A DNA stretch of 64,000 bases from Desulfuromonadales bacterium. Lineage in GTDB: Bacteria; Desulfobacterota; Desulfuromonadia; Desulfuromonadales; SZUA-540. Shown here piece after piece: positions 1 through 64,000 of this stretch (the stretch's first letter is position 1; every line of letters starts with the position of its first letter). The stretch covers positions 1 through 64,000 of the forward strand of contig JAWSUS010000016.1 of NCBI GenBank assembly GCA_033549025.1. The letters run 5' to 3'. A program made the translations under genes and the position numbers. The notes below the pieces were generated by a model, which was not told the DNA's origin, did not search any database, and saw nothing but the letters and a program-made list of their open reading frames with translations.

Positions 1-76
1 CGATCTAACGCCATACGAAAAGTTGCTGGATCATTTCTATGGCTTAAAAGTGTAAACAACGCGTTCAGATCTAACA
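1..76 (+). mobile_element. Right end of an IS481-family-like insertion sequence (transposase C-terminus <1..55 plus terminal repeat)
   Basis: Frame 2 reads DLTPYEKLLDHFYGLKV* (stop 53-55), resembling the '(G/D)xTPxE' tail of IS481/integrase-core transposases. It is AT-richer than the flank and is followed by TGTAAACAACGCGTTCAGATCTAACA, ending in ACA as IS481-type ends do. Confidence 0.6.
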
Positions 77-77
77 T

Positions 78-179
78 CTTAAGGAACTTCAGGCCCTGGC
101 TTCTTCTTCCTTCCAGACACTGCTGGCGGCGCGGCAGGTCCAGACCACCACCTTCGGAGCTCTTGCATGCGCGTTTTGA
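78..179 (+). pseudogene. 3' remnant of a YdjC/ChbG-like carbohydrate deacetylase gene interrupted by the IS
   Basis: LKELQALASSSFQTLLAARQVQTTTFGALACAF* resembles the YdjC C-terminus (..EL.AL.S......L......F..L). It has no start codon, abuts the IS end and overlaps the start of the next gene. Confidence 0.5.
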
Positions 180-1180
180 TCATCACCCCCCGACAGCCGC
201 AGGAAACTGGCAACGGCGTCACCGCTCGCCGCCACCAACTAACCCTTTCCCGCTCAGGCTGCCTGGTTGACATCCTTGAGGTCTGCCCCGACGAATCGGT
301 CGAAATCGACAAATTTGCCCTTTCCTTTCAGCCCGACCTCTATCATCTGCTGCATGCCTATCGTTCGGGAGCCCCCTTCCTGAATAGCGCCCAGCTCCAC
401 AAGCGTCCGTTTGTCGTCACCCTCACCGGCACCGATATCCACGAGGATATCCACCAGGCTGAAAAGGGCACAACGGTCAAGAGCGTTTTATCCCAGGCGG
501 CGGCCATCATCACCCAGAATCGGGTGACAGCGTCGACGTTCCCTCAGGATTTCCCCCAGTTTGCCTCTCGTCTTCAGTACATCCCCCCAGGCATCATCCT
601 GGGCAACGCTCCTTATGACCTGAGAAGCCAGCATGGTATTCCTGCGGACTGCATTCTCTTCCTGCATCCGGCCAGCATCCGCCCGGTCAAACAAAACCGC
701 GAACTCTTGCACCTCTTCGACCGGCTGGCAACGGACCGCCATGATTTTATGGTCGTATTCTGTGGCCCGATCCTCGACTCCGACTATGGCGGGTCCTTTT
801 TAGATGAAGTCCAAAGTCGGCCGTGGGCCCATTATATCGGCACCATCCCTACGGCCAACATGCCTGCGGCCATCGCCTCGGCTGATGTCATCCTCAATCA
901 TTCACTCAATGAAGGCATGCCCAACGCCCTGATCGAGTCGGCCGTTATCGGGCGGCCCATCCTGGCCCGCGATATTCCAGGGAATGCCGCCTTCGTCAAC
1001 CACGGCCAAAACGGTCTGCTTTACCAGGATGCAGCGGGTTTTCTCCACCACGCCGGGGCCCTCTGCTCCTCCCGACAGTTTCGGCAACGCCTCAGCCAAC
1101 CCCACCCCGAAGCATACGATGCCGAGAACGAGGCCAGGCAACTCCACAATCTGTACAACCAGGTCCTTGCACGAAAGTGA
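167..1180 (+). CDS. GT4 family glycosyltransferase (SenB/GLT1D1-like subgroup)
   Basis: N-terminal GNGVTARR, LHAYRS and VTLTGTD motifs; C-terminal SLNEGMPNALIES...RDIPGN (GT-B E-x7-E). Confidence 0.85.
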   Translation: MRVLIITPRQPQETGNGVTARRHQLTLSRSGCLVDILEVCPDESVEIDKFALSFQPDLYHLLHAYRSGAPFLNSAQLHKRPFVVTLTGTDIHEDIHQAEKGTTVKSVLSQAAAIITQNRVTASTFPQDFPQFASRLQYIPPGIILGNAPYDLRSQHGIPADCILFLHPASIRPVKQNRELLHLFDRLATDRHDFMVVFCGPILDSDYGGSFLDEVQSRPWAHYIGTIPTANMPAAIASADVILNHSLNEGMPNALIESAVIGRPILARDIPGNAAFVNHGQNGLLYQDAAGFLHHAGALCSSRQFRQRLSQPHPEAYDAENEARQLHNLYNQVLARK

Positions 1181-1256
1181 AACCCAGCTGAACTGCCGGA
1201 GTGGTCTTTTTTTTGGGGGGGGGGAGAGCTCAAGGTGGGGGGATCACGGTGGCGGA

Positions 1257-2180
1257 CTACTTTTTTCGACTGCGGGGATGGGCTTTGTCATAGACGGACA
1301 TCAGATGGTCGACGCTGACCTGGGTGTACTTCTGCGTGGTGGACAGGGAGGCATGGCCGAGAAGTTCCTGAATAGCCCGCAGATCGGCGCCGCTATCGAG
1401 CAGGTGGGTGGCAAAGGAGTGACGCAGGGCATGAGGGGTGGCGTCCCGTAGGATGCCGGCCTGCAGAAGGTGTTTTTTCAGGTTGCGTTCGATGCTGCGG
1501 GAGGTCAGCCGCTTGCCGAAGCGGTTGAGAAAGAGAGGATCCAGATCCTTGAATGCCCCCCTGCTCTCCAGATAGTCATGGATCGCTTCCCGCGCTTTGC
1601 TACCGATGGGGACAATCCGCTCCTTCCTGCCTTTGCCGACAACGCGCACTATCCCTTCCACGAGGTCAACACTCCCCACATTCAGGGACTCCAACTCCCC
1701 CACACGCAAGCCGCAGGAATAGAGGGTTTCCAGAATGGCCCGGTCGCGCAGGGAGGCTCCCCCGCCGCGCTCCATGAGGGCGTAGGCTTCGTCGGCGGAC
1801 AAGGTTTGTGGCAGGTATTTCTCCTGGCGCGGCGTCGCCACCATTTCACCAGGATTGACCGAAACAACCCCTTCTCGCTGCAAAAATCGAAAGAAAGTCC
1901 TCAGAGCCGCCAATTTACGGGCGATAGAACTTTTGCGATGGGTCTTGTGCAGAAGGGCCAGATAGCGGCGCAGGACAACCTTGTTCACCGCAGAAACCCC
2001 GTGGTCCGAGCCTGCGCTTCCCTCCGCCAGGCCGGCCAGAAAGGCGAAAAAGTCCTTTACATCCTGCAGGTAGGCCCGCTGGGTGTGGGGCGAGACATTT
2101 CGCTCCACGGAAAGATGACGGGAAAATTGATCCAGCAACTCATCCACGACGGCAGACTCCCTTGAAAAGAGTTCAGCCAT
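1257..2180 (-). CDS. xerC: Tyrosine recombinase XerC
   Basis: RDRAILETLYSCGLRVGEL, GKGRKER, TPHALRHSFATHLL, QELLGHASLSTTQKYT and the YDKAHPR tail. Confidence 0.9.
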   Translation of the reverse strand: MAELFSRESAVVDELLDQFSRHLSVERNVSPHTQRAYLQDVKDFFAFLAGLAEGSAGSDHGVSAVNKVVLRRYLALLHKTHRKSSIARKLAALRTFFRFLQREGVVSVNPGEMVATPRQEKYLPQTLSADEAYALMERGGGASLRDRAILETLYSCGLRVGELESLNVGSVDLVEGIVRVVGKGRKERIVPIGSKAREAIHDYLESRGAFKDLDPLFLNRFGKRLTSRSIERNLKKHLLQAGILRDATPHALRHSFATHLLDSGADLRAIQELLGHASLSTTQKYTQVSVDHLMSVYDKAHPRSRKK

Positions 2181-2308
2181 CGTAACACAGGTGGTCCATG
2201 GCCGCGATCATTTCTACCCTTTCCGGCCTTATCCCCTTCAATATAAGATCTTTTGTGCGTTGACGCTTCACCAACGGGGTGTCATAATGTGCGCTGACTG
2301 GAGGAGAT

Positions 2309-3145
2309 ATGACCTTGTTCTGGCTGGTTTTTTCGGTTTATGTCGGCGCCATCGCCCTGATCGTGCTCCTGAGTTACGCTATCGCCCTCTATGAGGCCGC
2401 CAGCACCGACCCCCTGCTGGTTGAGCACCGTTTTGCGCCGGGCCAGATCTGGCTGGCCATTAAACTCATGGCGGCTGAGACTTTTTTTCTGGCGATTACG
2501 GTCATCCTTCACCCCCTCGGCTGGATTCCCTTCAAAGAGCAGACCCGCACGGGAAACCGCGAAACCCCGATCATCCTGCTTCACGGTCTCTTTCACAACC
2601 GGGCCTGCTGGCTCTGGATGAAGTTTCGCCTGCGCCGCAAAGGCTTCACCAATCTGATCACCATCAACCTGCCCCCCTGGAAGAACGTGGAGAGCCTGAC
2701 GGAGCGCGTGGTCACCAAGGTGGACGAACTCCGTGTAAAAGACGGCTTTGAACGCGTCCATCTGGTCGGTCACTCCATGGGAGGCATCATCGCCCGCAAC
2801 TATGTGCAGATACGGGGCGGCGCCAGCAAAGTGGAACGTTGCATTCTTCTGGGAGCCCCTAATCTCGGTTCCAAGCTGGCCCCCTTCGCCGTTTCGCAAC
2901 TTGGGCGTCAGTTGATGCCCGGTTCGGAATTTCTCAAGCGCCTTGCCCAGACCCCTCTGCCCAACGATGTTGCCATGGTCTCGATTTTCACCAGGCACGA
3001 CAATATGGTTCTGCCGCCGGCCAACGCCCGCCTGGACGGCGCCATCAATGAGGAAATTCACGGCATGGGCCACGCTTCGCTGCTTTACCACCCCCGCGCC
3101 ATCAACGCCGTGGTGGATGCCCTCACCAGGGAAAAACTCCCCTGA
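2309..3145 (+). CDS. Membrane-anchored alpha/beta hydrolase (lipase/esterase)
   Basis: Two N-terminal hydrophobic segments, LLHGL oxyanion motif, GHSMGG nucleophile elbow, D and GH catalytic residues. Confidence 0.85.
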   Translation: MTLFWLVFSVYVGAIALIVLLSYAIALYEAASTDPLLVEHRFAPGQIWLAIKLMAAETFFLAITVILHPLGWIPFKEQTRTGNRETPIILLHGLFHNRACWLWMKFRLRRKGFTNLITINLPPWKNVESLTERVVTKVDELRVKDGFERVHLVGHSMGGIIARNYVQIRGGASKVERCILLGAPNLGSKLAPFAVSQLGRQLMPGSEFLKRLAQTPLPNDVAMVSIFTRHDNMVLPPANARLDGAINEEIHGMGHASLLYHPRAINAVVDALTREKLP

Positions 3146-3188
3146 AAAAGTCCTTTCCGCCTTTTTTCCCACCGGTTCATTGCCGCCC

Positions 3189-4328
3189 ATGAAAACAACC
3201 GTATCTCTGCAGGCCGTCAACAGCTACGAGCGCCGGGAGGTGGGACGGGGCATTGTGACCCTTCTGGCACCCTTGGGGGGGATGGCCGCCTTCGTCAAGC
3301 CGGGACAGCGGGTTCTGATCAAGCCCAACATGCTTGCGGGTAAGCCGCCGGAAAAAGCTGTGACCACCCACCCGGAAGTGGTGCGGGCCGTCATTGGCCT
3401 GGTTTTAGAGGCCGGCGGCTATCCCCTGGTCGGGGATTCCCCCGGCGTCGGGACTCCCCGCCAGGTCGCCAAACGGTGCGGCATTCTGGCAGTGGTGGAA
3501 GAGATGGGAGCAGAGTTTGCCCCCTTTGCCGACTCCGTGCCGGCCCGCATCGGCAGCGGCACCTTTCAGGAGTTGCAGATTGCCCGCGATGTGGCGGAGG
3601 CGGATGTCGTCATCAATCTGCCCAAGCTGAAAACCCACCAGATGATGGGAATGACCGGCGCCGTCAAAAACCTGTTCGGCGCCGTGATCGGTATGCGCAA
3701 ACCAGGTCTGCACCTGCAGGCCGGGGAGGACAAAGCCCTCTTCGCCCGCATGCTACTCGAACTGGCCGCACACATCCGCCCTGCCCTGACTCTGGTAGAC
3801 GCCATCACCGCCATGGAGGGGGATGGCCCCGGCAGCGGCGACCCCGTTCACCTGGGCGTTCTGATGGCAGGAGCTGAACCGCTGGCGGTCGACCGGGTGG
3901 CGATGGACCTTCTAGGCCTGACGGCAGCCCAGGTGTGGACGCAGAAGGTGGCGCAGGAAAGTCACACCCCCTTCAGCCGCCTTGCCGAAATCGACCTCTT
4001 TGGCCCACCGCTTACAGACCTGCGAGCGAAGGCATTTCGTCCCGCCAAGACAACGGACGTGCATTTCGGGGTACCCCGCCTCCTCCACCGCCCCCTCAAG
4101 AAGGCCCTTTCCGCTCTGCCCTGCCCCGATCACCAAAAATGCCTTCGCTGCGGTCTTTGCGTCACCCACTGCCCGCCCGCCGCCATGGCTATCCGCAAGG
4201 GGAAACTGCACATCGACTACGCGAAGTGCATAGGTTGTTTCTGCTGTCAGGAACTCTGCCCCTATGGCGCAATCGACACGCGGCAGGGTCTTCTGCTGCG
4301 CCTGCTCGACTCTTTGACACGGCGCTGA
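3189..4328 (+). CDS. DUF362 domain protein with C-terminal 2x[4Fe-4S] ferredoxin
   Basis: VLIKPN, TTHPEVV and NLPKLKTH..MTGAVKNLFG; CLRCGLCVTHCP and CIGCFCCQELCP. Start placed at ATG 3189. Confidence 0.88.
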   Translation: MKTTVSLQAVNSYERREVGRGIVTLLAPLGGMAAFVKPGQRVLIKPNMLAGKPPEKAVTTHPEVVRAVIGLVLEAGGYPLVGDSPGVGTPRQVAKRCGILAVVEEMGAEFAPFADSVPARIGSGTFQELQIARDVAEADVVINLPKLKTHQMMGMTGAVKNLFGAVIGMRKPGLHLQAGEDKALFARMLLELAAHIRPALTLVDAITAMEGDGPGSGDPVHLGVLMAGAEPLAVDRVAMDLLGLTAAQVWTQKVAQESHTPFSRLAEIDLFGPPLTDLRAKAFRPAKTTDVHFGVPRLLHRPLKKALSALPCPDHQKCLRCGLCVTHCPPAAMAIRKGKLHIDYAKCIGCFCCQELCPYGAIDTRQGLLLRLLDSLTRR

Positions 4329-4337
4329 TCCCCTTTT

Positions 4338-5084
4338 TCAGGCAAACTGGCGCCACTGGGTGGCCAGCCGGGTCAGCTCGCGACCATCTTCCGCTTGAGT
4401 CAACTGGTGGATGAATGCGGGCTCGCCCTCCCCTTCCGTAGCCTTGACGCGGGAAAGAATGCGATCACCATAGGTGGCCGACGACCTGAAGGCGACCTCC
4501 AGGCTCGAAGGGCGGTAATGCAGGATGATGTCCTCGGGAACGGATTCCAGAGCCCAGGCGACATAGATGACGTTGTTGACGTGGCGGTTGATGTCCAGAT
4601 CGGCCATACGCACCCGGAAGGGAACTTCCTTTTCGGCCTGTTCGAGACGCGGCAACGAGAGAAACTCATCCTCAACGGCCCGGCGTTCAAGCACCGGATA
4701 ACCGGGGATGGCCTCTTCCAGACGCACCGTTCTCCCCGTTTTCAGACTGACCACCATCCACGAACTTGTCGCCATTGCCACCGGCTGCCCTTTCGAATCG
4801 GTCACCTGAAAGTCCCTGAGGGCAAAGCGGCCATGTCGTCCCGACGGCCAGGTCTCGACCCGGATTTTTTCTCCCACGGGTGGATAATCCACAATGTGGA
4901 CATGATAGCGGGAGAGAACCCAGGTCAGTCCCAGGCGAAACAGGCTGGTGACGGACAGCCCCAGCAGGCTGGCGTGATCACCGGCCGTATCCTGCAGATA
5001 ATTGAGCAGGGTTTGCGCGCGCATGCGCCCGGTCAGGTCGACCTCATAGGACCGAACCTGAAATTCCTTGGTAAAAGTATTCAT
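4338..5084 (-). CDS. Acyl-ACP thioesterase (double hotdog fold)
   Basis: VRSYEVD, LQDTAGDH, WVLSRY and DLDINRHVNNVIYVAW. Confidence 0.88.
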   Translation of the reverse strand: MNTFTKEFQVRSYEVDLTGRMRAQTLLNYLQDTAGDHASLLGLSVTSLFRLGLTWVLSRYHVHIVDYPPVGEKIRVETWPSGRHGRFALRDFQVTDSKGQPVAMATSSWMVVSLKTGRTVRLEEAIPGYPVLERRAVEDEFLSLPRLEQAEKEVPFRVRMADLDINRHVNNVIYVAWALESVPEDIILHYRPSSLEVAFRSSATYGDRILSRVKATEGEGEPAFIHQLTQAEDGRELTRLATQWRQFA

Positions 5085-5287
5085 GAGCGCTCTCACTTCT
5101 ATTCCGGGATACCCGACGCAAACGCCGGACTATCCGCCTCGGGTGATTTGTTACAGATCTGTTTCATTATAAAAATCATGGGACAAAAGGCCAGCAAAAA
5201 CCCGAGATTGTTTGACGGAGGATTGCCCCCGCGACGGATTTTTGCGATAGTAGTCCCTTGAATAATTCCTCGACAAGGAGTCTTCTT

Positions 5288-6094
5288 TTGGACTGGAAAC
5301 GATTTTTTGACCGCTTGGGCATGAACGGAACACGCTGGCAATGGCGGATGATGCGCTGGGAGCGCCAACTCAAGGGGGTCGCGCAGGGGCAGATTCCTGC
5401 CTCTGAATTCGTTTCCCTGACCAAGGTGTTGATCGCCGCCAATCTCATCCTGTTCAGCCTCATGGCGGTGCATGGTACTCTGCTCGGACAGGGGATGCGC
5501 GCCATCCTTTCACCCTCAACACAACTGCTGGTGCACTGGGGAGGGCAGTTCTGGCCGCTGGTTATCAACGAAGGGCAATGGTGGCGCTGCCTGACCTACG
5601 CCTTTACCCACGGCGGCCTCATCCATCTGGCGTTCAACATGGTAGTGCTCTACCAGATCGGCGGCCTGATCGAGGCTGAAATCGGCCTGGGCCGTACGCT
5701 GACTCTCTACACCTTTACTGCGTTGACGGCTACTCTGGCCGGATATTACTGGCACCCCATGGTGCCGGTGGTCGGTGCCTCCGGCTCCCTCTTCGGACTC
5801 ATCGGCTTCGCCGTGGTCTACTACCACCGTATGGGCGGCCCTCAGGGCATCCATGTTCGCAACTTCATGTTTCGCTGGGCGGTGTTCGCTTTCATCTTCG
5901 GCCTGATGGTCGGCGCAGACAACGCCGGGCATCTGGGCGGCGCCGCCGGCGGGGCGCTTATCGGTCTTTTTCTGCCGGTGGGGATGCGAGCCCGAAGAAC
6001 CCTGGCCCCCCTTTTCAATGCGCTGGCCTTAGCCAGCGCCGGCGCCATCGTCGTCAGCCTGGCCCTGCTGGCTGTTTCCATCCTTCGCAACTAA
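5288..6094 (+). CDS. Rhomboid family intramembrane serine protease
   Basis: WWR motif, HGGLIHLAFNM, GASG (catalytic Ser) and AGHLGG (catalytic His). TTG start after an AAGGAG RBS. Confidence 0.9.
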   Translation: MDWKRFFDRLGMNGTRWQWRMMRWERQLKGVAQGQIPASEFVSLTKVLIAANLILFSLMAVHGTLLGQGMRAILSPSTQLLVHWGGQFWPLVINEGQWWRCLTYAFTHGGLIHLAFNMVVLYQIGGLIEAEIGLGRTLTLYTFTALTATLAGYYWHPMVPVVGASGSLFGLIGFAVVYYHRMGGPQGIHVRNFMFRWAVFAFIFGLMVGADNAGHLGGAAGGALIGLFLPVGMRARRTLAPLFNALALASAGAIVVSLALLAVSILRN

Positions 6095-6109
6095 GGGACG
6101 GAGGTCTTC

Positions 6110-6595
6110 TTGGCTAAAGACAAACTCCCCGTCACCCCCGCCATCCGCCTGCTGCGCCAGCACAAGGTGCCTTTTAGCGGGCATCTCTACGCCTATGAGG
6201 AAAAAGGCGGCACCGCGGCCTCCTCCCGGGAACTGGGGGTGCCGGAACATCAGGTTATCAAAACCCTGATTATGGAGGATGAGAAGGGCTCGCCCCTGAT
6301 TGTCCTCATGCATGGCGACCGCCAGGTCTCCACCAAGGAACTGGCCCGCATCATCGGCGTCAAGACCATTTCCCCCTGTCCACCCGACACCGCCAACCGC
6401 CACAGTGGTTATCTCGTCGGTGGCACCTCGCCCTTCGGCACCCGCAGAGCCATGCCGGTCTACGTCGAAAAAACCATCCTGGATTTGCCGAAAATCTATC
6501 TCAACGGCGGCAAGCGCGGTTTTTTGGTGGAGATGGAGCCGCGCTGGCTGCTCTCATTACTGCAGGCCCGTCCCGTCGAGGTGGGCATCGCCTAA
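6110..6595 (+). CDS. ybaK: Cys-tRNA(Pro) deacylase YbaK
   Basis: TPAIRLL, VIKTL, GYLVGGTSPFG and NGGKRG. Confidence 0.88.
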   Translation: MAKDKLPVTPAIRLLRQHKVPFSGHLYAYEEKGGTAASSRELGVPEHQVIKTLIMEDEKGSPLIVLMHGDRQVSTKELARIIGVKTISPCPPDTANRHSGYLVGGTSPFGTRRAMPVYVEKTILDLPKIYLNGGKRGFLVEMEPRWLLSLLQARPVEVGIA

Positions 6596-6625
6596 ACTGA
6601 GACTCCAGCCAGAAAGGACTCCTGT

Positions 6626-7456
6626 ATGGATCTTTCCTCCACCTACCGTGAAGCGGCCTCTGTCTTGAGCGAGGCTGAGGCTCTGGTCATCACGGCCGGC
6701 GCCGGTATGGGCGTCGACTCTGGGCTCCCCGATTTTCGCGGCGATCACGGCTTCTGGAAAGCCTACCCCATGTACGCCCGCCTGGGGATCAATTTTATCG
6801 GCGCCGCCAATCCCGAGCATTTCGAACAGGATCCCGGCTTTGGCTGGGGTTTTTACGGCCATCGCACCAATCTCTACCGGGAGACCGTCCCTCATCACGG
6901 CTTTCACCTGCTGCAACGCTGGCAGAAACGTCTTGGGGGAGAATCCTTCGTGGTCACCTCCAATGTCGACGGTCAGTTTCAAAAGGCGGGTTTTCTCGAG
7001 GATCACATCCTGGAGGTACACGGCTCCATCCATCACCTGCAATGCCTCAAACCCTGCGCCATGGCAATCTGGCCAAACCACGAAACGATCCCCGTGGAGT
7101 TGACCACCATGCGGGCGGAGCACATCCCTCTTTGCCCCCGCTGCGGCAGCGTAGCCCGTCCCAACATTCTCATGTTCGGAGATTATTCCTGGCTCGCCAA
7201 CCGTAGCCATGCCCAGGAAGAGCGCTTCGACATTTTCCTGGGCCGCAACAGACAGCGGCGGCTGGTGGTGATCGAACTGGGAGCCGGTTCGGCGATACCG
7301 ACTATCCGCCACCTCAGTGAACGCCTCGGCCAGCGCCCGGGAGTGCGCGTCATTCGCATCAATCCGCGCGAAGCTCATATCGGTCCGCCCCACCTTTCGC
7401 TGCCGGTGGGAGCTCTGGAGGGTCTGACCGGGATCGACGCCTGCCTGCCAGCCTGA
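6626..7456 (+). CDS. Sir2-family NAD-dependent deacylase
   Basis: AGAGMGVDSGLPDFRG, TSNVDG, EVHGS, Zn ligands CLKPC/CPRC, RPNILMFGD. Confidence 0.9.
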   Translation: MDLSSTYREAASVLSEAEALVITAGAGMGVDSGLPDFRGDHGFWKAYPMYARLGINFIGAANPEHFEQDPGFGWGFYGHRTNLYRETVPHHGFHLLQRWQKRLGGESFVVTSNVDGQFQKAGFLEDHILEVHGSIHHLQCLKPCAMAIWPNHETIPVELTTMRAEHIPLCPRCGSVARPNILMFGDYSWLANRSHAQEERFDIFLGRNRQRRLVVIELGAGSAIPTIRHLSERLGQRPGVRVIRINPREAHIGPPHLSLPVGALEGLTGIDACLPA

Positions 7457-7467
7457 TAAGCCTCATC

Positions 7468-7476
7468 TGGTATAAT
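7468..7476 (+). promoter_or_regulatory. Extended -10 promoter (TGgTATAAT) upstream of pncB
   Basis: Exact TGnTATAAT about 30 nt before the ATG. Confidence 0.55.
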
Positions 7477-7507
7477 GGATGCGACCTTTTCCAAATGCGG
7501 AGGATCC

Positions 7508-8926
7508 ATGCGCTATCCGGCCCTGCTCACTGACCTTTATGAATTGACCATGCTGGCCGGCTATTTTGATGAAGGCATGCACGACACCCCGGCCACTTTT
7601 GACCTCTTTTTTCGGGAAGCCCCTTTTAAAGGGAGCTACGCCGTCTTTGCCGGCCTCGAGCCGGCCCTCGATTACCTGGCCAATCTTCATTTTCGGGAAG
7701 ACGAACTCGCCTATCTACGCAGTCTGCATATCTTCAAGCCGGCCTTTCTGGATTTTCTCAAAAACTTCCGATTTCGCGGCAAAGTCATCGCACCGCCGGA
7801 GGGGACAGTGGTTTTTCCCAACGAGCCCCTGCTGACGGTAGAAGGAAGGCTGGCCGAAGCCCAGTTCGTCGAAACCGCCCTGCTCAACATCATCAACTTC
7901 CAGACCCTGGTCGCCACCAAAGCCGCTCGCATCAGCGTGGCCGCCCAGGACGGCGTCGTCCTTGAATTCGGCCTGCGCCGCGCCCAAGGGCCGGATGGCG
8001 GGCTCAGTGCCGCCCGTGCCGCCTACATCGGCGGCGTTCACAGCACCAGCAACGTCCAGGCCGGGCAGCTTTTCGGGATACCCGTCAAGGGGACTCATGC
8101 CCATAGCTGGGTGATGGCCTTTCCGGATGAACTGAGCGCATTCAGAGCCTATGCCGCGTCTTTTCCCGACAGTTGCGTCCTGCTGGTCGACACCTACGAC
8201 ACCCTGAAAAGCGGCCTGCCCAATGCCCTCATCGTTGCTAAGGAACTGCGCGAAAAGGGACACCAGATGCTCGGGGTCCGCCTCGACTCGGGTGACCTGG
8301 CCTACTTGAGCAAGGCGGCCCGCCGCATGTTTGACGAGGCGGGCTTTCCCGAGTTGAAGGTCGTCGCTTCCAACGAACTGGACGAATACCTCATCCGCTC
8401 CATTCGCGACGAGGGAGGCAAGATCGATATCTATGGCGTCGGCACCAAGCTGGCCACCTGTGCCGGCGAAGGGGGCGGCGCGCTCGGCGGCGTCTACAAG
8501 CTGGTGCGCCTGGCAGACCAGCCCAGGCTCAAGATCACCAGCGATATCGCCAAGGCGACCCTGCCGGACCGCAAGCACCTGTGGCGCGCCGTGGACGCGC
8601 AGGGCAACTTTGTCATGGACATCATTGCCCGTGAAGAAGAGCGCTTAAAACCGGGGCAAGAAGTCTATGACCCCACGAACCCGGCCCGACACAAAACGAT
8701 CGCGGAGAACATTGCTTTGGAGAGTCTGCGCCAGACCGTCATGGACGCGGGACAGATTTGTCACAGCCCAGAATCCCTGGACCGACTCTCCGACCGCTGC
8801 GCCGACCAGCTCCATCGCCTGCCGGAAGGCTCTCTGCGGTTGTTCAACCCCCATCGCTACAAGGTCTCCATCAGCCCCCAGCTTCACGAGTTGAGAAGCC
8901 GTCTCATGAAGACTTACCAGGACTAA
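7508..8926 (+). CDS. pncB: Nicotinate phosphoribosyltransferase
   Basis: [31 protein letters not shown] and GVRLDSGD. Confidence 0.93.
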
Positions 8927-9056
8927 ATCTCTATTACCCGCTTTGCGCCAGGCGCTGTCGAAAAACCGACCGGACCTTCGCGCCTTCCTGTCAGAAATCC
9001 GTCTTACGTCACCCCTTAGCAGGCGATTAGCCTCGACATCCGCCTTTTAATCACGC

Positions 9057-9072
9057 GGGCACGTTTAGTGCA
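9057..9072 (+). promoter_or_regulatory. Sigma54 (-24/-12) promoter
   Basis: GGGCACGTTTAGTGCA gives GG-N10-GC spacing, about 60 nt upstream of the TraF-like gene. Confidence 0.6.
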
Positions 9073-9132
9073 ATGGGGTTAGAATCTTTTCTTCGACCCT
9101 AAAGGGAGACACTTACCTCCAAGGAGAACGCA

Positions 9133-10641
9133 ATGCAGCCTTCCAGAAGAATCAACAAATTATTTTCACCCCTCATTCTGGCTGTGGCCCTGATCGCCCT
9201 GACCGCTTCCGGCGCGGTGGCCATGGACAGCTTTTTCGTGGGACCACGTGCCATGGGCATGGCCGGCGCCAACGTCGCCTCGGTCAATGACACTACGGCC
9301 CAGTACTACAATCCCGCCGCCTTCGGCTTTTTCGGCAAGCGGAACGGCAATGGGGACCGCATCGCCAGCGACAACAACAACCTGGGCCGCAAGGATTGGG
9401 GCATGGACATCGGGGCCGCCGCCGGCTACCGCCTGCACAACAAGTTCGGCAGCTATCTCGACATTTTGGCCGACATTGACTACGACACCCTCAGCGCCAG
9501 CGGCATTCAGAGCGAATCGGATCTGGTCGACCTCATCAACCTGGTCAGCAGCCTCTCCGGCCTCGACCAGCCCGGGAACGCCATCACCGCCGACGTCAAC
9601 GGCGGCCTCGGCGTACGCGTGGGCAGCTTTGGCATGGGGGTGCGCACCTACGCCCAAGCTTCCGGCCAGGTGCTGGATGTGGATCAAACCAATCTGGGGC
9701 TGACCACTACAGACCTCAACGGTGACATCGAAGGCGTGCCCATGTCTTCTGGCTACACCTCAGACGGGCAATACATCGCACTGACTACAGCGCAAGTTGC
9801 CGAGTTAAAAACCGCCTACACTGACGAGGCTATTGATCGCTTTGACTTTATTCTGGCGCAAGAAAATATTGATCCCGCCTTGGTACAAGACGTAGTAGAG
9901 CAGCTGGGCATCGTGGCAAACGCAAGCGGCACACTGGATGACAACACCACCACCGTACGCCTGCAGGGTTTCGGCGTTATGGAAGTGCCTCTGAGCTACG
10001 GCTACGCCCTCAACAACCACTGGTCCATCGGTGGCAACCTCAAGTTCATGAAGGGGCGCGTCTACGGCACTCAGGTGCTGGTCTTCGACAACGACTCCGG
10101 TGATATCCTGGCGGAAACGGACGAGAACTATCAGGAGAGCAACACCTTCGGCCTCGATGTCGGCATCATGGGACGTTACCGCTACTTTAACCTTGGCCTG
10201 GTGGGCCGCAACCTCAACTCCCCCAAGTTTGACGGCCTGACGGTAGTCAACCCCTACACGGGCGCGACCAGCCACTTTGCCGATGTGAAACTGGACCCTC
10301 AGGTGGCTGCCGGCGTGGCCTTTATCCCCTTCGAGACTCTGACCCTGGAAATCGACCTCGATCTGACCGAGAATGAAACCACTCTGACCGGTTACAAAAC
10401 ACAGAACATTTCTGCCGGTCTCGAATGGGACGCCTTCCGGATTCTGGCCCTGCGCGCCGGGGTCTACAAGAACCTGGCTGAGAGCGACATCGGCGTCGTC
10501 TACACCGCCGGTCTCGGTCTCAACCTGTGGGCTGCCCGCCTCGACATCGCCGGGGCTTTTGCCGGCGACTCGGAGGAATTTGACGGCGAAGACGTGCCCA
10601 AGGAAACCCGGGTCGCCGCCCAGCTCAGCATCGACTTTTAA
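9133..10641 (+). CDS. Outer-membrane beta-barrel, TraF_2-like (FadL-like N-terminus)
   Basis: Signal peptide, GPRAMGMAGANVA...YYNPAA, alternating beta-strand pattern and terminal Phe (QLSIDF). Confidence 0.75.
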   Translation: MQPSRRINKLFSPLILAVALIALTASGAVAMDSFFVGPRAMGMAGANVASVNDTTAQYYNPAAFGFFGKRNGNGDRIASDNNNLGRKDWGMDIGAAAGYRLHNKFGSYLDILADIDYDTLSASGIQSESDLVDLINLVSSLSGLDQPGNAITADVNGGLGVRVGSFGMGVRTYAQASGQVLDVDQTNLGLTTTDLNGDIEGVPMSSGYTSDGQYIALTTAQVAELKTAYTDEAIDRFDFILAQENIDPALVQDVVEQLGIVANASGTLDDNTTTVRLQGFGVMEVPLSYGYALNNHWSIGGNLKFMKGRVYGTQVLVFDNDSGDILAETDENYQESNTFGLDVGIMGRYRYFNLGLVGRNLNSPKFDGLTVVNPYTGATSHFADVKLDPQVAAGVAFIPFETLTLEIDLDLTENETTLTGYKTQNISAGLEWDAFRILALRAGVYKNLAESDIGVVYTAGLGLNLWAARLDIAGAFAGDSEEFDGEDVPKETRVAAQLSIDF

Positions 10642-10660
10642 GAAACTGACATTTCAACGC

Positions 10661-10691
10661 AAAAAGCCCCTGCCAATGACAGGGGCTTTTT
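10661..10691. terminator. Bidirectional intrinsic terminator
   Basis: AAAAAGCCCCTG-ccaatga-CAGGGGCTTTTT between convergent genes. Confidence 0.85.
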
Positions 10692-10713
10692 GCGTTTCTG
10701 AGGCAAGCAGGGG

Positions 10714-11904
10714 CTACAGGATGACGAGACTTTCGTCGGAATAGGTCAGATGTTTGAGTCCGTCTGCGCCGACCCAGAAGGTGTTTTCAATCCCCACCGC
10801 GCCGAGTCCCGGGAAAACGGCCTTGGGCTCAAAAGCAAACGTCATGAACTCTTCCAACTTTTGATCCTTGAAGCCTCGAGCGATGAAGGGATATTCGTCC
10901 ACTTCGACGCCGATGCCGTGACCGATGAAGGAGACCTGGGCTCCCGAGGAGCCCATAAAATGATCCTTGTACCCCATCTCGCAGGCGAGCGCGTAGCACT
11001 CGTCGTAGATTTCGCCCCAGACGGCTCCCGGGCGCGCAATCTGCTTGAGCCGGATCTGAATGGCCATCATGTCGTCGTAGGCCTTCATCAACTCGTCGGG
11101 CAGCCCACCGATGCACAGCATGCGGGTCTGGTCGACCAGATAACCGTCAAAGGCGCCGGCGAAATCGACCGTGATCGGCTCATGGCGCTCGATACGTTTG
11201 TAGCTGGCCCCCTGCCCGACGGAAGGGTTGACGCCGAGCCCGCCCAAGGGCGCGTCAAGATAGGCCGGCGCCGCGCTGTCGGCACCCGAGAAGATGTGCC
11301 CGAAAAAAAGTTCCGAGTTGAACCCCCGCATGCGGGTGATGCCCTGGTGTCCCAGCTTGCGCGCGGCGAATTCCAGTTCAGCCGCCAGCTCGAGATCGGT
11401 CATGCCTACCCGGATCACCTCTTTGGCCCGTTGGTAGACCTTGTCCACCATCAGGGCCGCGTCTTTCATGATCTCAATCTCGTATTTCGATTTGACGGCA
11501 CGAACGGTGCGGATCAGCGGTGTACCGTCCACCACGGCACAATCCCCCAGAATCTTCTGCATCCGCTGAAAATGGACCACCGGCAGCACGTCGAGTTCCA
11601 TCCCCACCTTTTGGGGCAGAGGATAGCCGAAATCACTGAGCCTGCCCGGCAGGTCTTTCGGACTTTTGAGGGGATGGACTTCTTTGAGGCCGCACTCCAT
11701 GCGGGCCCGGGTGTAGTCCTTGCGCACCAGGTAGAGAGCTTCACCCGAGACCGGGACGTAGAGAAGGCCTTGCTGGATGGAGCCGGTGAAATAAAAAAGA
11801 TCCGCGTTCTGCATCATAAGCATCCCGTCCAGGCCTTCGGCCTGCATGAGGGCCTGCAGTGAGTGAATGCGGCGTGTCAGTTCAGTGGCGGGGGTGATAC
11901 GCAT
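10714..11904 (-). CDS. Xaa-Pro peptidase (M24 family)
   Basis: Creatinase-N domain, RAVKS..EI, YLVDQTR, GHGIGVEVDEYP, FEPK and GIEN. Confidence 0.9.
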   Translation of the reverse strand: MRITPATELTRRIHSLQALMQAEGLDGMLMMQNADLFYFTGSIQQGLLYVPVSGEALYLVRKDYTRARMECGLKEVHPLKSPKDLPGRLSDFGYPLPQKVGMELDVLPVVHFQRMQKILGDCAVVDGTPLIRTVRAVKSKYEIEIMKDAALMVDKVYQRAKEVIRVGMTDLELAAELEFAARKLGHQGITRMRGFNSELFFGHIFSGADSAAPAYLDAPLGGLGVNPSVGQGASYKRIERHEPITVDFAGAFDGYLVDQTRMLCIGGLPDELMKAYDDMMAIQIRLKQIARPGAVWGEIYDECYALACEMGYKDHFMGSSGAQVSFIGHGIGVEVDEYPFIARGFKDQKLEEFMTFAFEPKAVFPGLGAVGIENTFWVGADGLKHLTYSDESLVIL

Positions 11905-11998
11905 GGATGTCCTCCTGAAAAGAAGGGGGCACAGCTTAGAGACCTCCGTTGTCCCAACGCCCTGCCCCCGGTGACAAATCAATGGACGATAACGCCTA

Positions 11999-13663
11999 TC
12001 AGGCCGTTTCCACGGCGGCGGCATCCTCCAGGTGCAATTCCTTGATGGCCATTTCACGCAGCTTGAACTTCTGAATCTTGCCGCTGGCTGTCATGGGATA
12101 TTCATCTACGAACTTGATATAGACGGGAATCTTGTAATTGGCGATACGCCCCCGGCAGAAATCCTTGATTTCCTCTTCGGTGCTCTTGGCCCCTTCCTTC
12201 AGCTTGATGGCAGCCATGACCTGCTCGCCGTATTTGCGGTCGGGAACCCCGTAAACCTGCACATCGGCAATTTTGGGGTGGGAATAAAGAAATTCTTCAA
12301 TTTCCCGCGGATAGATATTTTCACCGCCGCGAATAATCATCTGCTTGATGCGGCCGGTAATTTTGCAATAACCGTTTTCGTCCATAACGGCCAGATCGCC
12401 CGTGTGAAGCCAGCCCTCCGCATCGATGGCTTTGGCCGTCTCTTCGGGCATTTTGTAGTAGCCCTTCATGACATGGTAGCCGCGGGTGCAAAGCTCGCCC
12501 TGTTTCCCGGGTGGCAGGCTCGCTCCCGTTTCAATATCGGCAATCTTGACCTCGACATTGGGCATCGCCCGACCGACGGTGGCCACCCGCAGTTCAATGG
12601 GATCATCCGTCCGGGTCATGGTGATGCCGGGCGAAGACTCCGTCTGCCCGTAGGTGATGGTAATTTCGCTGGCGTGCATGTCGCGCATGACCCGCTTCAT
12701 CACCTCAATGGGACAGGGAGAACCGGCCATAATGCCCGTGCGCAAGGTGGACAGATCATATTTATGGAAAGCCGGATGATCCAGCTCGGCGATAAACATG
12801 GTCGGCACCCCATGGACGGCCGTGCATTTTTCCGCCTCAATGGCCTTGAGGACCGCTTCGGGATTAAAGGATTCCACCGGCACCATGGTCGTGCCGTGGG
12901 TGACAGCGGCCAACACAGCCAACACGCAGCCGAAACAGTGGAAGAAGGGCACCGGCACACACAGACGGTCCTTCTCCGTGAACTTCATGCACTCACCGAT
13001 ATAGAAACCGTTATTGACCAGGTTGCGATGGGTGAGCATGACCCCCTTGGGAAAGCCGGTAGTGCCGGAGGTGTACTGCATATTGATGACGTCGTGCTCG
13101 TCCAGGGTCGCGCTTACGGCGGCCAGATCGGCATCGCTCATCCCCTCGCCCAGTTTTTCCAGATCACGGAAGTTTATCATCCCGGCGGGGGTTGCCTCGC
13201 CGATAAAGATGACGTTCTTCAGGTACGGCAGCTTGTCCGTCTGCAGAGAGCCAGGCTTGGCCTCCTTCAGCTCGGGTATAACCCGGTAGGTAGTCTCCAC
13301 GTAATCGGTGTCTTTGAATCCCTGGACCAGAAAAAGCGTAGTGGAATCGGACTGATTGAGGACGTATTCGAGTTCTGCTGACTTGTAGCTCGTGTTTACG
13401 GTGACCAGAACGGCGCCAATTTTGGCGGTCGCGAACTGAAGTATCACCCATTCGGGAACGTTGGTAGCCCAGATCGAAACATGGTCGCCTTTGCGGATGC
13501 CCAGTTGATACAGCCCCTTGGCCACCCTGTTGCACAGCGCATTGAACTCCTGATAGGAAAGGCGCAGCCCGCGATCAGGATAAACAAGGGCGTCGTTCTC
13601 GGGAAAACGCCGGGTCGTGTCGTCAAGCAAATCACCGACGGTAAAGTGCAGCAAGTCATTCAT
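11999..13663 (-). CDS. AMP-binding acyl-CoA synthetase
   Basis: YTSGTTGFPKG, YGQTE, WLHTGD, RGGENIYP and TASGKIQK. Confidence 0.92.
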   Translation of the reverse strand: MNDLLHFTVGDLLDDTTRRFPENDALVYPDRGLRLSYQEFNALCNRVAKGLYQLGIRKGDHVSIWATNVPEWVILQFATAKIGAVLVTVNTSYKSAELEYVLNQSDSTTLFLVQGFKDTDYVETTYRVIPELKEAKPGSLQTDKLPYLKNVIFIGEATPAGMINFRDLEKLGEGMSDADLAAVSATLDEHDVINMQYTSGTTGFPKGVMLTHRNLVNNGFYIGECMKFTEKDRLCVPVPFFHCFGCVLAVLAAVTHGTTMVPVESFNPEAVLKAIEAEKCTAVHGVPTMFIAELDHPAFHKYDLSTLRTGIMAGSPCPIEVMKRVMRDMHASEITITYGQTESSPGITMTRTDDPIELRVATVGRAMPNVEVKIADIETGASLPPGKQGELCTRGYHVMKGYYKMPEETAKAIDAEGWLHTGDLAVMDENGYCKITGRIKQMIIRGGENIYPREIEEFLYSHPKIADVQVYGVPDRKYGEQVMAAIKLKEGAKSTEEEIKDFCRGRIANYKIPVYIKFVDEYPMTASGKIQKFKLREMAIKELHLEDAAAVETA

Positions 13664-14058
13664 GGATAAAATCCTCCCCTTCATTTTCGTCAAAAAGGTA
13701 TTCGGTCCCACCAAACTTTAGTTTGACGCAGACAACTATACGTTTTTAAAACGATTTTTGATACCACAGCCTGCAGGGTTTCGTCAAACCAAAAAAATTT
13801 CGCTGAAGACGGCAAGGAGGGAAAAGAAGGGTGCAGATAGGGCCAATTGCAAATATCTTAATATTTTGTTTTTTCGATGTTTTCGAGCGCCAAGGCGCTC
13901 CTTTTGGCCTGTTTTTTTTCTAGGCAGAATGCTAATCCTCTCTGCCCATCAACGGGTTAGCAGAATTTTTTGTCGTTTTCCACAGCGCTATCCACAGATC
14001 CATGTGTATACAATCTCGCGGCAAGCAACGATGAAAAACTGTTAATTCCAGTAGATAG

Positions 14059-14092
14059 AAAAAGGGTGGGACCCTGCAGTCCCACCCTTTTT
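14059..14092. terminator. Intrinsic terminator downstream of nrfA
   Basis: AAAAAGGGTGGGAC-cctgca-GTCCCACCCTTTTT. Confidence 0.85.
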
Positions 14093-14101
14093 ACGGTTAA
14101 A

Positions 14102-15583
14102 TCAGATTTGTTTGCCGGTCAGTTTTTCCTGGTTCCCAAAGGGGTCTTCCACCACCTGTTCGGGCCGGAAGGGGACCTTGTTCTTGCCCCGATCGTGGAG
14201 ATATTTCTCCAGTTCCAGATCGATATTGGCGGGCAGGCTCACCCCGGCCTGGGCCAGGGCCTGTCTCAGCAGCCCCTCGGCTTTGCCGGCAAAGGCGACC
14301 GCGTCACTGAGCACACGGGCAGCTTCGGGGGGATTATGGAAGCCCATGGAATTCTCCGCCCCGATAAAGAGGTTGCGGAAAAAGGCATCAATGTAATGTT
14401 CCTTGGCCTGGTCATACAGGTCCTGGTCGATCTTCTTGCCGTCGGCTTGGGCCTGGTGGGTCAACTCAAAGAGCTTGGCGACCGTGGCCGTGGCGTAACC
14501 GGCGCGGATCTGCATGGAGACAGTGCGATCCTGGATAGCATAGACGCGCTGGCGCAGCCAGTCGGCGCCCTCGGCATGGCACTGCTGACAGGCCTTCAGG
14601 TCGGCCTTGAGGGGGCTGGCAACGCGGTGGTCAGACACTTTGGCCGAACCCACCTTGGTATAAGGCATGTGGCAGTCCGTACAGGAGGCGCCCGCCATCC
14701 AGTGCACGCTGTCGTTGGAGAAAAGCTCAAATTCGGGGTGACGGATGAAGGGAAGAGCGAAGCCCGTTACGGACTGTTTCCATTCCCGGATCGTCGGGTC
14801 CTTGCGGAACTGGGCAATGATATTTTCGATGGTGATCTTGCCCAACTGGCTTTCCTGCCAGGGGAAATAGATACCCACGGATTTCTTGTTTTCGTCCTTA
14901 ACGATATTGTAGGTCACGTGGCACTGAGCGCAGACCAGGGTGCGCATCTGCTGATGGCTCAATTTGCCTTCGTCGGTTCCCAGGGCATCGAGACCTTTGC
15001 CCAGGGTAAATTCGCGGGAAAGGTTCAGGGACATATCTTTGGGGTCATGACAATCGATACAGGCGACACCCAATTCATGATGCTTTTCAGGAATCTCGTG
15101 CAGAACATCCATGAAGGGATTTTTGTAGTAGTTGACTCCCATATCTTTTTCGAGTTTGGGCGCATAGGGGGTCTTACAGGTGAGGCAAACACCACCAGCG
15201 CCGATACGGGAGGAATCGATCTCCAACTGGTCACGAATCATGTAGGCATGACCGCGGGGCTCATTATATTCGACTCCGAATCCCCAACCATTAAAAAGTA
15301 GGGCCAGATAAGGATAGGCCGAAAGCTTGTCATAGGTCACCCGGTCGGCATCAAAGCCGGGCCGATATTTACTTTTGCCGGCGGGCAGAGGCTCTTCGGT
15401 TTTTTTCCACAGGTCATAATGAACGGGATAGGCCTTGCCCCAAACTGCAGGATCAATCTCGCCGGCCGGAATCTCTACCGGGCGCACCATTTCCGCTTTT
15501 TCCGGCTGGCAGCCGGCCAGCAGCAATACCGCTGCGGACATCGTCAGCAGCACTTTGCCGATTCGTTTAAATTCCTCTTTCAT
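14102..15583 (-). CDS. nrfA: Pentaheme cytochrome c552 nitrite reductase (ammonia-forming)
   Basis: Lipoprotein signal (LLAGC), Lys-ligated CLTCK heme, four CXXCH (CIDCH, CAQCH, CTDCH, CQQCH), EPRGH, RHPEFE and AENSMGFHNP. Confidence 0.95.
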   Translation of the reverse strand: MKEEFKRIGKVLLTMSAAVLLLAGCQPEKAEMVRPVEIPAGEIDPAVWGKAYPVHYDLWKKTEEPLPAGKSKYRPGFDADRVTYDKLSAYPYLALLFNGWGFGVEYNEPRGHAYMIRDQLEIDSSRIGAGGVCLTCKTPYAPKLEKDMGVNYYKNPFMDVLHEIPEKHHELGVACIDCHDPKDMSLNLSREFTLGKGLDALGTDEGKLSHQQMRTLVCAQCHVTYNIVKDENKKSVGIYFPWQESQLGKITIENIIAQFRKDPTIREWKQSVTGFALPFIRHPEFELFSNDSVHWMAGASCTDCHMPYTKVGSAKVSDHRVASPLKADLKACQQCHAEGADWLRQRVYAIQDRTVSMQIRAGYATATVAKLFELTHQAQADGKKIDQDLYDQAKEHYIDAFFRNLFIGAENSMGFHNPPEAARVLSDAVAFAGKAEGLLRQALAQAGVSLPANIDLELEKYLHDRGKNKVPFRPEQVVEDPFGNQEKLTGKQI

Positions 15584-15647
15584 AACGCCTCCTGAAATCT
15601 CCTCTATTGGTTTTTATAAAGTGGCTATGATGCGAACAATCCACCTA

Positions 15648-16100
15648 TCAAAGCGTTTCAATTGTTCCACTGAGACGATGTTGGGTTCCGCGGTGGCAGC
15701 TCCAGCATTCCGCCTCGGTCGAAATCATCGAAACGGTGCCGCTGTGGCAGCGGATGCAATTGGCCTGCAAAACCTCACCACCGTGTTCGGTCAATTCGAT
15801 GCGTTCGGAAACGCGCCCGCTGTAAAAGAACCAGGCATCCTTGAGCCCATCAATCGACTTCCAGACATAATGCGCGATTTTGTTCTGATTGGGCAGGTGG
15901 CAATCCACACACTTGAGTTTCCGGTGCGCTCCGGTGTAAGACCAGGCCACATATTCGGCTTCCATCACATGGCAGCTAGCGCAGAAATCCGGTTCACCAC
16001 TCTTGGCCAGGACCCGAGGGGGGCCGAACAGCACAAAGAGACCGATCCCTGCCGCGACGACCAATACAACCAGTAAAACCATCACGTTCTTTTTTGCCAT
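15648..16100 (-). CDS. nrfH: Tetraheme NapC/NirT-family quinol dehydrogenase
   Basis: N-terminal TM helix, CASCHVM, CVDCH, CIRCH and CWSCH; directly upstream of nrfA. Confidence 0.93.
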   Translation of the reverse strand: MAKKNVMVLLVVLVVAAGIGLFVLFGPPRVLAKSGEPDFCASCHVMEAEYVAWSYTGAHRKLKCVDCHLPNQNKIAHYVWKSIDGLKDAWFFYSGRVSERIELTEHGGEVLQANCIRCHSGTVSMISTEAECWSCHRGTQHRLSGTIETL

Positions 16101-16166
16101 TCTTGCTCACCCCCTTCCTTAAGCCCGCTGGTGTAAGACGACCATTGGCTGTTTCTTAGTCATTTC

Positions 16167-16183
16167 TACCAGATTTATGCCAA
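16167..16183 (-). promoter_or_regulatory. Putative sigma54 promoter of nrfHA (non-canonical -12)
   Basis: Minus strand reads TTGGCATAAATCTGGTA: strong -24 TTGGCA, with GT instead of GC at -12. Confidence 0.5.
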
Positions 16184-16216
16184 TCCGCAATGAAAGGCGC
16201 AATGAATAGAAACAAC

Positions 16217-16248
16217 AAGGGGGAACGCCATTCAAAGCGTTCCCCCTT
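16217..16248 (-). terminator. Terminator of the PAS-EBP gene
   Basis: AAGGGGGAACGC-N8-GCGTTCCCCCTT, with a U-rich tail on the minus strand. Confidence 0.75.
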
Positions 16249-16269
16249 CAACTAAAACCCACCCAAGAC

Positions 16270-16317
16270 GTCACCCCCGGGTAACATCCCCTTGCGATCA
16301 CGTTACCCTAAGGTGAC
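16270..16317. promoter_or_regulatory. Two palindromic candidate enhancer (UAS) sites, GTYACC-N4-GGTRAC
   Basis: GTCACC-CCCG-GGTAAC (16270-16285) and GTTACC-CTAA-GGTGAC (16302-16317), 32 bp apart. Confidence 0.6.
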
Positions 16318-17675
16318 ACTTCCAGAATCCCGTACCGCTGCATTTTTTCCCACAGGCATTTCCGCGAGATGCCAAGACTTTCAGCCGTCTGCGTTTTGCG
16401 ACCCTCAAGGGATTCGAGAGTTCGCACAATAAAAGCCCGCTCAAAACTCCCCAGAGCTTCTTTCAGGGACTGGTCGCCTGCGAAGAGCGTATCGCAATCG
16501 AGGCGCCCTGCCGACTGCAGGTCGGGGGGCAGGTCCGCCACGGTCAATGTGCCCGTCCGGTTTAGGGCCACTGCCCGCTCAAGGGCGTGCTTGAGCTGTC
16601 GGACGTTGCCGGGAAGCGGATGGCCGGCGAGGAAAGTACGCAGTTCATCAGATACGGCCGGAACCGGTTTACCCATTTGCTGAGCCAGCTGCTGCACGAA
16701 GATTTCCGTCAGGGGCAGAATATCCTCATAGCGCTCCCGCAAGGGCGGCACTTCCATGGTGATGACGTTAAGCCGGTAATAGAGGTCCTCCCGAAAACGG
16801 CCCTCCTGAACCTCCTGCGCCAGATTGCGATTGGTCGCCGCCACGATGCGCACATTCACCTGAATTTCCCGGTCGCTTCCCAAGGGCTGCACAGCCCGGG
16901 ACTGAATGGCCCGAAGCATTTTGGCCTGCGCGGTCAGCGGCAGCTCTCCGATTTCATCCAGAAACAGGGTCCCGCCGTCCGCCTGAACAAACTTGCCCTT
17001 GGCATGGTCCACGGCACCAGTAAAAGCGCCCCGTTGATGACCGAAGAGTTCCGATTCAATCAGGTTTTCCGGCAAGGCCGCACAATTGACCCGAACCAGC
17101 GACCGCTGAAGACGGGGGCTGAGGCGATGAAGCAAATCAACGATGCGCTCCTTGCCCGTACCGCTTTCGCCCACGATCAGAACCGTCGAGTCAATCCCGG
17201 CAACGGCCTGCACCATCTCCACGACATGTTGCATGGCTCGACTTTGCGCCACCAGGGGACCGTCGTTGCCGGCATCGAGCAGCGAGTGCCTCAGCTGATG
17301 ATTCTGCTCCGCCAGCAGTTTACTCTCCGTGACATCACGGCTGATCAGCAGGGTGCCGATGTACTGGCCCTCAGGGTCCCGAATGCCTGAATAAGAATTA
17401 TCGAAAAAACGGTTTTTAACCTGAATACTGCGATTGACCGCGGCGTAACGCCCACTCTTCAAATTGGCAATCAGTTCGCGAATGCGATGATGCATGTTGG
17501 CGGGATGAATGGAGAGAATCGATTTGCCGATAATGCGATCGGCGCGCACCCCTCGGATACGCTCGGCCGCCGGATTGCAAACGCGAATGGTATCTTCGGC
17601 ATCGAGGAAGATGACCCCCTCGACCATGTGGGCGACAATCTGTTCAAATATATCCGGAGAAAACCCCGTCTTCAT
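16308..17675 (-). CDS. PAS-domain sigma54-dependent transcriptional activator (EBP)
   Basis: N-terminal PAS (EGVIFLD...NPAAERI), GESGTGKE, GAFTGA, FLDEIG, FREDLYYRL, PGNVRQL and a Fis-type HTH. Confidence 0.93.
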   Translation of the reverse strand: MKTGFSPDIFEQIVAHMVEGVIFLDAEDTIRVCNPAAERIRGVRADRIIGKSILSIHPANMHHRIRELIANLKSGRYAAVNRSIQVKNRFFDNSYSGIRDPEGQYIGTLLISRDVTESKLLAEQNHQLRHSLLDAGNDGPLVAQSRAMQHVVEMVQAVAGIDSTVLIVGESGTGKERIVDLLHRLSPRLQRSLVRVNCAALPENLIESELFGHQRGAFTGAVDHAKGKFVQADGGTLFLDEIGELPLTAQAKMLRAIQSRAVQPLGSDREIQVNVRIVAATNRNLAQEVQEGRFREDLYYRLNVITMEVPPLRERYEDILPLTEIFVQQLAQQMGKPVPAVSDELRTFLAGHPLPGNVRQLKHALERAVALNRTGTLTVADLPPDLQSAGRLDCDTLFAGDQSLKEALGSFERAFIVRTLESLEGRKTQTAESLGISRKCLWEKMQRYGILEVSP

Positions 17676-17804
17676 ACCGGCCCTACCTCCTCATCTTGCA
17701 TTTCTGGCACCACTTGAAAAAGCACCCCGCCGCAGGTCTTGAAAACGGCAGCAAAAAGCCTGACCTACAGGCCAGGCGGCGGGAAAACACATCCTCTCTG
17801 GTGG

Positions 17805-18722
17805 TCAGACCTGACCATCGGGATCAATTTTTTCAACATGGGCGCTCAGGGCACCATTTTCAAGATCGATCCTTACCTGCATGAGAACTTCCTTGACCTG
17901 TTCGTCATATTTCACCGTAACGGGGAGAACAATCCGGTTCCCTCCCCCCCGCGGACGGCCCAAACCGACCAGGGTGACGGCAGGGGGGGAGGCCACCTCC
18001 GCCTGGGCCACTGCCGTTTGACCGGAAGCCGAAACTGGTGGCGCGGAAGAGGCCAGCTTGTCCGAGTCTTTGCGCAGAGCGCGGTAAGAGGCCCCCATAT
18101 CGCGCTCTGCGGACCGCTCTTCATCCCCAGCGGGTCGGTGCACGTTTCGCAGCCGATGGAGAACCATTTTGGAGATGGTGGTCATCGTCTGCAGCACACC
18201 ACGCCCGTTGAGGGCGCTGGCAGCAAAAGAGGGCACCTTGTCCCGGTTCAGTAAGCGATCCATTTCTTCAATCGGCAGCACATCGGGAAGATCCCGCTTA
18301 TTGTACTGGATGATATAGGGGATATCTTCCAATCGTCGGCCATATCCGGCCATATTGTCCCGCAGGTTCTGCAAGCTGTCCAGGTTGGCCTGCATCATGC
18401 CCGGCTGGGAGTCGGCGACAAAGACAATACCATCCACCCCTTTGAGAACCATCTTGCGCGTACCGTTGTAATAGACCTGCCCCGGCACGGTATAAAGATG
18501 AAAGCGGGTCTTCAAGCCCTTGATCTCTCCGAGCTCAACGGGAAGAAAATCGAAGAAGAGGGTCCTGTCCTGCTGGGTTGCCAGACTGAGAAGCTTGCCG
18601 CGGTTCTCGGGTTTGAGTTTGTCGTGAATGTATTTGATATTGGTGGTCTTGCCGCACAAGGCCGGGCCGTAATAGACAATTTTGGCGTTTATTTCCCGCT
18701 TGGATTGGTTAAAAAGGGCCAT
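17805..18722 (-). CDS. MglA-like small GTPase with C-terminal extension
   Basis: KIVYYGPALCGKTTN, RTLFFDFLP, YTVPGQV, GVDGIVFVADS and YNKRD; about 110 extra C-terminal residues. Confidence 0.88.
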   Translation of the reverse strand: MALFNQSKREINAKIVYYGPALCGKTTNIKYIHDKLKPENRGKLLSLATQQDRTLFFDFLPVELGEIKGLKTRFHLYTVPGQVYYNGTRKMVLKGVDGIVFVADSQPGMMQANLDSLQNLRDNMAGYGRRLEDIPYIIQYNKRDLPDVLPIEEMDRLLNRDKVPSFAASALNGRGVLQTMTTISKMVLHRLRNVHRPAGDEERSAERDMGASYRALRKDSDKLASSAPPVSASGQTAVAQAEVASPPAVTLVGLGRPRGGGNRIVLPVTVKYDEQVKEVLMQVRIDLENGALSAHVEKIDPDGQV

Positions 18723-18730
18723 GGAGAGTC

Positions 18731-19717
18731 CTATTTCTTTTGGTCTTTGGCGATAAGCATCCGCCTCGCGTTATTGACAATAACCGCAGAGACCCCACGG
18801 CTGCCAGCCAGGTTCTTGATATCCTTCTCCGTCAGTACATTCATGTAGCGCAGCGCCGTCGGTAGCGGGGTGCGTGGATGCTCCACCAGCGCTTTTTTAA
18901 TTTCATAGAGTTTGACCCATTCGCGGTTCAGGGTGATGAGCCGGATGAGCTCGTCACTGGAACTTTTGTTTTTGGCAATGGCCAGTACCTCACCATCGGT
19001 AATGCGGGGATTTTTCAGCACAGCGGCGGAAACCAGCTTGTTGGCATCCTTGATAAAGATCCCGCGCCATTCCTTATCCCCGGTCAGAGCCATCTTGATT
19101 TTCGCGGAAACGCCCATTTCCAGGGCTTTCTGATATTTGGACAGGGAGCCTTCTTCCTCGGAATTCTCTTCGGCAGCCGCCTCGCCCTCGCGGGAATCTT
19201 CGGGAGGAGGTTCTTCGCCGTGGATTTCCGCCCCACCCTCAAGAACCGCGGTCGCCCGGGGATTGGCCTGAAGCGCCTCAAGAACCTCGGGGGCGGCTGC
19301 CAGGAGATCCTGACGGTGGGCCAGCAGTGAAAGCAGGCGGGGACTGCCATGCCGGGCCATGTGCAGCAGGGTGGCCGGCTGCAGGTTGCCGCAATCGAGC
19401 AACACCGTCACGACATCTTCCTCCTCAAGGCGAAGACGCGCAATGAGGTCAAGAAAGCGGGGATGACGGTCAGGAACCTCAAGCAACGTTGTCAGTCTGG
19501 ACACGGGGAGAGTACGCAACGTGGACTTGGCGGCCTCGCGGAGTTCCCCGTCAGGGCTGAACGCCAGAAAAAAGAGGAGATCGCCCTGATCCCGGGCGCC
19601 AAGATTCAGAGCTCCCCGGGCAGCCTGCAACTGCTCGCTCCGGGGAGCTCCGTTTTGGACAAGGCGGGCCACCTCAGGTGAAACCTTGAGACGCACCGAT
19701 TGTTTTTTATCAGTCAT
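18731..19717 (-). CDS. Conserved hypothetical helical protein
   Basis: Long ORF with host codon usage, an acidic linker and a C-terminal AVLKNPRITDGEV...HPRTP domain; tight spacing with its neighbours. Confidence 0.75.
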   Translation of the reverse strand: MTDKKQSVRLKVSPEVARLVQNGAPRSEQLQAARGALNLGARDQGDLLFFLAFSPDGELREAAKSTLRTLPVSRLTTLLEVPDRHPRFLDLIARLRLEEEDVVTVLLDCGNLQPATLLHMARHGSPRLLSLLAHRQDLLAAAPEVLEALQANPRATAVLEGGAEIHGEEPPPEDSREGEAAAEENSEEEGSLSKYQKALEMGVSAKIKMALTGDKEWRGIFIKDANKLVSAAVLKNPRITDGEVLAIAKNKSSSDELIRLITLNREWVKLYEIKKALVEHPRTPLPTALRYMNVLTEKDIKNLAGSRGVSAVIVNNARRMLIAKDQKK

Positions 19718-19746
19718 CGATAGCGAAAAATCCGGAAATCGCTCCC

Positions 19747-20874
19747 CTAGGGGGCAAGGGCCGTAATCATGGTTTCAAGACCGGCCTTTTGCGCCGCCGC
19801 GGCGGCTTTCTGGGCTTCGGCCTTATCCGAGAATTCGCCGAAACTGATCAGCATCATTTTCAGGTCGACAGGGCTGCGCTCTTCATCGACGTGAAGGCCC
19901 TTCTCTTTCAAGGAAGCGGCGAAACGATCAGCGAGCTTCTTGTCCTGGAAAGAGGCCGCGTAAATCACCATCAATTCTCCCTTCTGGACGGCAAAGGCAT
20001 CGGGAGCAAGAGGAAGGATCTCCTGCAATTTCTGGCGCCCCTCGTCAGGATAAAAGGCCCCCAGGCGAAGACGAATCATATCCACCTGGCGCTGGACAGC
20101 CTTGACCTGAGGTTCGTACCCCAGCGCCTGCACCATCTTCTTGGCCCTCTCCAGACTGGCGTTGCGGGTATAGGCTCCCGCCTGAATGGTGTAACGGGCT
20201 TCGGAAGTCGAGGCCGCTACGGGCGCAGCCGCAGCTGAGTCGGTAGATGCTTTTTCACTCTCTGCCGGCGCCACTTCGGCCGTCTTGACCGCCGGGGCTG
20301 CGGTTTTCTCCGTCGGCATGGCGGTTGCCACCTTGGCATCATCAGCGGGCTTGCTGGTCACCACCTTGTTTTCTTCAGCGGGCTTGGGGGCGGCTACTTT
20401 GGTCTCGACGACCGGCTGTTTGGCTGGAACCGCTTTGGCGGCAGGTGTCTGAGTTTCGGCTGCAGGCTGATCCGTTTTGGCGACAGCGGGCGCCTGACCC
20501 GTATCCGCAGTGGTCTTCTTCGACGCATCTGCCACCTGCTGAGCCGCTGGCTCTTTTGCCTTCTCCACCGCCGGCTTACTTGGCTTCGACTGGGATTCCG
20601 CCGGCCGGGCAGGCACCGCGATCGGTTGCTTCTTGGCCACCTTGGCCGTCACAGGCGGCGCACTCGAAGGCTGCACAAAGAAATAATAAGCACCTGCTCC
20701 GACCGCGACCAGCAGCAGAACCAGCAGGAGCATCGGTGCGGAACTTTTCTTCTTGCCGGCCAACTCGGCGCCTTCGTCCGGCAGGGGCTCGTCAAAATCG
20801 AAGCCACCTTCATCCATATCCGGCCCTGCCTCTTCGGGTTGTTCTTCAAAGTCGAAGTCGTTCTTGTCTGTCAT
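19747..20874 (-). CDS. Membrane-anchored SPOR domain protein
   Basis: Acidic N-terminus, one TM helix, Ala/Pro/Lys linker and YTIQAGAY SPOR-type repeats. Confidence 0.8.
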   Translation of the reverse strand: MTDKNDFDFEEQPEEAGPDMDEGGFDFDEPLPDEGAELAGKKKSSAPMLLLVLLLVAVGAGAYYFFVQPSSAPPVTAKVAKKQPIAVPARPAESQSKPSKPAVEKAKEPAAQQVADASKKTTADTGQAPAVAKTDQPAAETQTPAAKAVPAKQPVVETKVAAPKPAEENKVVTSKPADDAKVATAMPTEKTAAPAVKTAEVAPAESEKASTDSAAAAPVAASTSEARYTIQAGAYTRNASLERAKKMVQALGYEPQVKAVQRQVDMIRLRLGAFYPDEGRQKLQEILPLAPDAFAVQKGELMVIYAASFQDKKLADRFAASLKEKGLHVDEERSPVDLKMMLISFGEFSDKAEAQKAAAAAQKAGLETMITALAP

Positions 20875-20911
20875 GGGAAAATCGATCTCCTTTACAAAGT
20901 TGATGGAGCCG

Positions 20912-22990
20912 TTATTCGGCTTTTTTCACATCTGCAAGAATTTTTGCCGTCAAATGGGTGGGCACCTCTTCGTAGTGCGAAAAACTCATGGTAAAAAGTC
21001 CCCGGTCCGACGTCATGGAACGAAGTTCGGGGGCATATTTAAGGACCTCGGCCATGGGCACCTGCACGGCAATGACCTGGCTGTTCGCCTTGGGTTCGAC
21101 ACCGAGAACCTTGCCGCGGCGCGAGTTCATATCCCCGATGATGTCCCCGATACAATCGTCGGGAACGGTAATTTCCATGTGCATGATCGGTTCCAGCAGA
21201 ACCGGGGTGGACTGCTCCATCCCTTTTTTGAAGCCCATAGAGCCGGCGATTTTAAAGGCCATTTCGGAAGAATCGACTGAGTGATGGGAACCGTCGAACA
21301 GGGTCACTTTGACGTCCACGACCGGGAAGCCCCCCAAGGTGCCTTGCTGCATGGCTTCCTGCGCACCTTTTTCGACGGCCGGGATATACTGTCTGGGCAC
21401 GACCCCACCCACAACCTTGTCGACAAATTCGAAACCACCCCCCCGTGGCAGCGGCTCGATCTCCAGCCAGACATCGGCGTACTGTCCCCGACCGCCCGAC
21501 TGTTTCTTGTACTTGCTCTGCAGTTTGGCCTTGCCCTTGATCGTCTCGTGATAGGGGACTTTAGGCTGTTTGAGTTCGACCTCTACCCCGTATTTGCGTT
21601 TCATCTTTTCCACCGTCACCTCAAGATGAACCTGTCCCATGCCTTCGAGAATCATTTCATGGGTTTCTTCATCCCGGTGGATCCGCAGGGTGGGGTCTTC
21701 CTCGGTCAGTCGCTGCAGGGCATTATGGATCTTGTCTTCATCGTTTTTGCTCTTTGCCTCGATGGCGAAGGATATGACGGGCGTCAGCGGCAGAGGGCTT
21801 TCGTAGAGAATGGGTTTGGCGGCATCGCAAAGGGTGTCCCCCGTCATGGTGACCTTGAGCTTGGGAACGGCGACGATATCTCCCGCTGCGGCCACGTCGA
21901 CCGCCTTCTGCTTTTTGCCCTCAAGCTCAAAGATCTGGCCGATGCGTTCTGTCGTTTCCCGGTTGGGGTTGTAAACAGACGAATCGGAACGCAGCGCTCC
22001 CGAGTAAACCCTGAAAAGGGTGAGCTTGCCGGTAAAGGGGTCGCTGATGGTCTTGAACACCATGGCGGAAAAAGGCTCTTCCTCGCTGGGAGAGCGTTCT
22101 TCCAGATCGCCCGTTTTTGGATTTTTCCCCACCTGAATACCCTTGTCCAGCGGCGAAGGAAGGCAACGCACGATGTAGTCGAGCAGTTGCCGCACACCAA
22201 CATTGACCAGGGCGCTGCCGCAAAAGACCGGGGTAAAGACCCCGGTCAGGGTTCCCTCCCGCAGACCGAGCAGAATATCCTCGGTGGAAAGAGTCTCCTC
22301 CTCCAGATATTTTTCCATGAGCGCATCGTCGGCATCGGCGACCGCTTCGACGAGAAGGTTCCGCAGCCGGTTGGCCTCTTCCAGATACTCTGCGGGGACA
22401 TCCTTCTCTTCGTAGGTCCCTTTCTGGTCAAACGCGTAAAAACGGGCCTTCATGTGAACCAGGTCGATGGTCCCCTTGAAATCAGCCTCAGCCCCCATGG
22501 GCATGGTGACAATGACGGCGCGGCTCGACAGGGTTTTTTCCATGTCGTCCACGGCCCGCAGAAAATCCGCACGCTCTCGGTCCATTTTGTTGACGAAGGC
22601 GATACGGGGGACTTCAAACTCCTCGGCCCATTCCCAGATCTTTTGGGTTTGGGCCTTGACGCCTGAAATGGCGGAGACGATAAGAACCGCGCCGCCCAGT
22701 ACGCGCATGCAGTTACGGGTGTCATGCAGAAAGTTGGTGTAGCCGGGCGTGTCGACGATGTGCAGGCTGTGACCGTTCCATTCACAATGATGCAGGCTGG
22801 AACTGATGGTAATGTGCCGTTTGATTTCTTCCGGATCGAAATCCATGTTGGAGGTGCCGTCGTCCACCTTGCCAAGCCGGTCGGTCATGCCGGTATTGAA
22901 CAGGATGGCCTCGGTCAACGAGGTCTTGCCCGCTCCTCCGTGCGCTACAATTCCCAGGTTCCTCAGCTTTGCCGTATCGTACTTTCCCAT
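20912..22990 (-). CDS. fusA: Elongation factor G paralog (EF-G2 type)
   Basis: AHGGAGKTSL, DTPGY, NKMD, KKQSGGRGQY and HHSVDSSEMAF. Divergent G1/G2 motifs, and not in an rpsL-rpsG operon. Confidence 0.92.
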   Translation of the reverse strand: MGKYDTAKLRNLGIVAHGGAGKTSLTEAILFNTGMTDRLGKVDDGTSNMDFDPEEIKRHITISSSLHHCEWNGHSLHIVDTPGYTNFLHDTRNCMRVLGGAVLIVSAISGVKAQTQKIWEWAEEFEVPRIAFVNKMDRERADFLRAVDDMEKTLSSRAVIVTMPMGAEADFKGTIDLVHMKARFYAFDQKGTYEEKDVPAEYLEEANRLRNLLVEAVADADDALMEKYLEEETLSTEDILLGLREGTLTGVFTPVFCGSALVNVGVRQLLDYIVRCLPSPLDKGIQVGKNPKTGDLEERSPSEEEPFSAMVFKTISDPFTGKLTLFRVYSGALRSDSSVYNPNRETTERIGQIFELEGKKQKAVDVAAAGDIVAVPKLKVTMTGDTLCDAAKPILYESPLPLTPVISFAIEAKSKNDEDKIHNALQRLTEEDPTLRIHRDEETHEMILEGMGQVHLEVTVEKMKRKYGVEVELKQPKVPYHETIKGKAKLQSKYKKQSGGRGQYADVWLEIEPLPRGGGFEFVDKVVGGVVPRQYIPAVEKGAQEAMQQGTLGGFPVVDVKVTLFDGSHHSVDSSEMAFKIAGSMGFKKGMEQSTPVLLEPIMHMEITVPDDCIGDIIGDMNSRRGKVLGVEPKANSQVIAVQVPMAEVLKYAPELRSMTSDRGLFTMSFSHYEEVPTHLTAKILADVKKAE

Positions 22991-23186
22991 AGCCGCTCCT
23001 TTCATTCCATGACAGGTTGATGGTTTAAAGGATTCTTGCAGGAAAACAACGAACAGAGCGGCCTTGTCGGCCACCCGGGCAGAAGGAACCTGCCCTATTG
23101 GGGGGACGTCGCGTCCGGCTGCACTAAGCGCGGGACACTAACCCTCCATCTGCTGAACATGTCATTACAAAAAAGCCGGTTACCAA

Positions 23187-23214
23187 ATTGTAGCACGCCC
23201 GTCAGGAGCGTCAA
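23187..23214 (-). promoter_or_regulatory. Sigma70 promoter of the fusA paralog
   Basis: Minus strand TTGACG-N16-TACAAT with a TG extension. Confidence 0.55.
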
Positions 23215-23217
23215 AAA

Positions 23218-23985
23218 TCACCCTCGGTTGCGTTCGTAAATGATTCGCAGGCCTTCCAGGGTGAGAAAGGGGTCGACTTCGTCGATCGTCTGGGAAGCCG
23301 TGGCGATCTGTTCGGCCAGACCACCCGTGGCCATGACGTACGGTTCTTCGTTCGACTCCTGCTTCATGCGCTGCACGATGCCGTCTACCAGGCCGGCATA
23401 GCCATAAAAAATGCCGGACTGCATGCTGTTGACGGTGTTCTTGGCGATCACCTGGGGAGGACGGGAGAATTCCACCCGCGGCAGCTTGCTGGCCCGCTCA
23501 AAGAGGGCCTCGGCCGAAATCCCCATCCCGGGGGCGATGGCGCCGCCCTGGTACTCACCGCGGGCAGAGATAAAATCGAAGGTGGTGGCCGTCCCGAAAT
23601 CGACGATAATCAGGCAGCGTTGCTTCTTTTCGAAAGCGGCCACGGCATTGACGATGCGATCGGCGCCGACCTCCCGGGGATTTTCGTATTGAATAGGCAT
23701 CCCCGTCTTGATGCCCGGTCCGACCACGTAAGGCTTGAGTTTGAAGTAATCCCGGCACAGCCCTTCCAGCGTATTGAGCATGGGGGGCACCACGCAGGAA
23801 ACGATAACGTCTTTGATATCGGTGAAATGGATACCGGAGAGATGGAACAGTTCGTGGATGAGCATGGCGTATTCATCCACGGTTCGTGACTTGTCGGTGG
23901 TCACCCGCCAACTGCGGACCAGATTTTCATCCCGGTACATTCCCAGGACCGTATTGGAATTGCCTACATCAATGACCAGCAGCAT
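23218..23985 (-). CDS. coaX: Type III pantothenate kinase
   Basis: IDVGNSN, GADR, DFGTATT, GGAIAPG and ATGG. Confidence 0.95.
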
Positions 23986-24034
23986 ATAAAGTGCATCTCC
24001 GTGAGGTAGTTATGTTCCGGCAAAAGTGCCTGGG

Positions 24035-25018
24035 TCACAAAGGACGAACGTCGCCGGCCAGCACCCTTTCGGTGGCGCCGGAGTCGAGCCGCAGCAGCAG
24101 GGCGCCGTCCGTATCGATCCCGGTGACGGTCCCCTGCAGGCGGCGATCCTGAAAATCGACCTCGACCACCTTGCCCTGCCAGGCAAAAAAGCGGCTCCAG
24201 GCTGCCGCGATGGGCTTGAAGCCCTCCTGCAGATAGGTGTTGTAAAGAGCATCCAATTCCCGGTAGAGAATCCGGGCGAAAGCCAGGCGGGAGATCTCCC
24301 TGCCTGTCTCTAACGCGAGGGAGGTTGCCGGGTAGCGCAGATTGTCGGGGAACTGGCTCTTCGTCATGTTGAGATTCACGCCGATTCCCATCACCATATA
24401 GTGGATCCCTTCCATCTCGGCGTCGATTTCGTTGAGAATGCCGGCCACTTTTTTGCCGTCAATCAGCACGTCATTGGGCCACTTGACCTGAGGATTAAGG
24501 CCACATAAATCGTTAATCGCCCGGGCGACGGCCACGGAAGAGAGAAAGGTCAGCTGGGTGGCCCAGCGCGGGAGAATCGAAGGTCGCAGAAGAATACTGG
24601 TGTAGAGATTGACGCCGTAGGGGGAAGCCCAGGGCCGTCCCAGACGCCCCTTTCCAGCCGTCTGCTGGTCGGCGATGATCACCAGACCTTCTTCGGCGCC
24701 GGCCTTGCCGTATTCATGGGCAACCCGGTTGGTGGAGTCGGTCTCTTCGAGGAGAACAACTTCCCGGCCGATGCAGCTTGTCTCCAGATTAGCCTGAATT
24801 TCGGCGGGGATGAGCGTATCGGGCGTCTGCGTCAACCGGTATCCCCGCGAGGCGGCGGATTCGATACCGTACCCCTGCTCCCTCAGCAGTCCGATATGCT
24901 TCCAGACGGCCGTGCGGGAAATACCGAGGGTCTGGCTTATCTCCTCGCCGGACACAAACTCGCCCTTCCTCTGGCGAAAAACACGAAGGATGGCGTCGCG
25001 GGTTCCTGGTGTGCTCAT
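24035..25018 (-). CDS. birA: Bifunctional biotin ligase/repressor
   Basis: N-terminal HTH (SRTAVWK), DSTN, QTAGKGRLGRPW, KWPND and KKVAGIL. Confidence 0.95.
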   Translation of the reverse strand: MSTPGTRDAILRVFRQRKGEFVSGEEISQTLGISRTAVWKHIGLLREQGYGIESAASRGYRLTQTPDTLIPAEIQANLETSCIGREVVLLEETDSTNRVAHEYGKAGAEEGLVIIADQQTAGKGRLGRPWASPYGVNLYTSILLRPSILPRWATQLTFLSSVAVARAINDLCGLNPQVKWPNDVLIDGKKVAGILNEIDAEMEGIHYMVMGIGVNLNMTKSQFPDNLRYPATSLALETGREISRLAFARILYRELDALYNTYLQEGFKPIAAAWSRFFAWQGKVVEVDFQDRRLQGTVTGIDTDGALLLRLDSGATERVLAGDVRPL

Positions 25019-25034
25019 TGTCTTCCTGTTCCGG

Positions 25035-25859
25035 TTATTGGAAGAGCATGGAAATATCCACCGCCCGGCTGGAATGAGTCAGAGCCCCGACGGAGATGAG
25101 ATCCACACCGGTTTCGGCAATATCCCGTACGGTTTCGAGATTGACGCCGCCCGAGGCTTCGCAGAGAGCGCGACCGGCAATGAGGGCCACCGACTCGCGC
25201 AGTTCGCTCAGCGACATGTTGTCGAGGAGCAGGATATCGGCGCCAGCCGCCAGCGCCTCTTTCACTTCATCCAGGTTGCGGGTTTCCACCTCAATCCTGA
25301 GGGTATGAGGGACCCGTTCCCGTGCCCGTCGAACCGCCGTTTCAATGCCTCCGGCCGCGGCCACGTGGTTTTCCTTGATGAGGACGCCGTCATAAAGGGA
25401 GGTACGATGGTTGCGGCCACCGCCCATACGCACCGAGTATTTTTCCAGAACGCGCAGGCCGGGGGTCGTCTTACGGGTATCGACAATGGTCGCCTTGGTC
25501 CCGGCCACGGCTTTGACGAACAGGGAGGTCTGGGTAGCGATACCGCTCATGCGCTGCAGAAGATTCAGCGCCACCCGCTCCCCCTGCAGAAGAACGGCAG
25601 CGGCCCCCCGCAGCCAGGCGAGGACTTCCCCACGACGAACGGCCTGGCCGTCCTCTTTAAGTTTTTCAAAGGCGATGCCGGCATCGAGAAGGGAAAAGAC
25701 CCGGCCGCACACGTCAATGCCGCTGAGGATAAAATCTTCTTTGGCGACCAGTTCGGCCCGACTCTGGGTTTGCGCCTCGACGGTGGCCAACGTGGTGACA
25801 TCCCCGAGGCCAATGTCCTCCTGCAGGGCGTTGCGAATAATATGATCGATCTCAAACAT
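25035..25859 (-). CDS. nadC: Quinolinate phosphoribosyltransferase
   Basis: ED..GDVTT, ERVALN, DTRKTTPG, IKENH, EVE, LLDN, EASGG and SVGALTHS. Confidence 0.95.
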   Translation of the reverse strand: MFEIDHIIRNALQEDIGLGDVTTLATVEAQTQSRAELVAKEDFILSGIDVCGRVFSLLDAGIAFEKLKEDGQAVRRGEVLAWLRGAAAVLLQGERVALNLLQRMSGIATQTSLFVKAVAGTKATIVDTRKTTPGLRVLEKYSVRMGGGRNHRTSLYDGVLIKENHVAAAGGIETAVRRARERVPHTLRIEVETRNLDEVKEALAAGADILLLDNMSLSELRESVALIAGRALCEASGGVNLETVRDIAETGVDLISVGALTHSSRAVDISMLFQ

Positions 25860-26076
25860 ACTTTCCCCCGTGTAACGTATTGAAAACCATATCCTTATAG
25901 CACGTCCACCAGAGCCGCCGCAACACAAAAGCCCGGCGCGAAAGGAGGAATTTACCTTTGCTTCTTTAGGTGTTATGCTTTGCGGAAGTCACCGAAACCT
26001 CCGCTGCATCGGTACGGCTCACGACTGGCCTCATGCCGCGTACAGACTCTCAACTCAACAAAAAAGGACGGACAAC

Positions 26077-26970
26077 GTGCGATCCCTCAAGGCATTTATC
26101 CTGGCGACCCTCATTTCCCTGACCCTCACCGCCTGCGTCAGCAAAGCGGATTACCAGCGCAAAGCCGATCAGGCGGCCATCCTGGCGGCCAGCATCGAAG
26201 AACTCGAAGCGGACTACCAGGCGCTGTTGCGTATCAACGGCGACCTGCTGACCTACAACGAAAAGATCGAGGGACAATTCGATGAAGCCCGGCTGCGGAA
26301 CGATGCTTTGGAACAGGATCTTGTGCGGGCCCGCTCCGACCTGGAGCGCATCGAGTCCGTGCTGACGGCCAGGGATGAGGAAACGGGAGAAGCCCTGGCC
26401 CAGATGCGCCAGGAAATAGACCGCCTGGAGACGGCCAACCGTGCCTTGCGACAGGAAATCGAACAGGAACGCATTGCCAGGGAAGCACGCGTGGCCCACC
26501 TGAAAAGCACCTACGATGAACTTGTGGAGAAGATGGAACAGGAGATTTCCCGGGGGGAGATCACCATCTCCGAGCTTCAGGGAAAACTGACGGTCAATAT
26601 GGTGGAGCGTATTCTCTTCGATTCGGGCAAGGCCGATATCAAACCGGCCGGAAAGGAAGTTCTCAAGCGGGTCGGCAAAGTCCTCAAGGGGGTCGACAAC
26701 AAGGAAATCCGCGTCGAAGGGCATACGGACAACGTGCCAATAAGCCCCCGCCTGCAGGACATCTTCCCCAGCAACTGGGAGCTTTCCACCGCCCGGGCAA
26801 CGAATGTCGTGCACTTTCTGCAGGAAGAGTCGAAAATCCCCGGCTCTCTTCTGGCGGCCTGTGGCTATGGCGAATTCAGGCCCATTGCCAGCAATGCCAG
26901 CGCCCAGGGCCGGGCCCAGAATCGTCGCATCCAGATTGTTCTCGCCCCCATGGATATAGCGTCGCCCTGA
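26077..26970 (+). CDS. OmpA/MotB-family lipoprotein with long coiled coil
   Basis: Lipobox LTAC, coiled coil, LFDSG, VEGHTDN, NWELSTARA and NRRIQI. Confidence 0.88.
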   Translation: MRSLKAFILATLISLTLTACVSKADYQRKADQAAILAASIEELEADYQALLRINGDLLTYNEKIEGQFDEARLRNDALEQDLVRARSDLERIESVLTARDEETGEALAQMRQEIDRLETANRALRQEIEQERIAREARVAHLKSTYDELVEKMEQEISRGEITISELQGKLTVNMVERILFDSGKADIKPAGKEVLKRVGKVLKGVDNKEIRVEGHTDNVPISPRLQDIFPSNWELSTARATNVVHFLQEESKIPGSLLAACGYGEFRPIASNASAQGRAQNRRIQIVLAPMDIASP

Positions 26971-26981
26971 CCGATAGGGCT

Positions 26982-27920
26982 TTAACGTCTGGACAAGACA
27001 GCCTGGATTCCCTTGCTCATCTCCGCCTGCATGACCTCGACGTCTTTCGCCGCGGCCGTCAGACTGGCGGATCGGCCCAGGGCCGCAAAGAAATCCTTCA
27101 TGGAGTCCTCCGATCCCGGCACCAGTTCCTCGAAGGCCTTTTCCACCAGGTAAGCGCCGATCTTGCCCAGATGCTGTTCGGCTACTCCCTGGAGGAAAAT
27201 CAGCAGGCTTTCATTGCGTTCATCTTTGACCTTCCCTCTGGCGGCCGGCTCTACCGGCCGCCGTTCATTTTTCGCCTCGGCTAAAACCAGATGCCAGATG
27301 GCCGTCAGTTGTCCCGCGTCCATCAGGTCCTGCAGCGAGGATTCTTCGGCGATATCGCTGGTCAGCACGTCGACTTTGGCGCCAGGCAGACGCGCAACGG
27401 AAAGGGACGTATCGACCGTCGTTTCCAGGTCCTTGGAGCCGTCGTGGAAAAACCCCAGGGGCTGCCCCTCACGGTAAAAGATCAGCGCCACCCGCTCATC
27501 CGTATAGATGCGCAGGCACCCGGTGATGGCGTCCTCCTTGAGACTTTTCAGCAGCAGGCGAATATCCATGAACCGGAGTTCCTGCCCGCGATAGAGCACT
27601 TCGCCATGCAGCAGGGCATGAATGCCCATGGCCAGTTCGGCAGACAGACGGTAAATATCCAGGATCGCCTCGCCCGTGCGGGAATGGCTGAAGATGCGAC
27701 CAATGGCCTGATAGCCCGTGAGACGTTGGTGATCTGCCGCATACAGGGCACTGATCAGCTTGCCCACATGAAAGATGAGGATTCCGACGCCGGCCGACGT
27801 GTCAAAACGCAGATATCCGGTAAAATGCCCCTCATGGAGCTTGCCGAGCGCTTCCGGAAGATTGACCTTGGCCGGATTGAGCTTTTCTTTGACCGGATTC
27901 CCCCTAGGCAGCAAAATCAT
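26982..27920 (-). CDS. Hypothetical protein with two DUF4388-like repeats
   Basis: Internal repeat L..L......FTGYLR / L..L......ITGCLR followed by G.LIF..G. Confidence 0.7.
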   Translation of the reverse strand: MILLPRGNPVKEKLNPAKVNLPEALGKLHEGHFTGYLRFDTSAGVGILIFHVGKLISALYAADHQRLTGYQAIGRIFSHSRTGEAILDIYRLSAELAMGIHALLHGEVLYRGQELRFMDIRLLLKSLKEDAITGCLRIYTDERVALIFYREGQPLGFFHDGSKDLETTVDTSLSVARLPGAKVDVLTSDIAEESSLQDLMDAGQLTAIWHLVLAEAKNERRPVEPAARGKVKDERNESLLIFLQGVAEQHLGKIGAYLVEKAFEELVPGSEDSMKDFFAALGRSASLTAAAKDVEVMQAEMSKGIQAVLSRR

Positions 27921-27959
27921 GACAATTCCTCACTAAAACCAATTAAAAACAGCGATTTT

Positions 27960-28955
27960 TTATCGTGAAACGGGTTTGCGGCCACGGACCACCGAGGTAT
28001 CGTCGCTAACCTGCTGCACACGGACATCCGTAAAACCGGCCTCACCCATCCAGACCGAAAGTTCTCCACCGGCATAGGTTCTTCCCACCCCGGTCATGAC
28101 CAGCATATGCACGGCAAAGAGCGCCGCCTGCAAAGGCCGAGTACGATTGTCTTCGATCAAAAACTCATGGAGGATCAGCTCGCCCCCCGGCATGAGAGCC
28201 TCAAAGGCCTTAGCCATGAGCATGCGGCAGCCAGCCTCATTCAGGGAATGCAACACCTGCGAAATCCAGACGACATCGAATCCCTGGCCGAAAGGGGTTT
28301 CGTAAAAGTCCCCTTCGAGCCAGCGCACGGAAGTCTCTATCCCCCGGCTCTTCAGGTTCCGGCGACCTACGGCGGCGGCCTTCGGCAGGTCGAAGACACA
28401 AACCTCCCGCAAGGAGGGATACTCTTTCAAAAAAGCCTCGGCATAGGTTCCCGGTCCGCCGCCCACATCCAGCAGAATCACAGGGTTGGCCAGTTCAAGC
28501 CGCGCCGCGACCAGGGGAGCGAGGTCACGGGTGACATTCTCCATCCCCAAAATAAAATCCCGCGTCTGCTCCTCATCCCGCGCCGGTGACCAGGACTCTT
28601 CAGCGGGCTCCAGCCCTTGCAGCCGTCCGGAAAGATCCCCCCAGGCCGACCAGCAGTGGCTGATGTGCCGAAAGATATGGCCGCGGTAGCCCTGGCCGGC
28701 AACGAGGTTTTCTGCCACGACGGGCCGATTGACATAAGCCTCGCCCGCTTTGTCCAGCAAGCCCATGGCGACCAGGGCATTGAGCACCAGGGTCAAGGGA
28801 CCGGCCTGCAGGTTCAGGCGCGTGGCCAGCTGATGCACCGTGGTGTTTTCCGACAGGTGCGAGAAAAGATCCAGCTCCACTGCACTCAGCAGGATCCTCG
28901 CCGGCTCAAAACCATGGGAAAGCCTCATCAAATCTTTGAATGTTTCCGGATTCAC
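27960..28955 (-). CDS. O-methyltransferase family 2
   Basis: N-terminal wHTH dimerisation domain (AVELDLF), LLDVGGGPG, FDLP, GDF and LH. Confidence 0.88.
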   Translation of the reverse strand: MNPETFKDLMRLSHGFEPARILLSAVELDLFSHLSENTTVHQLATRLNLQAGPLTLVLNALVAMGLLDKAGEAYVNRPVVAENLVAGQGYRGHIFRHISHCWSAWGDLSGRLQGLEPAEESWSPARDEEQTRDFILGMENVTRDLAPLVAARLELANPVILLDVGGGPGTYAEAFLKEYPSLREVCVFDLPKAAAVGRRNLKSRGIETSVRWLEGDFYETPFGQGFDVVWISQVLHSLNEAGCRMLMAKAFEALMPGGELILHEFLIEDNRTRPLQAALFAVHMLVMTGVGRTYAGGELSVWMGEAGFTDVRVQQVSDDTSVVRGRKPVSR

Positions 28956-28968
28956 AACAACCTCCAGG

Positions 28969-30258
28969 TTAAAGGCGTCCAAAAACTTCACGCAGCATCT
29001 TTTTTCTTTGGCAGGCCACCGTGCGCCGGCCTCTTTGTGACAGAAATTCCCGGGGCGCGGCGGCTGTCCAGAACAGCATCAGTGTCTCCCGGTAGAGTTC
29101 GGCCAGCGGCCGACCTGTCGTCGCCTGCAGGAAAGCCTGCCCGCGGCCGGCAGGATTGAGGCTGACCTGGTCGGCAGCGAGCTCGTCGCCGCTCTCCTCG
29201 AAGAGGTGTACGGAAAAACACAGTTCATCCTCGTGCAGGGCCTCCTCGTCGATTCTCCACACCATGCCCCCCTGGTCAGGGAGAGGCTCCAGCAGGCTGT
29301 CAGCCACCAGCATCTGCAGGCAGCCACCATGAATGAAGCCCTGCCGGCGACTGCGCAGATCCTGAAAAAACCCACCTTCGGAGCCATCGGCCGATTCGCC
29401 GCAGAGGGGGCACTGGCGACTCTGCCTATGGGACAGGCGGCTCGGCATGACCGCCTGCGCCGGGTCATGAAGGGATTGAGGTGAAGAGGGAACGAAGGCT
29501 TGCCGGCACTGCAGGACAAAATCCGCCAGTTGCCGAAACTGGGCATGCACCGCCGTGTGGCGGGCGTGGGTAAGGACGGGATAGACCCGGCTGCTCAGAT
29601 TGGTGGTCAGGCTTTCCACCTTGGGGCTTTTGGAAATGAAGGTGTCGAGCACCTGGTAGCCCCTCTCCCGGGCCGACTCCACCAGAAACTCGCGCACCCC
29701 GATGTGCTCGCGCAGGCGCAGGCGGCTGTCGATGAGGCTGGGCAGCAGCCAGAATTTATCCGTCGCGCCCCCGGCTCCCCGTACCTCCAGCAGCAGGGAG
29801 GCGGCGTTGACGAGGGAAGGCCGATCCTTGACCGGCACCAGCACGAGGTCGGCGGCCAGCAACGCACTGCGCGTGAAGTAGTCGAGAATCGGGCGGGTAT
29901 CAAGGATGAAAATCCCGTCAAGGTCAGCCTGATGCAGCACGCGTTTCAGGTGATGGGGATCGTCATCGGGGGGGAGCAGACTCCGCTCAGAGGCCAGATA
30001 CTGCACCCCGTATTCGCCCAGATCGACCAAATCGCGGGCGGGGCGACCGCCAAACAGATCGGCAACGGAAGCGGCGGCAGCGCGGCGGATGGCAAACATG
30101 GCATCGACGCTGAAATGGTTGTCGAAGGAGGCGATGGTCACCGGCAGGTCCTCGTGCAGCGCCTTGAGGTAGACAGCGAGGTTGGTGGCGATGGTCGTCT
30201 TGCCCACCCCCCCTTTTTCACTGGCTACCACGACAACAAAAGGAACGCGTCCTGCCAT
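28969..30258 (-). CDS. ParA-family ATPase with C-terminal Cys/His extension
   Basis: Deviant Walker A SEKGGVGKTT, ILDT and ADLVLVPV; C-terminal CPLC...H..C domain. Confidence 0.85.
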   Translation of the reverse strand: MAGRVPFVVVVASEKGGVGKTTIATNLAVYLKALHEDLPVTIASFDNHFSVDAMFAIRRAAAASVADLFGGRPARDLVDLGEYGVQYLASERSLLPPDDDPHHLKRVLHQADLDGIFILDTRPILDYFTRSALLAADLVLVPVKDRPSLVNAASLLLEVRGAGGATDKFWLLPSLIDSRLRLREHIGVREFLVESARERGYQVLDTFISKSPKVESLTTNLSSRVYPVLTHARHTAVHAQFRQLADFVLQCRQAFVPSSPQSLHDPAQAVMPSRLSHRQSRQCPLCGESADGSEGGFFQDLRSRRQGFIHGGCLQMLVADSLLEPLPDQGGMVWRIDEEALHEDELCFSVHLFEESGDELAADQVSLNPAGRGQAFLQATTGRPLAELYRETLMLFWTAAAPREFLSQRGRRTVACQRKKMLREVFGRL

Positions 30259-30269
30259 GTTCACTCCCC

Positions 30270-32195
30270 TCAGGCCGATACAGGCTCCTGCAATCCTTCC
30301 CAACGTTCGTAGGCGGCGGCGATCTCTTCCTGCAGACGTTCGTGACGGGAGGAGATTTCCCGCCAGCGATCCCCGTCCTGGTAGAGATCCGGATCGGCCA
30401 TGACCTGTTCCAGGTCGCCCAGCTCTTTCTCCAGCGTCTCGATGCGCCCTTCGACCTCGCTCAGTTCTTTCTGGCGTTTTTTCTCCAGGCGTTGCGCATC
30501 CTTGCGCTGTTCATGCTGGCGCCGGCGTTCGTCCTTGTCCATTGGCGCTTCCGCCGCAGCCCCTCCAAGCACCTCGACCCGCTGCTGTGAATGGCTTTGA
30601 TCCCCCTGCGCCCCCTTGGCGCGCAGGAAATCCTCATAGTTTCCCAGGTAGGAGACGGCCTTGCCGTCGGCGACCTCGATCACCCGGCTGGCCAGCGAAT
30701 CGACAAAGTAGCGATCATGGGAGACAAAGACCACCGTCCCCTTGTAGCCCTTGAGCGAGTCGAGAAGGACCTGCTTGGACTGCAGGTCAAGATGGTTGGT
30801 CGGCTCGTCGAGCAGCAGCAGGTTGGCAGGTCGCAGCAGGAGAATAGCCAGGGCCAGACGGTTGCGTTCACCGCCGGAGAGGACAGAAACGCGCTTGTGG
30901 ACATCGTCGCCGGTAAAGAGAAAGGAGCCGAGGATGTCCCGCACCCTGGGCACCATATCGAAAGGAGCGGCGGCGGTAATCTCTCCCAGGACCGTCTTCT
31001 GCGGATCGAGAACACGGGCCTGATCCTGGGCGAAATAAGCCAGCGCCAGATTGTGTCCTTCCTGGCGGGCGCCTTCCTTGGGCGCTTCCACCCCGGCCAG
31101 CAGCCGCATCAGGGTGGATTTACCGGCGCCGTTGGCCCCGACGAGAGCCAGTCGCTCGCCTTTCTCTACGGCCAGATCGACGTGATCGAGCACGGTCAGA
31201 TCGCCGTAGCGCTGGCTGGCACCGATCAGTTCAACGGCCAGTCGCCCGCCCTTGGGGGGATCGGGAAACTGAAAAGCGATGCGCTTGCGAGCGGGCGGCA
31301 CCTGGATGCGTTCGATCTTTTCCAGCTGTTTGACGCGGCTCTGCACCAGGGAAGCCTTGTTGGCCTGGTAGCGGAAGCGGCTGATAAATGCCTCGATCTT
31401 GCCCACTTCCTCATCCTGGCGGCGTTTGGCTTCCAGCAGCGCTTCGACGCGGCGTTCCCGTTCCTCGACATAGCGGCTGTAATTGCCGGGGTATTCGGTC
31501 AGCCGGCCATTCCAGACCTCGACGATGCGCCCCACCACCTGATCGAGGAAAAAGCGGTCATGGGAGACAAGGACCACCGCAAAGGGATAGTTGCACAGAT
31601 ACTCCTCCAGCCAGTCCCGGGCGGGCAGATCGAGGTGATTGGTCGGTTCGTCCAGCAGCAGCAGGTTGGGACGCTGCAGCAGCAGTTTGGCCAGGGCGAT
31701 GCGCATCTGCCAGCCGCCCGAAAAGACTTCGCAGGGTTTCTGCCAGTCTTTTTCGGCAAAACCGAGACCGTGTAGAATCTTGGCGACTTCCGTCTCCATC
31801 GTGTAGCCGCCACGCTGCCGAAAGGACTCCTGCAGCGACGCATAACGGTCGAGATCGGCTGTCGTGCCGGTGGCCGCGATGGCTTTTTCCAAGCGGCCCA
31901 TCTCCTGCTCCATCTGCAGCAGTTCATCGAGGGCGCTATGTACCTCCTCGAACAGGGAACGGCCGCGATGTTCGAGGCCATCCTGGGGAAGGTAGCCGAA
32001 GGTGGTGCCCTTGGCGGCCTGCATCTCGCCGCCGTCTGGGGTTACACGTCCGGCCAGAATCTTCAGAAGCGTGGTCTTGCCGGCGCCATTCTCCCCGCAG
32101 AGACCGATGCGATCCCCGGGGCGGATATGCCAGTTGATATCGGCGAAAATCCGGTGGCCGCCGAATTCTTTGGTGAGATTTTTTAATTGCAGCAT
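30270..32195 (-). CDS. ABC-F family ATPase
   Basis: Two NBDs (GENGAGKTT, FSGGW, LDEPTNHLD; GANGAGKST, LSGGE), linker and C-terminal coiled coil; no TM segments. Confidence 0.93.
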   Translation of the reverse strand: MLQLKNLTKEFGGHRIFADINWHIRPGDRIGLCGENGAGKTTLLKILAGRVTPDGGEMQAAKGTTFGYLPQDGLEHRGRSLFEEVHSALDELLQMEQEMGRLEKAIAATGTTADLDRYASLQESFRQRGGYTMETEVAKILHGLGFAEKDWQKPCEVFSGGWQMRIALAKLLLQRPNLLLLDEPTNHLDLPARDWLEEYLCNYPFAVVLVSHDRFFLDQVVGRIVEVWNGRLTEYPGNYSRYVEERERRVEALLEAKRRQDEEVGKIEAFISRFRYQANKASLVQSRVKQLEKIERIQVPPARKRIAFQFPDPPKGGRLAVELIGASQRYGDLTVLDHVDLAVEKGERLALVGANGAGKSTLMRLLAGVEAPKEGARQEGHNLALAYFAQDQARVLDPQKTVLGEITAAAPFDMVPRVRDILGSFLFTGDDVHKRVSVLSGGERNRLALAILLLRPANLLLLDEPTNHLDLQSKQVLLDSLKGYKGTVVFVSHDRYFVDSLASRVIEVADGKAVSYLGNYEDFLRAKGAQGDQSHSQQRVEVLGGAAAEAPMDKDERRRQHEQRKDAQRLEKKRQKELSEVEGRIETLEKELGDLEQVMADPDLYQDGDRWREISSRHERLQEEIAAAYERWEGLQEPVSA

Positions 32196-32483
32196 GGTCC
32201 TTCTTATAGCACAGGCTTCTTTCTCATGAAACATGGAAAAAACACGGCCGATGCCATGAGGTTCCGCTATCAAAACCCGTTGCCTTCTGGTATAGTTACG
32301 AGGTTTAGCTTGGTGATAACGGCTTTATCCATCTCGGCCCACGGGCCGTTTGAATAGATCGAGACACAACCCCACCGGAAATCCGCGGAAGCAACTCCGA
32401 GCCTGCCCGGCTTCGCTGAGACTCCGCCGGAAACCGGCATCCCCCATTGAAGCGCCCGGCCGGGCGCTGGAAGGAATTGACCG

Positions 32484-35030
32484 ATGAGCAAAAAGATGCT
32501 GATCAATGCCACCCACCCCGAAGAAAACCGGGTGGCCATTGTGACCGACGGCATCCTCAACGAACTCGACATTGAGGTCGTTGGCAAGGAGCAGACCAAA
32601 GGCAATATTTACAAAGGCACCGTTGTCCGGGTCGAACCGGGCCTGCAAGCCGCCTTCGTCGATTACGGCGCCGAGCGCCTGGGTTTTCTGCAGATGGGCG
32701 AAATCCACCCATCCTGCTACAAGGCTGCTCCCGGGGCGCCCGAGCAGAAAGGGCGGCCCCGCATCAATGACATTCTGCAGCGGGGCCAGGAACTGCTGCT
32801 GCAGATCGTCAAGGAGGAACGCGGCACCAAAGGTGCGGCCCTGACCACCTTTTTGTCCCTCCCCGGCCGCTACATGGTGTTGATGCCGGAGAGCGACACC
32901 AAGGGGATCTCCCGCAAGATTGAAAGCGAAGGGGAGCGCAAAAAACTTAAGGAGACGATGTCCACCCTCGATTTGCCCGAGGACATCGGCTATATCGTGC
33001 GGACCGCCGGTATCGGCCAGAGCCGTGAAGAACTCGGCCGGGACCTCGATTACCTGATCCGCCTGTACCGCAACATCGTCAAGCTCAGCGAGAAAGTACG
33101 CGCCCCCGCCCTGATTTACCGTGAATCCAACCTGGTTATCCGCTCCATTCGGGACTACTTCAGCAAGGATATGGACGAAGTCCTCATCGACGATGCCAAG
33201 GTTTTTCAGGAAGCCAAGGATTTTTTCCAGCAGGTCATGCCCGAACACGCGCATCTGGTCAAACTGCACCAGGAGCGCCGCCCCATCTTCGCCCGCTACC
33301 AGATCGAGGAGCAGATCGAAACCATCAGCAAAAACAAGGTGGCGCTGCCCTCGGGCGGCTCCATCGTCATCGACACGACGGAGGCCCTGGTGGCCATCGA
33401 CGTGAATTCAGGAAAAATGGCCGGGGAGCAGGGCGTCGAGTCCACCGCCTACAAGACCAATCTCGAAGCGGCCACGGAGATCGGCCGCCAGCTGCGCCTG
33501 CGCGACCTGGGCGGGTTGATCGTCGTCGACTTCATCGACATGCGCGACCGTCAGCATATTCGCGAGGTGGAAAAAAATCTCAAGGACGCCCTGAAAGACG
33601 ACAAGGCCCGCGTCACCGTCGGCCGCATCAGTTCACAGTTCGGCCTGCTGGAAATGAGCCGCCAGCGCATCAAGGCAGCCCTGGCCGAGGGAACCTACAA
33701 TACCTGCCCCCATTGCCATGGTACGGGGCGGATCAAGAGTGTCGAGACGCAGGCTATCGCTTTTCTGCGCAAGGTATACGGCGGTATCGCCCGCGGCCAG
33801 ATCGACCGCATCGAAGGCGAGGTGCCCCTGGAAGTAGCCACCTATCTGCTGAACAGCAAGCGGGAGGAACTCCTTGAACTCGAACGGTCACGCAATGTCT
33901 CCATCACCATTAAAGGCAAGCCCGACCTCATCGCCGGCCAGATGGAGCTGACATTCCAGAAGAGGGAAAAAGACAGCCGAGAGGATGTCGCCCCCGTCGA
34001 ATTCAGTGCCTCCCATCCCCAGACCCTCGCCGGCGAAACGGCCAGCGAGGAGGAAAGCGTGCTGGCCCGGACGGAAAAGCCGGCGGAACCGGAAAAAGAG
34101 GGCAAAAAACGGCGGCGGCGCCGGAAGAAAAAACCGGCAGAAGGCGCCGAGGCAAATATCGAAACGACGGAGGAGGCTTCCCAGGCTGCGGCCGAAGAGG
34201 AGGAGTCGACTCCCGAAGAAGCCGCCAGCCCGGCCACGGAAGCCGAGCCGGCCGCAGCGGAAGCCACCCCGCCCAAAAAACGTCCCCGCCGCAGACGCAA
34301 ACCCTCTACGGGCAAATCGCCCGCACAGGAAACGGAAGCCGCCACGGCCGAACAGCAGACAGCGACGACGCCCGAGACCCCAGGGGAAATCCCCGCCGAG
34401 CCGACACCGGAGCCCTCTTCAACTGGGGCCGATGCGATCCAGGCCGGCGAGGGCGTGACCGGAAAAGGCGACGAGACCACCCAGAAAAAGCGCCGACGGC
34501 GGCCGAGCAAAACGACGACGCCGACTGGGGAGGAGCAGAAGGAAAAGGCCGGAAAGGCTGAGGTCGATCGGACAGAACCATCTCAGGAATCTCCAGAGCC
34601 CAGCAAGAAGACGTCCCCGGAGCCGGCCGAGAGCAGCAAATCGGACGAAAAGGCCTCGACGCCACAAGGGAAACCCGCACCCAAACCGGCACGGGCCAGG
34701 CGGAGCCGAAGCACGGCCAAAAAGCTGGTAGAAACGCCTGAGGAAAAGATGCCGGGCACCGACAAGACGGAATCGCAGGCGGACCCAACCAGCCCAGCCA
34801 AGGCCCCTGAGGAGAAAAAACCGGCGGCCAGAAGCCGGCGACGCACCACCACCAAAAAGAGCGACACAGTGAAAACGACAGATCTGGCCGACCCGCCGGA
34901 GGTCGCCCAGGCGACTCCGGTGCAAAAACCTGCCGCCGACGAAGCGGCATCGGACAAACCTGCCGCCAAGCGGCCGGCCCGCCTGAAGAAACCAGCCACT
35001 GCGAAAAAGGAAGAGAGCAGTCCAGAATAA
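32484..35030 (+). CDS. rne: Ribonuclease E (Rne/Rng family)
   Basis: GNIYKG S1 domain, AIDVNSG, RQLRLRDLGGLIVVDFIDM and CPHC Zn link; disordered Arg/Lys- and Glu-rich C-terminal half. Confidence 0.93.
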   Translation: MSKKMLINATHPEENRVAIVTDGILNELDIEVVGKEQTKGNIYKGTVVRVEPGLQAAFVDYGAERLGFLQMGEIHPSCYKAAPGAPEQKGRPRINDILQRGQELLLQIVKEERGTKGAALTTFLSLPGRYMVLMPESDTKGISRKIESEGERKKLKETMSTLDLPEDIGYIVRTAGIGQSREELGRDLDYLIRLYRNIVKLSEKVRAPALIYRESNLVIRSIRDYFSKDMDEVLIDDAKVFQEAKDFFQQVMPEHAHLVKLHQERRPIFARYQIEEQIETISKNKVALPSGGSIVIDTTEALVAIDVNSGKMAGEQGVESTAYKTNLEAATEIGRQLRLRDLGGLIVVDFIDMRDRQHIREVEKNLKDALKDDKARVTVGRISSQFGLLEMSRQRIKAALAEGTYNTCPHCHGTGRIKSVETQAIAFLRKVYGGIARGQIDRIEGEVPLEVATYLLNSKREELLELERSRNVSITIKGKPDLIAGQMELTFQKREKDSREDVAPVEFSASHPQTLAGETASEEESVLARTEKPAEPEKEGKKRRRRRKKKPAEGAEANIETTEEASQAAAEEEESTPEEAASPATEAEPAAAEATPPKKRPRRRRKPSTGKSPAQETEAATAEQQTATTPETPGEIPAEPTPEPSSTGADAIQAGEGVTGKGDETTQKKRRRRPSKTTTPTGEEQKEKAGKAEVDRTEPSQESPEPSKKTSPEPAESSKSDEKASTPQGKPAPKPARARRSRSTAKKLVETPEEKMPGTDKTESQADPTSPAKAPEEKKPAARSRRRTTTKKSDTVKTTDLADPPEVAQATPVQKPAADEAASDKPAAKRPARLKKPATAKKEESSPE

Positions 35031-35061
35031 AGAAAGGCCGGGCAGATCGCCCGGCCTTTCT
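35031..35061. terminator. Bidirectional terminator hairpin
   Basis: AGAAAGGCCGGGC-agatc-GCCCGGCCTTTCT between convergent genes. Confidence 0.8.
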
Positions 35062-35064
35062 CGT

Positions 35065-35739
35065 TTAATCACGGGAGCGCAGAAAAACCACCAGCGCGCC
35101 CTCACCTCCGTACTGCCTGGGAGCCCGCCCCCACTCGCTGACCCAGGCGCGCCCTTCCTGCTCCAGGTAGCGCTCCATGTCGTCGCGCAGGATCGGCTCC
35201 TTGCCTGAGCTCTTTCCCCGCCCGGTAATTACCAGCACCACTTTGCGCCGGTGATACAGGGAATCTTCCAGAAAGAAGCGCACCCTGGTCCGCGCCTCCT
35301 CCCGCGTGAGTCCATGCAGATCAAGATTCGCTTCGGGACGCAGCTTCCCCTTACGCAGCAGCTTCATGCGCCGGGGAGTGGCTTCTGGCGTTTCCTCCTC
35401 CGGGTATTCATCCGCAAAGGTCACTTCCATTTTACCGAGCGCCTGCAGAAACAGATCCTGTTCCGTAAGAGGCTCTTCCCGCTGCTCGGCGGAGGGGGGC
35501 GTTTCGCCCTGAAGGTCCTCATCCTCGTCCCTGTCCATAGCGGATGCATCGAGCCCAAGGCGGGCCATTTCCAAGGCAAAGAGAGCTTCTGTATCCGCGC
35601 TCTCTTCCGCCACAACCGGTTCGGTTGCCGCCTCGGGAGATTTTTTCGAAGGTTCGGTGGCTTCAGAAAACTGTACCCCCTTCAAGGCCTTGAAGGGGGT
35701 ACAGGTCAAGCCGTTTTCGGATTTTTTGTTGCGGCTCAA
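35065..35739 (-). CDS. Smr/MutS2 domain protein
   Basis: LDLHGLT, VITGRG and GGEGALVV. Confidence 0.88.
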   Translation of the reverse strand: MSRNKKSENGLTCTPFKALKGVQFSEATEPSKKSPEAATEPVVAEESADTEALFALEMARLGLDASAMDRDEDEDLQGETPPSAEQREEPLTEQDLFLQALGKMEVTFADEYPEEETPEATPRRMKLLRKGKLRPEANLDLHGLTREEARTRVRFFLEDSLYHRRKVVLVITGRGKSSGKEPILRDDMERYLEQEGRAWVSEWGRAPRQYGGEGALVVFLRSRD

Positions 35740-35741
35740 AA

Positions 35742-36467
35742 CTAGCGCCTCACGATTTTGCGACGTCCCTGGATAGCCTTGGTCTGTTGCTTGATGAGGG
35801 CGCCGGGCTTTTCGAGGTGAAACTGATACCAGATGTCGCCGTAATCCATCATCCGCATCCGCCGTCCTTCTTTCAGGGCCTCCAGATTGGCCTGCAGGGT
35901 TTCATGGCCGCCAACTTTCTTGAGTCCCTTTTCCATGATGGAAACCGCCTTCTCCCGCTCTCCGACCTTTTCCAGGCAAAAGGCATAGAGATTCCAGAGA
36001 AAGGGTTCCTTCTTGGTGCCGCCAACCGCCTTCTCGAAGGTCTCGATCATCTTGGAGGTTTTTTGCTTCTTCATGTAGCAGACGGCCAGCATCCCCATGG
36101 CAACCCAGTGACGCACGAAGCCCTTCTGCAGATAATCGAAGGCTTTGGCGAAGTCCTGCTTGATGTACAGAATCATGCCGATCTGGGCATTGACCTGGGA
36201 TTTGATATAAAACTGCCACTTAGCGTACTTGAAGCCGGACTCAAGGGTTTTAATGGCTTTTTCCGAGCGTCCCGCCTGAATATCGCGCTGGGCAATATTC
36301 ATCAACTCCCCGATCTTTTTCATGATACCACGGGTGATGAGGAAAAAGGGGATGGCAAAGGCGATGACGCCGGCGATCACGGCAATCCAGTAGTCGACCT
36401 CGGCAAACAGAGTAAGGGCGACGGCCGCGGTCGTACCGATGAGCATGGAGATAAGAAGATTGTACAT
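35742..36467 (-). CDS. Membrane-anchored TPR-like protein
   Basis: Two N-terminal TM helices followed by TPR-like helical repeats. Confidence 0.7.
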   Translation of the reverse strand: MYNLLISMLIGTTAAVALTLFAEVDYWIAVIAGVIAFAIPFFLITRGIMKKIGELMNIAQRDIQAGRSEKAIKTLESGFKYAKWQFYIKSQVNAQIGMILYIKQDFAKAFDYLQKGFVRHWVAMGMLAVCYMKKQKTSKMIETFEKAVGGTKKEPFLWNLYAFCLEKVGEREKAVSIMEKGLKKVGGHETLQANLEALKEGRRMRMMDYGDIWYQFHLEKPGALIKQQTKAIQGRRKIVRR

Positions 36468-36560
36468 AAAACGGGCAATCCTTTCCGGAGGAAATGAAAA
36501 TGGGGAAGTTTAGCAACGGGTCAGATAAAAGTCAAAAAATATCCGGCGTCAGAAAGATCT

Positions 36561-38231
36561 TCAGCCCCGAAAATCTTCCCGGACCATCAGGGTCAGGCTC
36601 TCCCCGGGTCGCAGAACATGTTCTTTGGACAGATTGTTCCAGTCCATGATCTGATGCGCCCCCACATCAAATTGTCTGCCGATACCCCAGAGGGTATCGC
36701 CGGACTTGACGCGATAGACTATCTTGCGCACCGGGCCGGTCTTTTTGGCGGCTGTCTTGACGGGTTTGGCCGACGTGGCGCTGACGATAAGGGTCTGGCC
36801 GGGGCGGATGACATTGCTCCAGCCCAGGCGATTCCACACCCGCAACTCTTTTTCCCTCACCCCGAACCGCCGGGCCACGCTCCAGAGGCTGTCGCCTTTG
36901 CGAACAGTGTAGGTCGCTCTTTTGCTGCGCACATAATCGTCGGAAAGTTCATTGATGGGCCGGTGGGTAAATCCTTTTTTTAGCGGCAGGATGAGATCCA
37001 TCCCCACCCTGAGGGCACGGGGATTCTTGATATTGTTCAGGGCGATGATGTCATCCACGCGAATGCCGTGTGTTTTGGCCAGAGCGAGCAGCGTATCGCC
37101 CTGCCGGATGCGGTGGCGTGCATATTTGGCCCGCTCGCTGGCAGGAATGGCGGCGTACTTTTCGGTAAAGGCCCCCAGGGTACCCACCGGGATCCGCAGG
37201 GCGTAATCCTGCTCGCCAGGAGGGGTAGACCAGCGCTTCAACTCGGGGTTCAGAGCTTTAATCTCATCATAGGGGACGCCGCAAAGATCAGCGACAATCT
37301 CCAGATCCGTGGCACTGGGAATGCGAACCACCTCGAAATCGAGGGGTTGCTCGTACTCCAGATCGGTGAAGCCGTACTTTTCCGGTTCCTTGGCAATCAG
37401 GGTCACCGCCAGCAGCTTGGGTACATAATTCTTGGTTTCGTTCTGCAGATAGGAACCGTGGCTGAGCTCCCAGAAATCCCGGGTTTTGTACTTGCGAATG
37501 GCCTGGCGCAACTTGCCGCCACCGGCATTGTAGGAAGCGATGGCGAGATACCATTCACCGTCGAACTGGCGATGCAGATCCCTGAGAAAACGCGCCGCCG
37601 CCCGGGTCGATTTTTCAAAATCGCGGCGTTCATCGCGCCACCAGTCATTCCGCAGACCAAAAATTTTGCCGGTGCTCTCGATAAACTGCCAGGGGCCGGC
37701 CGCATGAGCCCAACTGTAGGCGCGATTGTTGAAGCCCGATTCGATCATGGCCAGGTAGGTCAGGTCCTGCGGCAGCCCTTCTTCGGCAAAAATCTGCCGC
37801 ATCATAGGAAGATAGCGGCCCGAACGCTCAAGCCAGCGCCGGAATGCGGTCGGACTGCGCCGGGCGTAATAGTCGATGAAATACTGGACCTTTTCGTTTT
37901 CCACTACCGGAAAATCAAAAGTGACCTCAGCGGGAACGACATTGACCCCTTCATCGTCGGGAGGGGTCTGCTCATCGGAAAGGAGCAGCAGTTCATCGTC
38001 ATCGGACAAGGCGAGAGGATCGAGAGAGGAGAGGTCCACATCGGCATCGAGGAGGGAATAATAGGCTAAAGCCTGATCGGAGTGGACCAGCAGGGACAGG
38101 TGTTCGCTGAGTCGGTTTTCGCTGGCAGCACTTTCTTCAGGGGCTGAAGAGCCGGAACCCGACATTCCCATGAATGTCGGTGTGCATGCTGCGAGCAAGA
38201 GAAACAGGGCGATAGCCCCCGGTATTTTCAT
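36561..38231 (-). CDS. mltD: Membrane-bound lytic transglycosylase with LysM repeats (MltD-like)
   Basis: Lipobox LAAC, IESG, AAGPWQF, ASYNAG, ETKNYVPK and three LysM domains. Confidence 0.88.
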   Translation of the reverse strand: MKIPGAIALFLLLAACTPTFMGMSGSGSSAPEESAASENRLSEHLSLLVHSDQALAYYSLLDADVDLSSLDPLALSDDDELLLLSDEQTPPDDEGVNVVPAEVTFDFPVVENEKVQYFIDYYARRSPTAFRRWLERSGRYLPMMRQIFAEEGLPQDLTYLAMIESGFNNRAYSWAHAAGPWQFIESTGKIFGLRNDWWRDERRDFEKSTRAAARFLRDLHRQFDGEWYLAIASYNAGGGKLRQAIRKYKTRDFWELSHGSYLQNETKNYVPKLLAVTLIAKEPEKYGFTDLEYEQPLDFEVVRIPSATDLEIVADLCGVPYDEIKALNPELKRWSTPPGEQDYALRIPVGTLGAFTEKYAAIPASERAKYARHRIRQGDTLLALAKTHGIRVDDIIALNNIKNPRALRVGMDLILPLKKGFTHRPINELSDDYVRSKRATYTVRKGDSLWSVARRFGVREKELRVWNRLGWSNVIRPGQTLIVSATSAKPVKTAAKKTGPVRKIVYRVKSGDTLWGIGRQFDVGAHQIMDWNNLSKEHVLRPGESLTLMVREDFRG

Positions 38232-38282
38232 AACAACCTCCCGTTTTCCGAAGGCCAAAACTACATGGAAACCCTTTGTGTG

Positions 38283-39920
38283 TCAAGGAGTTCCGTCCGA
38301 GTCCGGCCAGAAACGGCGCTCCAGTTCATGCAACAGCGGCACGAAAGTGGCGCGGTCACGGGCACTGACCGGGATAGCCTCAAAGCGGCGGCACAGGGGT
38401 GGGACCTCTTCTGGCGGAACCAGGTCGATTTTGTTGAAAACCAGCAGACGGGGGATGCGGTGCAGCTCAAGATCGGTCAGAATTTTCTCGACGGCGGCCA
38501 TCTGTTCTTCGAAACGCGGATTGGAAAGGTCGACGACATGCAGCAGCAGGTCGGCATCTTCCAGCTCTTCCAGTGTAGCCTTGAAGGCTCCCATCAGGCT
38601 TTTGGGCAGGTGGCGGATAAAGCCGACGGTATCGGTGATGATGACCTCGCGTTCCATAGGAAAACGCAGGCGTCGTGTTGCCGTGTCGAGGGTGGCGAAC
38701 AGGAGGTCTTCCGTCAGCACCTGGCTCTGGGTGAGCGCATTGAGCAGAGTGGATTTGCCAGCATTGGTGTAACCAACGATCGAGACGATGGGGATGTCGG
38801 TGCGAATACGCCGCTGCCGGCGCTGCCGCCGCCCTTTTTCCAGGTTCTGCAGCTGCTTTTCCAGGCGGGAGATGCGATCACGGATGCGCCGTCGATCGAT
38901 CTCCAGCTTAGTTTCTCCCGGCCCGCGCCCACCGATACCGCCCATCAGCCGTGAAAAAGCAGTGCCTTTTCCCATGAGGCGCGGCAGAATATATTTGAGC
39001 TGGGCCAGTTCGACCTGCACCTTGCCGTCGAGGGTATGGGCCCGGCGGGCAAAGATATCGAGGATGAGCTGCGAACGGTCAACGACCTTAAGGTCGGTGA
39101 TGGCCGACAGGGAACGCACCTGGGTCGGGCTGAGATCCTGATCGAAGACCAGCAGGGTGGCTCCCTGCTGCAGAGCGGCGATGACCACTTCCTTGATTTT
39201 CCCCTCGCCCATCAGGTATTTGGGATTAAGCTGCCGCGGACGCTGCATGACCCGGTCGACGACCAGCACATCGGCCGTGCGGGCCAGCTCAGCCAGCTCA
39301 TCGAGAGAATCCTCCACCTGCTGGCGCCCCTGCTGGCTTACCGAGATCAGGATGGCCTTCTCCCGGGTGTCAGCCAGATCAATGGTTTCGGCCATCTTCC
39401 GTTCCAGTTCCTCGTCCAGGGAACGGAAAAAGGCCGCCGCCTCCAGGTCCAGAGCGTAGATGGACGGGGCGCTCAGAACTTCGACGCTTTTGCCCTCCGG
39501 GTTGGGAGGCAGCAGATGGGCGTAATGGACCTTGCCGGGGAGACCCTGCTGTCCCACGGTCAGCACCATCATCAGGTCGAGGCGCAGCAGGGCCAGGTCG
39601 GTGAGATCGTCCTGGGAGAGGGCTTCTTCCTTAAGGTGGGTGTGAATACAGCGCAGCCCCCGCAACCCGCTGCGACCCAAGGCGTAGGAGGAAAGATCGG
39701 GAATAACGATTTCCCGGTCGTCCCCGACGATGACATACTGCACCACCCCCTGGCGGTCGACGATAATCCCGAGCTGCCGGCCGATCTCGAAGGAGCGCTC
39801 CGTCAGATAGCGGGCCAGTTCGGCGGTAACGACCTCACCGACGGGAATCCGCCTGTTGGCGATCCTTTCGAGAGCTTTGAGCTGGCTGGGCTTGAGCCCG
39901 GTGACATTACCGTGGATCAA
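38283..39920 (-). CDS. hflX: GTPase HflX (long N-terminal form)
   Basis: LILDIFARRA, GGRGPGE, GYTNAGKST, FATLD, DTVGFI and NKID. Confidence 0.93.
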   Translation of the reverse strand: MIHGNVTGLKPSQLKALERIANRRIPVGEVVTAELARYLTERSFEIGRQLGIIVDRQGVVQYVIVGDDREIVIPDLSSYALGRSGLRGLRCIHTHLKEEALSQDDLTDLALLRLDLMMVLTVGQQGLPGKVHYAHLLPPNPEGKSVEVLSAPSIYALDLEAAAFFRSLDEELERKMAETIDLADTREKAILISVSQQGRQQVEDSLDELAELARTADVLVVDRVMQRPRQLNPKYLMGEGKIKEVVIAALQQGATLLVFDQDLSPTQVRSLSAITDLKVVDRSQLILDIFARRAHTLDGKVQVELAQLKYILPRLMGKGTAFSRLMGGIGGRGPGETKLEIDRRRIRDRISRLEKQLQNLEKGRRQRRQRRIRTDIPIVSIVGYTNAGKSTLLNALTQSQVLTEDLLFATLDTATRRLRFPMEREVIITDTVGFIRHLPKSLMGAFKATLEELEDADLLLHVVDLSNPRFEEQMAAVEKILTDLELHRIPRLLVFNKIDLVPPEEVPPLCRRFEAIPVSARDRATFVPLLHELERRFWPDSDGTP

Positions 39921-39941
39921 CCGGTGGTCCCCCTAAAAGAA

Positions 39942-39961
39942 AAGGGCCCTTGCGGGCCCTT
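39942..39961 (-). terminator. Terminator hairpin after fabI
   Basis: AAGGGCCC-ttgc-GGGCCCTT, with a U-rich tail on the minus strand. Confidence 0.6.
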
Positions 39962-39987
39962 GTGTACTGTCAACAAGACCCGCTTTC

Positions 39988-40758
39988 TCAGGCGGGCACG
40001 ACGGTGCTGAACCCGCCATCGACGAAATGAACTTCGCCGGTCACACCGCTGGAGAGATCGGAGACCATGTAAACGACGGACTTGCCCACATCCTGCTGAT
40101 CAACGGCACGGCGCAGAGGGGCGTACTGATCCATCAGCTTGAGCTTCTCACGCAGCCCGCCGACGCCCGAGGCAGCCAACGTCTTAATGGGGCCAGCCGA
40201 CACGGCATTGACCCGGATCTTCTTCTCGCCAAGTTCGGCGGCCAGGTAGCGCACCGAGGCCTCCAGGGCCGCTTTGGCCACGCCCATGACATTGTAGTTG
40301 GGCACGGCGCGGGTGGCACCGAGGTAAGTCAGGGTAACAACGCTACCGCCGTTCTTCATCAAAGGTGCCGCATAGCGGGTGACGGCCACCAGAGAGTAGG
40401 CGCTGATATCCATGGCCAGTTTGAAACCTTCGCGGCTCGTTTCGCTGAAGGGGCGCTTGAGGTCGTCCTTGTTGGCGAAGGCGACGGAATGCACGACAAA
40501 GTCGATATCCCCCCAGACTTCTTTTACCTTGGCGAAAACCGCTTCAATGTCTTCATCCCGCCCGACGTCACAGGGGAGGATCAGGTCGGACCCCAGGCTT
40601 TCGGCCAGGGGGCGAACCCGCTTTTCCAGCGCTTCATTGAGATAGGTGAAGGCCAGGGTGGCGCCGGCTTCCTTAAGTTGCTGGGCAGCTCCCCAGGCGA
40701 TGCTCATATCGTTGGCGACACCAAAAACAATGCCGCGTTTTCCCGTCATCAAACCCAT
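39988..40758 (-). CDS. fabI: Enoyl-ACP reductase
   Basis: GVANDMSIAWG, HSVAFA, YNVMGVAKAALE and AGPIKTLA. Confidence 0.95.
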   Translation of the reverse strand: MGLMTGKRGIVFGVANDMSIAWGAAQQLKEAGATLAFTYLNEALEKRVRPLAESLGSDLILPCDVGRDEDIEAVFAKVKEVWGDIDFVVHSVAFANKDDLKRPFSETSREGFKLAMDISAYSLVAVTRYAAPLMKNGGSVVTLTYLGATRAVPNYNVMGVAKAALEASVRYLAAELGEKKIRVNAVSAGPIKTLAASGVGGLREKLKLMDQYAPLRRAVDQQDVGKSVVYMVSDLSSGVTGEVHFVDGGFSTVVPA

Positions 40759-40872
40759 ATCGTTTCGTCCTCCATGATATTCTCAACCACTTAACGCAAG
40801 TGGTTTTTATTAGCAGATAGGTGAAGATAAAGCAAGAAGTTTAGCCGCACCGGAGCGTTCCCGGTCCCCTGC

Positions 40873-41637
40873 CTACTGCCCCTTGATAAGCTTCAGCAGA
40901 TCGTCGGCCTTCTTGTAGCCGGGAGCCACCAGACCATCGGGGAGGACCAGGGTGGGGGTCGAGCGGATACCCAGTTGCGGGGCCAAGGCAATGGTCTGAT
41001 CCACCACATCCGTATCGCAGAGGGGAACAGGCACCGGTTTTCCGGCAAAGCTGTCTTCCAGCATTTCCAGCGAGCCGGCACAGATGATGCTCTGGGAGAT
41101 CCCGTAGGCCTTGGGGTGCATCTTGAGGGGGAATAATTTGATCAGAAAGGCGATATCCGGGTCGCGACGCACCACTTCCTGAAGTTCGACATGCAGCTTT
41201 TTGCAGTAGGGGCATTCGGGATCGGTAAAGACAATCACGCGGGTCGACGCCTGGGAGTTCCCCAGGACGAGAGCATCCTGCAAAGGAATGCGGCTGACAT
41301 CAACGCGGTTGAGTTCCGCCTCACGCTGGCTGGTCAGGTTCTTACCGTCTTTCAGGCGGATGACGTTTCCCGCCACCACGTAGCTTTTGGAAAAATCGAC
41401 GTAAAGAGGAAACCGTTTGCCCTGCTTTTCGGCTTCCACCAGCCAGAGACCGGGAACTTCGGCAAAGTCGACCCGCAACACCTTGTCCACGCCATCCTTG
41501 AGCAATTCACCGGCTTCTTGCGGTGAGAGGCTGTGGCATTGGCGGCACTCCCCTGCCCCACAACCATCCTTCTGAAAAGCGAGGGCATTGCAGTTTAAAA
41601 CCCCTATGAACAGTATGGCAAAAAGCAATTTCTTCAT
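40873..41637 (-). CDS. dsbC: DsbC-family thiol:disulfide isomerase with N-terminal CXXCH
   Basis: Signal peptide, DsbC dimerisation domain, FTDPECPYC and STP cis-Pro; CGAGECRQCH near the N-terminus. Confidence 0.85.
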   Translation of the reverse strand: MKKLLFAILFIGVLNCNALAFQKDGCGAGECRQCHSLSPQEAGELLKDGVDKVLRVDFAEVPGLWLVEAEKQGKRFPLYVDFSKSYVVAGNVIRLKDGKNLTSQREAELNRVDVSRIPLQDALVLGNSQASTRVIVFTDPECPYCKKLHVELQEVVRRDPDIAFLIKLFPLKMHPKAYGISQSIICAGSLEMLEDSFAGKPVPVPLCDTDVVDQTIALAPQLGIRSTPTLVLPDGLVAPGYKKADDLLKLIKGQ

Positions 41638-41777
41638 TTGTCTTCCTTTCCGCTCTTATTCCTCTGTCGACAATTTCGTCGCGATGCTTTGGAATGAACA
41701 CACGAAAAATCTGCCAGCAAGAATAATACGCTTGGGTACTTTTCGCAACCACCAAGCCGACTGGCCACGTCACAACG

Positions 41778-41812
41778 TTGACTTTTGTCCTGAGGTGGTC
41801 GAGAATCACCTC
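41778..41812 (+). promoter_or_regulatory. Sigma70 promoter of mntP overlapped by a palindrome
   Basis: TTGACT-N17-GAGAAT; GAGGTGGT-N5-ATCACCTC at 41792-41812. Confidence 0.5.
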
Positions 41813-41860
41813 CCGGTGCAAGCTCACCAAAAGGCTTGATTCCACGCGAAAGCTGCTGCC

Positions 41861-42427
41861 ATGTCAAACACAACCCTTATCGGTATCGCCCTGGCGCTGG
41901 CCATGGACGCCTTTGCCGTCGCCCTCGGGGCCGGCCTGACTCTTGAGCGCCTTACCGGTCGTCATCTCTTTCGCCTCGGCTTTCACTTCGGCCTCTTCCA
42001 GGCCTTCATGCCCATCCTTGGCTGGCTCGCCGGTCTGACCGTGCAGCAGTGGATAACGGCTTACGACCACTGGCTGGCTTTCGCCCTGCTGGCTTTTGTC
42101 GGCGGCAAAATGATCCGGGAGGCTTTTCATTCCGAGGAAGAACGGGACAACAGAGATCCGACCCGCGGCATGACCCTGGTCATGCTTTCCCTGGCCACCA
42201 GTATCGATGCCCTGGCCGTGGGCCTGACCCTGGCGATGATCGGAGTGAGCATCTGGATTCCGGCCGCAGTAATCGGTATCGTCGCCGGCGTTCTGACCGT
42301 AGTCGGAATGTTTCTGGGGCGCCGCATCGGCACCCTGTGGGGGCCGCGGGTGGAAATCCTGGGCGGGCTGATCCTCATCGGCATCGGCGCCAGAATCCTG
42401 CTGGAGCACACCCTCTGGGCCGCCTGA
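41861..42427 (+). CDS. mntP: Manganese efflux pump MntP
   Basis: ALAMDAFAV, FQAFMP, DHW and ATSIDALAVG. Confidence 0.92.
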   Translation: MSNTTLIGIALALAMDAFAVALGAGLTLERLTGRHLFRLGFHFGLFQAFMPILGWLAGLTVQQWITAYDHWLAFALLAFVGGKMIREAFHSEEERDNRDPTRGMTLVMLSLATSIDALAVGLTLAMIGVSIWIPAAVIGIVAGVLTVVGMFLGRRIGTLWGPRVEILGGLILIGIGARILLEHTLWAA

Positions 42428-42497
42428 GGGCACCATCAAAAAAGGGGCCCCATGGGACCCCTGCTTCCTGCCTTTTCCAGCTTGACCAGTACGCCGG

Positions 42498-42878
42498 TCA
42501 GGCCCGGATGACTTCGACCATATAGCCGTCGGGATCGGCCAGAAAGTAAAACCTTCCCACGGCATCTCCCAGCCCCTTGATTGGACGCGGGCTGAGACCC
42601 AGTTCCTCGTGACGCTGGTGAGACGCTTCGAGGTCCTTGACGGATACGGCGATGTGGGAATAGCCGTCCCCAATCTCGTAGGGCTTGTCGCGATCGTGAT
42701 TGTGGGTCAGTTCCAGCTCGAAGGTCTGCCCGGGAGCGCGCATGTAGCAAAGGGTGAAACCCTGCTCGTCAAAATCGAGGCGCCTGGACACTTCGAAGCC
42801 AAAAGCTTCCCGATAGAATTTTTCCGAAGCCTCCAGGTTGAACACCCGCAGGCAGACGTGAATCATCTGATAATCCAT
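42498..42878 (-). CDS. gloA: VOC family protein / lactoylglutathione lyase
   Basis: HVCLRV, ELELTHN, GDGYSHIAV and DPDGYMVE. Confidence 0.85.
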   Translation of the reverse strand: MDYQMIHVCLRVFNLEASEKFYREAFGFEVSRRLDFDEQGFTLCYMRAPGQTFELELTHNHDRDKPYEIGDGYSHIAVSVKDLEASHQRHEELGLSPRPIKGLGDAVGRFYFLADPDGYMVEVIRA

Positions 42879-42909
42879 TCCTTCCTCCTTTGATAAATCT
42901 CTTTACCGC

Positions 42910-43647
42910 TCAGGGCGCGCACGCCCCTTGTTCATCCAGCATATCGCCAACAAGCAGGAGGATAACGAATTCCCGCACACGTGTCGAGACCTCCGCCGAG
43001 ACGGGATCAAATACGATCGCCATGGAGGGACCATCGCCGCCCCCGGCTTGTTCCTGCTGCACATAACTCACCCGTCCGCCCAGCGTCAACGGCCCGCCCG
43101 TCGGCAGCGCGAGGACAACCTCCACGGCGGCTCCTACCGGCAGAGGAGGGTTCTGCTGCACACAGACGCCGCCTTCCGACAGGGTGACCCCAGGGCATTG
43201 AAGCGCTCGCCCAGCAGCTCGCACCACCACCGTATCCTTGAAGGGGGCGCGGAGGCGCTTACGTCCGCCGGTGTCCCGGACCTGAACGAGTTGCAGGGCT
43301 GAATGCAGCTCCTCGACCAGCAGAGGTTTCATGAGAAAGCTGCAGGGTCCATAATCCTGGCATTGCCTATAGATGCCCATGTCGGCCTTTTCCGACACCA
43401 GCACCACGGGAACCCGCGAAAGCTGGCCGGCCTCCTTGAGTGCCTTGAGAGACGACAGGCCGCCAGGCTCGGGGAGATCGACGTCGACCAGAATGATATC
43501 GGGAAGCATGACATTCACCGCATCCAAAAGTTCAGCGCCATTCTTTACCGGCAGAACTTTGAAATCCATGCGATCGAGAAGAGCACCGACCTGAGCGAGA
43601 AAATCCTCGTCTCTATCGGCGACCAGCACCGTGGGTTTCTGATTCAT
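42910..43647 (-). CDS. Response regulator receiver plus PilZ domain protein
   Basis: Receiver (PDIILVDVDLP, FLMKP), then RKRLR...TLSEGG PilZ motifs. Confidence 0.8.
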   Translation of the reverse strand: MNQKPTVLVADRDEDFLAQVGALLDRMDFKVLPVKNGAELLDAVNVMLPDIILVDVDLPEPGGLSSLKALKEAGQLSRVPVVLVSEKADMGIYRQCQDYGPCSFLMKPLLVEELHSALQLVQVRDTGGRKRLRAPFKDTVVVRAAGRALQCPGVTLSEGGVCVQQNPPLPVGAAVEVVLALPTGGPLTLGGRVSYVQQEQAGGGDGPSMAIVFDPVSAEVSTRVREFVILLLVGDMLDEQGACAP

Positions 43648-43825
43648 GGGGTCCCTCCACCTAACGCCGGCAGACGTCGTGCCGGACAATTGAAGATCAT
43701 GAGTCTATCGCGTCTCATCTGACGAGATTTTTATATAACACGAAAACTGGCGCTCGAAAATGTCTTTTTATGACTGTTTCAATCTTCATTTTGGGCGGGC
43801 TGAGTAATCGACAGGAAAAAAACGA

Positions 43826-44227
43826 TCAGCAGGCATCTTCCCGCCACGCGATCCGCGGCACCAGCGAACCCGGAATGTCGGCCATGTGCGCGGCGCCGGT
43901 GGCCTGCAACCGCTGCAGAAAGCGCTCGGAGTCCCGCAGCAGGGCCTGCACATCGATGCGGCGACAGACAGGAGCAAAAGGGTGCAGGTAGCCGATCCCC
44001 CCTTTCAGCAGGGCGCAGGCCCCGCCAAAATTGCCCTTCTGCCAGTGCAGCAGGCCGATACCGATCTGCAAAATTCCCTTGTACAGATCCCGCACCGGCC
44101 CGGCTTCATCCTTCCACAGATCCTCCAGGGTTTCGTGACACACAAAGTAGCGACCCTCGTTGAACTGGCGGACGGCGGCGGAAAGGGCCTCGCAGGGAAA
44201 GGTGTCGCAATCGGTCGGTTTATCCAT
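43826..44227 (-). CDS. DUF309 domain protein
   Basis: FN...YF.CHE.LEDLW, KGILQ and HWQKGN. Confidence 0.85.
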   Translation of the reverse strand: MDKPTDCDTFPCEALSAAVRQFNEGRYFVCHETLEDLWKDEAGPVRDLYKGILQIGIGLLHWQKGNFGGACALLKGGIGYLHPFAPVCRRIDVQALLRDSERFLQRLQATGAAHMADIPGSLVPRIAWREDAC

Positions 44228-44232
44228 TCGGA

Positions 44233-44628
44233 TCACCGCCGGTTGATCAGGGCGATCTGTTCGTTCAGGGTCCAGTAGTCGTAAATGTAGCCAAGACCGA
44301 AAATCCCTCCGGTCAACAGATAGACGAAACCGGTAATCCACTTGCCCATGTACATGCGATGGACACCGAAGAGGCCCAGAAAGGTCAGCAGAATCCAGGT
44401 CAGATTGTAATCGATGGGGCCAGGCGAAAAACGCAGCTCGGCCTGGCGGTCCATGGCGGGGATGAGAAAAAGGTCGATAAGCCAGCCGATGCCGAGCAGA
44501 CCAAGCGTAAAGAAATAGATTGTTCCCGTGATGGGTTTGCCGTAGTAGAAGCGGTGAGAACCCGTAAAACCGAAAAGCCAGAGGATATACCCTATGGCCT
44601 TGCTGTGCGAACCTTCCTCGATGGCCAT
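44233..44628 (-). CDS. TM2 (NINE) domain protein, two repeats
   Basis: GSHRFYYGK..TG and GVHRMYMGK..TG. Confidence 0.88.
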   Translation of the reverse strand: MAIEEGSHSKAIGYILWLFGFTGSHRFYYGKPITGTIYFFTLGLLGIGWLIDLFLIPAMDRQAELRFSPGPIDYNLTWILLTFLGLFGVHRMYMGKWITGFVYLLTGGIFGLGYIYDYWTLNEQIALINRR

Positions 44629-44659
44629 CAAGCAGCCCCCTTTCGCGGAAAAAAGTTTT

Positions 44660-45190
44660 TCAAGGCAGGATAAGGACGCCCGCCCCGTCGGGAACCAGGC
44701 GCCAGATTTCTTCGATCTCTTCATTGGTAACGGCGATGCACCCTTCGGTCCAGTCCGCCAGATAATGCTGGCGGCCAAGCCAGGCGAATCGTTCACCCAG
44801 ACCGTGAATCATGATATCGCTGCCGGGGGAAACGCCAAGGCTTTGCGCCCGGCGCAGATCACGGGTATTGGGATAAGAGATGCGCAGCGCCCGGTGAAAG
44901 CGGCTCTGTTCATTGCGCAAGGTAATCCGGTACCGCCCTTCCGGCGTACGCAGGTCCCCCTGGCGCACTTTGGGTCCGACAGGTTTGCCTCCGAGGGAAA
45001 TGCGGTAACTCTTGATGCGCTCGCCGTCCCGATAGAGTGTCAAAAGTCTGGCCGCCTTTTCGACCAGAATGGTGTCGGCGCGGATCCCCTCCGGCAAGGG
45101 GATATGCCCCTGCATGGCAAAAACCGGCGCGGCGGTCAGCAGCAGGAGCAACATCGTTATCAGCATCACCAGGGTCTTGCGTACAGGCAT
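44660..45190 (-). CDS. YkuD-family L,D-transpeptidase
   Basis: Signal peptide, GDLRTPEG, SYPN and IMIHG...WTEGCIA. Confidence 0.88.
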   Translation of the reverse strand: MPVRKTLVMLITMLLLLLTAAPVFAMQGHIPLPEGIRADTILVEKAARLLTLYRDGERIKSYRISLGGKPVGPKVRQGDLRTPEGRYRITLRNEQSRFHRALRISYPNTRDLRRAQSLGVSPGSDIMIHGLGERFAWLGRQHYLADWTEGCIAVTNEEIEEIWRLVPDGAGVLILP

Positions 45191-45317
45191 AATCTTGATT
45201 CTCCGAGACAGGTGGAATCCGGCCGGCGCTGTTTGGGCATGTCGGGCATTTGACCCAAAAAAAGACGAAAAGCCGTGTTTCGGAATTTTTCTGCAAAGAA
45301 AATGCCCGGATTAAAAC

Positions 45318-45791
45318 TTAGGGCGAAATCAGATCGCAAACCTCCGCCCGCCTGCCACCGGTGATCTCCTGCAGCTGCGCCAGGGTCACGGGCACGGCGG
45401 AATGGGCGTTGCCGGCGGCGGCATAAACCCGCTCAAAGCGCGCCAGAGATTCGTCCAACAGCACCGGCAATTGCGGCGACAGCAAAAAGGGGCAGACCCC
45501 GCCCGGCGCATAGCCGGTGTGGCGAATGACCTCGTCCGCCTCGGGCAGACGCACTTTCCCCGACAGCCCCGTGGCTTTCTTGAGCTTCGAACTCTTCACC
45601 TTGGTATCACCACAGGTCACCACCAGCACGGGATTCTCCCCCACCAGCAAAAGGACGCTCTTGGCAATCTGGGCCGGCTGGCAACCAACCGCCGCCGCGG
45701 CAGTTTCGCAGGTCGGCGTCGGTTCGGCAAACTCCCGCACTTCGATCCCTTGTGGAACCAGAAAAGCTTTCACATCATCGATCGTCGGCAT
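45318..45791 (-). CDS. YbaK/EbsC family protein
   Basis: IAKSVL, TGYAPGGVCPF and AAAG. Confidence 0.85.
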   Translation of the reverse strand: MPTIDDVKAFLVPQGIEVREFAEPTPTCETAAAAVGCQPAQIAKSVLLLVGENPVLVVTCGDTKVKSSKLKKATGLSGKVRLPEADEVIRHTGYAPGGVCPFLLSPQLPVLLDESLARFERVYAAAGNAHSAVPVTLAQLQEITGGRRAEVCDLISP

Positions 45792-45815
45792 AAAACTCCT
45801 CCAGGCAGACCGATT

Positions 45816-45920
45816 TCTCGCCCGCTCCTTTCAGTCGCTAGAGCACGCAGAGAAAACCATAAAAAATTTGTCTATCTCTGCGTTCTCTGTGCTCAAGAGA
45901 GCAAAGCGAACGGGCGCGAG
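45816..45920. repeat. Nested inverted-repeat intergenic element (REP/MITE-like)
   Basis: Outer imperfect IR CTCGCCCGCTC..TTT / AAAGCGAACGGGCGCGAG; inner IR CGCAGAGA / TCTCTGCG. Confidence 0.55.
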
Positions 45921-45926
45921 GCCGGT

Positions 45927-48080
45927 TTATTTCTTTTGAATCTTCCAGCAGTTGTGAATACGGCGATTGCGCTCGAAATCCCGCGGGATGGTTTTTGCCG
46001 TGATATCCTCGATCTGCAGTTCGGGCAGGGCCGCCGCCTCCATTTTGAACTTGCGGTTATTGTTGGAAAAGATCAATACCCCGCCAGGATTGAGCAATCG
46101 GGCCGTGTCTCGCAGCAGGGGGACATGATCGCGCTGCACATCGAAACTGTCGGTCATGGACTTGGAGTTGGAGAAGGTGGGCGGATCGAGGAAGATCAGA
46201 TCGAAGCGCCGCTTCTCCTGGCGCAGCCACTTGAGGCAGTCGGCCTGGATGAATTCATGGCGGCTGCCGGTGAAGCCGTTGACGGCCATGTTCTTTTGGG
46301 CCCAGTCCAGGTAGGTTCGCGACAGGTCCACGGTGGTGGTGGCGACCGCGCCCCCTTTGGCGGCGTAGACCGTTGCCGAGCCGGTGTAGGCGAAGAGGTT
46401 GAGAAAGGTCTTGCCGGAGGCCAGCTCGGCGATGAGCTGCCGGGTGAGACGGTGGTCGAGAAAGAGACCGGTGTCGAGGTAATCGGTGAGATTGACCAGA
46501 AAACTGCAGCCGCTCTCCCCCACCTTGAGCAGTTCGCCGCGACGGGCGAGTTTTTCGTACTGGGTACTCCCCTTCTGCTTCTGCCGCACCTTGAAGACGA
46601 TCTGTTCAGGCGGCAGCTGCAGCACTTCGGGGAGCACGGCCCGGATCTCCCGCAACCGGATTGCCGCCTGGCGGGCATCGACAGTAGCGGGCGGTGCGTA
46701 TTCCTGCACATGGACCCAGTCGCCGTAAATATCGACGGCCACGGCGTACTCGGGCATGTCGGTGTCGTAAAGACGGTAGCAGAAGATGTCGTTCTGCCGC
46801 GCCCAGCGCCCCAGGGTGCGCAGGTTCTTCTTCAGGCGGTTGGCGAACATTTCAGCCCCGGGAGTCCGGGCGGCGTGGCGGGTTTCTTCCGAAACGTCGG
46901 CCCCGTAAAACCACTGGGGATCCACATCGAAGTGGAGTAATTGGCAGGGGAGCGCACCGTTGAAGAAGCTGTGCTTCCGGCGGGCACGTAAACCCAGGTT
47001 CCGGGCCAGATCGGGATTGCCGGTAAAGACGGCGGCTTTCCAGCCGACAAAGTGCTCCTTCAGCCGCTCGCCAAGTTGGGCGTAGAGAGAGCGCAGCTGG
47101 TTGACTTCGCCGAGGCGCTCGCCATAGGGGGGGTTGGTCAGCACCAGACCGCCCTGTCCTTCCGGGCCGGTCGGCGCTACCAGCTCAGCGACTTCGCGTT
47201 TCTCAAAAATGACGGCCGTCTCCAGCCCGGCCTGCCGGGCGTTGGCCTGCGCCGCCCGCACCGCCTGGGCTTCGAGGTCGAAGCCGAACAGGGGGGGCAG
47301 CGTCTGCAGCCCGGCTTGCCGGCGGGCTGCCGCTTCGCCCAGCAGGTCTTGCCAGACCGCGTCGTCGTGCCCCTGCCAGCCGAGAAAGCCGAAATAGGGG
47401 CGGCTGAGACCGGGGGCAATATCTGCCGCCATCAGAGCGGCCTCCAACACCAGTGTGCCCGAGCCGCACATGGGATCGACCAGGGCGCCGCCAGCGGCCG
47501 CAATCTGCGGCCAGTTGGCCCGCAGCAGAATGGCCGCCGCCAGGTTTTCCTTGACCGGCGCCAGCACCTGCTCCTGCCGATAGCCCCGGCGATGCAGGCT
47601 CTCCCCCGACAGATCGAGGCTCAGACTCACCTGCTCTCGCTGGACATGGACGTTGACCCGGATCGACGGCCGCTCCAGCTCCACCGACGGCCGCTGTCCG
47701 CGCATGTCACGCAACTGGTCGACGATGGCATCCTTGACCTTAAGCGCGGCGTAGTGGGAATGCTGCAGCGGCGACTGCACGCAGTTGCAGTCCACCGCCA
47801 GGGAGCCTTCCTCGCCCAGATGCTCCCGCCAGTCAATGGCCTGGACCCCGGCGTAGAGCTCTTCATAGGTCGTCGCCGTAAAATTGGCCAGGGTCAGCAG
47901 GATGCGACTGGCCAGCCGCGACCACAGGCAGGCGCGGTAGCCGACGGCCAGAGAGCCGCTAAAACTGACACCCGCCCGCGTCTCCTTGACCTCCTGAGCC
48001 CCCAGCCCCCGCAGTTCATCGGCCAGCAGCGCCTCCAGCCCCTTGGGAGCCGTTGCGAAAAAGGTGGTGGTGGAATGCAT
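45927..48080 (-). CDS. rlmL: Bifunctional 23S rRNA methyltransferase RlmKL
   Basis: THUMP domain, SLHRRGYR, DPMCGSGT and NPPYGERL; second methyltransferase with YLDTGLFLDHR, NLFAYTG and DPPTFSNSK. Confidence 0.95.
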   Translation of the reverse strand: MHSTTTFFATAPKGLEALLADELRGLGAQEVKETRAGVSFSGSLAVGYRACLWSRLASRILLTLANFTATTYEELYAGVQAIDWREHLGEEGSLAVDCNCVQSPLQHSHYAALKVKDAIVDQLRDMRGQRPSVELERPSIRVNVHVQREQVSLSLDLSGESLHRRGYRQEQVLAPVKENLAAAILLRANWPQIAAAGGALVDPMCGSGTLVLEAALMAADIAPGLSRPYFGFLGWQGHDDAVWQDLLGEAAARRQAGLQTLPPLFGFDLEAQAVRAAQANARQAGLETAVIFEKREVAELVAPTGPEGQGGLVLTNPPYGERLGEVNQLRSLYAQLGERLKEHFVGWKAAVFTGNPDLARNLGLRARRKHSFFNGALPCQLLHFDVDPQWFYGADVSEETRHAARTPGAEMFANRLKKNLRTLGRWARQNDIFCYRLYDTDMPEYAVAVDIYGDWVHVQEYAPPATVDARQAAIRLREIRAVLPEVLQLPPEQIVFKVRQKQKGSTQYEKLARRGELLKVGESGCSFLVNLTDYLDTGLFLDHRLTRQLIAELASGKTFLNLFAYTGSATVYAAKGGAVATTTVDLSRTYLDWAQKNMAVNGFTGSRHEFIQADCLKWLRQEKRRFDLIFLDPPTFSNSKSMTDSFDVQRDHVPLLRDTARLLNPGGVLIFSNNNRKFKMEAAALPELQIEDITAKTIPRDFERNRRIHNCWKIQKK

Positions 48081-48092
48081 CAAGACCTCTCT

Positions 48093-48968
48093 TTAGTCCG
48101 GCGAACCATAGCGCCGGTGCAGCACCTGTCGAATATCCTCGACACAGCGATAGGGGATTTTGAGCTGACCGCGTCCCGAACCGATGGCGATCAGGCCCGT
48201 GTCCGGCCCGTGAAAATCGGAGCCGCCGGTGACGATGAGTCCACGCCGACGCGCCTGGGTGATATACCAGTCGATGTCATCGAGACTGGAGCCCGAATTA
48301 TACGCCTCGACCCCATCGAGCCCCAGGGCGGCGAAGGTGTCGAGCAGGCCCAGAAAGGCCGTCCTGTCCGTGGTGATGAAGGGGGGATGGGCCAGCACCG
48401 TCACTCCTCCGGCCCGCTGAATCAGGGCCATGGCCTCGTCGATGGGAAAGTTGCGCTTTTCCACATTGCAGGGGATAAGGTAACGCTGAAAAGCGTCCTC
48501 GCTGCCGCGCACATAGCCTTTTTCCTGCAGAGCCATGGCGATGTGGGGCCGCCCCAAGGTACCGCCGGCTCTGGCGGCCACCTCGTCGAAGTCCAGGGGC
48601 GCACGTCCCTCCTGTGCCAGTTTCTCATTGACCCTCTGCACGATCATCTCGTTGCGCCGCTCTCGAAAGTCCTGAAAGGCAGCCAGGGTTTCGACCAATT
48701 CGGGATGATGATGGTCAAACCCGTAGCCGAGAAGATGAATGTCGGTGTAGTCCTGCCACACCACCGAAAGTTCGACCCCGGAGAGCACCTCCACCCCCAA
48801 CTCTTCCCCGGCCGCCATGGCAGCCTCGATGCCGTCGATATTGTCGTGATCGGCCAGGGCGACAGCCGCCAACCCCACCGCCGCCGCACGATGCACCACC
48901 TCTGCCGGTGAGTAATGGCCGTCGGAGCAGGTCGAATGGAGATGCAGGTCAACCCATTTCATGTTCAT
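48093..48968 (-). CDS. PHP domain protein
   Basis: DLHLHSTCSDG, ADHD, GVE, HLLGY, GRPH, LAHP and GGSDFHG. Confidence 0.9.
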   Translation of the reverse strand: MNMKWVDLHLHSTCSDGHYSPAEVVHRAAAVGLAAVALADHDNIDGIEAAMAAGEELGVEVLSGVELSVVWQDYTDIHLLGYGFDHHHPELVETLAAFQDFRERRNEMIVQRVNEKLAQEGRAPLDFDEVAARAGGTLGRPHIAMALQEKGYVRGSEDAFQRYLIPCNVEKRNFPIDEAMALIQRAGGVTVLAHPPFITTDRTAFLGLLDTFAALGLDGVEAYNSGSSLDDIDWYITQARRRGLIVTGGSDFHGPDTGLIAIGSGRGQLKIPYRCVEDIRQVLHRRYGSPD

Positions 48969-48992
48969 GGAAAATCCTTTCAACAGCGGTCG

Positions 48993-51269
<2,277 letters not shown>

Positions 51270-51358
51270 GGGTGCTTCCTTTTCTTCCATTGGAAATCAA
51301 AGGCGGGGATTCTAGCACGGCCACCTGCCAATGAGAAGCTTTTCGCCGAGGGCATTTC

Positions 51359-51387
51359 TTGACCGGTCTGGCAATTGTGTGTAGATT
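51359..51387 (+). promoter_or_regulatory. Sigma70 promoter of the oppD/oppF pair
   Basis: TTGACC-N17-TAGATT. Confidence 0.5.
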
Positions 51388-51417
51388 GTTGCCAGCTTTG
51401 CCAACCCGAGGAATCCC

Positions 51418-52377
51418 ATGCCGCCGCTGCTTGAAGTCCGCAACCTCATGACCTATTTTCCCACCCGCGACGCCCTGGTCAAGGCCGTGCGCGGACTGGA
51501 ATTTACCCTGGATGCCGGCGAGACCCTGGCCCTGGTGGGCGAGTCGGGCTGCGGCAAGTCGATCACGGCCCTCTCCCTGCTGCGCCTGGTGCCCGAACCG
51601 GGGCGTATCGTTGAAGGCGAGATTCTCTTTGAGGGACAGGATCTGCGCCGCCTTCTCCCCGAGGAGATGCGGCGCATCCGCGGCAACGATATCGCCATGA
51701 TCTTCCAGGAGCCGATGACCTCTCTCAATCCCGTCTTCCGCATCGGCGAACAGATTGGCGAAGTATTGCGCCTGCACAAGGGCCTCGACCGCAAGGAGGC
51801 CCTCGACGCGGCCGTCGATCTGCTCGATCAGGTCGGCATCCCCTCGGCTCGCCAGCGCGTCCACGAATACCCCCACCAGCTCTCCGGCGGCATGCGTCAG
51901 CGCGTCGTCATCGCCATGGCCCTGGCCTGCGACCCCAAACTGCTCATCGCCGACGAGCCGACCACCGCCCTCGACGTCACCATCCAGGCCCAGATCATGG
52001 CTCTGCTCGACTCGCTCAAGCAGGAGCGCGGCATGGCCACCCTGCTCATCACCCACGACCTCGGCGTCGTGGCTGAATCGGCCGATCGTGTCGCCATCAT
52101 GAATTCCGGATTGATCATGGAGCAGGCCGCCGTCGACGTCATTTTCAGCCGGCCGCGCCACCCCTACACCCAAGGGCTGCTGGCCTGCATACCGCGCCTG
52201 GGGCACAAAAAGGACCGGCTGGTGCCTATCGACAGCCAAGTGCCCGTCGGTACCGACCTGGCGCCGGGCAGCTCCTATCTCGACCGCTGCCCCGCCCCCT
52301 TTGCGCCGCAGCGCGGCAAGCTGCCGCCCTTGCGGGAAGTCGAACCCGGTCATTTCGTGCGCTGCTGGAGCTGCTGA
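51418..52377 (+). CDS. Oligopeptide/dipeptide ABC transporter ATPase (OppD/DppD-like)
   Basis: [36 protein letters not shown] and HPYT. Confidence 0.92.
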
Positions 52378-52379
52378 TC

Positions 52380-53381
52380 ATGGAACCCCTGCTGGAAGTC
52401 CGCAACCTGAGCAAAACATTCCCGGTCTCCGCCGGCCCTTTAAGCGGCAAACGGCTCAGCCTCAAGGCGGTCGACGGCGTCTCCTTTGCGCTGATGCCGG
52501 GAGAAACTCTCGGCCTGGTGGGCGAATCGGGATCGGGCAAATCGACGACAGGCAAGCTCATCCTGCGCCTGCTCGAAGCGGATGCCGGCGAAATCCTGTT
52601 CAAAGGCGAAAACATCTTGAAGCGCTCCCGATCCGGCATGCGTCCTTTGCGGCGGCAGCTGCAGATGATTTTTCAGGATCCCTACTCGTCCCTCAATCCC
52701 CGCATGCGCATCGGCGACATTATCGGCGAACCCCTGCAGATTCACGGTCTGGCCAAGGGGAGTGCCATCAAGGATGAGGTCATGCGACTGCTCGACACCG
52801 TCGGTCTGACACAGGAGCACTATTACCGCTACCCCCACGAGTTTTCCGGCGGCCAGCGCCAGCGCATCGGCATCGCCCGCGCCCTGGCGGTAAGCCCCAG
52901 CCTCATCATCGCCGACGAGCCGGTTTCGGCCCTCGACCTCTCCATCCAGGCCCAGGTCATCAACCTGCTGCAGGATGTGCAGAAGGAATTCGGCCTCACC
53001 ACCCTGTTCATCGCCCACGACCTCTCGGTCATCGAGCACATCAGCGACCGGGTGGCGGTCATGTACCTGGGGCGCCTTGTCGAACTGGCACCGGCCGCGG
53101 CCCTCTATCGCTCTCCCCGTCATCCCTACAGCGAAGCCCTGCTCAACGCCGTCCCCATCCCCGACCCCGCGCTGCGCGGCCGCCGCTACCTGATGCAGGG
53201 GGAGATTCCCTCGGCGATCCAGCCCCCGGCGGGCTGCCCCTTCCATCCCCGCTGTCCCTATGCCCGCGACCTCTGCCACACCAGCGTGCCGCCCCTGGCT
53301 GACCAGGGTCAGGGTCATCTGGCCGCCTGTCACTTCAGTGACGAGGTCGGCCGTCACCGGCGCCTGCTCTCGACACCCTGA
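52380..53381 (+). CDS. Oligopeptide/dipeptide ABC transporter ATPase (OppF/DppF-like)
   Basis: GESGSGKST, FQDPYSSLNP, FSGGQRQR, DEPVSALD and GCPFHPRCP. Confidence 0.92.
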   Translation: MEPLLEVRNLSKTFPVSAGPLSGKRLSLKAVDGVSFALMPGETLGLVGESGSGKSTTGKLILRLLEADAGEILFKGENILKRSRSGMRPLRRQLQMIFQDPYSSLNPRMRIGDIIGEPLQIHGLAKGSAIKDEVMRLLDTVGLTQEHYYRYPHEFSGGQRQRIGIARALAVSPSLIIADEPVSALDLSIQAQVINLLQDVQKEFGLTTLFIAHDLSVIEHISDRVAVMYLGRLVELAPAAALYRSPRHPYSEALLNAVPIPDPALRGRRYLMQGEIPSAIQPPAGCPFHPRCPYARDLCHTSVPPLADQGQGHLAACHFSDEVGRHRRLLSTP

Positions 53382-53409
53382 ACGTATACCGCATCCCCCC
53401 ATATTTCCG

Positions 53410-53438
53410 TTGACTCACCGTGCCACCGCTGGCACAAT
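53410..53438 (+). promoter_or_regulatory. Sigma70 promoter of the Fe-S EBP gene containing a palindromic operator
   Basis: TTGACT-N17-CACAAT; CGTGCC-ACCGCT-GGCACA (53419-53436) spans the spacer and the -10. Confidence 0.65.
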
Positions 53439-53501
53439 CGCCCCATTGCCGCCCCAGAAGCGGCCTCGTCCCGCAATTTCCCCTGAGCGCCTGGAGTCTG
53501 C

Positions 53502-55799
53502 ATGGGTCCGATCATTACCGTCAAGGAACGCTGCCGCAAATGCTATGCTTGTGTGCGCAACTGTCCGGTCAAGGCCATCAAGGTCAAGCAGGAGTACGCC
53601 GAGGTCATTCACGACCGCTGCATCGGCTGCGGCAAATGCATCAAGGTGTGCTCCCAGCAGGCCAAGATCATCAGCGACTGCATGGAAGAGACCCTGCGGC
53701 TGCTGGCCGGCAAGGATCCGGTCGTGGCCGTGCTTGGCTGCTCTTTTCCCGCTTTTTTTCATGACGTGCGCCCCGGCCAGTTGGCGACCGGCCTCAAACG
53801 GCTCGGTTTCAGCGAAGTACACGAGGGCTCGGCCGGGGTCGAACTCATCCGCGCCGAATACGCCCGCCTGATCGGTCAGCCGGGCGACGAGCCGCTGATT
53901 TCCAGCCACTGCCCCACCATCGTCGACCTGATCGAGCGGCACTATCCCCAGCTGGTCCGCAACCTGATGGGGATCGTCTCCCCCATGGTGGCCATCGGAC
54001 GCTTCATCAAGGGACGCCGGGGAGCACAGACCCGGGTCGTCTATATCAGCTCGTGCATTGCGGGAAAATTCGAAATCGAATCGGAACAGGTCGCCGGAGC
54101 CATTGACGTGGTGCTCACCTACCAGGAGCTCAACCAGATGCTCAAGAGCCACCCCGTCGATCTGCCCAGACTGGGAGATTCCCCCTTCGATGGTTTACTG
54201 CCCGGGACAGGCCGGCTCTTCGGCATTGCCGGCGGCCCCTTTCAGGCCTTTGACGTACCCAACGACTTTCTCAATCCCGACTTCATCTCCGCCGGCGGCG
54301 AAGAGAGCGCCCTGGAGCTGGTCAAGGATCTGGCGGCCAGGCGCATCACCCCCAAGTGGGTCGATATCCGCTTCTGCAACGGCGGCTGCATCGGCGGGCC
54401 CGGTAAAAACAACCGCCTGACCAATTTTTCCAAGCGCAACCTGATTATCGATTATTTCCAGAGTCACGACGCCAAGGTCGAAACCCTCACCTCTCCCGCC
54501 TATGTGGAGGGGGGCAAACTGCCGGACCTGCGACGATCCTTCAAGAATAAATTCCGGCGTCTGCCGCCCCCCAGCGGCGAGAGTATCCGCAAAATCCTGC
54601 AGGCAACCAACAAGTTTGTCGAGCGGGACGAACTCGACTGCGGCGCCTGCGGCTACCCGACCTGCCGAGAACATGCCGTCGCCGTCTTTCAGGGGCTGGC
54701 CGAAGAGGACATGTGCCTCCCCTATTCGCTCAAGCGTCTGGAGGAAGACCGTTTCAACCTCGCCCAGAAGTACGAACTGGCCCAGCGCGCCCTCAGCCAG
54801 GAATACGGCGAGGCCGCCATCATCGGTGACGACACCCACACCCTCGATGTCCTCAAGCTTATCCGCCAGGTCGGTCCCACACCGACCACAGTTCTCATTC
54901 GCGGCGAAAGCGGCACCGGCAAGGAACTCACCGCCCGCGCCATCCACGCCCACAGTCACCGGGCCGACAAGCCGCTGGTCACGGTCAACTGCACCACCCT
55001 GACCGACAGCCTGCTCGAGAGCGAACTCTTCGGCCACCGCAAAGGGGCCTTCACCGGCGCCACCGCCGACAAGAAAGGCCTCTTCGAGGCCGCCGGCGGC
55101 GGCACCATCTTCCTGGACGAGATCGGCGACATTACCCCCAAGGTGCAAGCCGAGCTCCTGCGCGTCCTCGACAGCGGCGAGATCCGTCCCGTCGGCGGCA
55201 ACGCCTCCATCAAGGTCGACGTGCGGCTCATCGCCGCCACCAACAAAAACCTGGAAAACGGCATCCGCGAAGGCTGGTTCCGGGAGGATCTTTTCTACCG
55301 CCTCAACGTCTTCACCATCACCATGCCGCCTCTGCGCAACCGCCTGCAGTCCCTGGAACACCTGGTGAGCCATTTTCTGCGCCGGGCCAGCACCCGCCTG
55401 AACAAACCGATCGTCGCCATCGAAGACAGGGCCATCGACGCCATGCGCCAGTACGCCTGGCCCGGCAACATTCGTGAACTGCAGAACATTATCGAGCGGG
55501 CGGCGGTACTCTCCCAGGACCAGGTCATCCGCCTGGAAAACCTCCCCGTCATCTTTGCCGAACTCGCCCTGAAAACACCGGCAGACGACAGCTCTGAGGG
55601 CGAGGCATCATTTCGACGGCAGCGCGACAAACACCTTTCCCACGTCGAAAAGGGACTCATCAAGAACTACCTGAAAGAAGCCGGCGGCAATGTCTCGGCG
55701 GCGGCGCGGGCCGCCGGCATTCCCAGACGTACCTTTTATCGCCTGCTGGACCGTTATGGCCTCAAAGGAAGCGACTTTCAGCAAACCGCCGGCAATTGA
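53502..55799 (+). CDS. Sigma54 EBP with ferredoxin, [FeFe]-hydrogenase-like and FeS sensor domains
   Basis: CRKCYACVRNCP and CIGCGKCIKVC; H-cluster-like SSHCP, SSCIAGKFE and FCNGGCIGG; DCGACGYPTC; GESGTGKE, GAFTGA and a Fis HTH. Confidence 0.92.
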   Translation: MGPIITVKERCRKCYACVRNCPVKAIKVKQEYAEVIHDRCIGCGKCIKVCSQQAKIISDCMEETLRLLAGKDPVVAVLGCSFPAFFHDVRPGQLATGLKRLGFSEVHEGSAGVELIRAEYARLIGQPGDEPLISSHCPTIVDLIERHYPQLVRNLMGIVSPMVAIGRFIKGRRGAQTRVVYISSCIAGKFEIESEQVAGAIDVVLTYQELNQMLKSHPVDLPRLGDSPFDGLLPGTGRLFGIAGGPFQAFDVPNDFLNPDFISAGGEESALELVKDLAARRITPKWVDIRFCNGGCIGGPGKNNRLTNFSKRNLIIDYFQSHDAKVETLTSPAYVEGGKLPDLRRSFKNKFRRLPPPSGESIRKILQATNKFVERDELDCGACGYPTCREHAVAVFQGLAEEDMCLPYSLKRLEEDRFNLAQKYELAQRALSQEYGEAAIIGDDTHTLDVLKLIRQVGPTPTTVLIRGESGTGKELTARAIHAHSHRADKPLVTVNCTTLTDSLLESELFGHRKGAFTGATADKKGLFEAAGGGTIFLDEIGDITPKVQAELLRVLDSGEIRPVGGNASIKVDVRLIAATNKNLENGIREGWFREDLFYRLNVFTITMPPLRNRLQSLEHLVSHFLRRASTRLNKPIVAIEDRAIDAMRQYAWPGNIRELQNIIERAAVLSQDQVIRLENLPVIFAELALKTPADDSSEGEASFRRQRDKHLSHVEKGLIKNYLKEAGGNVSAAARAAGIPRRTFYRLLDRYGLKGSDFQQTAGN

Positions 55800-55927
55800 G
55801 CCGCGGTTGGCACAATCCTACATCATGCACCATGCCACCATTGACACACTCAACAAGAGGCCTTTTCTAGGCCTCTCCGCTCTTTTCAAACACTTGCCCA
55901 TCACCCACATGTGCCAAATGCGGCACA
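55797..55927. promoter_or_regulatory. Three TGTGCC-N6-GGCACA enhancer-like sites
   Basis: TGAGCC-N6-GGCACA (55797-55814), CATGCC-N6-GACACA (55831-55848) and the perfect TGTGCC-N6-GGCACA (55910-55927). Confidence 0.7.
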
Positions 55928-55988
55928 GAGCCTCCCAGCTATATCCGCCCCGAACCCCCAAATAGAGGCAAAACCCCGTCATCAAGAA

Positions 55989-56005
55989 TTGGCACGGTGA
56001 TTGCT
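55989..56005 (+). promoter_or_regulatory. Consensus sigma54 promoter
   Basis: TTGGCACGGTGATTGCT matches TGGCACG-N4-TTGCW. Confidence 0.88.
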
Positions 56006-56015
56006 AACTACATCG

Positions 56016-56114
56016 ATGACTAATATTTGGGGATAAAGGCAGATTTCACCACAACACACCACTGCCCCCTTTGGCGTCGCCCGGGCCCTCTCTCCCCTGG
56101 GCGGCGCTTTTTTT
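56016..56114 (+). ncRNA. Candidate sigma54-dependent small RNA (~100 nt)
   Basis: Bounded by the sigma54 promoter and an intrinsic terminator, with two stem-loops. The only complete ORF inside is 6 codons (MTNIWG). Confidence 0.6.
56074..56114 (+). terminator. Intrinsic terminator with CU-rich loop
   Basis: GCGTCGCCCGGG-CCCTCTCTCC-CCTGGGCGGCGC-TTTTTTT (12-bp stem with two G-U pairs). Confidence 0.85.
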
Positions 56115-56281
56115 ATGCAGGCCGCTCACATACTCATTAGAAAGACGCCCGCATCGTCCCGCCACCGAATCCGATCTTGCATCGACTCGATTGCATTTTT
56201 TCGATGGCGAAGTTCAAACCAGCTGTTATCATGGTGTTGTTTTTGCTCCCGTGATGTTCATTTCAAGCAATTCCGCCACCC

Positions 56282-58648
56282 ATGGACCGCGATATGACCA
56301 GACCCGGCAAAGAACGCCTGGGGGTAACCACCCTGGAGGACATCAGCACTCTCATCCTGCAGTCCCATGACCTCGATGAGACCCTGAAAAATATTGTCAC
56401 CCTGGTGGCCCGCCGCATGAAGTCGGAGGTCTGCTCCATCTACCTGCTCGATGACGATCGATTGACCTTGCGCCTGCGGGCGACCAAGGGGCTCTCGCGC
56501 AAAGCGGTGGGAAAGGTCACCCTGCAGATCGGCGAGGGTCTGACCGGCATGGCCGCCGAGAGCCGCCACGCCGTCGCCATACAGGAACCCCAGTCCCACC
56601 CCCGCTATCGCTATTTCAAGGAAACCGGGGAAGAGCGCTATCACTCCTTTCTCGGCATCCCCCTCTTCGACCGCAAGAGCCCCCTGGGGGTCATCGTCAT
56701 CCAGACCAAAGAGACCAGGCAGTTCACCCCCCAGGAGATCAGCGCCCTCTCCACCATTGCCTTTCAGATCAGCTCCATCGTCATCAACGCCAATCTTCTC
56801 GACTCCATCCGCCGCAAAGAAGAAGAAACCAGCCGCTTTATCCGTCAGCTTGAAGAGAGCCGCAAGCCCCTGATCGCGACGGAGTCGAACCGGGAAGAAT
56901 CGCGCAGCGCCGCCCTGCGGGGAACGACAGCCTATCCCGGCGTCGTTTCCGGCCCCGCCCACATCCTCGACTCGGGGCTGGGCTTGGCCGACCTTGGCGA
57001 CGAGGGACAGGCACAGGTGGAGGAGGAGATCGCGCGACTTGACAGCGCCTTCGAGAAAACCCGCATCCAGACCATTTTCCTGGAAAAACGCATGGCCGAG
57101 CGCCTGTCGGAGAGTGCGGCGGCCATTTTTCACACCCATCTGATGATTCTTGAGGACCGAGGCTTTCTGGAGCGTCTGCATGACGAGATCAAACAGGGGC
57201 ACGGCGCCGTCTACACCCTGAAAAAGATTGTCGGCGAGTACATCGAGGCTTTCGAGCGGATGGAGGACCCCTACCTGCGCGAGCGGGCCGCCGACATGAA
57301 GGATATCGGCCGCCGCCTGGCCGCGAACCTGGCCGGGCAGGAAGACCACCTGCCCCAGTTCAAAGAGCCGGGCATCCTGGTCGCCCGCGAAATTCTGCCC
57401 TCCGACATGGCCATGCTGGAGGCCGAATACATTCTGGGCATAGCCACCGAGGCCGGCGAACGCAACTCCCACGCTGCCATCATGGCGAAATCCATGGGCA
57501 TCCCCGCCCTGGTCGGCGTCAAGGGCCTGCTTCGGGAAGTCACCCCCGAAACCCAGATCATTCTGGACGCCAACTCCGGCTGTCTCTACATCGACCCGCC
57601 CCAGCATGTGCGCGAGGAATACCGCCGTCTGGAGGAAGACAGCAGCCGGGAGCTGCACCGGCTGGAGGAATTCCGCGACTTTCCGGCTCAGACGGCCGAC
57701 GGAACGCGCATTATCCTGCGGGCCAACATCGGCCTGGTCAGCGACGTCAGCATTGCCCAGCGCAACGGCGCTGAAGGGGTGGGCCTCTATCGCACCGAAT
57801 TCCCCTACATGACCCGCGGCAACTTCCCCGACCGCGAAGATCAGTACCAGCTTTACCGCCGGGTGGTCGAAGGCTTTCCCGGCCAGTCGGTCACGATCCG
57901 CACCCTGGATATCGGTGGCGACAAGGCCCTGCCCTACTTCAGCCCCCCCAAGGAAGACAATCCTTTCATGGGCTGGCGCTCGGTGCGGGTCTCCCTCGAA
58001 AATCAGGATATTTTCTGTACCCAGATCGAGGCCATCCTGATGGCCGGTGTGCATGGATCGGTCAAATTGCTCCTGCCCATGATATCGACCCTCGACGAAG
58101 TGCGAGCCTGCAAGAAGGTGATGGCCCAGGCCCGGGCCAACCTCGACAGTGAAGGGATCGCCTACGCCCGCGATGTTCCCCTGGGAATCATGATCGAGGT
58201 GCCGGCGGCCGTGACCATCGCGGAACAGCTGGCCCGCGAGGTCGATTTTTTCGCCATGGGGACCAACGACCTCATCCAGTACATGCTGGCGGCCGATCGC
58301 AACAACCCCCTGGTCAACCGCTACTACGACCCCCTGCATCCCGCCATTTTGCGCGTACTCAAGGACGTCACCGACGTGGCGCTGAAAGCGGGGATCGACG
58401 TCTGCGTCTGCGGCGAGATGGCTTCGGACCCGGTGAACCTGCTGGCCCTGGTTGGCCTGGGTATTCAGGAATTCTCCATGGCCGCGCCCTTCATCCCGCG
58501 CACCAAGGCCTTCCTGCACGACCTGCCCGGCGAGATGGCGCGTAAGACCGTCCGCAAGGCACTGAGCCTTCCCACCAGCGATCAGATACGCGCCCTGCTG
58601 ATGGAGACCCTACAGAAAATCGAAAAAACCGACAGCGCGACCCCATAA
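56282..58648 (+). CDS. ptsP: GAF-domain PEP-protein phosphotransferase EI(Ntr)
   Basis: N-terminal GAF (VCSIYL, GEGLTG), phospho-His in NSHAAI, GLYRTEF, RTLDIGGDK, GTNDL and VCGE. Confidence 0.93.
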   Translation: MDRDMTRPGKERLGVTTLEDISTLILQSHDLDETLKNIVTLVARRMKSEVCSIYLLDDDRLTLRLRATKGLSRKAVGKVTLQIGEGLTGMAAESRHAVAIQEPQSHPRYRYFKETGEERYHSFLGIPLFDRKSPLGVIVIQTKETRQFTPQEISALSTIAFQISSIVINANLLDSIRRKEEETSRFIRQLEESRKPLIATESNREESRSAALRGTTAYPGVVSGPAHILDSGLGLADLGDEGQAQVEEEIARLDSAFEKTRIQTIFLEKRMAERLSESAAAIFHTHLMILEDRGFLERLHDEIKQGHGAVYTLKKIVGEYIEAFERMEDPYLRERAADMKDIGRRLAANLAGQEDHLPQFKEPGILVAREILPSDMAMLEAEYILGIATEAGERNSHAAIMAKSMGIPALVGVKGLLREVTPETQIILDANSGCLYIDPPQHVREEYRRLEEDSSRELHRLEEFRDFPAQTADGTRIILRANIGLVSDVSIAQRNGAEGVGLYRTEFPYMTRGNFPDREDQYQLYRRVVEGFPGQSVTIRTLDIGGDKALPYFSPPKEDNPFMGWRSVRVSLENQDIFCTQIEAILMAGVHGSVKLLLPMISTLDEVRACKKVMAQARANLDSEGIAYARDVPLGIMIEVPAAVTIAEQLAREVDFFAMGTNDLIQYMLAADRNNPLVNRYYDPLHPAILRVLKDVTDVALKAGIDVCVCGEMASDPVNLLALVGLGIQEFSMAAPFIPRTKAFLHDLPGEMARKTVRKALSLPTSDQIRALLMETLQKIEKTDSATP

Positions 58649-58677
58649 GAAAGGCCGGGCAATTGCCCGGCCTTTCT
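58649..58677. terminator. Bidirectional terminator hairpin
   Basis: GAAAGGCCGGGC-aatt-GCCCGGCCTTTC between convergent genes. Confidence 0.8.
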
Positions 58678-58709
58678 TGTTACCATCTGGTCGAAGCTAT
58701 CGACTGACC

Positions 58710-59444
58710 TCATTTCATGGAACGCACGCGCACCTCGATATCCTGGTCGTCCTTGAGCAGTTCAACCAAGACCTCGGTGTCCGTGTCGCCGAAGTGGTAA
58801 GGATAGAGGATCGCCGGCCGGAAGGAGCGGGCCGCCGCCGCGACCATCTCAGGCGTCATGGTATAGGGGAGATTCATGGGCAGGAAAGCGACGTCCACCC
58901 CCTTGAGCTCCTGCATCTCCGGAATATTTTCCGTATCCCCCGCAATGTACACCCTCGTATCACCAAAGGTCAGCACATAGCCGTTGCCCACCCCCCGGGG
59001 GTGATAAGGCTGGCCGTTATCCCTTTTGTGAACCAGATTATAGGCCGGCACCGCTTCGATGCGGACCCCGCCGAACTCGGTCACGTCGCCGTTTTTCACC
59101 ACCTCCCCACCGGGCAGCTGTCCGGCGCAGGTCTCGGTATAGATCAGGCGCGTATCCTTTTGACGAACAGCCCGTATGGCTTCGGCATCCAGGTGATCAC
59201 GGTGCTCATGGGTGACCAGAATCAGATCGGCTTTCGGCAGCCGGGTGTAGTCGGTCAGAATGCTGTAGGGGTCCACATGCATGACCCGCCCGCCATGGGC
59301 CAGCATCAGGGAGCCGTGGCCGACGAAGGTGATCTCCAGATCGCCGGACGAGGTGGTCAGCACATCGGTTTTCAGGGGGTCCGTCGCCCCGGCGGCGGTA
59401 ACGGTCAGGGCGAGACAGAACGTGGTCAGAATTCCTCTCAGCAT
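58710..59444 (-). CDS. Secreted MBL-fold metallo-hydrolase
   Basis: Signal peptide, GHGS, VDPY, THEHRDH and YIAGDT. Confidence 0.88.
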   Translation of the reverse strand: MLRGILTTFCLALTVTAAGATDPLKTDVLTTSSGDLEITFVGHGSLMLAHGGRVMHVDPYSILTDYTRLPKADLILVTHEHRDHLDAEAIRAVRQKDTRLIYTETCAGQLPGGEVVKNGDVTEFGGVRIEAVPAYNLVHKRDNGQPYHPRGVGNGYVLTFGDTRVYIAGDTENIPEMQELKGVDVAFLPMNLPYTMTPEMVAAAARSFRPAILYPYHFGDTDTEVLVELLKDDQDIEVRVRSMK

Positions 59445-59499
59445 ACCAACACTCCTTTCCTGCCTGAAACGGTTTCTGCGGTCTGAGCTCTCGGCTGCC

Positions 59500-59688
59500 T
59501 TATTTGCGATCGGCGAGCAAAACGCCGCCAACGGCGACCTGCTCGGGGGCATTTTCCCGGATCAGCACAATGATCTTCTCTTTGGGCAGCCCATAAGCTT
59601 TGGCTGCCGATTCGGTCAGTTCTTCGACGAAGGAACGCCGGACCTCCGGCTTGGCGATAGGCGGTCCTTCCAGAGTGATGATAGGCAT
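59500..59688 (-). CDS. 4-oxalocrotonate tautomerase family protein
   Basis: N-terminal catalytic Pro (MPIITLEG), 62 aa, VAVGG tail. Confidence 0.88.
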   Translation of the reverse strand: MPIITLEGPPIAKPEVRRSFVEELTESAAKAYGLPKEKIIVLIRENAPEQVAVGGVLLADRK

Positions 59689-59713
59689 ATTGTCCTCCTT
59701 GGCTGGGGCAATC

Positions 59714-59923
59714 CTAGACGATGACGACTTGCAGGCCTTCATAGGTGACGACCTGCCCCTTACGTATTTTACACCGTTTTCGCAGCTCCACCTGACCGTC
59801 GACCTGAACCAGCCCTTCGGCGATGGCTATTTTGGCCGCCCCGCCACTGTGGCACAGGCCCATGACCTTGAGCAGATCGCTGAGCTCCACAAATTCATGC
59901 CCCTGCAGGGCAAACTCTTCCAT
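59714..59923 (-). CDS. S4-domain RNA-binding protein (YbcJ/YaaA-like)
   Basis: L.DLLK..GL..SGG.AK..I..G.V.VDG.VE.RKR.K. Confidence 0.88.
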   Translation of the reverse strand: MEEFALQGHEFVELSDLLKVMGLCHSGGAAKIAIAEGLVQVDGQVELRKRCKIRKGQVVTYEGLQVVIV

Positions 59924-59940
59924 AGGTTTCCTTTCCACGT

Positions 59941-60753
59941 TCAAGGGCCTTTCAGTCCGGCCGCGTCAAGGGCTTTGACTGCCGTTTTATAGCCATGGTC
60001 AATCAGGTCCGCGATGCGGCTGGTGTCCGTACGGCTGAAGGTGCCCAGCTCCGGCGTAATAAGCAGGTCGACCTTTTTAGCCTGGACGCGGCTGGCATGG
60101 TCGATGGAGATATCCACAACATTGACCATCAGATCGATAATGTCATTGGGGCGCTGGTAGCGGCGGCGGGCGTTGAGGTCGACGCCGATGATATACTCGG
60201 CATCGGCGTTTTCGAGCGGTGAGACCGGCAGGTTCTCTACCAGGCCGCCGTCGCAAAGAAGCCTGTCGTCGATCTCCACGGGGATGAAGACCCCGGGGAG
60301 ACAGGCACTAGCCATGACGGCCGTGGCAACATCACCCTGTTCCAGCACGACCTTCTCGCCGCTGGAAAGATCGGTGGCGATCATGGAGAGCGGAATGGGG
60401 GCGTCCTCGATGCGCACCTCGCCTAAAAAGTCGGTGATATGCTTGCCCATTTCGCTGTTGGAGAGCAGGCCATAGCGCGACAGGGTGAAGCGGCTGATGT
60501 CGAGCCAGTCGAGATCGATGACGATATCGGCGATCTCGTCCGGAGTCTTGCCGAAAGCATACAGGGCCGCCACAAAAGCCCCGATGCTGGTGCCGGCCAG
60601 CCGCGAGATAGCGATCTGCCGTTCTTCCAGCGCCTTGAGTACGCCGATATGGGCGGCCCCGAGCACCGCCCCGCCGCTTAAGGCCAGAGCCACTGAATTC
60701 GGGCCGCGCCGGCGGGTAAAACGGCGGCCAAGATGGCGCAACGCAGAGATCAT
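59941..60753 (-). CDS. Patatin-like phospholipase
   Basis: SGGAVLG, GTSIG and DGG. Confidence 0.9.
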   Translation of the reverse strand: MISALRHLGRRFTRRRGPNSVALALSGGAVLGAAHIGVLKALEERQIAISRLAGTSIGAFVAALYAFGKTPDEIADIVIDLDWLDISRFTLSRYGLLSNSEMGKHITDFLGEVRIEDAPIPLSMIATDLSSGEKVVLEQGDVATAVMASACLPGVFIPVEIDDRLLCDGGLVENLPVSPLENADAEYIIGVDLNARRRYQRPNDIIDLMVNVVDISIDHASRVQAKKVDLLITPELGTFSRTDTSRIADLIDHGYKTAVKALDAAGLKGP

Positions 60754-60783
60754 GAAACAATACTCACAGAAAAAAGAATCGTC

Positions 60784-61311
60784 TTAAATTTTCAGGTATT
60801 TTTCGACGAAGCTCTCCACGCTGTCAATCTGGCCCTGCAAGGCGTAGATGCGCGTCTCCATCTCGATGATTTCGCTTTCAATCCGCTCGATACGCTGCTT
60901 CAGCAGACTGCGCTGCAGGGCGTTTTCTTCACGGGACACCCGGATATCGTTGTTCTTATTGCCCATACCGGTCTGGGATTCGGCCTCCAGCAGCTCATCC
61001 TTCTGCTCCAGCTGCAGCAGAACGTCCTCAAGCCTCTGTTTCTGAGACTTGATACCCTGTAGATCCCTTTCCAGTACTTCAATGCGGCGCGAACGAAAGT
61101 TCAGGTAATTGATGGCCACATTCAACTTCTGCAGCGTCAGTTGTTCGCCGAGGGATTCCTGCTGCGCCTGCAGGCTGTCTCCCAGTTGACGGACCGCCTC
61201 CGCAAGCTGACGGATCTCATGGGCCAATTCCTCATCCGTAGCGGCCTGCACCACGGCGGGCACCTGCACACACCACAACAGCGCCACGACAAATAACGTC
61301 AGCCGTCCCAT
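60784..61311 (-). CDS. Secreted coiled-coil hypothetical protein
   Basis: Signal peptide (VQA-A), Gln/Glu/Leu heptads and a strong RBS. Confidence 0.7.
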   Translation of the reverse strand: MGRLTLFVVALLWCVQVPAVVQAATDEELAHEIRQLAEAVRQLGDSLQAQQESLGEQLTLQKLNVAINYLNFRSRRIEVLERDLQGIKSQKQRLEDVLLQLEQKDELLEAESQTGMGNKNNDIRVSREENALQRSLLKQRIERIESEIIEMETRIYALQGQIDSVESFVEKYLKI

Positions 61312-61368
61312 ACTCTCTCCCTTATCGAACGGCCACCCCGGCCCAACAGGTTACGGGGCGGCCTTCGC

Positions 61369-63273
61369 TTACTCGCCTGCGCTGACCCCTTCGGCCATGA
61401 GCTTCGACAGCGCCCGCGCAAAAGCAACGGGATCGCGAGGCTTGTCCCCTTCGAGCAGCAGAGCCTGGTCGTAGAGCAGCCCTACGTACTCCTTGAGCTG
61501 GGCGCTACTGCGGTCGGCGGCAAAGAGCTGTTTCATGCGGGCAATCAGCTCGTGGTCGGGATTGACCTCCAGCACCCGCTGGCCTTTGGGGACTTCCTGC
61601 CCCATGGCCTCAAACATCTTGACCATCTTCGGATCGAGATCGTGCTCACCGGCCACCAGACAAACGGCCGAATCCTTGAGGCGGCCGGAGATACGCACCT
61701 CCGAGACCAGGTCCTTGAGCTCTTCCTTCATGAGTTCAAGCAGGTCACCGTACTCTTTTTTCTTCTCTTCCTTCTGGCTGTCCCCCAGATCGAGATCTCC
61801 CTTGATGGCCGACTGGAATTCTTTTTCCTTATAGGCGCCGAGACCGGAGATGATGATGTCATCGAAGTCGTCGGTCATGATGAGCACCTCGATCCCCTTC
61901 TCCTTGAAGACTTCCAGATAGGGCGAGGCTTCGGCGCTGGCGCGGTCGGCACCGGTAATGTAGTAGATCTCTTTCTGGTCGGCGGGCATACGCTCGACGT
62001 ATTCGGCCAGGGTGATCTTCCGACCGGCTTCGGTCTTGGTCGATTCGAAGAGCAGCAGATCGGCGATGGTCTCGCGGCGCTCGAAATCGTGATGGATGCC
62101 TTCCTTGAGGATGCGGCCGAACTGCTCGTAGAACTGCTCGTAGGCCTTGATATCCTCTTTTTTCATCTCCGCCAGGGTGTCGAGCACCTTCTTGGTCAAG
62201 CTCTTTTTGATGACGGTGACGATCCGGTTGTCCTGCAGAATCTCACGGCTGACATTGAGGGGCAGGTCGGAGGATTCCACCACCCCCTTGACGAAGCGCA
62301 GGTAGGTGGGGAGCATCGCCTCGCAGTGATCCATGATCTGTACCCGGCGCACATAGAGGGTAGGGCCGATCTTGTAATCCTGGTAGAAGATGTCGAAGGG
62401 GCGTTTGCTCGGCAGATAAAGCAGGGCCGAAAACTCCGTGGTCCCCTCGGCACGGTAATGAATCACCCGGGCCGGATCGGTAAAGTCGTGGGAGATGTGC
62501 TTGTAGAACTCGTTGTACTCCTCGGTGCTGATATCGGCCTTGTCCTTGAGCCAGATCGCCTTGCGCGAGTTGAGGGTTTCCTCTTTCGTCTCGCTGACGG
62601 TCTTCTCCTTGTCGTCGGGATCGGGCTGGGAACGAGTCACGTCCATGACCACCGGATACTCGATGAAGTCCGAGTACTGCTTGACGATCTTGCGCAGCTC
62701 CCACTCTTCCAGATACTCCCGGGCGTCTTCCTTCAGACTGAGGACAACATCCGTCCCCTTGCCCGCCTTCTCCGCATCATCGAGGGTGTAGGTGCCGTCG
62801 GCATTGGACTCCCACTTGACGGCGTGGGCGGGGTCGGTGCCGGCCTTGCGGGTCATCACGGTGACCTTGTCGGCCACCATGAAGGCCGAATAGAAGCCGA
62901 CGCCGAACTGGCCGATGAGCTCGGGATTATCCTTGACCTCGCGACTTTCCAGCAGCTTCATGAACTCCTTGGTGCCCGAGTGAGCGATGGTACCCAGGGC
63001 GTCCACCGCCTCGTCGCGGGTCATACCGATGCCGTTATCGCGCACGGTGAGGGTGCCGGCCTCTTTGTCGGGAATGAGCTGAATCTTCCAGTCCTCCCCC
63101 CCTTCGGCCAGGGAGACGTCGGTGAGAGCTTCGTAGCGGGCCTTGTCGATGGCGTCCGAAGCGTTGGAAATGAGTTCGCGCAGGAAAATTTCCCGGTGGG
63201 AATAGAGAGAGTGGATCATCAGGTCGAGGATCTTGTTCACCTCGGCCTTGAATTCATGCTTGTTGGACGTCAT
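61369..63273 (-). CDS. htpG: Chaperone HtpG (Hsp90)
   Basis: FLRELISNASDA, DNGIGM, IGQFGVGFYSAF and LPLNVSRE. Confidence 0.96.
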   Translation of the reverse strand: MTSNKHEFKAEVNKILDLMIHSLYSHREIFLRELISNASDAIDKARYEALTDVSLAEGGEDWKIQLIPDKEAGTLTVRDNGIGMTRDEAVDALGTIAHSGTKEFMKLLESREVKDNPELIGQFGVGFYSAFMVADKVTVMTRKAGTDPAHAVKWESNADGTYTLDDAEKAGKGTDVVLSLKEDAREYLEEWELRKIVKQYSDFIEYPVVMDVTRSQPDPDDKEKTVSETKEETLNSRKAIWLKDKADISTEEYNEFYKHISHDFTDPARVIHYRAEGTTEFSALLYLPSKRPFDIFYQDYKIGPTLYVRRVQIMDHCEAMLPTYLRFVKGVVESSDLPLNVSREILQDNRIVTVIKKSLTKKVLDTLAEMKKEDIKAYEQFYEQFGRILKEGIHHDFERRETIADLLLFESTKTEAGRKITLAEYVERMPADQKEIYYITGADRASAEASPYLEVFKEKGIEVLIMTDDFDDIIISGLGAYKEKEFQSAIKGDLDLGDSQKEEKKKEYGDLLELMKEELKDLVSEVRISGRLKDSAVCLVAGEHDLDPKMVKMFEAMGQEVPKGQRVLEVNPDHELIARMKQLFAADRSSAQLKEYVGLLYDQALLLEGDKPRDPVAFARALSKLMAEGVSAGE

Positions 63274-63319
63274 GGTTCGCGTACCTCCTGATTTATTTGG
63301 CATTCCGTTTAACGCACAG

Positions 63320-63348
63320 AAGATAAGCACCCGGGGGCCGGATGTCAA
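63320..63348 (-). promoter_or_regulatory. Sigma70-like promoter of htpG
   Basis: Minus strand TTGACA-N17-TATCTT. Confidence 0.5.
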
Positions 63349-63381
63349 CCCGGCCGGCTTATTTCAGCCGAATTGGCGGAC

Positions 63382-64000
63382 TCAATCGGCAGCGGCGCTG
63401 GTGCCGGCCAGAAAGCCCGTCGACCAGCACTCCTGCAGGTTGTAGCCGCCCGTCGGGGCGTGCAGGTCGATCACTTCACCGGCGAAGAAGAGGTTGGGCA
63501 CCTTTTTCGAGCGCATGGTGCGCATGTCGATGTCGCCGAGCGACACCCCCCCGGCCGTGATAATGGCTTTGGCAAAGCCTTCGCAGCCGCTGACGTGCAG
63601 CGTCAAAGCCTTGAAGAGCCCCAGCAGGGTCTGACGCTCCTGTCGGGTTACGCTGTGGCATTTTTTTTGGGGATCGATGCCGCTGAGGCGCAGAAAGAGC
63701 GGGATCATGTCCCTGGGCAAAAGCGCGGCGAGACTGTTGCCGAAATCCCGGTTGCTGTGCTCGGCCAGTTCGCGCTGCAGGCGGCCATCGAAGGTTTGCG
63801 CGTCGACGGCGGGTTTCAGGTCGAGGTTCAGAGTCACCTCCCCCTTTTTCAGGGCATCCCGGATGGCGCTGCTCATATCGAGGACGATGGGGCCGCCGAT
63901 GCCACCAGGGGTAAAAAATGCCTCGCCGAAACGCTCATCGAAGGGCTTGCCGTCCAGGCAGGCGGTAATCCTGACATTCTTAAGGTTAAAATCCATCACC
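63382..64000 (-). CDS. HI0933/BaiN-family flavoprotein (3' part; runs off the window)
   Basis: GEAFFT..GIGGP, A.ITAGGV and FFAGEVID...TGGYNLQ...STG. Confidence 0.9.
   Translation of the reverse strand, partial: VMDFNLKNVRITACLDGKPFDERFGEAFFTPGGIGGPIVLDMSSAIRDALKKGEVTLNLDLKPAVDAQTFDGRLQRELAEHSNRDFGNSLAALLPRDMIPLFLRLSGIDPQKKCHSVTRQERQTLLGLFKALTLHVSGCEGFAKAIITAGGVSLGDIDMRTMRSKKVPNLFFAGEVIDLHAPTGGYNLQECWSTGFLAGTSAAAD

Follow-up and report, generated by a model that had tools for sequence, protein, structure and literature searches.

Comparative evidence for a conserved enhancer-binding protein module with a predicted small RNA in the Desulfuromonadales

Described systems and the composition of the locus

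Sigma-54 enhancer-binding proteins (EBPs) act from palindromic sites located roughly 80 to 200 bp upstream. Small RNAs that depend on sigma-54 and an EBP include those of the LuxO-Qrr system of Vibrio and the GlrR-GlmY system of enterobacteria. In RepG of Helicobacter and RsaE/RoxS of Firmicutes, a C-rich or C/U-rich loop serves as the pairing seed, and RsaE/RoxS is tied to redox state and the TCA cycle. What is known of how metal-reducing Desulfuromonadia regulate the TCA cycle and respiration comes mainly from HgtR. In PMC2817479, the Geobacter hgtR gene is described as having an RpoN promoter and lying 3' of the gene for an EBP that has an Fe-only-hydrogenase domain (see also PMC2725144).

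The window analyzed here, a stretch of 64,000 nucleotides from a Desulfuromonadales bacterium (positions 1 to 64,000 of the forward strand of contig JAWSUS010000016.1), was found to contain a locus that shares much with the Geobacter HgtR module (Table 1). The EBPs of the two are orthologous, with 58 to 64% identity over amino acids 1 to 756 and identical domain order; the same palindrome type occurs 5' of the target and over the EBP gene's own promoter; and a -24/-12 promoter with a monocistronic, terminated unit likewise follows immediately 3' of the EBP gene. The neighbor itself is different, being a predicted non-coding RNA of ~99 nt here and a ribbon-helix-helix repressor of 59 to 63 amino acids in the HgtR module. 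The -12 element also differs (TTGC here versus mostly TGGC at hgtR loci), and the hgtR homolog is unlinked to the EBP gene here, whereas hgtR is adjacent in the HgtR module. An earlier note on this DNA had drawn the Geobacter parallel; it was borne out by PMC2817479 and by the sister (Geobacter-like) order, where at 18 of 18 loci hgtR was next after the orthologous EBP gene and had both an RpoN-type promoter and a palindrome. Orthologous activators that adjoin a protein gene in one order and a predicted RNA gene in the other offer a natural comparison.

The Qrr and GlmY systems share with the predicted circuit an EBP at upstream palindromes, a sigma-54 promoter, and a short terminated RNA, and hfq is present in the window's genome. 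The RNA has no sequence or Rfam relation to Qrr or GlmY and differs from them in being single-copy and in having the terminator loop as its conserved element, while the activator carries an Fe-S/hydrogenase-like sensor rather than the phosphorylated receiver domain of LuxO and GlrR. The RNA has in common with RepG and RsaE/RoxS a conserved hairpin loop rich in pyrimidines. In this case it is the loop of the terminator, which could pair with G-rich or Shine-Dalgarno-like mRNA segments, but there is no homology and target predictions for the RNA did not beat controls. No paper on the RNA was found in the literature searched, subscription journals and supplements lying outside that search, and no mention of "GSU3363" was found there.

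Table 1. Features of the EBP-ptsP locus, in window coordinates
Feature	Position	Strand	Basis or remark
Putative sigma-70-like promoter of EBP gene (TTGACT-17-CACAAT)	53410..53438	+	consensus scan
Palindrome CGTGCCACCGCTGGCACA over EBP gene's own promoter, predicted autoregulatory site	53419..53436	.	1 mismatch
EBP gene: 2x[4Fe-4S] ferredoxin / Fe-hydrogenase-like / FeS (PF04060) / AAA+ sigma-54 activation / HTH_8	53502..55799	+	domain matches
Predicted upstream activator site 1, TGAGCCGCGGTTGGCACA, -193 from promoter	55797..55814	.	1 mismatch; overlaps EBP stop codon
Predicted upstream activator site 2, weak, CATGCCACCATTGACACA, -159	55831..55848	.	3 mismatches
Terminator-like hairpin (55856-55876) and T-rich tail 3' of EBP gene	55856..55885	+	scan
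Predicted upstream activator site 3, perfect palindrome, TGTGCCAAATGCGGCACA, -80	55910..55927	.	0 mismatches
Sigma-54 -24/-12 promoter, TGGCACGGTGATTGCT	55990..56005	+	perfect consensus match (GG...GC, 10-nt spacing)
Predicted ~99-nt small RNA	56016..56114	+	start placed from promoter spacing; end = T-run
5' hairpin: GGGG 56029-56032 / CCCU 56067-56070; GGCAG 56038-56042 / CUGCC 56062-56066	56029..56070	+	fold
Intrinsic terminator: stem 56073-56085 / 56096-56108, C/U-rich loop 56086-56095, T7 56108-56114	56073..56114	+	fold
Putative sigma-70-type promoter of ptsP (TGGCGA-16-TATCAT)	56205..56232	+	read by eye
ptsP (GAF + PEP-utilising enzyme I domains)	56282..58648	+	domain matches

The earlier note had described an EBP gene with ferredoxin, hydrogenase-like, and FeS inputs, three palindromes after it, a consensus sigma-54 promoter, a strong terminator about 100 nt beyond the start, and a fourth palindrome over the EBP promoter. 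All of the domains were matched within the gene, the promoter and terminator were present as described, and the fourth palindrome, with one mismatch, lies within the sigma-70-like promoter of the EBP gene. Sites were also present at the three downstream positions, but they are of unequal quality, one being perfect, one having a single mismatch, and one having three.

Conservation of the promoter, palindromes, and terminated unit

Single-window statistics were equivocal for some of these features. Palindromes of the type TGTGCC-N6-GGCACA (also written TGTGCCA-N4-TGGCACA) with up to three mismatches were not in excess in the window, with 24 observed and 35 expected; at one mismatch or fewer there were three, every one at the EBP locus, and 13 in the whole 3.39-Mb genome. 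The sigma-54 promoter was the sole match in the window at one mismatch or fewer, where 2.2 were expected, and taken singly it is within chance. All five features of the locus are beyond chance because they are conserved in relatives, and not by virtue of the single-window statistics. The relatives compared were the 28 loci of the order with downstream sequence, in all of which promoter, RNA, and terminator were recognized by eye and by pattern. A -24/-12 element was found at the equivalent position in all 28, and at least one palindrome with two or fewer mismatches lay between the EBP stop codon and the promoter in all 28, against a background of one site in 58,552 nt of EBP coding sequence. 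Several relatives have a palindrome near -160 to -170, comparable to the weak site 2. A palindrome at the same threshold was also found 42 to 145 nt 5' of the EBP start in 26/28 loci of the order, 18/18 of the sister order, and 2/2 of family f5.

With the covariance model R1, the unit was detected in 54 of the 76 order genomes sampled, as a single copy in each, contrary to the outcome that the earlier note had named as refuting its proposal, a lack of conservation in relatives. In the sister order, there was one weak match of 32 bits among 75 genomes. The window's genome gave one match (56017 to 56114, 91.3 bits; the runner-up scored 22.7 bits), and scores in the 28 loci ranged from 31 to 91 bits, the unit being kept at this level over 27 families of the order. 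It adjoined an EBP ortholog in 28/28 of the examined loci. A search of genome contigs for related loci returned full-length relatives at 5/76 loci, generic AAA+ matches swamping the rest. The pairing of EBP and RNA is not obligatory, because four genomes (G033, G047, G014, and G091) keep the promoter (4/4) and the RNA before ptsP without an EBP having the hydrogenase-like sensor. No close copy of the DNA-binding end of the EBP was found in these four genomes, and in two of them the palindromes were missing too. In family f5, the EBP-ptsP adjacency was kept and the RNA was absent. The comparisons support the view that, throughout the order, the EBP, the palindromes, the sigma-54 promoter, and a short terminated non-coding unit make up a conserved module.

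The fold of positions 56016 to 56116 had an energy of -34.8 kcal/mol (z = -2.6), equaled by 3 of 200 shuffles. The terminator stem is G+C-rich, 13 bp long, and followed by a T-run of T7 to T9 among relatives. Among 33 distinct sequences, 87.4% of the unit's paired cells were compatible with pairing, as counted on a covariance-model alignment that was itself fitted to the structure being counted, compared with 78.9% in shuffles (0/500 as high) and 50 to 56% when the partners were slid. The terminator stem was 97% paired, with changes on both sides in 6 of 11 pairs, and the 5' outer helix was 90.6% paired. The stems of the unit covary, changes on both sides being seen in 17 of its 22 pairs. The 5' hairpins came from a hand-written structure and covariance-model realignment, and RNAalifold on a plain MAFFT alignment recovered the terminator alone and no 5' hairpins. 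Conservation of primary sequence was concentrated in the core of the terminator loop, CUCUCUCCCC, in which nearly all columns were at least 90% conserved.

When positions 55600 to 56400 were searched against Rfam 15 (4227 models) with permissive filters, no family reached its gathering threshold. The best match, the ftsZ-DE RNA (RF02985), scored 21.3 bits against a gathering threshold of 72.2 (E = 0.15), and the unit is therefore not a member; it resembles that RNA in outline, as both have a small hairpin and, after it, a terminator whose stem is G+C-rich and whose loop is C/U-rich. The ncS54 family was also below its threshold (14.2 versus 43 bits).

Function of the terminated unit

We lean toward reading positions 55990 to 56114 as a conserved non-coding gene, predicted to be activated by the EBP, whose product acts as a small RNA in trans. 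By this proposal, the EBP would bind the TGTGCCA-N4-TGGCACA sites at -193, -159, and -80, and a change of state of its Fe-S sensor would lead it to remodel the sigma-54 holoenzyme at the promoter. The transcript would begin near 56016 and end at the T-run, and its loop CCUCUCUCCCC would pair with ribosome-binding regions of mRNAs that are rich in purines, Hfq probably taking part. The palindrome over the EBP gene's own promoter could confer negative autoregulation. If confirmed, the RNA would be, as far as searched, the first family-level sigma-54-dependent small RNA found for the group.

Target prediction was based on the 2532 genes called in the window's genome, which gave 2531 start regions. 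The loop bound these with a mean of -11.4 kcal/mol, 658 of them at -14 or below, and was no better than six shuffled loops, whose means ranged from -10.6 to -12.3 kcal/mol with 489 to 814 start regions at -14 or below. An exact-motif scan gave 328 matches with no more than one mismatch, 107 of them beside a possible start; among these start-adjacent matches, acnB, mdh, a succinyl-CoA:acetate CoA-transferase gene, and gpmI are leads only. Counts of the 11-mer loop complement were low throughout 151 genomes, with no visible excess in those bearing the RNA.

Seven metatranscriptomic RNA runs contained parts of 55000 to 57000, and the contigs of four were examined. One contig (X1, 55814 to 56250) spans the RNA, the spacer, and the upstream palindromes; its depth is similar to that of the neighboring genes. 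Because contigs only were available, it says nothing about the start, end, strand, or level of the RNA.

In at least 23 of the 28 loci, ptsP is the next gene after the RNA and has the same orientation, and therefore a role in cis has to be weighed. As a leader, the sigma-54 transcript would end at the terminator unless a read-through factor intervened, providing conditional, EBP-dependent second expression of ptsP. The four EBP-less loci have the same arrangement, the EBP-ptsP adjacency persists in the RNA-less family f5, and the X1 contig runs through the terminator into the spacer, a weak point given that DNA carry-over is possible. We nevertheless judge a cis-acting leader to be unlikely. 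The terminator combines length with strength, an unsystematic look gave no evident alternative anti-terminator pairing, and termination alone needs no invariant loop sequence. Moreover, a putative sigma-70-like -35/-10 pair stands between the T-run and ptsP; in relatives, TCGCCA-17-TATCAT counterparts follow straight after the T-run in 11/28 loci by strict pattern and in more by eye. The spacer from T-run to ptsP varies from about 60 to >220 nt, and at two loci (L022 and L086) the RNA is kept although a non-ptsP gene is next.

Conservation of the loop exceeds the usual need of a pairing seed, and target predictions gave no signal over controls, both of which would suit an RNA that acts by protein binding, its C/U-rich loop titrating or recruiting a pyrimidine-binding factor. 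Known titrating RNAs carry many motif repeats. Here each RNA contains the motif once and each genome has a single such RNA, and the locus has no linked candidate for the protein partner, so that this reading appears less probable again than a leader.

That the unit is a small-peptide gene, or merely the 3' region of the EBP gene with a decayed promoter and no function of its own, is scarcely credible: about half of the RNAs have an ATG close to the 5' end, but with respect to the conserved loop the ATG frames are spread over all three registers (9, 6, and 3 of 34 RNAs) with no conserved reading frame, nearly all run past the terminator without an internal stop, a separate terminator-like hairpin follows the EBP gene, the covarying stems and 31- to 91-bit scores are kept over 27 families, and the unit outlives loss of the EBP gene. 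In the window, the sole ATG frame contained in the unit is six codons long, in agreement with the earlier note's statement that none was longer, and TTG frames starting within the unit extend past its end.

The activator's signal and the unlinked hgtR homolog

The locus bears both on how hgtR is switched on and on the signal sensed by the hydrogenase-like EBP. The EBP ORF encodes 765 amino acids, and domain searches gave a Fer4 match with two 4-Cys motifs, Fe_hyd_lg_C at residues 74 to 300 (E 7e-42), FeS at 378 to 407, Sigma54_activat at 440 to 606 (E 8e-68), and HTH_8 at 714 to 752. Among 49 orthologs compared, 16 sensor cysteines were invariant, and GAFTGA was part of the consensus. The invariant residues included C137, C185, C292, and C296, which we take to be the four cysteines of the H-cluster site. 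RpoN was identified in the window's genome with TIGR02395 (466 bits; cut-off, 277).

The HydF and HydG maturases are required for the 2Fe subcluster of the H-cluster. In the window's genome, which is 100% complete (9,464 bases were left out of the search), the best matches were below the cut-offs for both HydF (92.6 versus 325.6 bits) and HydG (196.4 versus 312.2 bits). Direct H2 sensing by the EBP is therefore doubtful, and with it the H2-responsive circuit that the earlier note had considered. Redox or electron supply is a likelier signal than H2 bound at an H-cluster, and the failure to find these maturases sharpens the question.

The earlier note had stated that no HgtR-like ORF was present and had proposed an RNA rather than a protein as the output. 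There is indeed none between 55799 and 56282, but a homolog was located elsewhere in the genome (C10:3086-3268), unlinked to the locus and a reciprocal best hit. The conserved non-coding unit agrees with the RNA half of the proposal; the exclusion of a protein does not hold, as the hgtR homolog carries a sigma-54 promoter of its own, with one palindrome of the type seen at the EBP locus. In addition, double GTATAC operators of the HgtR type precede a GntR-family gene and an ATP synthase b gene in the window's genome. The RNA is therefore likelier to be an extra output than a replacement for HgtR. It may serve as the post-transcriptional arm of a response by which the unlinked homolog would be induced as well, and the locus would thus add a second, RNA-level output to the HgtR system, conserved over an order. 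A defined operator motif is found at three kinds of target, namely, the RNA gene, the hgtR homolog, and the EBP gene's own promoter. Pairing of the RNA with the leader of the hgtR homolog gave no signal in eight genomes (z from -1.1 to +0.95).

A wider scheme can be put forward only tentatively and is, in our estimate, rather doubtful. One ancient Fe-S "pseudo-hydrogenase" EBP might have two interchangeable outputs, either an adjacent HgtR, as in the Geobacter-like order, or an adjacent small RNA with hgtR relocated under the same EBP. The latter would be a mixed protein-plus-RNA circuit in which the invariant C/U-rich loop silences mRNAs of the TCA cycle and energy metabolism (e.g., acnB, mdh, and the succinyl-CoA:acetate CoA-transferase gene) at high electron supply.

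A probable structured RNA gene behind a sigma-54 promoter

The interval between the gene for the enhancer-binding protein (EBP) and ptsP contains the sole sigma-54 consensus match in the window (Table), essentially where the earlier note had placed it, at 55989 to 56005. From the spacing of this promoter, the RNA is expected to start near 56016. In the fold of 56016 to 56116 (−34.8 kcal/mol; z = −2.6), a 5' hairpin precedes a 13-bp terminator stem with T7, in agreement with the strong terminator described close after the predicted start. The Rfam search proposed at the same time found no family near its threshold. The RNA module noticed in the window is therefore confirmed as an observation; almost certainly, the sigma-54 promoter here serves a gene whose product is a structured non-coding RNA.

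Features of the EBP/RNA locus, and of the hgtR homolog elsewhere in the same genome
Feature	Position	Strand	Detail
Two oligopeptide-type ABC ATPase genes			5' of EBP gene
Sigma-70-like promoter of EBP gene	53410-53438
Palindrome	53419		1 mismatch
EBP gene	53502-55799	+	765 aa, sigma-54 enhancer-binding protein
Palindrome	55797		1 mismatch
Palindrome	55831		3 mismatches
Terminator-like hairpin of EBP gene	55856-55876
Palindrome	55910		0 mismatches
Sigma-54 promoter	55990-56005		TGGCACGGTGATTGCT
Predicted RNA unit	56016-56114	+
Sigma-70-like −35/−10 pair	56205-56232		by eye
ptsP	56282-58648		3' of EBP gene; GAF and enzyme I domains
Palindrome, EBP type	C10:2828-2845		1 mismatch; 170 nt 5' of hgtR-homolog promoter
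Sigma-54 −24/−12 promoter of hgtR homolog	C10:2998-3013		TGGCAATCTCTTTGCA; 88 nt 5' of ATG
hgtR homolog	C10:3086-3268		60 aa

When the EBP was used as the query against 41 relatives, full-length orthologs (64 to 98% identity) were found in 28 further genomes, and a more distant relative (45%) in a 29th, of family f5. Downstream sequence was available for 28 loci of the order, that of the window and those of 27 relatives; L029, which ends at a contig end, was left out. All 28 shared the same layout after the EBP stop codon, namely palindromes, −24/−12 promoter, unit, and terminator, so the module is conserved in relatives. The promoter lay 141 to 397 nt past the stop codon, the unit measured 86 to 101 nt, and the terminator carried T6 to T9. 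The 397-nt distance is that of L011 (G038), where the first 140 nt past the stop codon, before the palindromes, hold repeats of a short motif together with a masked N run. A covariance model of the RNA, R1, scored 31 to 91 bits across these loci and detected one copy in the window's genome (91.3 bits; next best, 22.7 bits). Among 151 sampled genomes of the class, the RNA was found in 54 of the 76 from the window's order, with a single weak match (32 bits) in the 75 sister-family genomes.

In a clean alignment with 34 RNAs, 33 of them distinct, in which the sequences are related and the alignment is fitted to the model, pairing was seen in 87.4% of cells, versus 78.9% for shuffled controls (0/500 reached the observed value) and 50 to 56% for slid partners. 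Pairing reached 90.6% in the outer 5' helix, 68.6% in the inner helix, and 97.0% in the terminator. Covariation was seen in the model-fitted alignment, with changes on both sides in 17 of 22 pairs, but when RNAalifold was given a plain MAFFT alignment, it recovered the terminator alone. Conservation was strongest in the G-run, in the C-run and the UUU after it, at the terminator base and, most of all, in the loop core CUCUCUCCCC, with at least 90% conservation in nearly every column. No reading frame was conserved among the 34 RNAs; measured from the loop, ATG frames occurred in three different registers (9, 6, and 3), and nearly all ran past the terminator without a stop. Roughly half of the RNAs in the alignment (A5; 56016 to 56036 in the window) have an AUG a few bases 5' of the G-run, which may belong to a conserved 5' motif and not be a start codon.

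The activator and its palindromes

Pfam matches bore out the ferredoxin, hydrogenase-like, and FeS input domains attributed to the EBP: Fer4 motifs (aa 6 to 54), Fe_hyd_lg_C (aa 74 to 300; E 7e-42), and FeS PF04060 (aa 378 to 407). These are followed by Sigma54_activat (aa 440 to 606; E 8e-68), an AAA lid, and HTH_8 (aa 714 to 752). Sixteen input-region cysteines were invariant across 49 orthologs, comprising two four-cysteine ferredoxin motifs, four residues of the FeS domain, and C137, C185, C292, and C296, which lie in the hydrogenase-like domain. This last domain could probably accommodate a 4Fe-4S cluster, though not a full H-cluster. No HydF or HydG was found above cut-offs in the window's genome (100% complete; all but 9,464 bases searched), which makes direct binding of H2 the less likely part of the proposed redox- or H2-responsive circuit; redox state or electron supply seems the likelier signal. 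Both rpoN and hfq are present. Outside the class, L090, in a Clostridia bacterium MAG, encodes a full-length protein that shares this architecture (41% identity over aa 1 to 755).

The three TGTGCC-N6-GGCACA palindromes reported right after the EBP gene were unequal, only the one at 55910 being perfect; a fourth does overlap the EBP's own promoter. At up to 3 mismatches the whole window had no excess (24 found, 35 expected). Every window palindrome with at most 1 mismatch lay at the EBP/RNA locus, and only 13 occur in the 3.39-Mb genome. At all 28 order loci, palindromes (≤2 mismatches) were found between the EBP stop codon and the promoter, typically near −200, −165, and −80 to −105, against a background of a single site in 58,552 nt of EBP coding sequence. 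Another lay 42 to 145 nt 5' of the EBP start at 26/28 order loci, 18/18 sister-order loci, and 2/2 f5 loci. Elsewhere in the window's genome (C24:4409-4449), two tandem palindromes (1 mismatch each) precede a 3-isopropylmalate-dehydrogenase-like gene with a sigma-70-like, not sigma-54, promoter.

hgtR beside and apart from the activator

PMC2817479 describes hgtR (GSU3364) as a hydrogen-induced gene with an RpoN-type promoter and a terminator, 3' of an EBP that contains an iron-only-hydrogenase domain; the promoter prediction in PMC2725144 agrees. The sensor part of the EBP was found in 123 of the 151 class genomes, although other proteins account for part of the weakest matches (∼30% identity). 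At 18/18 loci of the Geobacter-like sister order, an orthologous EBP (58 to 64% identity) was followed by a 59- to 63-aa ORF starting MG(R/K)MRENPRYNV, which confirms the Geobacter parallel drawn in the earlier note. A palindrome lay 169 to 208 nt 5' of this ORF at 17 of the 18, a −24/−12 promoter matched by pattern at 12, and both HgtR primer sequences given in PMC2817479 were present in L041. R1 detected no RNA at the 18 loci; a 21.5-bit match on the opposite strand of L044 was taken as noise. The slot next to the orthologous EBP therefore holds the repressor gene in the sister order and the RNA gene in the window's order.

The search for an hgtR homolog in the window's genome succeeded outside the window. 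The HgtR query matched a ribbon-helix-helix gene (L184) at E 5e-6 (pairwise E 2e-12), with 36% identity across 47 aa. This gene and Geobacter HgtR are reciprocal best matches, its own best match being the EBP-adjoining hgtR in 5/5 sister-order genomes. Inspection of 27 HgtR-like matches in the order gave 16 of this type, 3 of a second type, and 8 not sorted by script. All 16 had a sigma-54 promoter 70 to 105 nt 5' of the ATG, and 10 had a palindrome (≤2 mismatches) at 238 to 273 nt. The second type (L058 in G030, L059 in G017, L062 in G185) lies directly 3' of a succinyl-CoA synthetase alpha-like (sucD-like) gene, with NPRYNV(L/V)S(I/M)R... in 2/3 and no sigma-54 promoter detected at the three.

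The HgtR operator is given in PMC2817479 as a double GTATAC. The window's genome has three such sites (C11:2170, C11:10434, and C4:154987), identical in form to the operator as it appears there, 37 to 68 nt 5' of a GntR-family gene, an ATP synthase b gene, and glyQ; the first two genes correspond to HgtR targets already in the literature. A GTATAC motif also follows the hgtR-homolog promoter in all 8 genomes inspected; in the window's genome it lies just past that promoter. Judged from sequence, the homolog, its promoter and palindrome, and the GTATAC sites make a working HgtR very likely in this organism, probably controlled by the same EBP. The idea of an RNA output in place of a protein is thus incomplete, and the most fitting view of the RNA is that of a further output beside HgtR.

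Proposed mode of action and exceptions

The RNA is a new family among sigma-54/EBP-dependent small RNAs, a known kind; no description was found in Rfam or in full-text literature, a scope exclusive of subscription journals and supplements. The informative twist is that the gene adjoining the orthologous activators codes for an RNA at some loci and for a repressor at others. We propose that the adjoining EBP would activate the promoter of the RNA, which would act in trans via its C/U-rich loop as part of the HgtR response.

A cis role on ptsP is possible, since ptsP directly follows the RNA in at least 23 of 28 order loci. Against it, the spacer between the two varies in length, the RNA is kept before a gene other than ptsP in L022 and L086, and a sigma-70-like −35/−10 pair follows the T-run at 11/28 loci by a strict pattern and at more by eye. 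In four genomes of three families (G033, G047, G014, and G091; L064 to L067), the promoter, RNA (63 to 69 bits), and ptsP come directly after the ABC ATPase gene. An EBP with this sensor was absent from all four, as was a close copy of its DNA-binding end (best, 38% identity over ∼50 aa), the searches of G033 and G047 covering all but 8,000 bases of each genome. One palindrome is kept in G033 and G047 and none in G014 and G091. Conversely, in f5 a 44%-identical EBP has ptsP immediately 3' of it and neither the RNA nor hgtR, and in G095 the EBP is accompanied by an RNA-like match of only 27.5 bits.

As for targets of an RNA acting in trans, prediction in the window's genome was no better than shuffled controls, the loop complement was not enriched in genomes with the RNA, and no pairing with the hgtR-homolog leader stood out in 8 genomes. 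Stretches of 9 to 10 nt complementary to the loop occur in the start regions of acnB, mdh, the succinyl-CoA:acetate CoA-transferase gene, and gpmI, as leads only. In the metatranscriptome data, which are at the contig level, one contig (run X1) covered 55814 to 56250 with a depth similar to the neighboring genes, and it gives no information on ends or strand.
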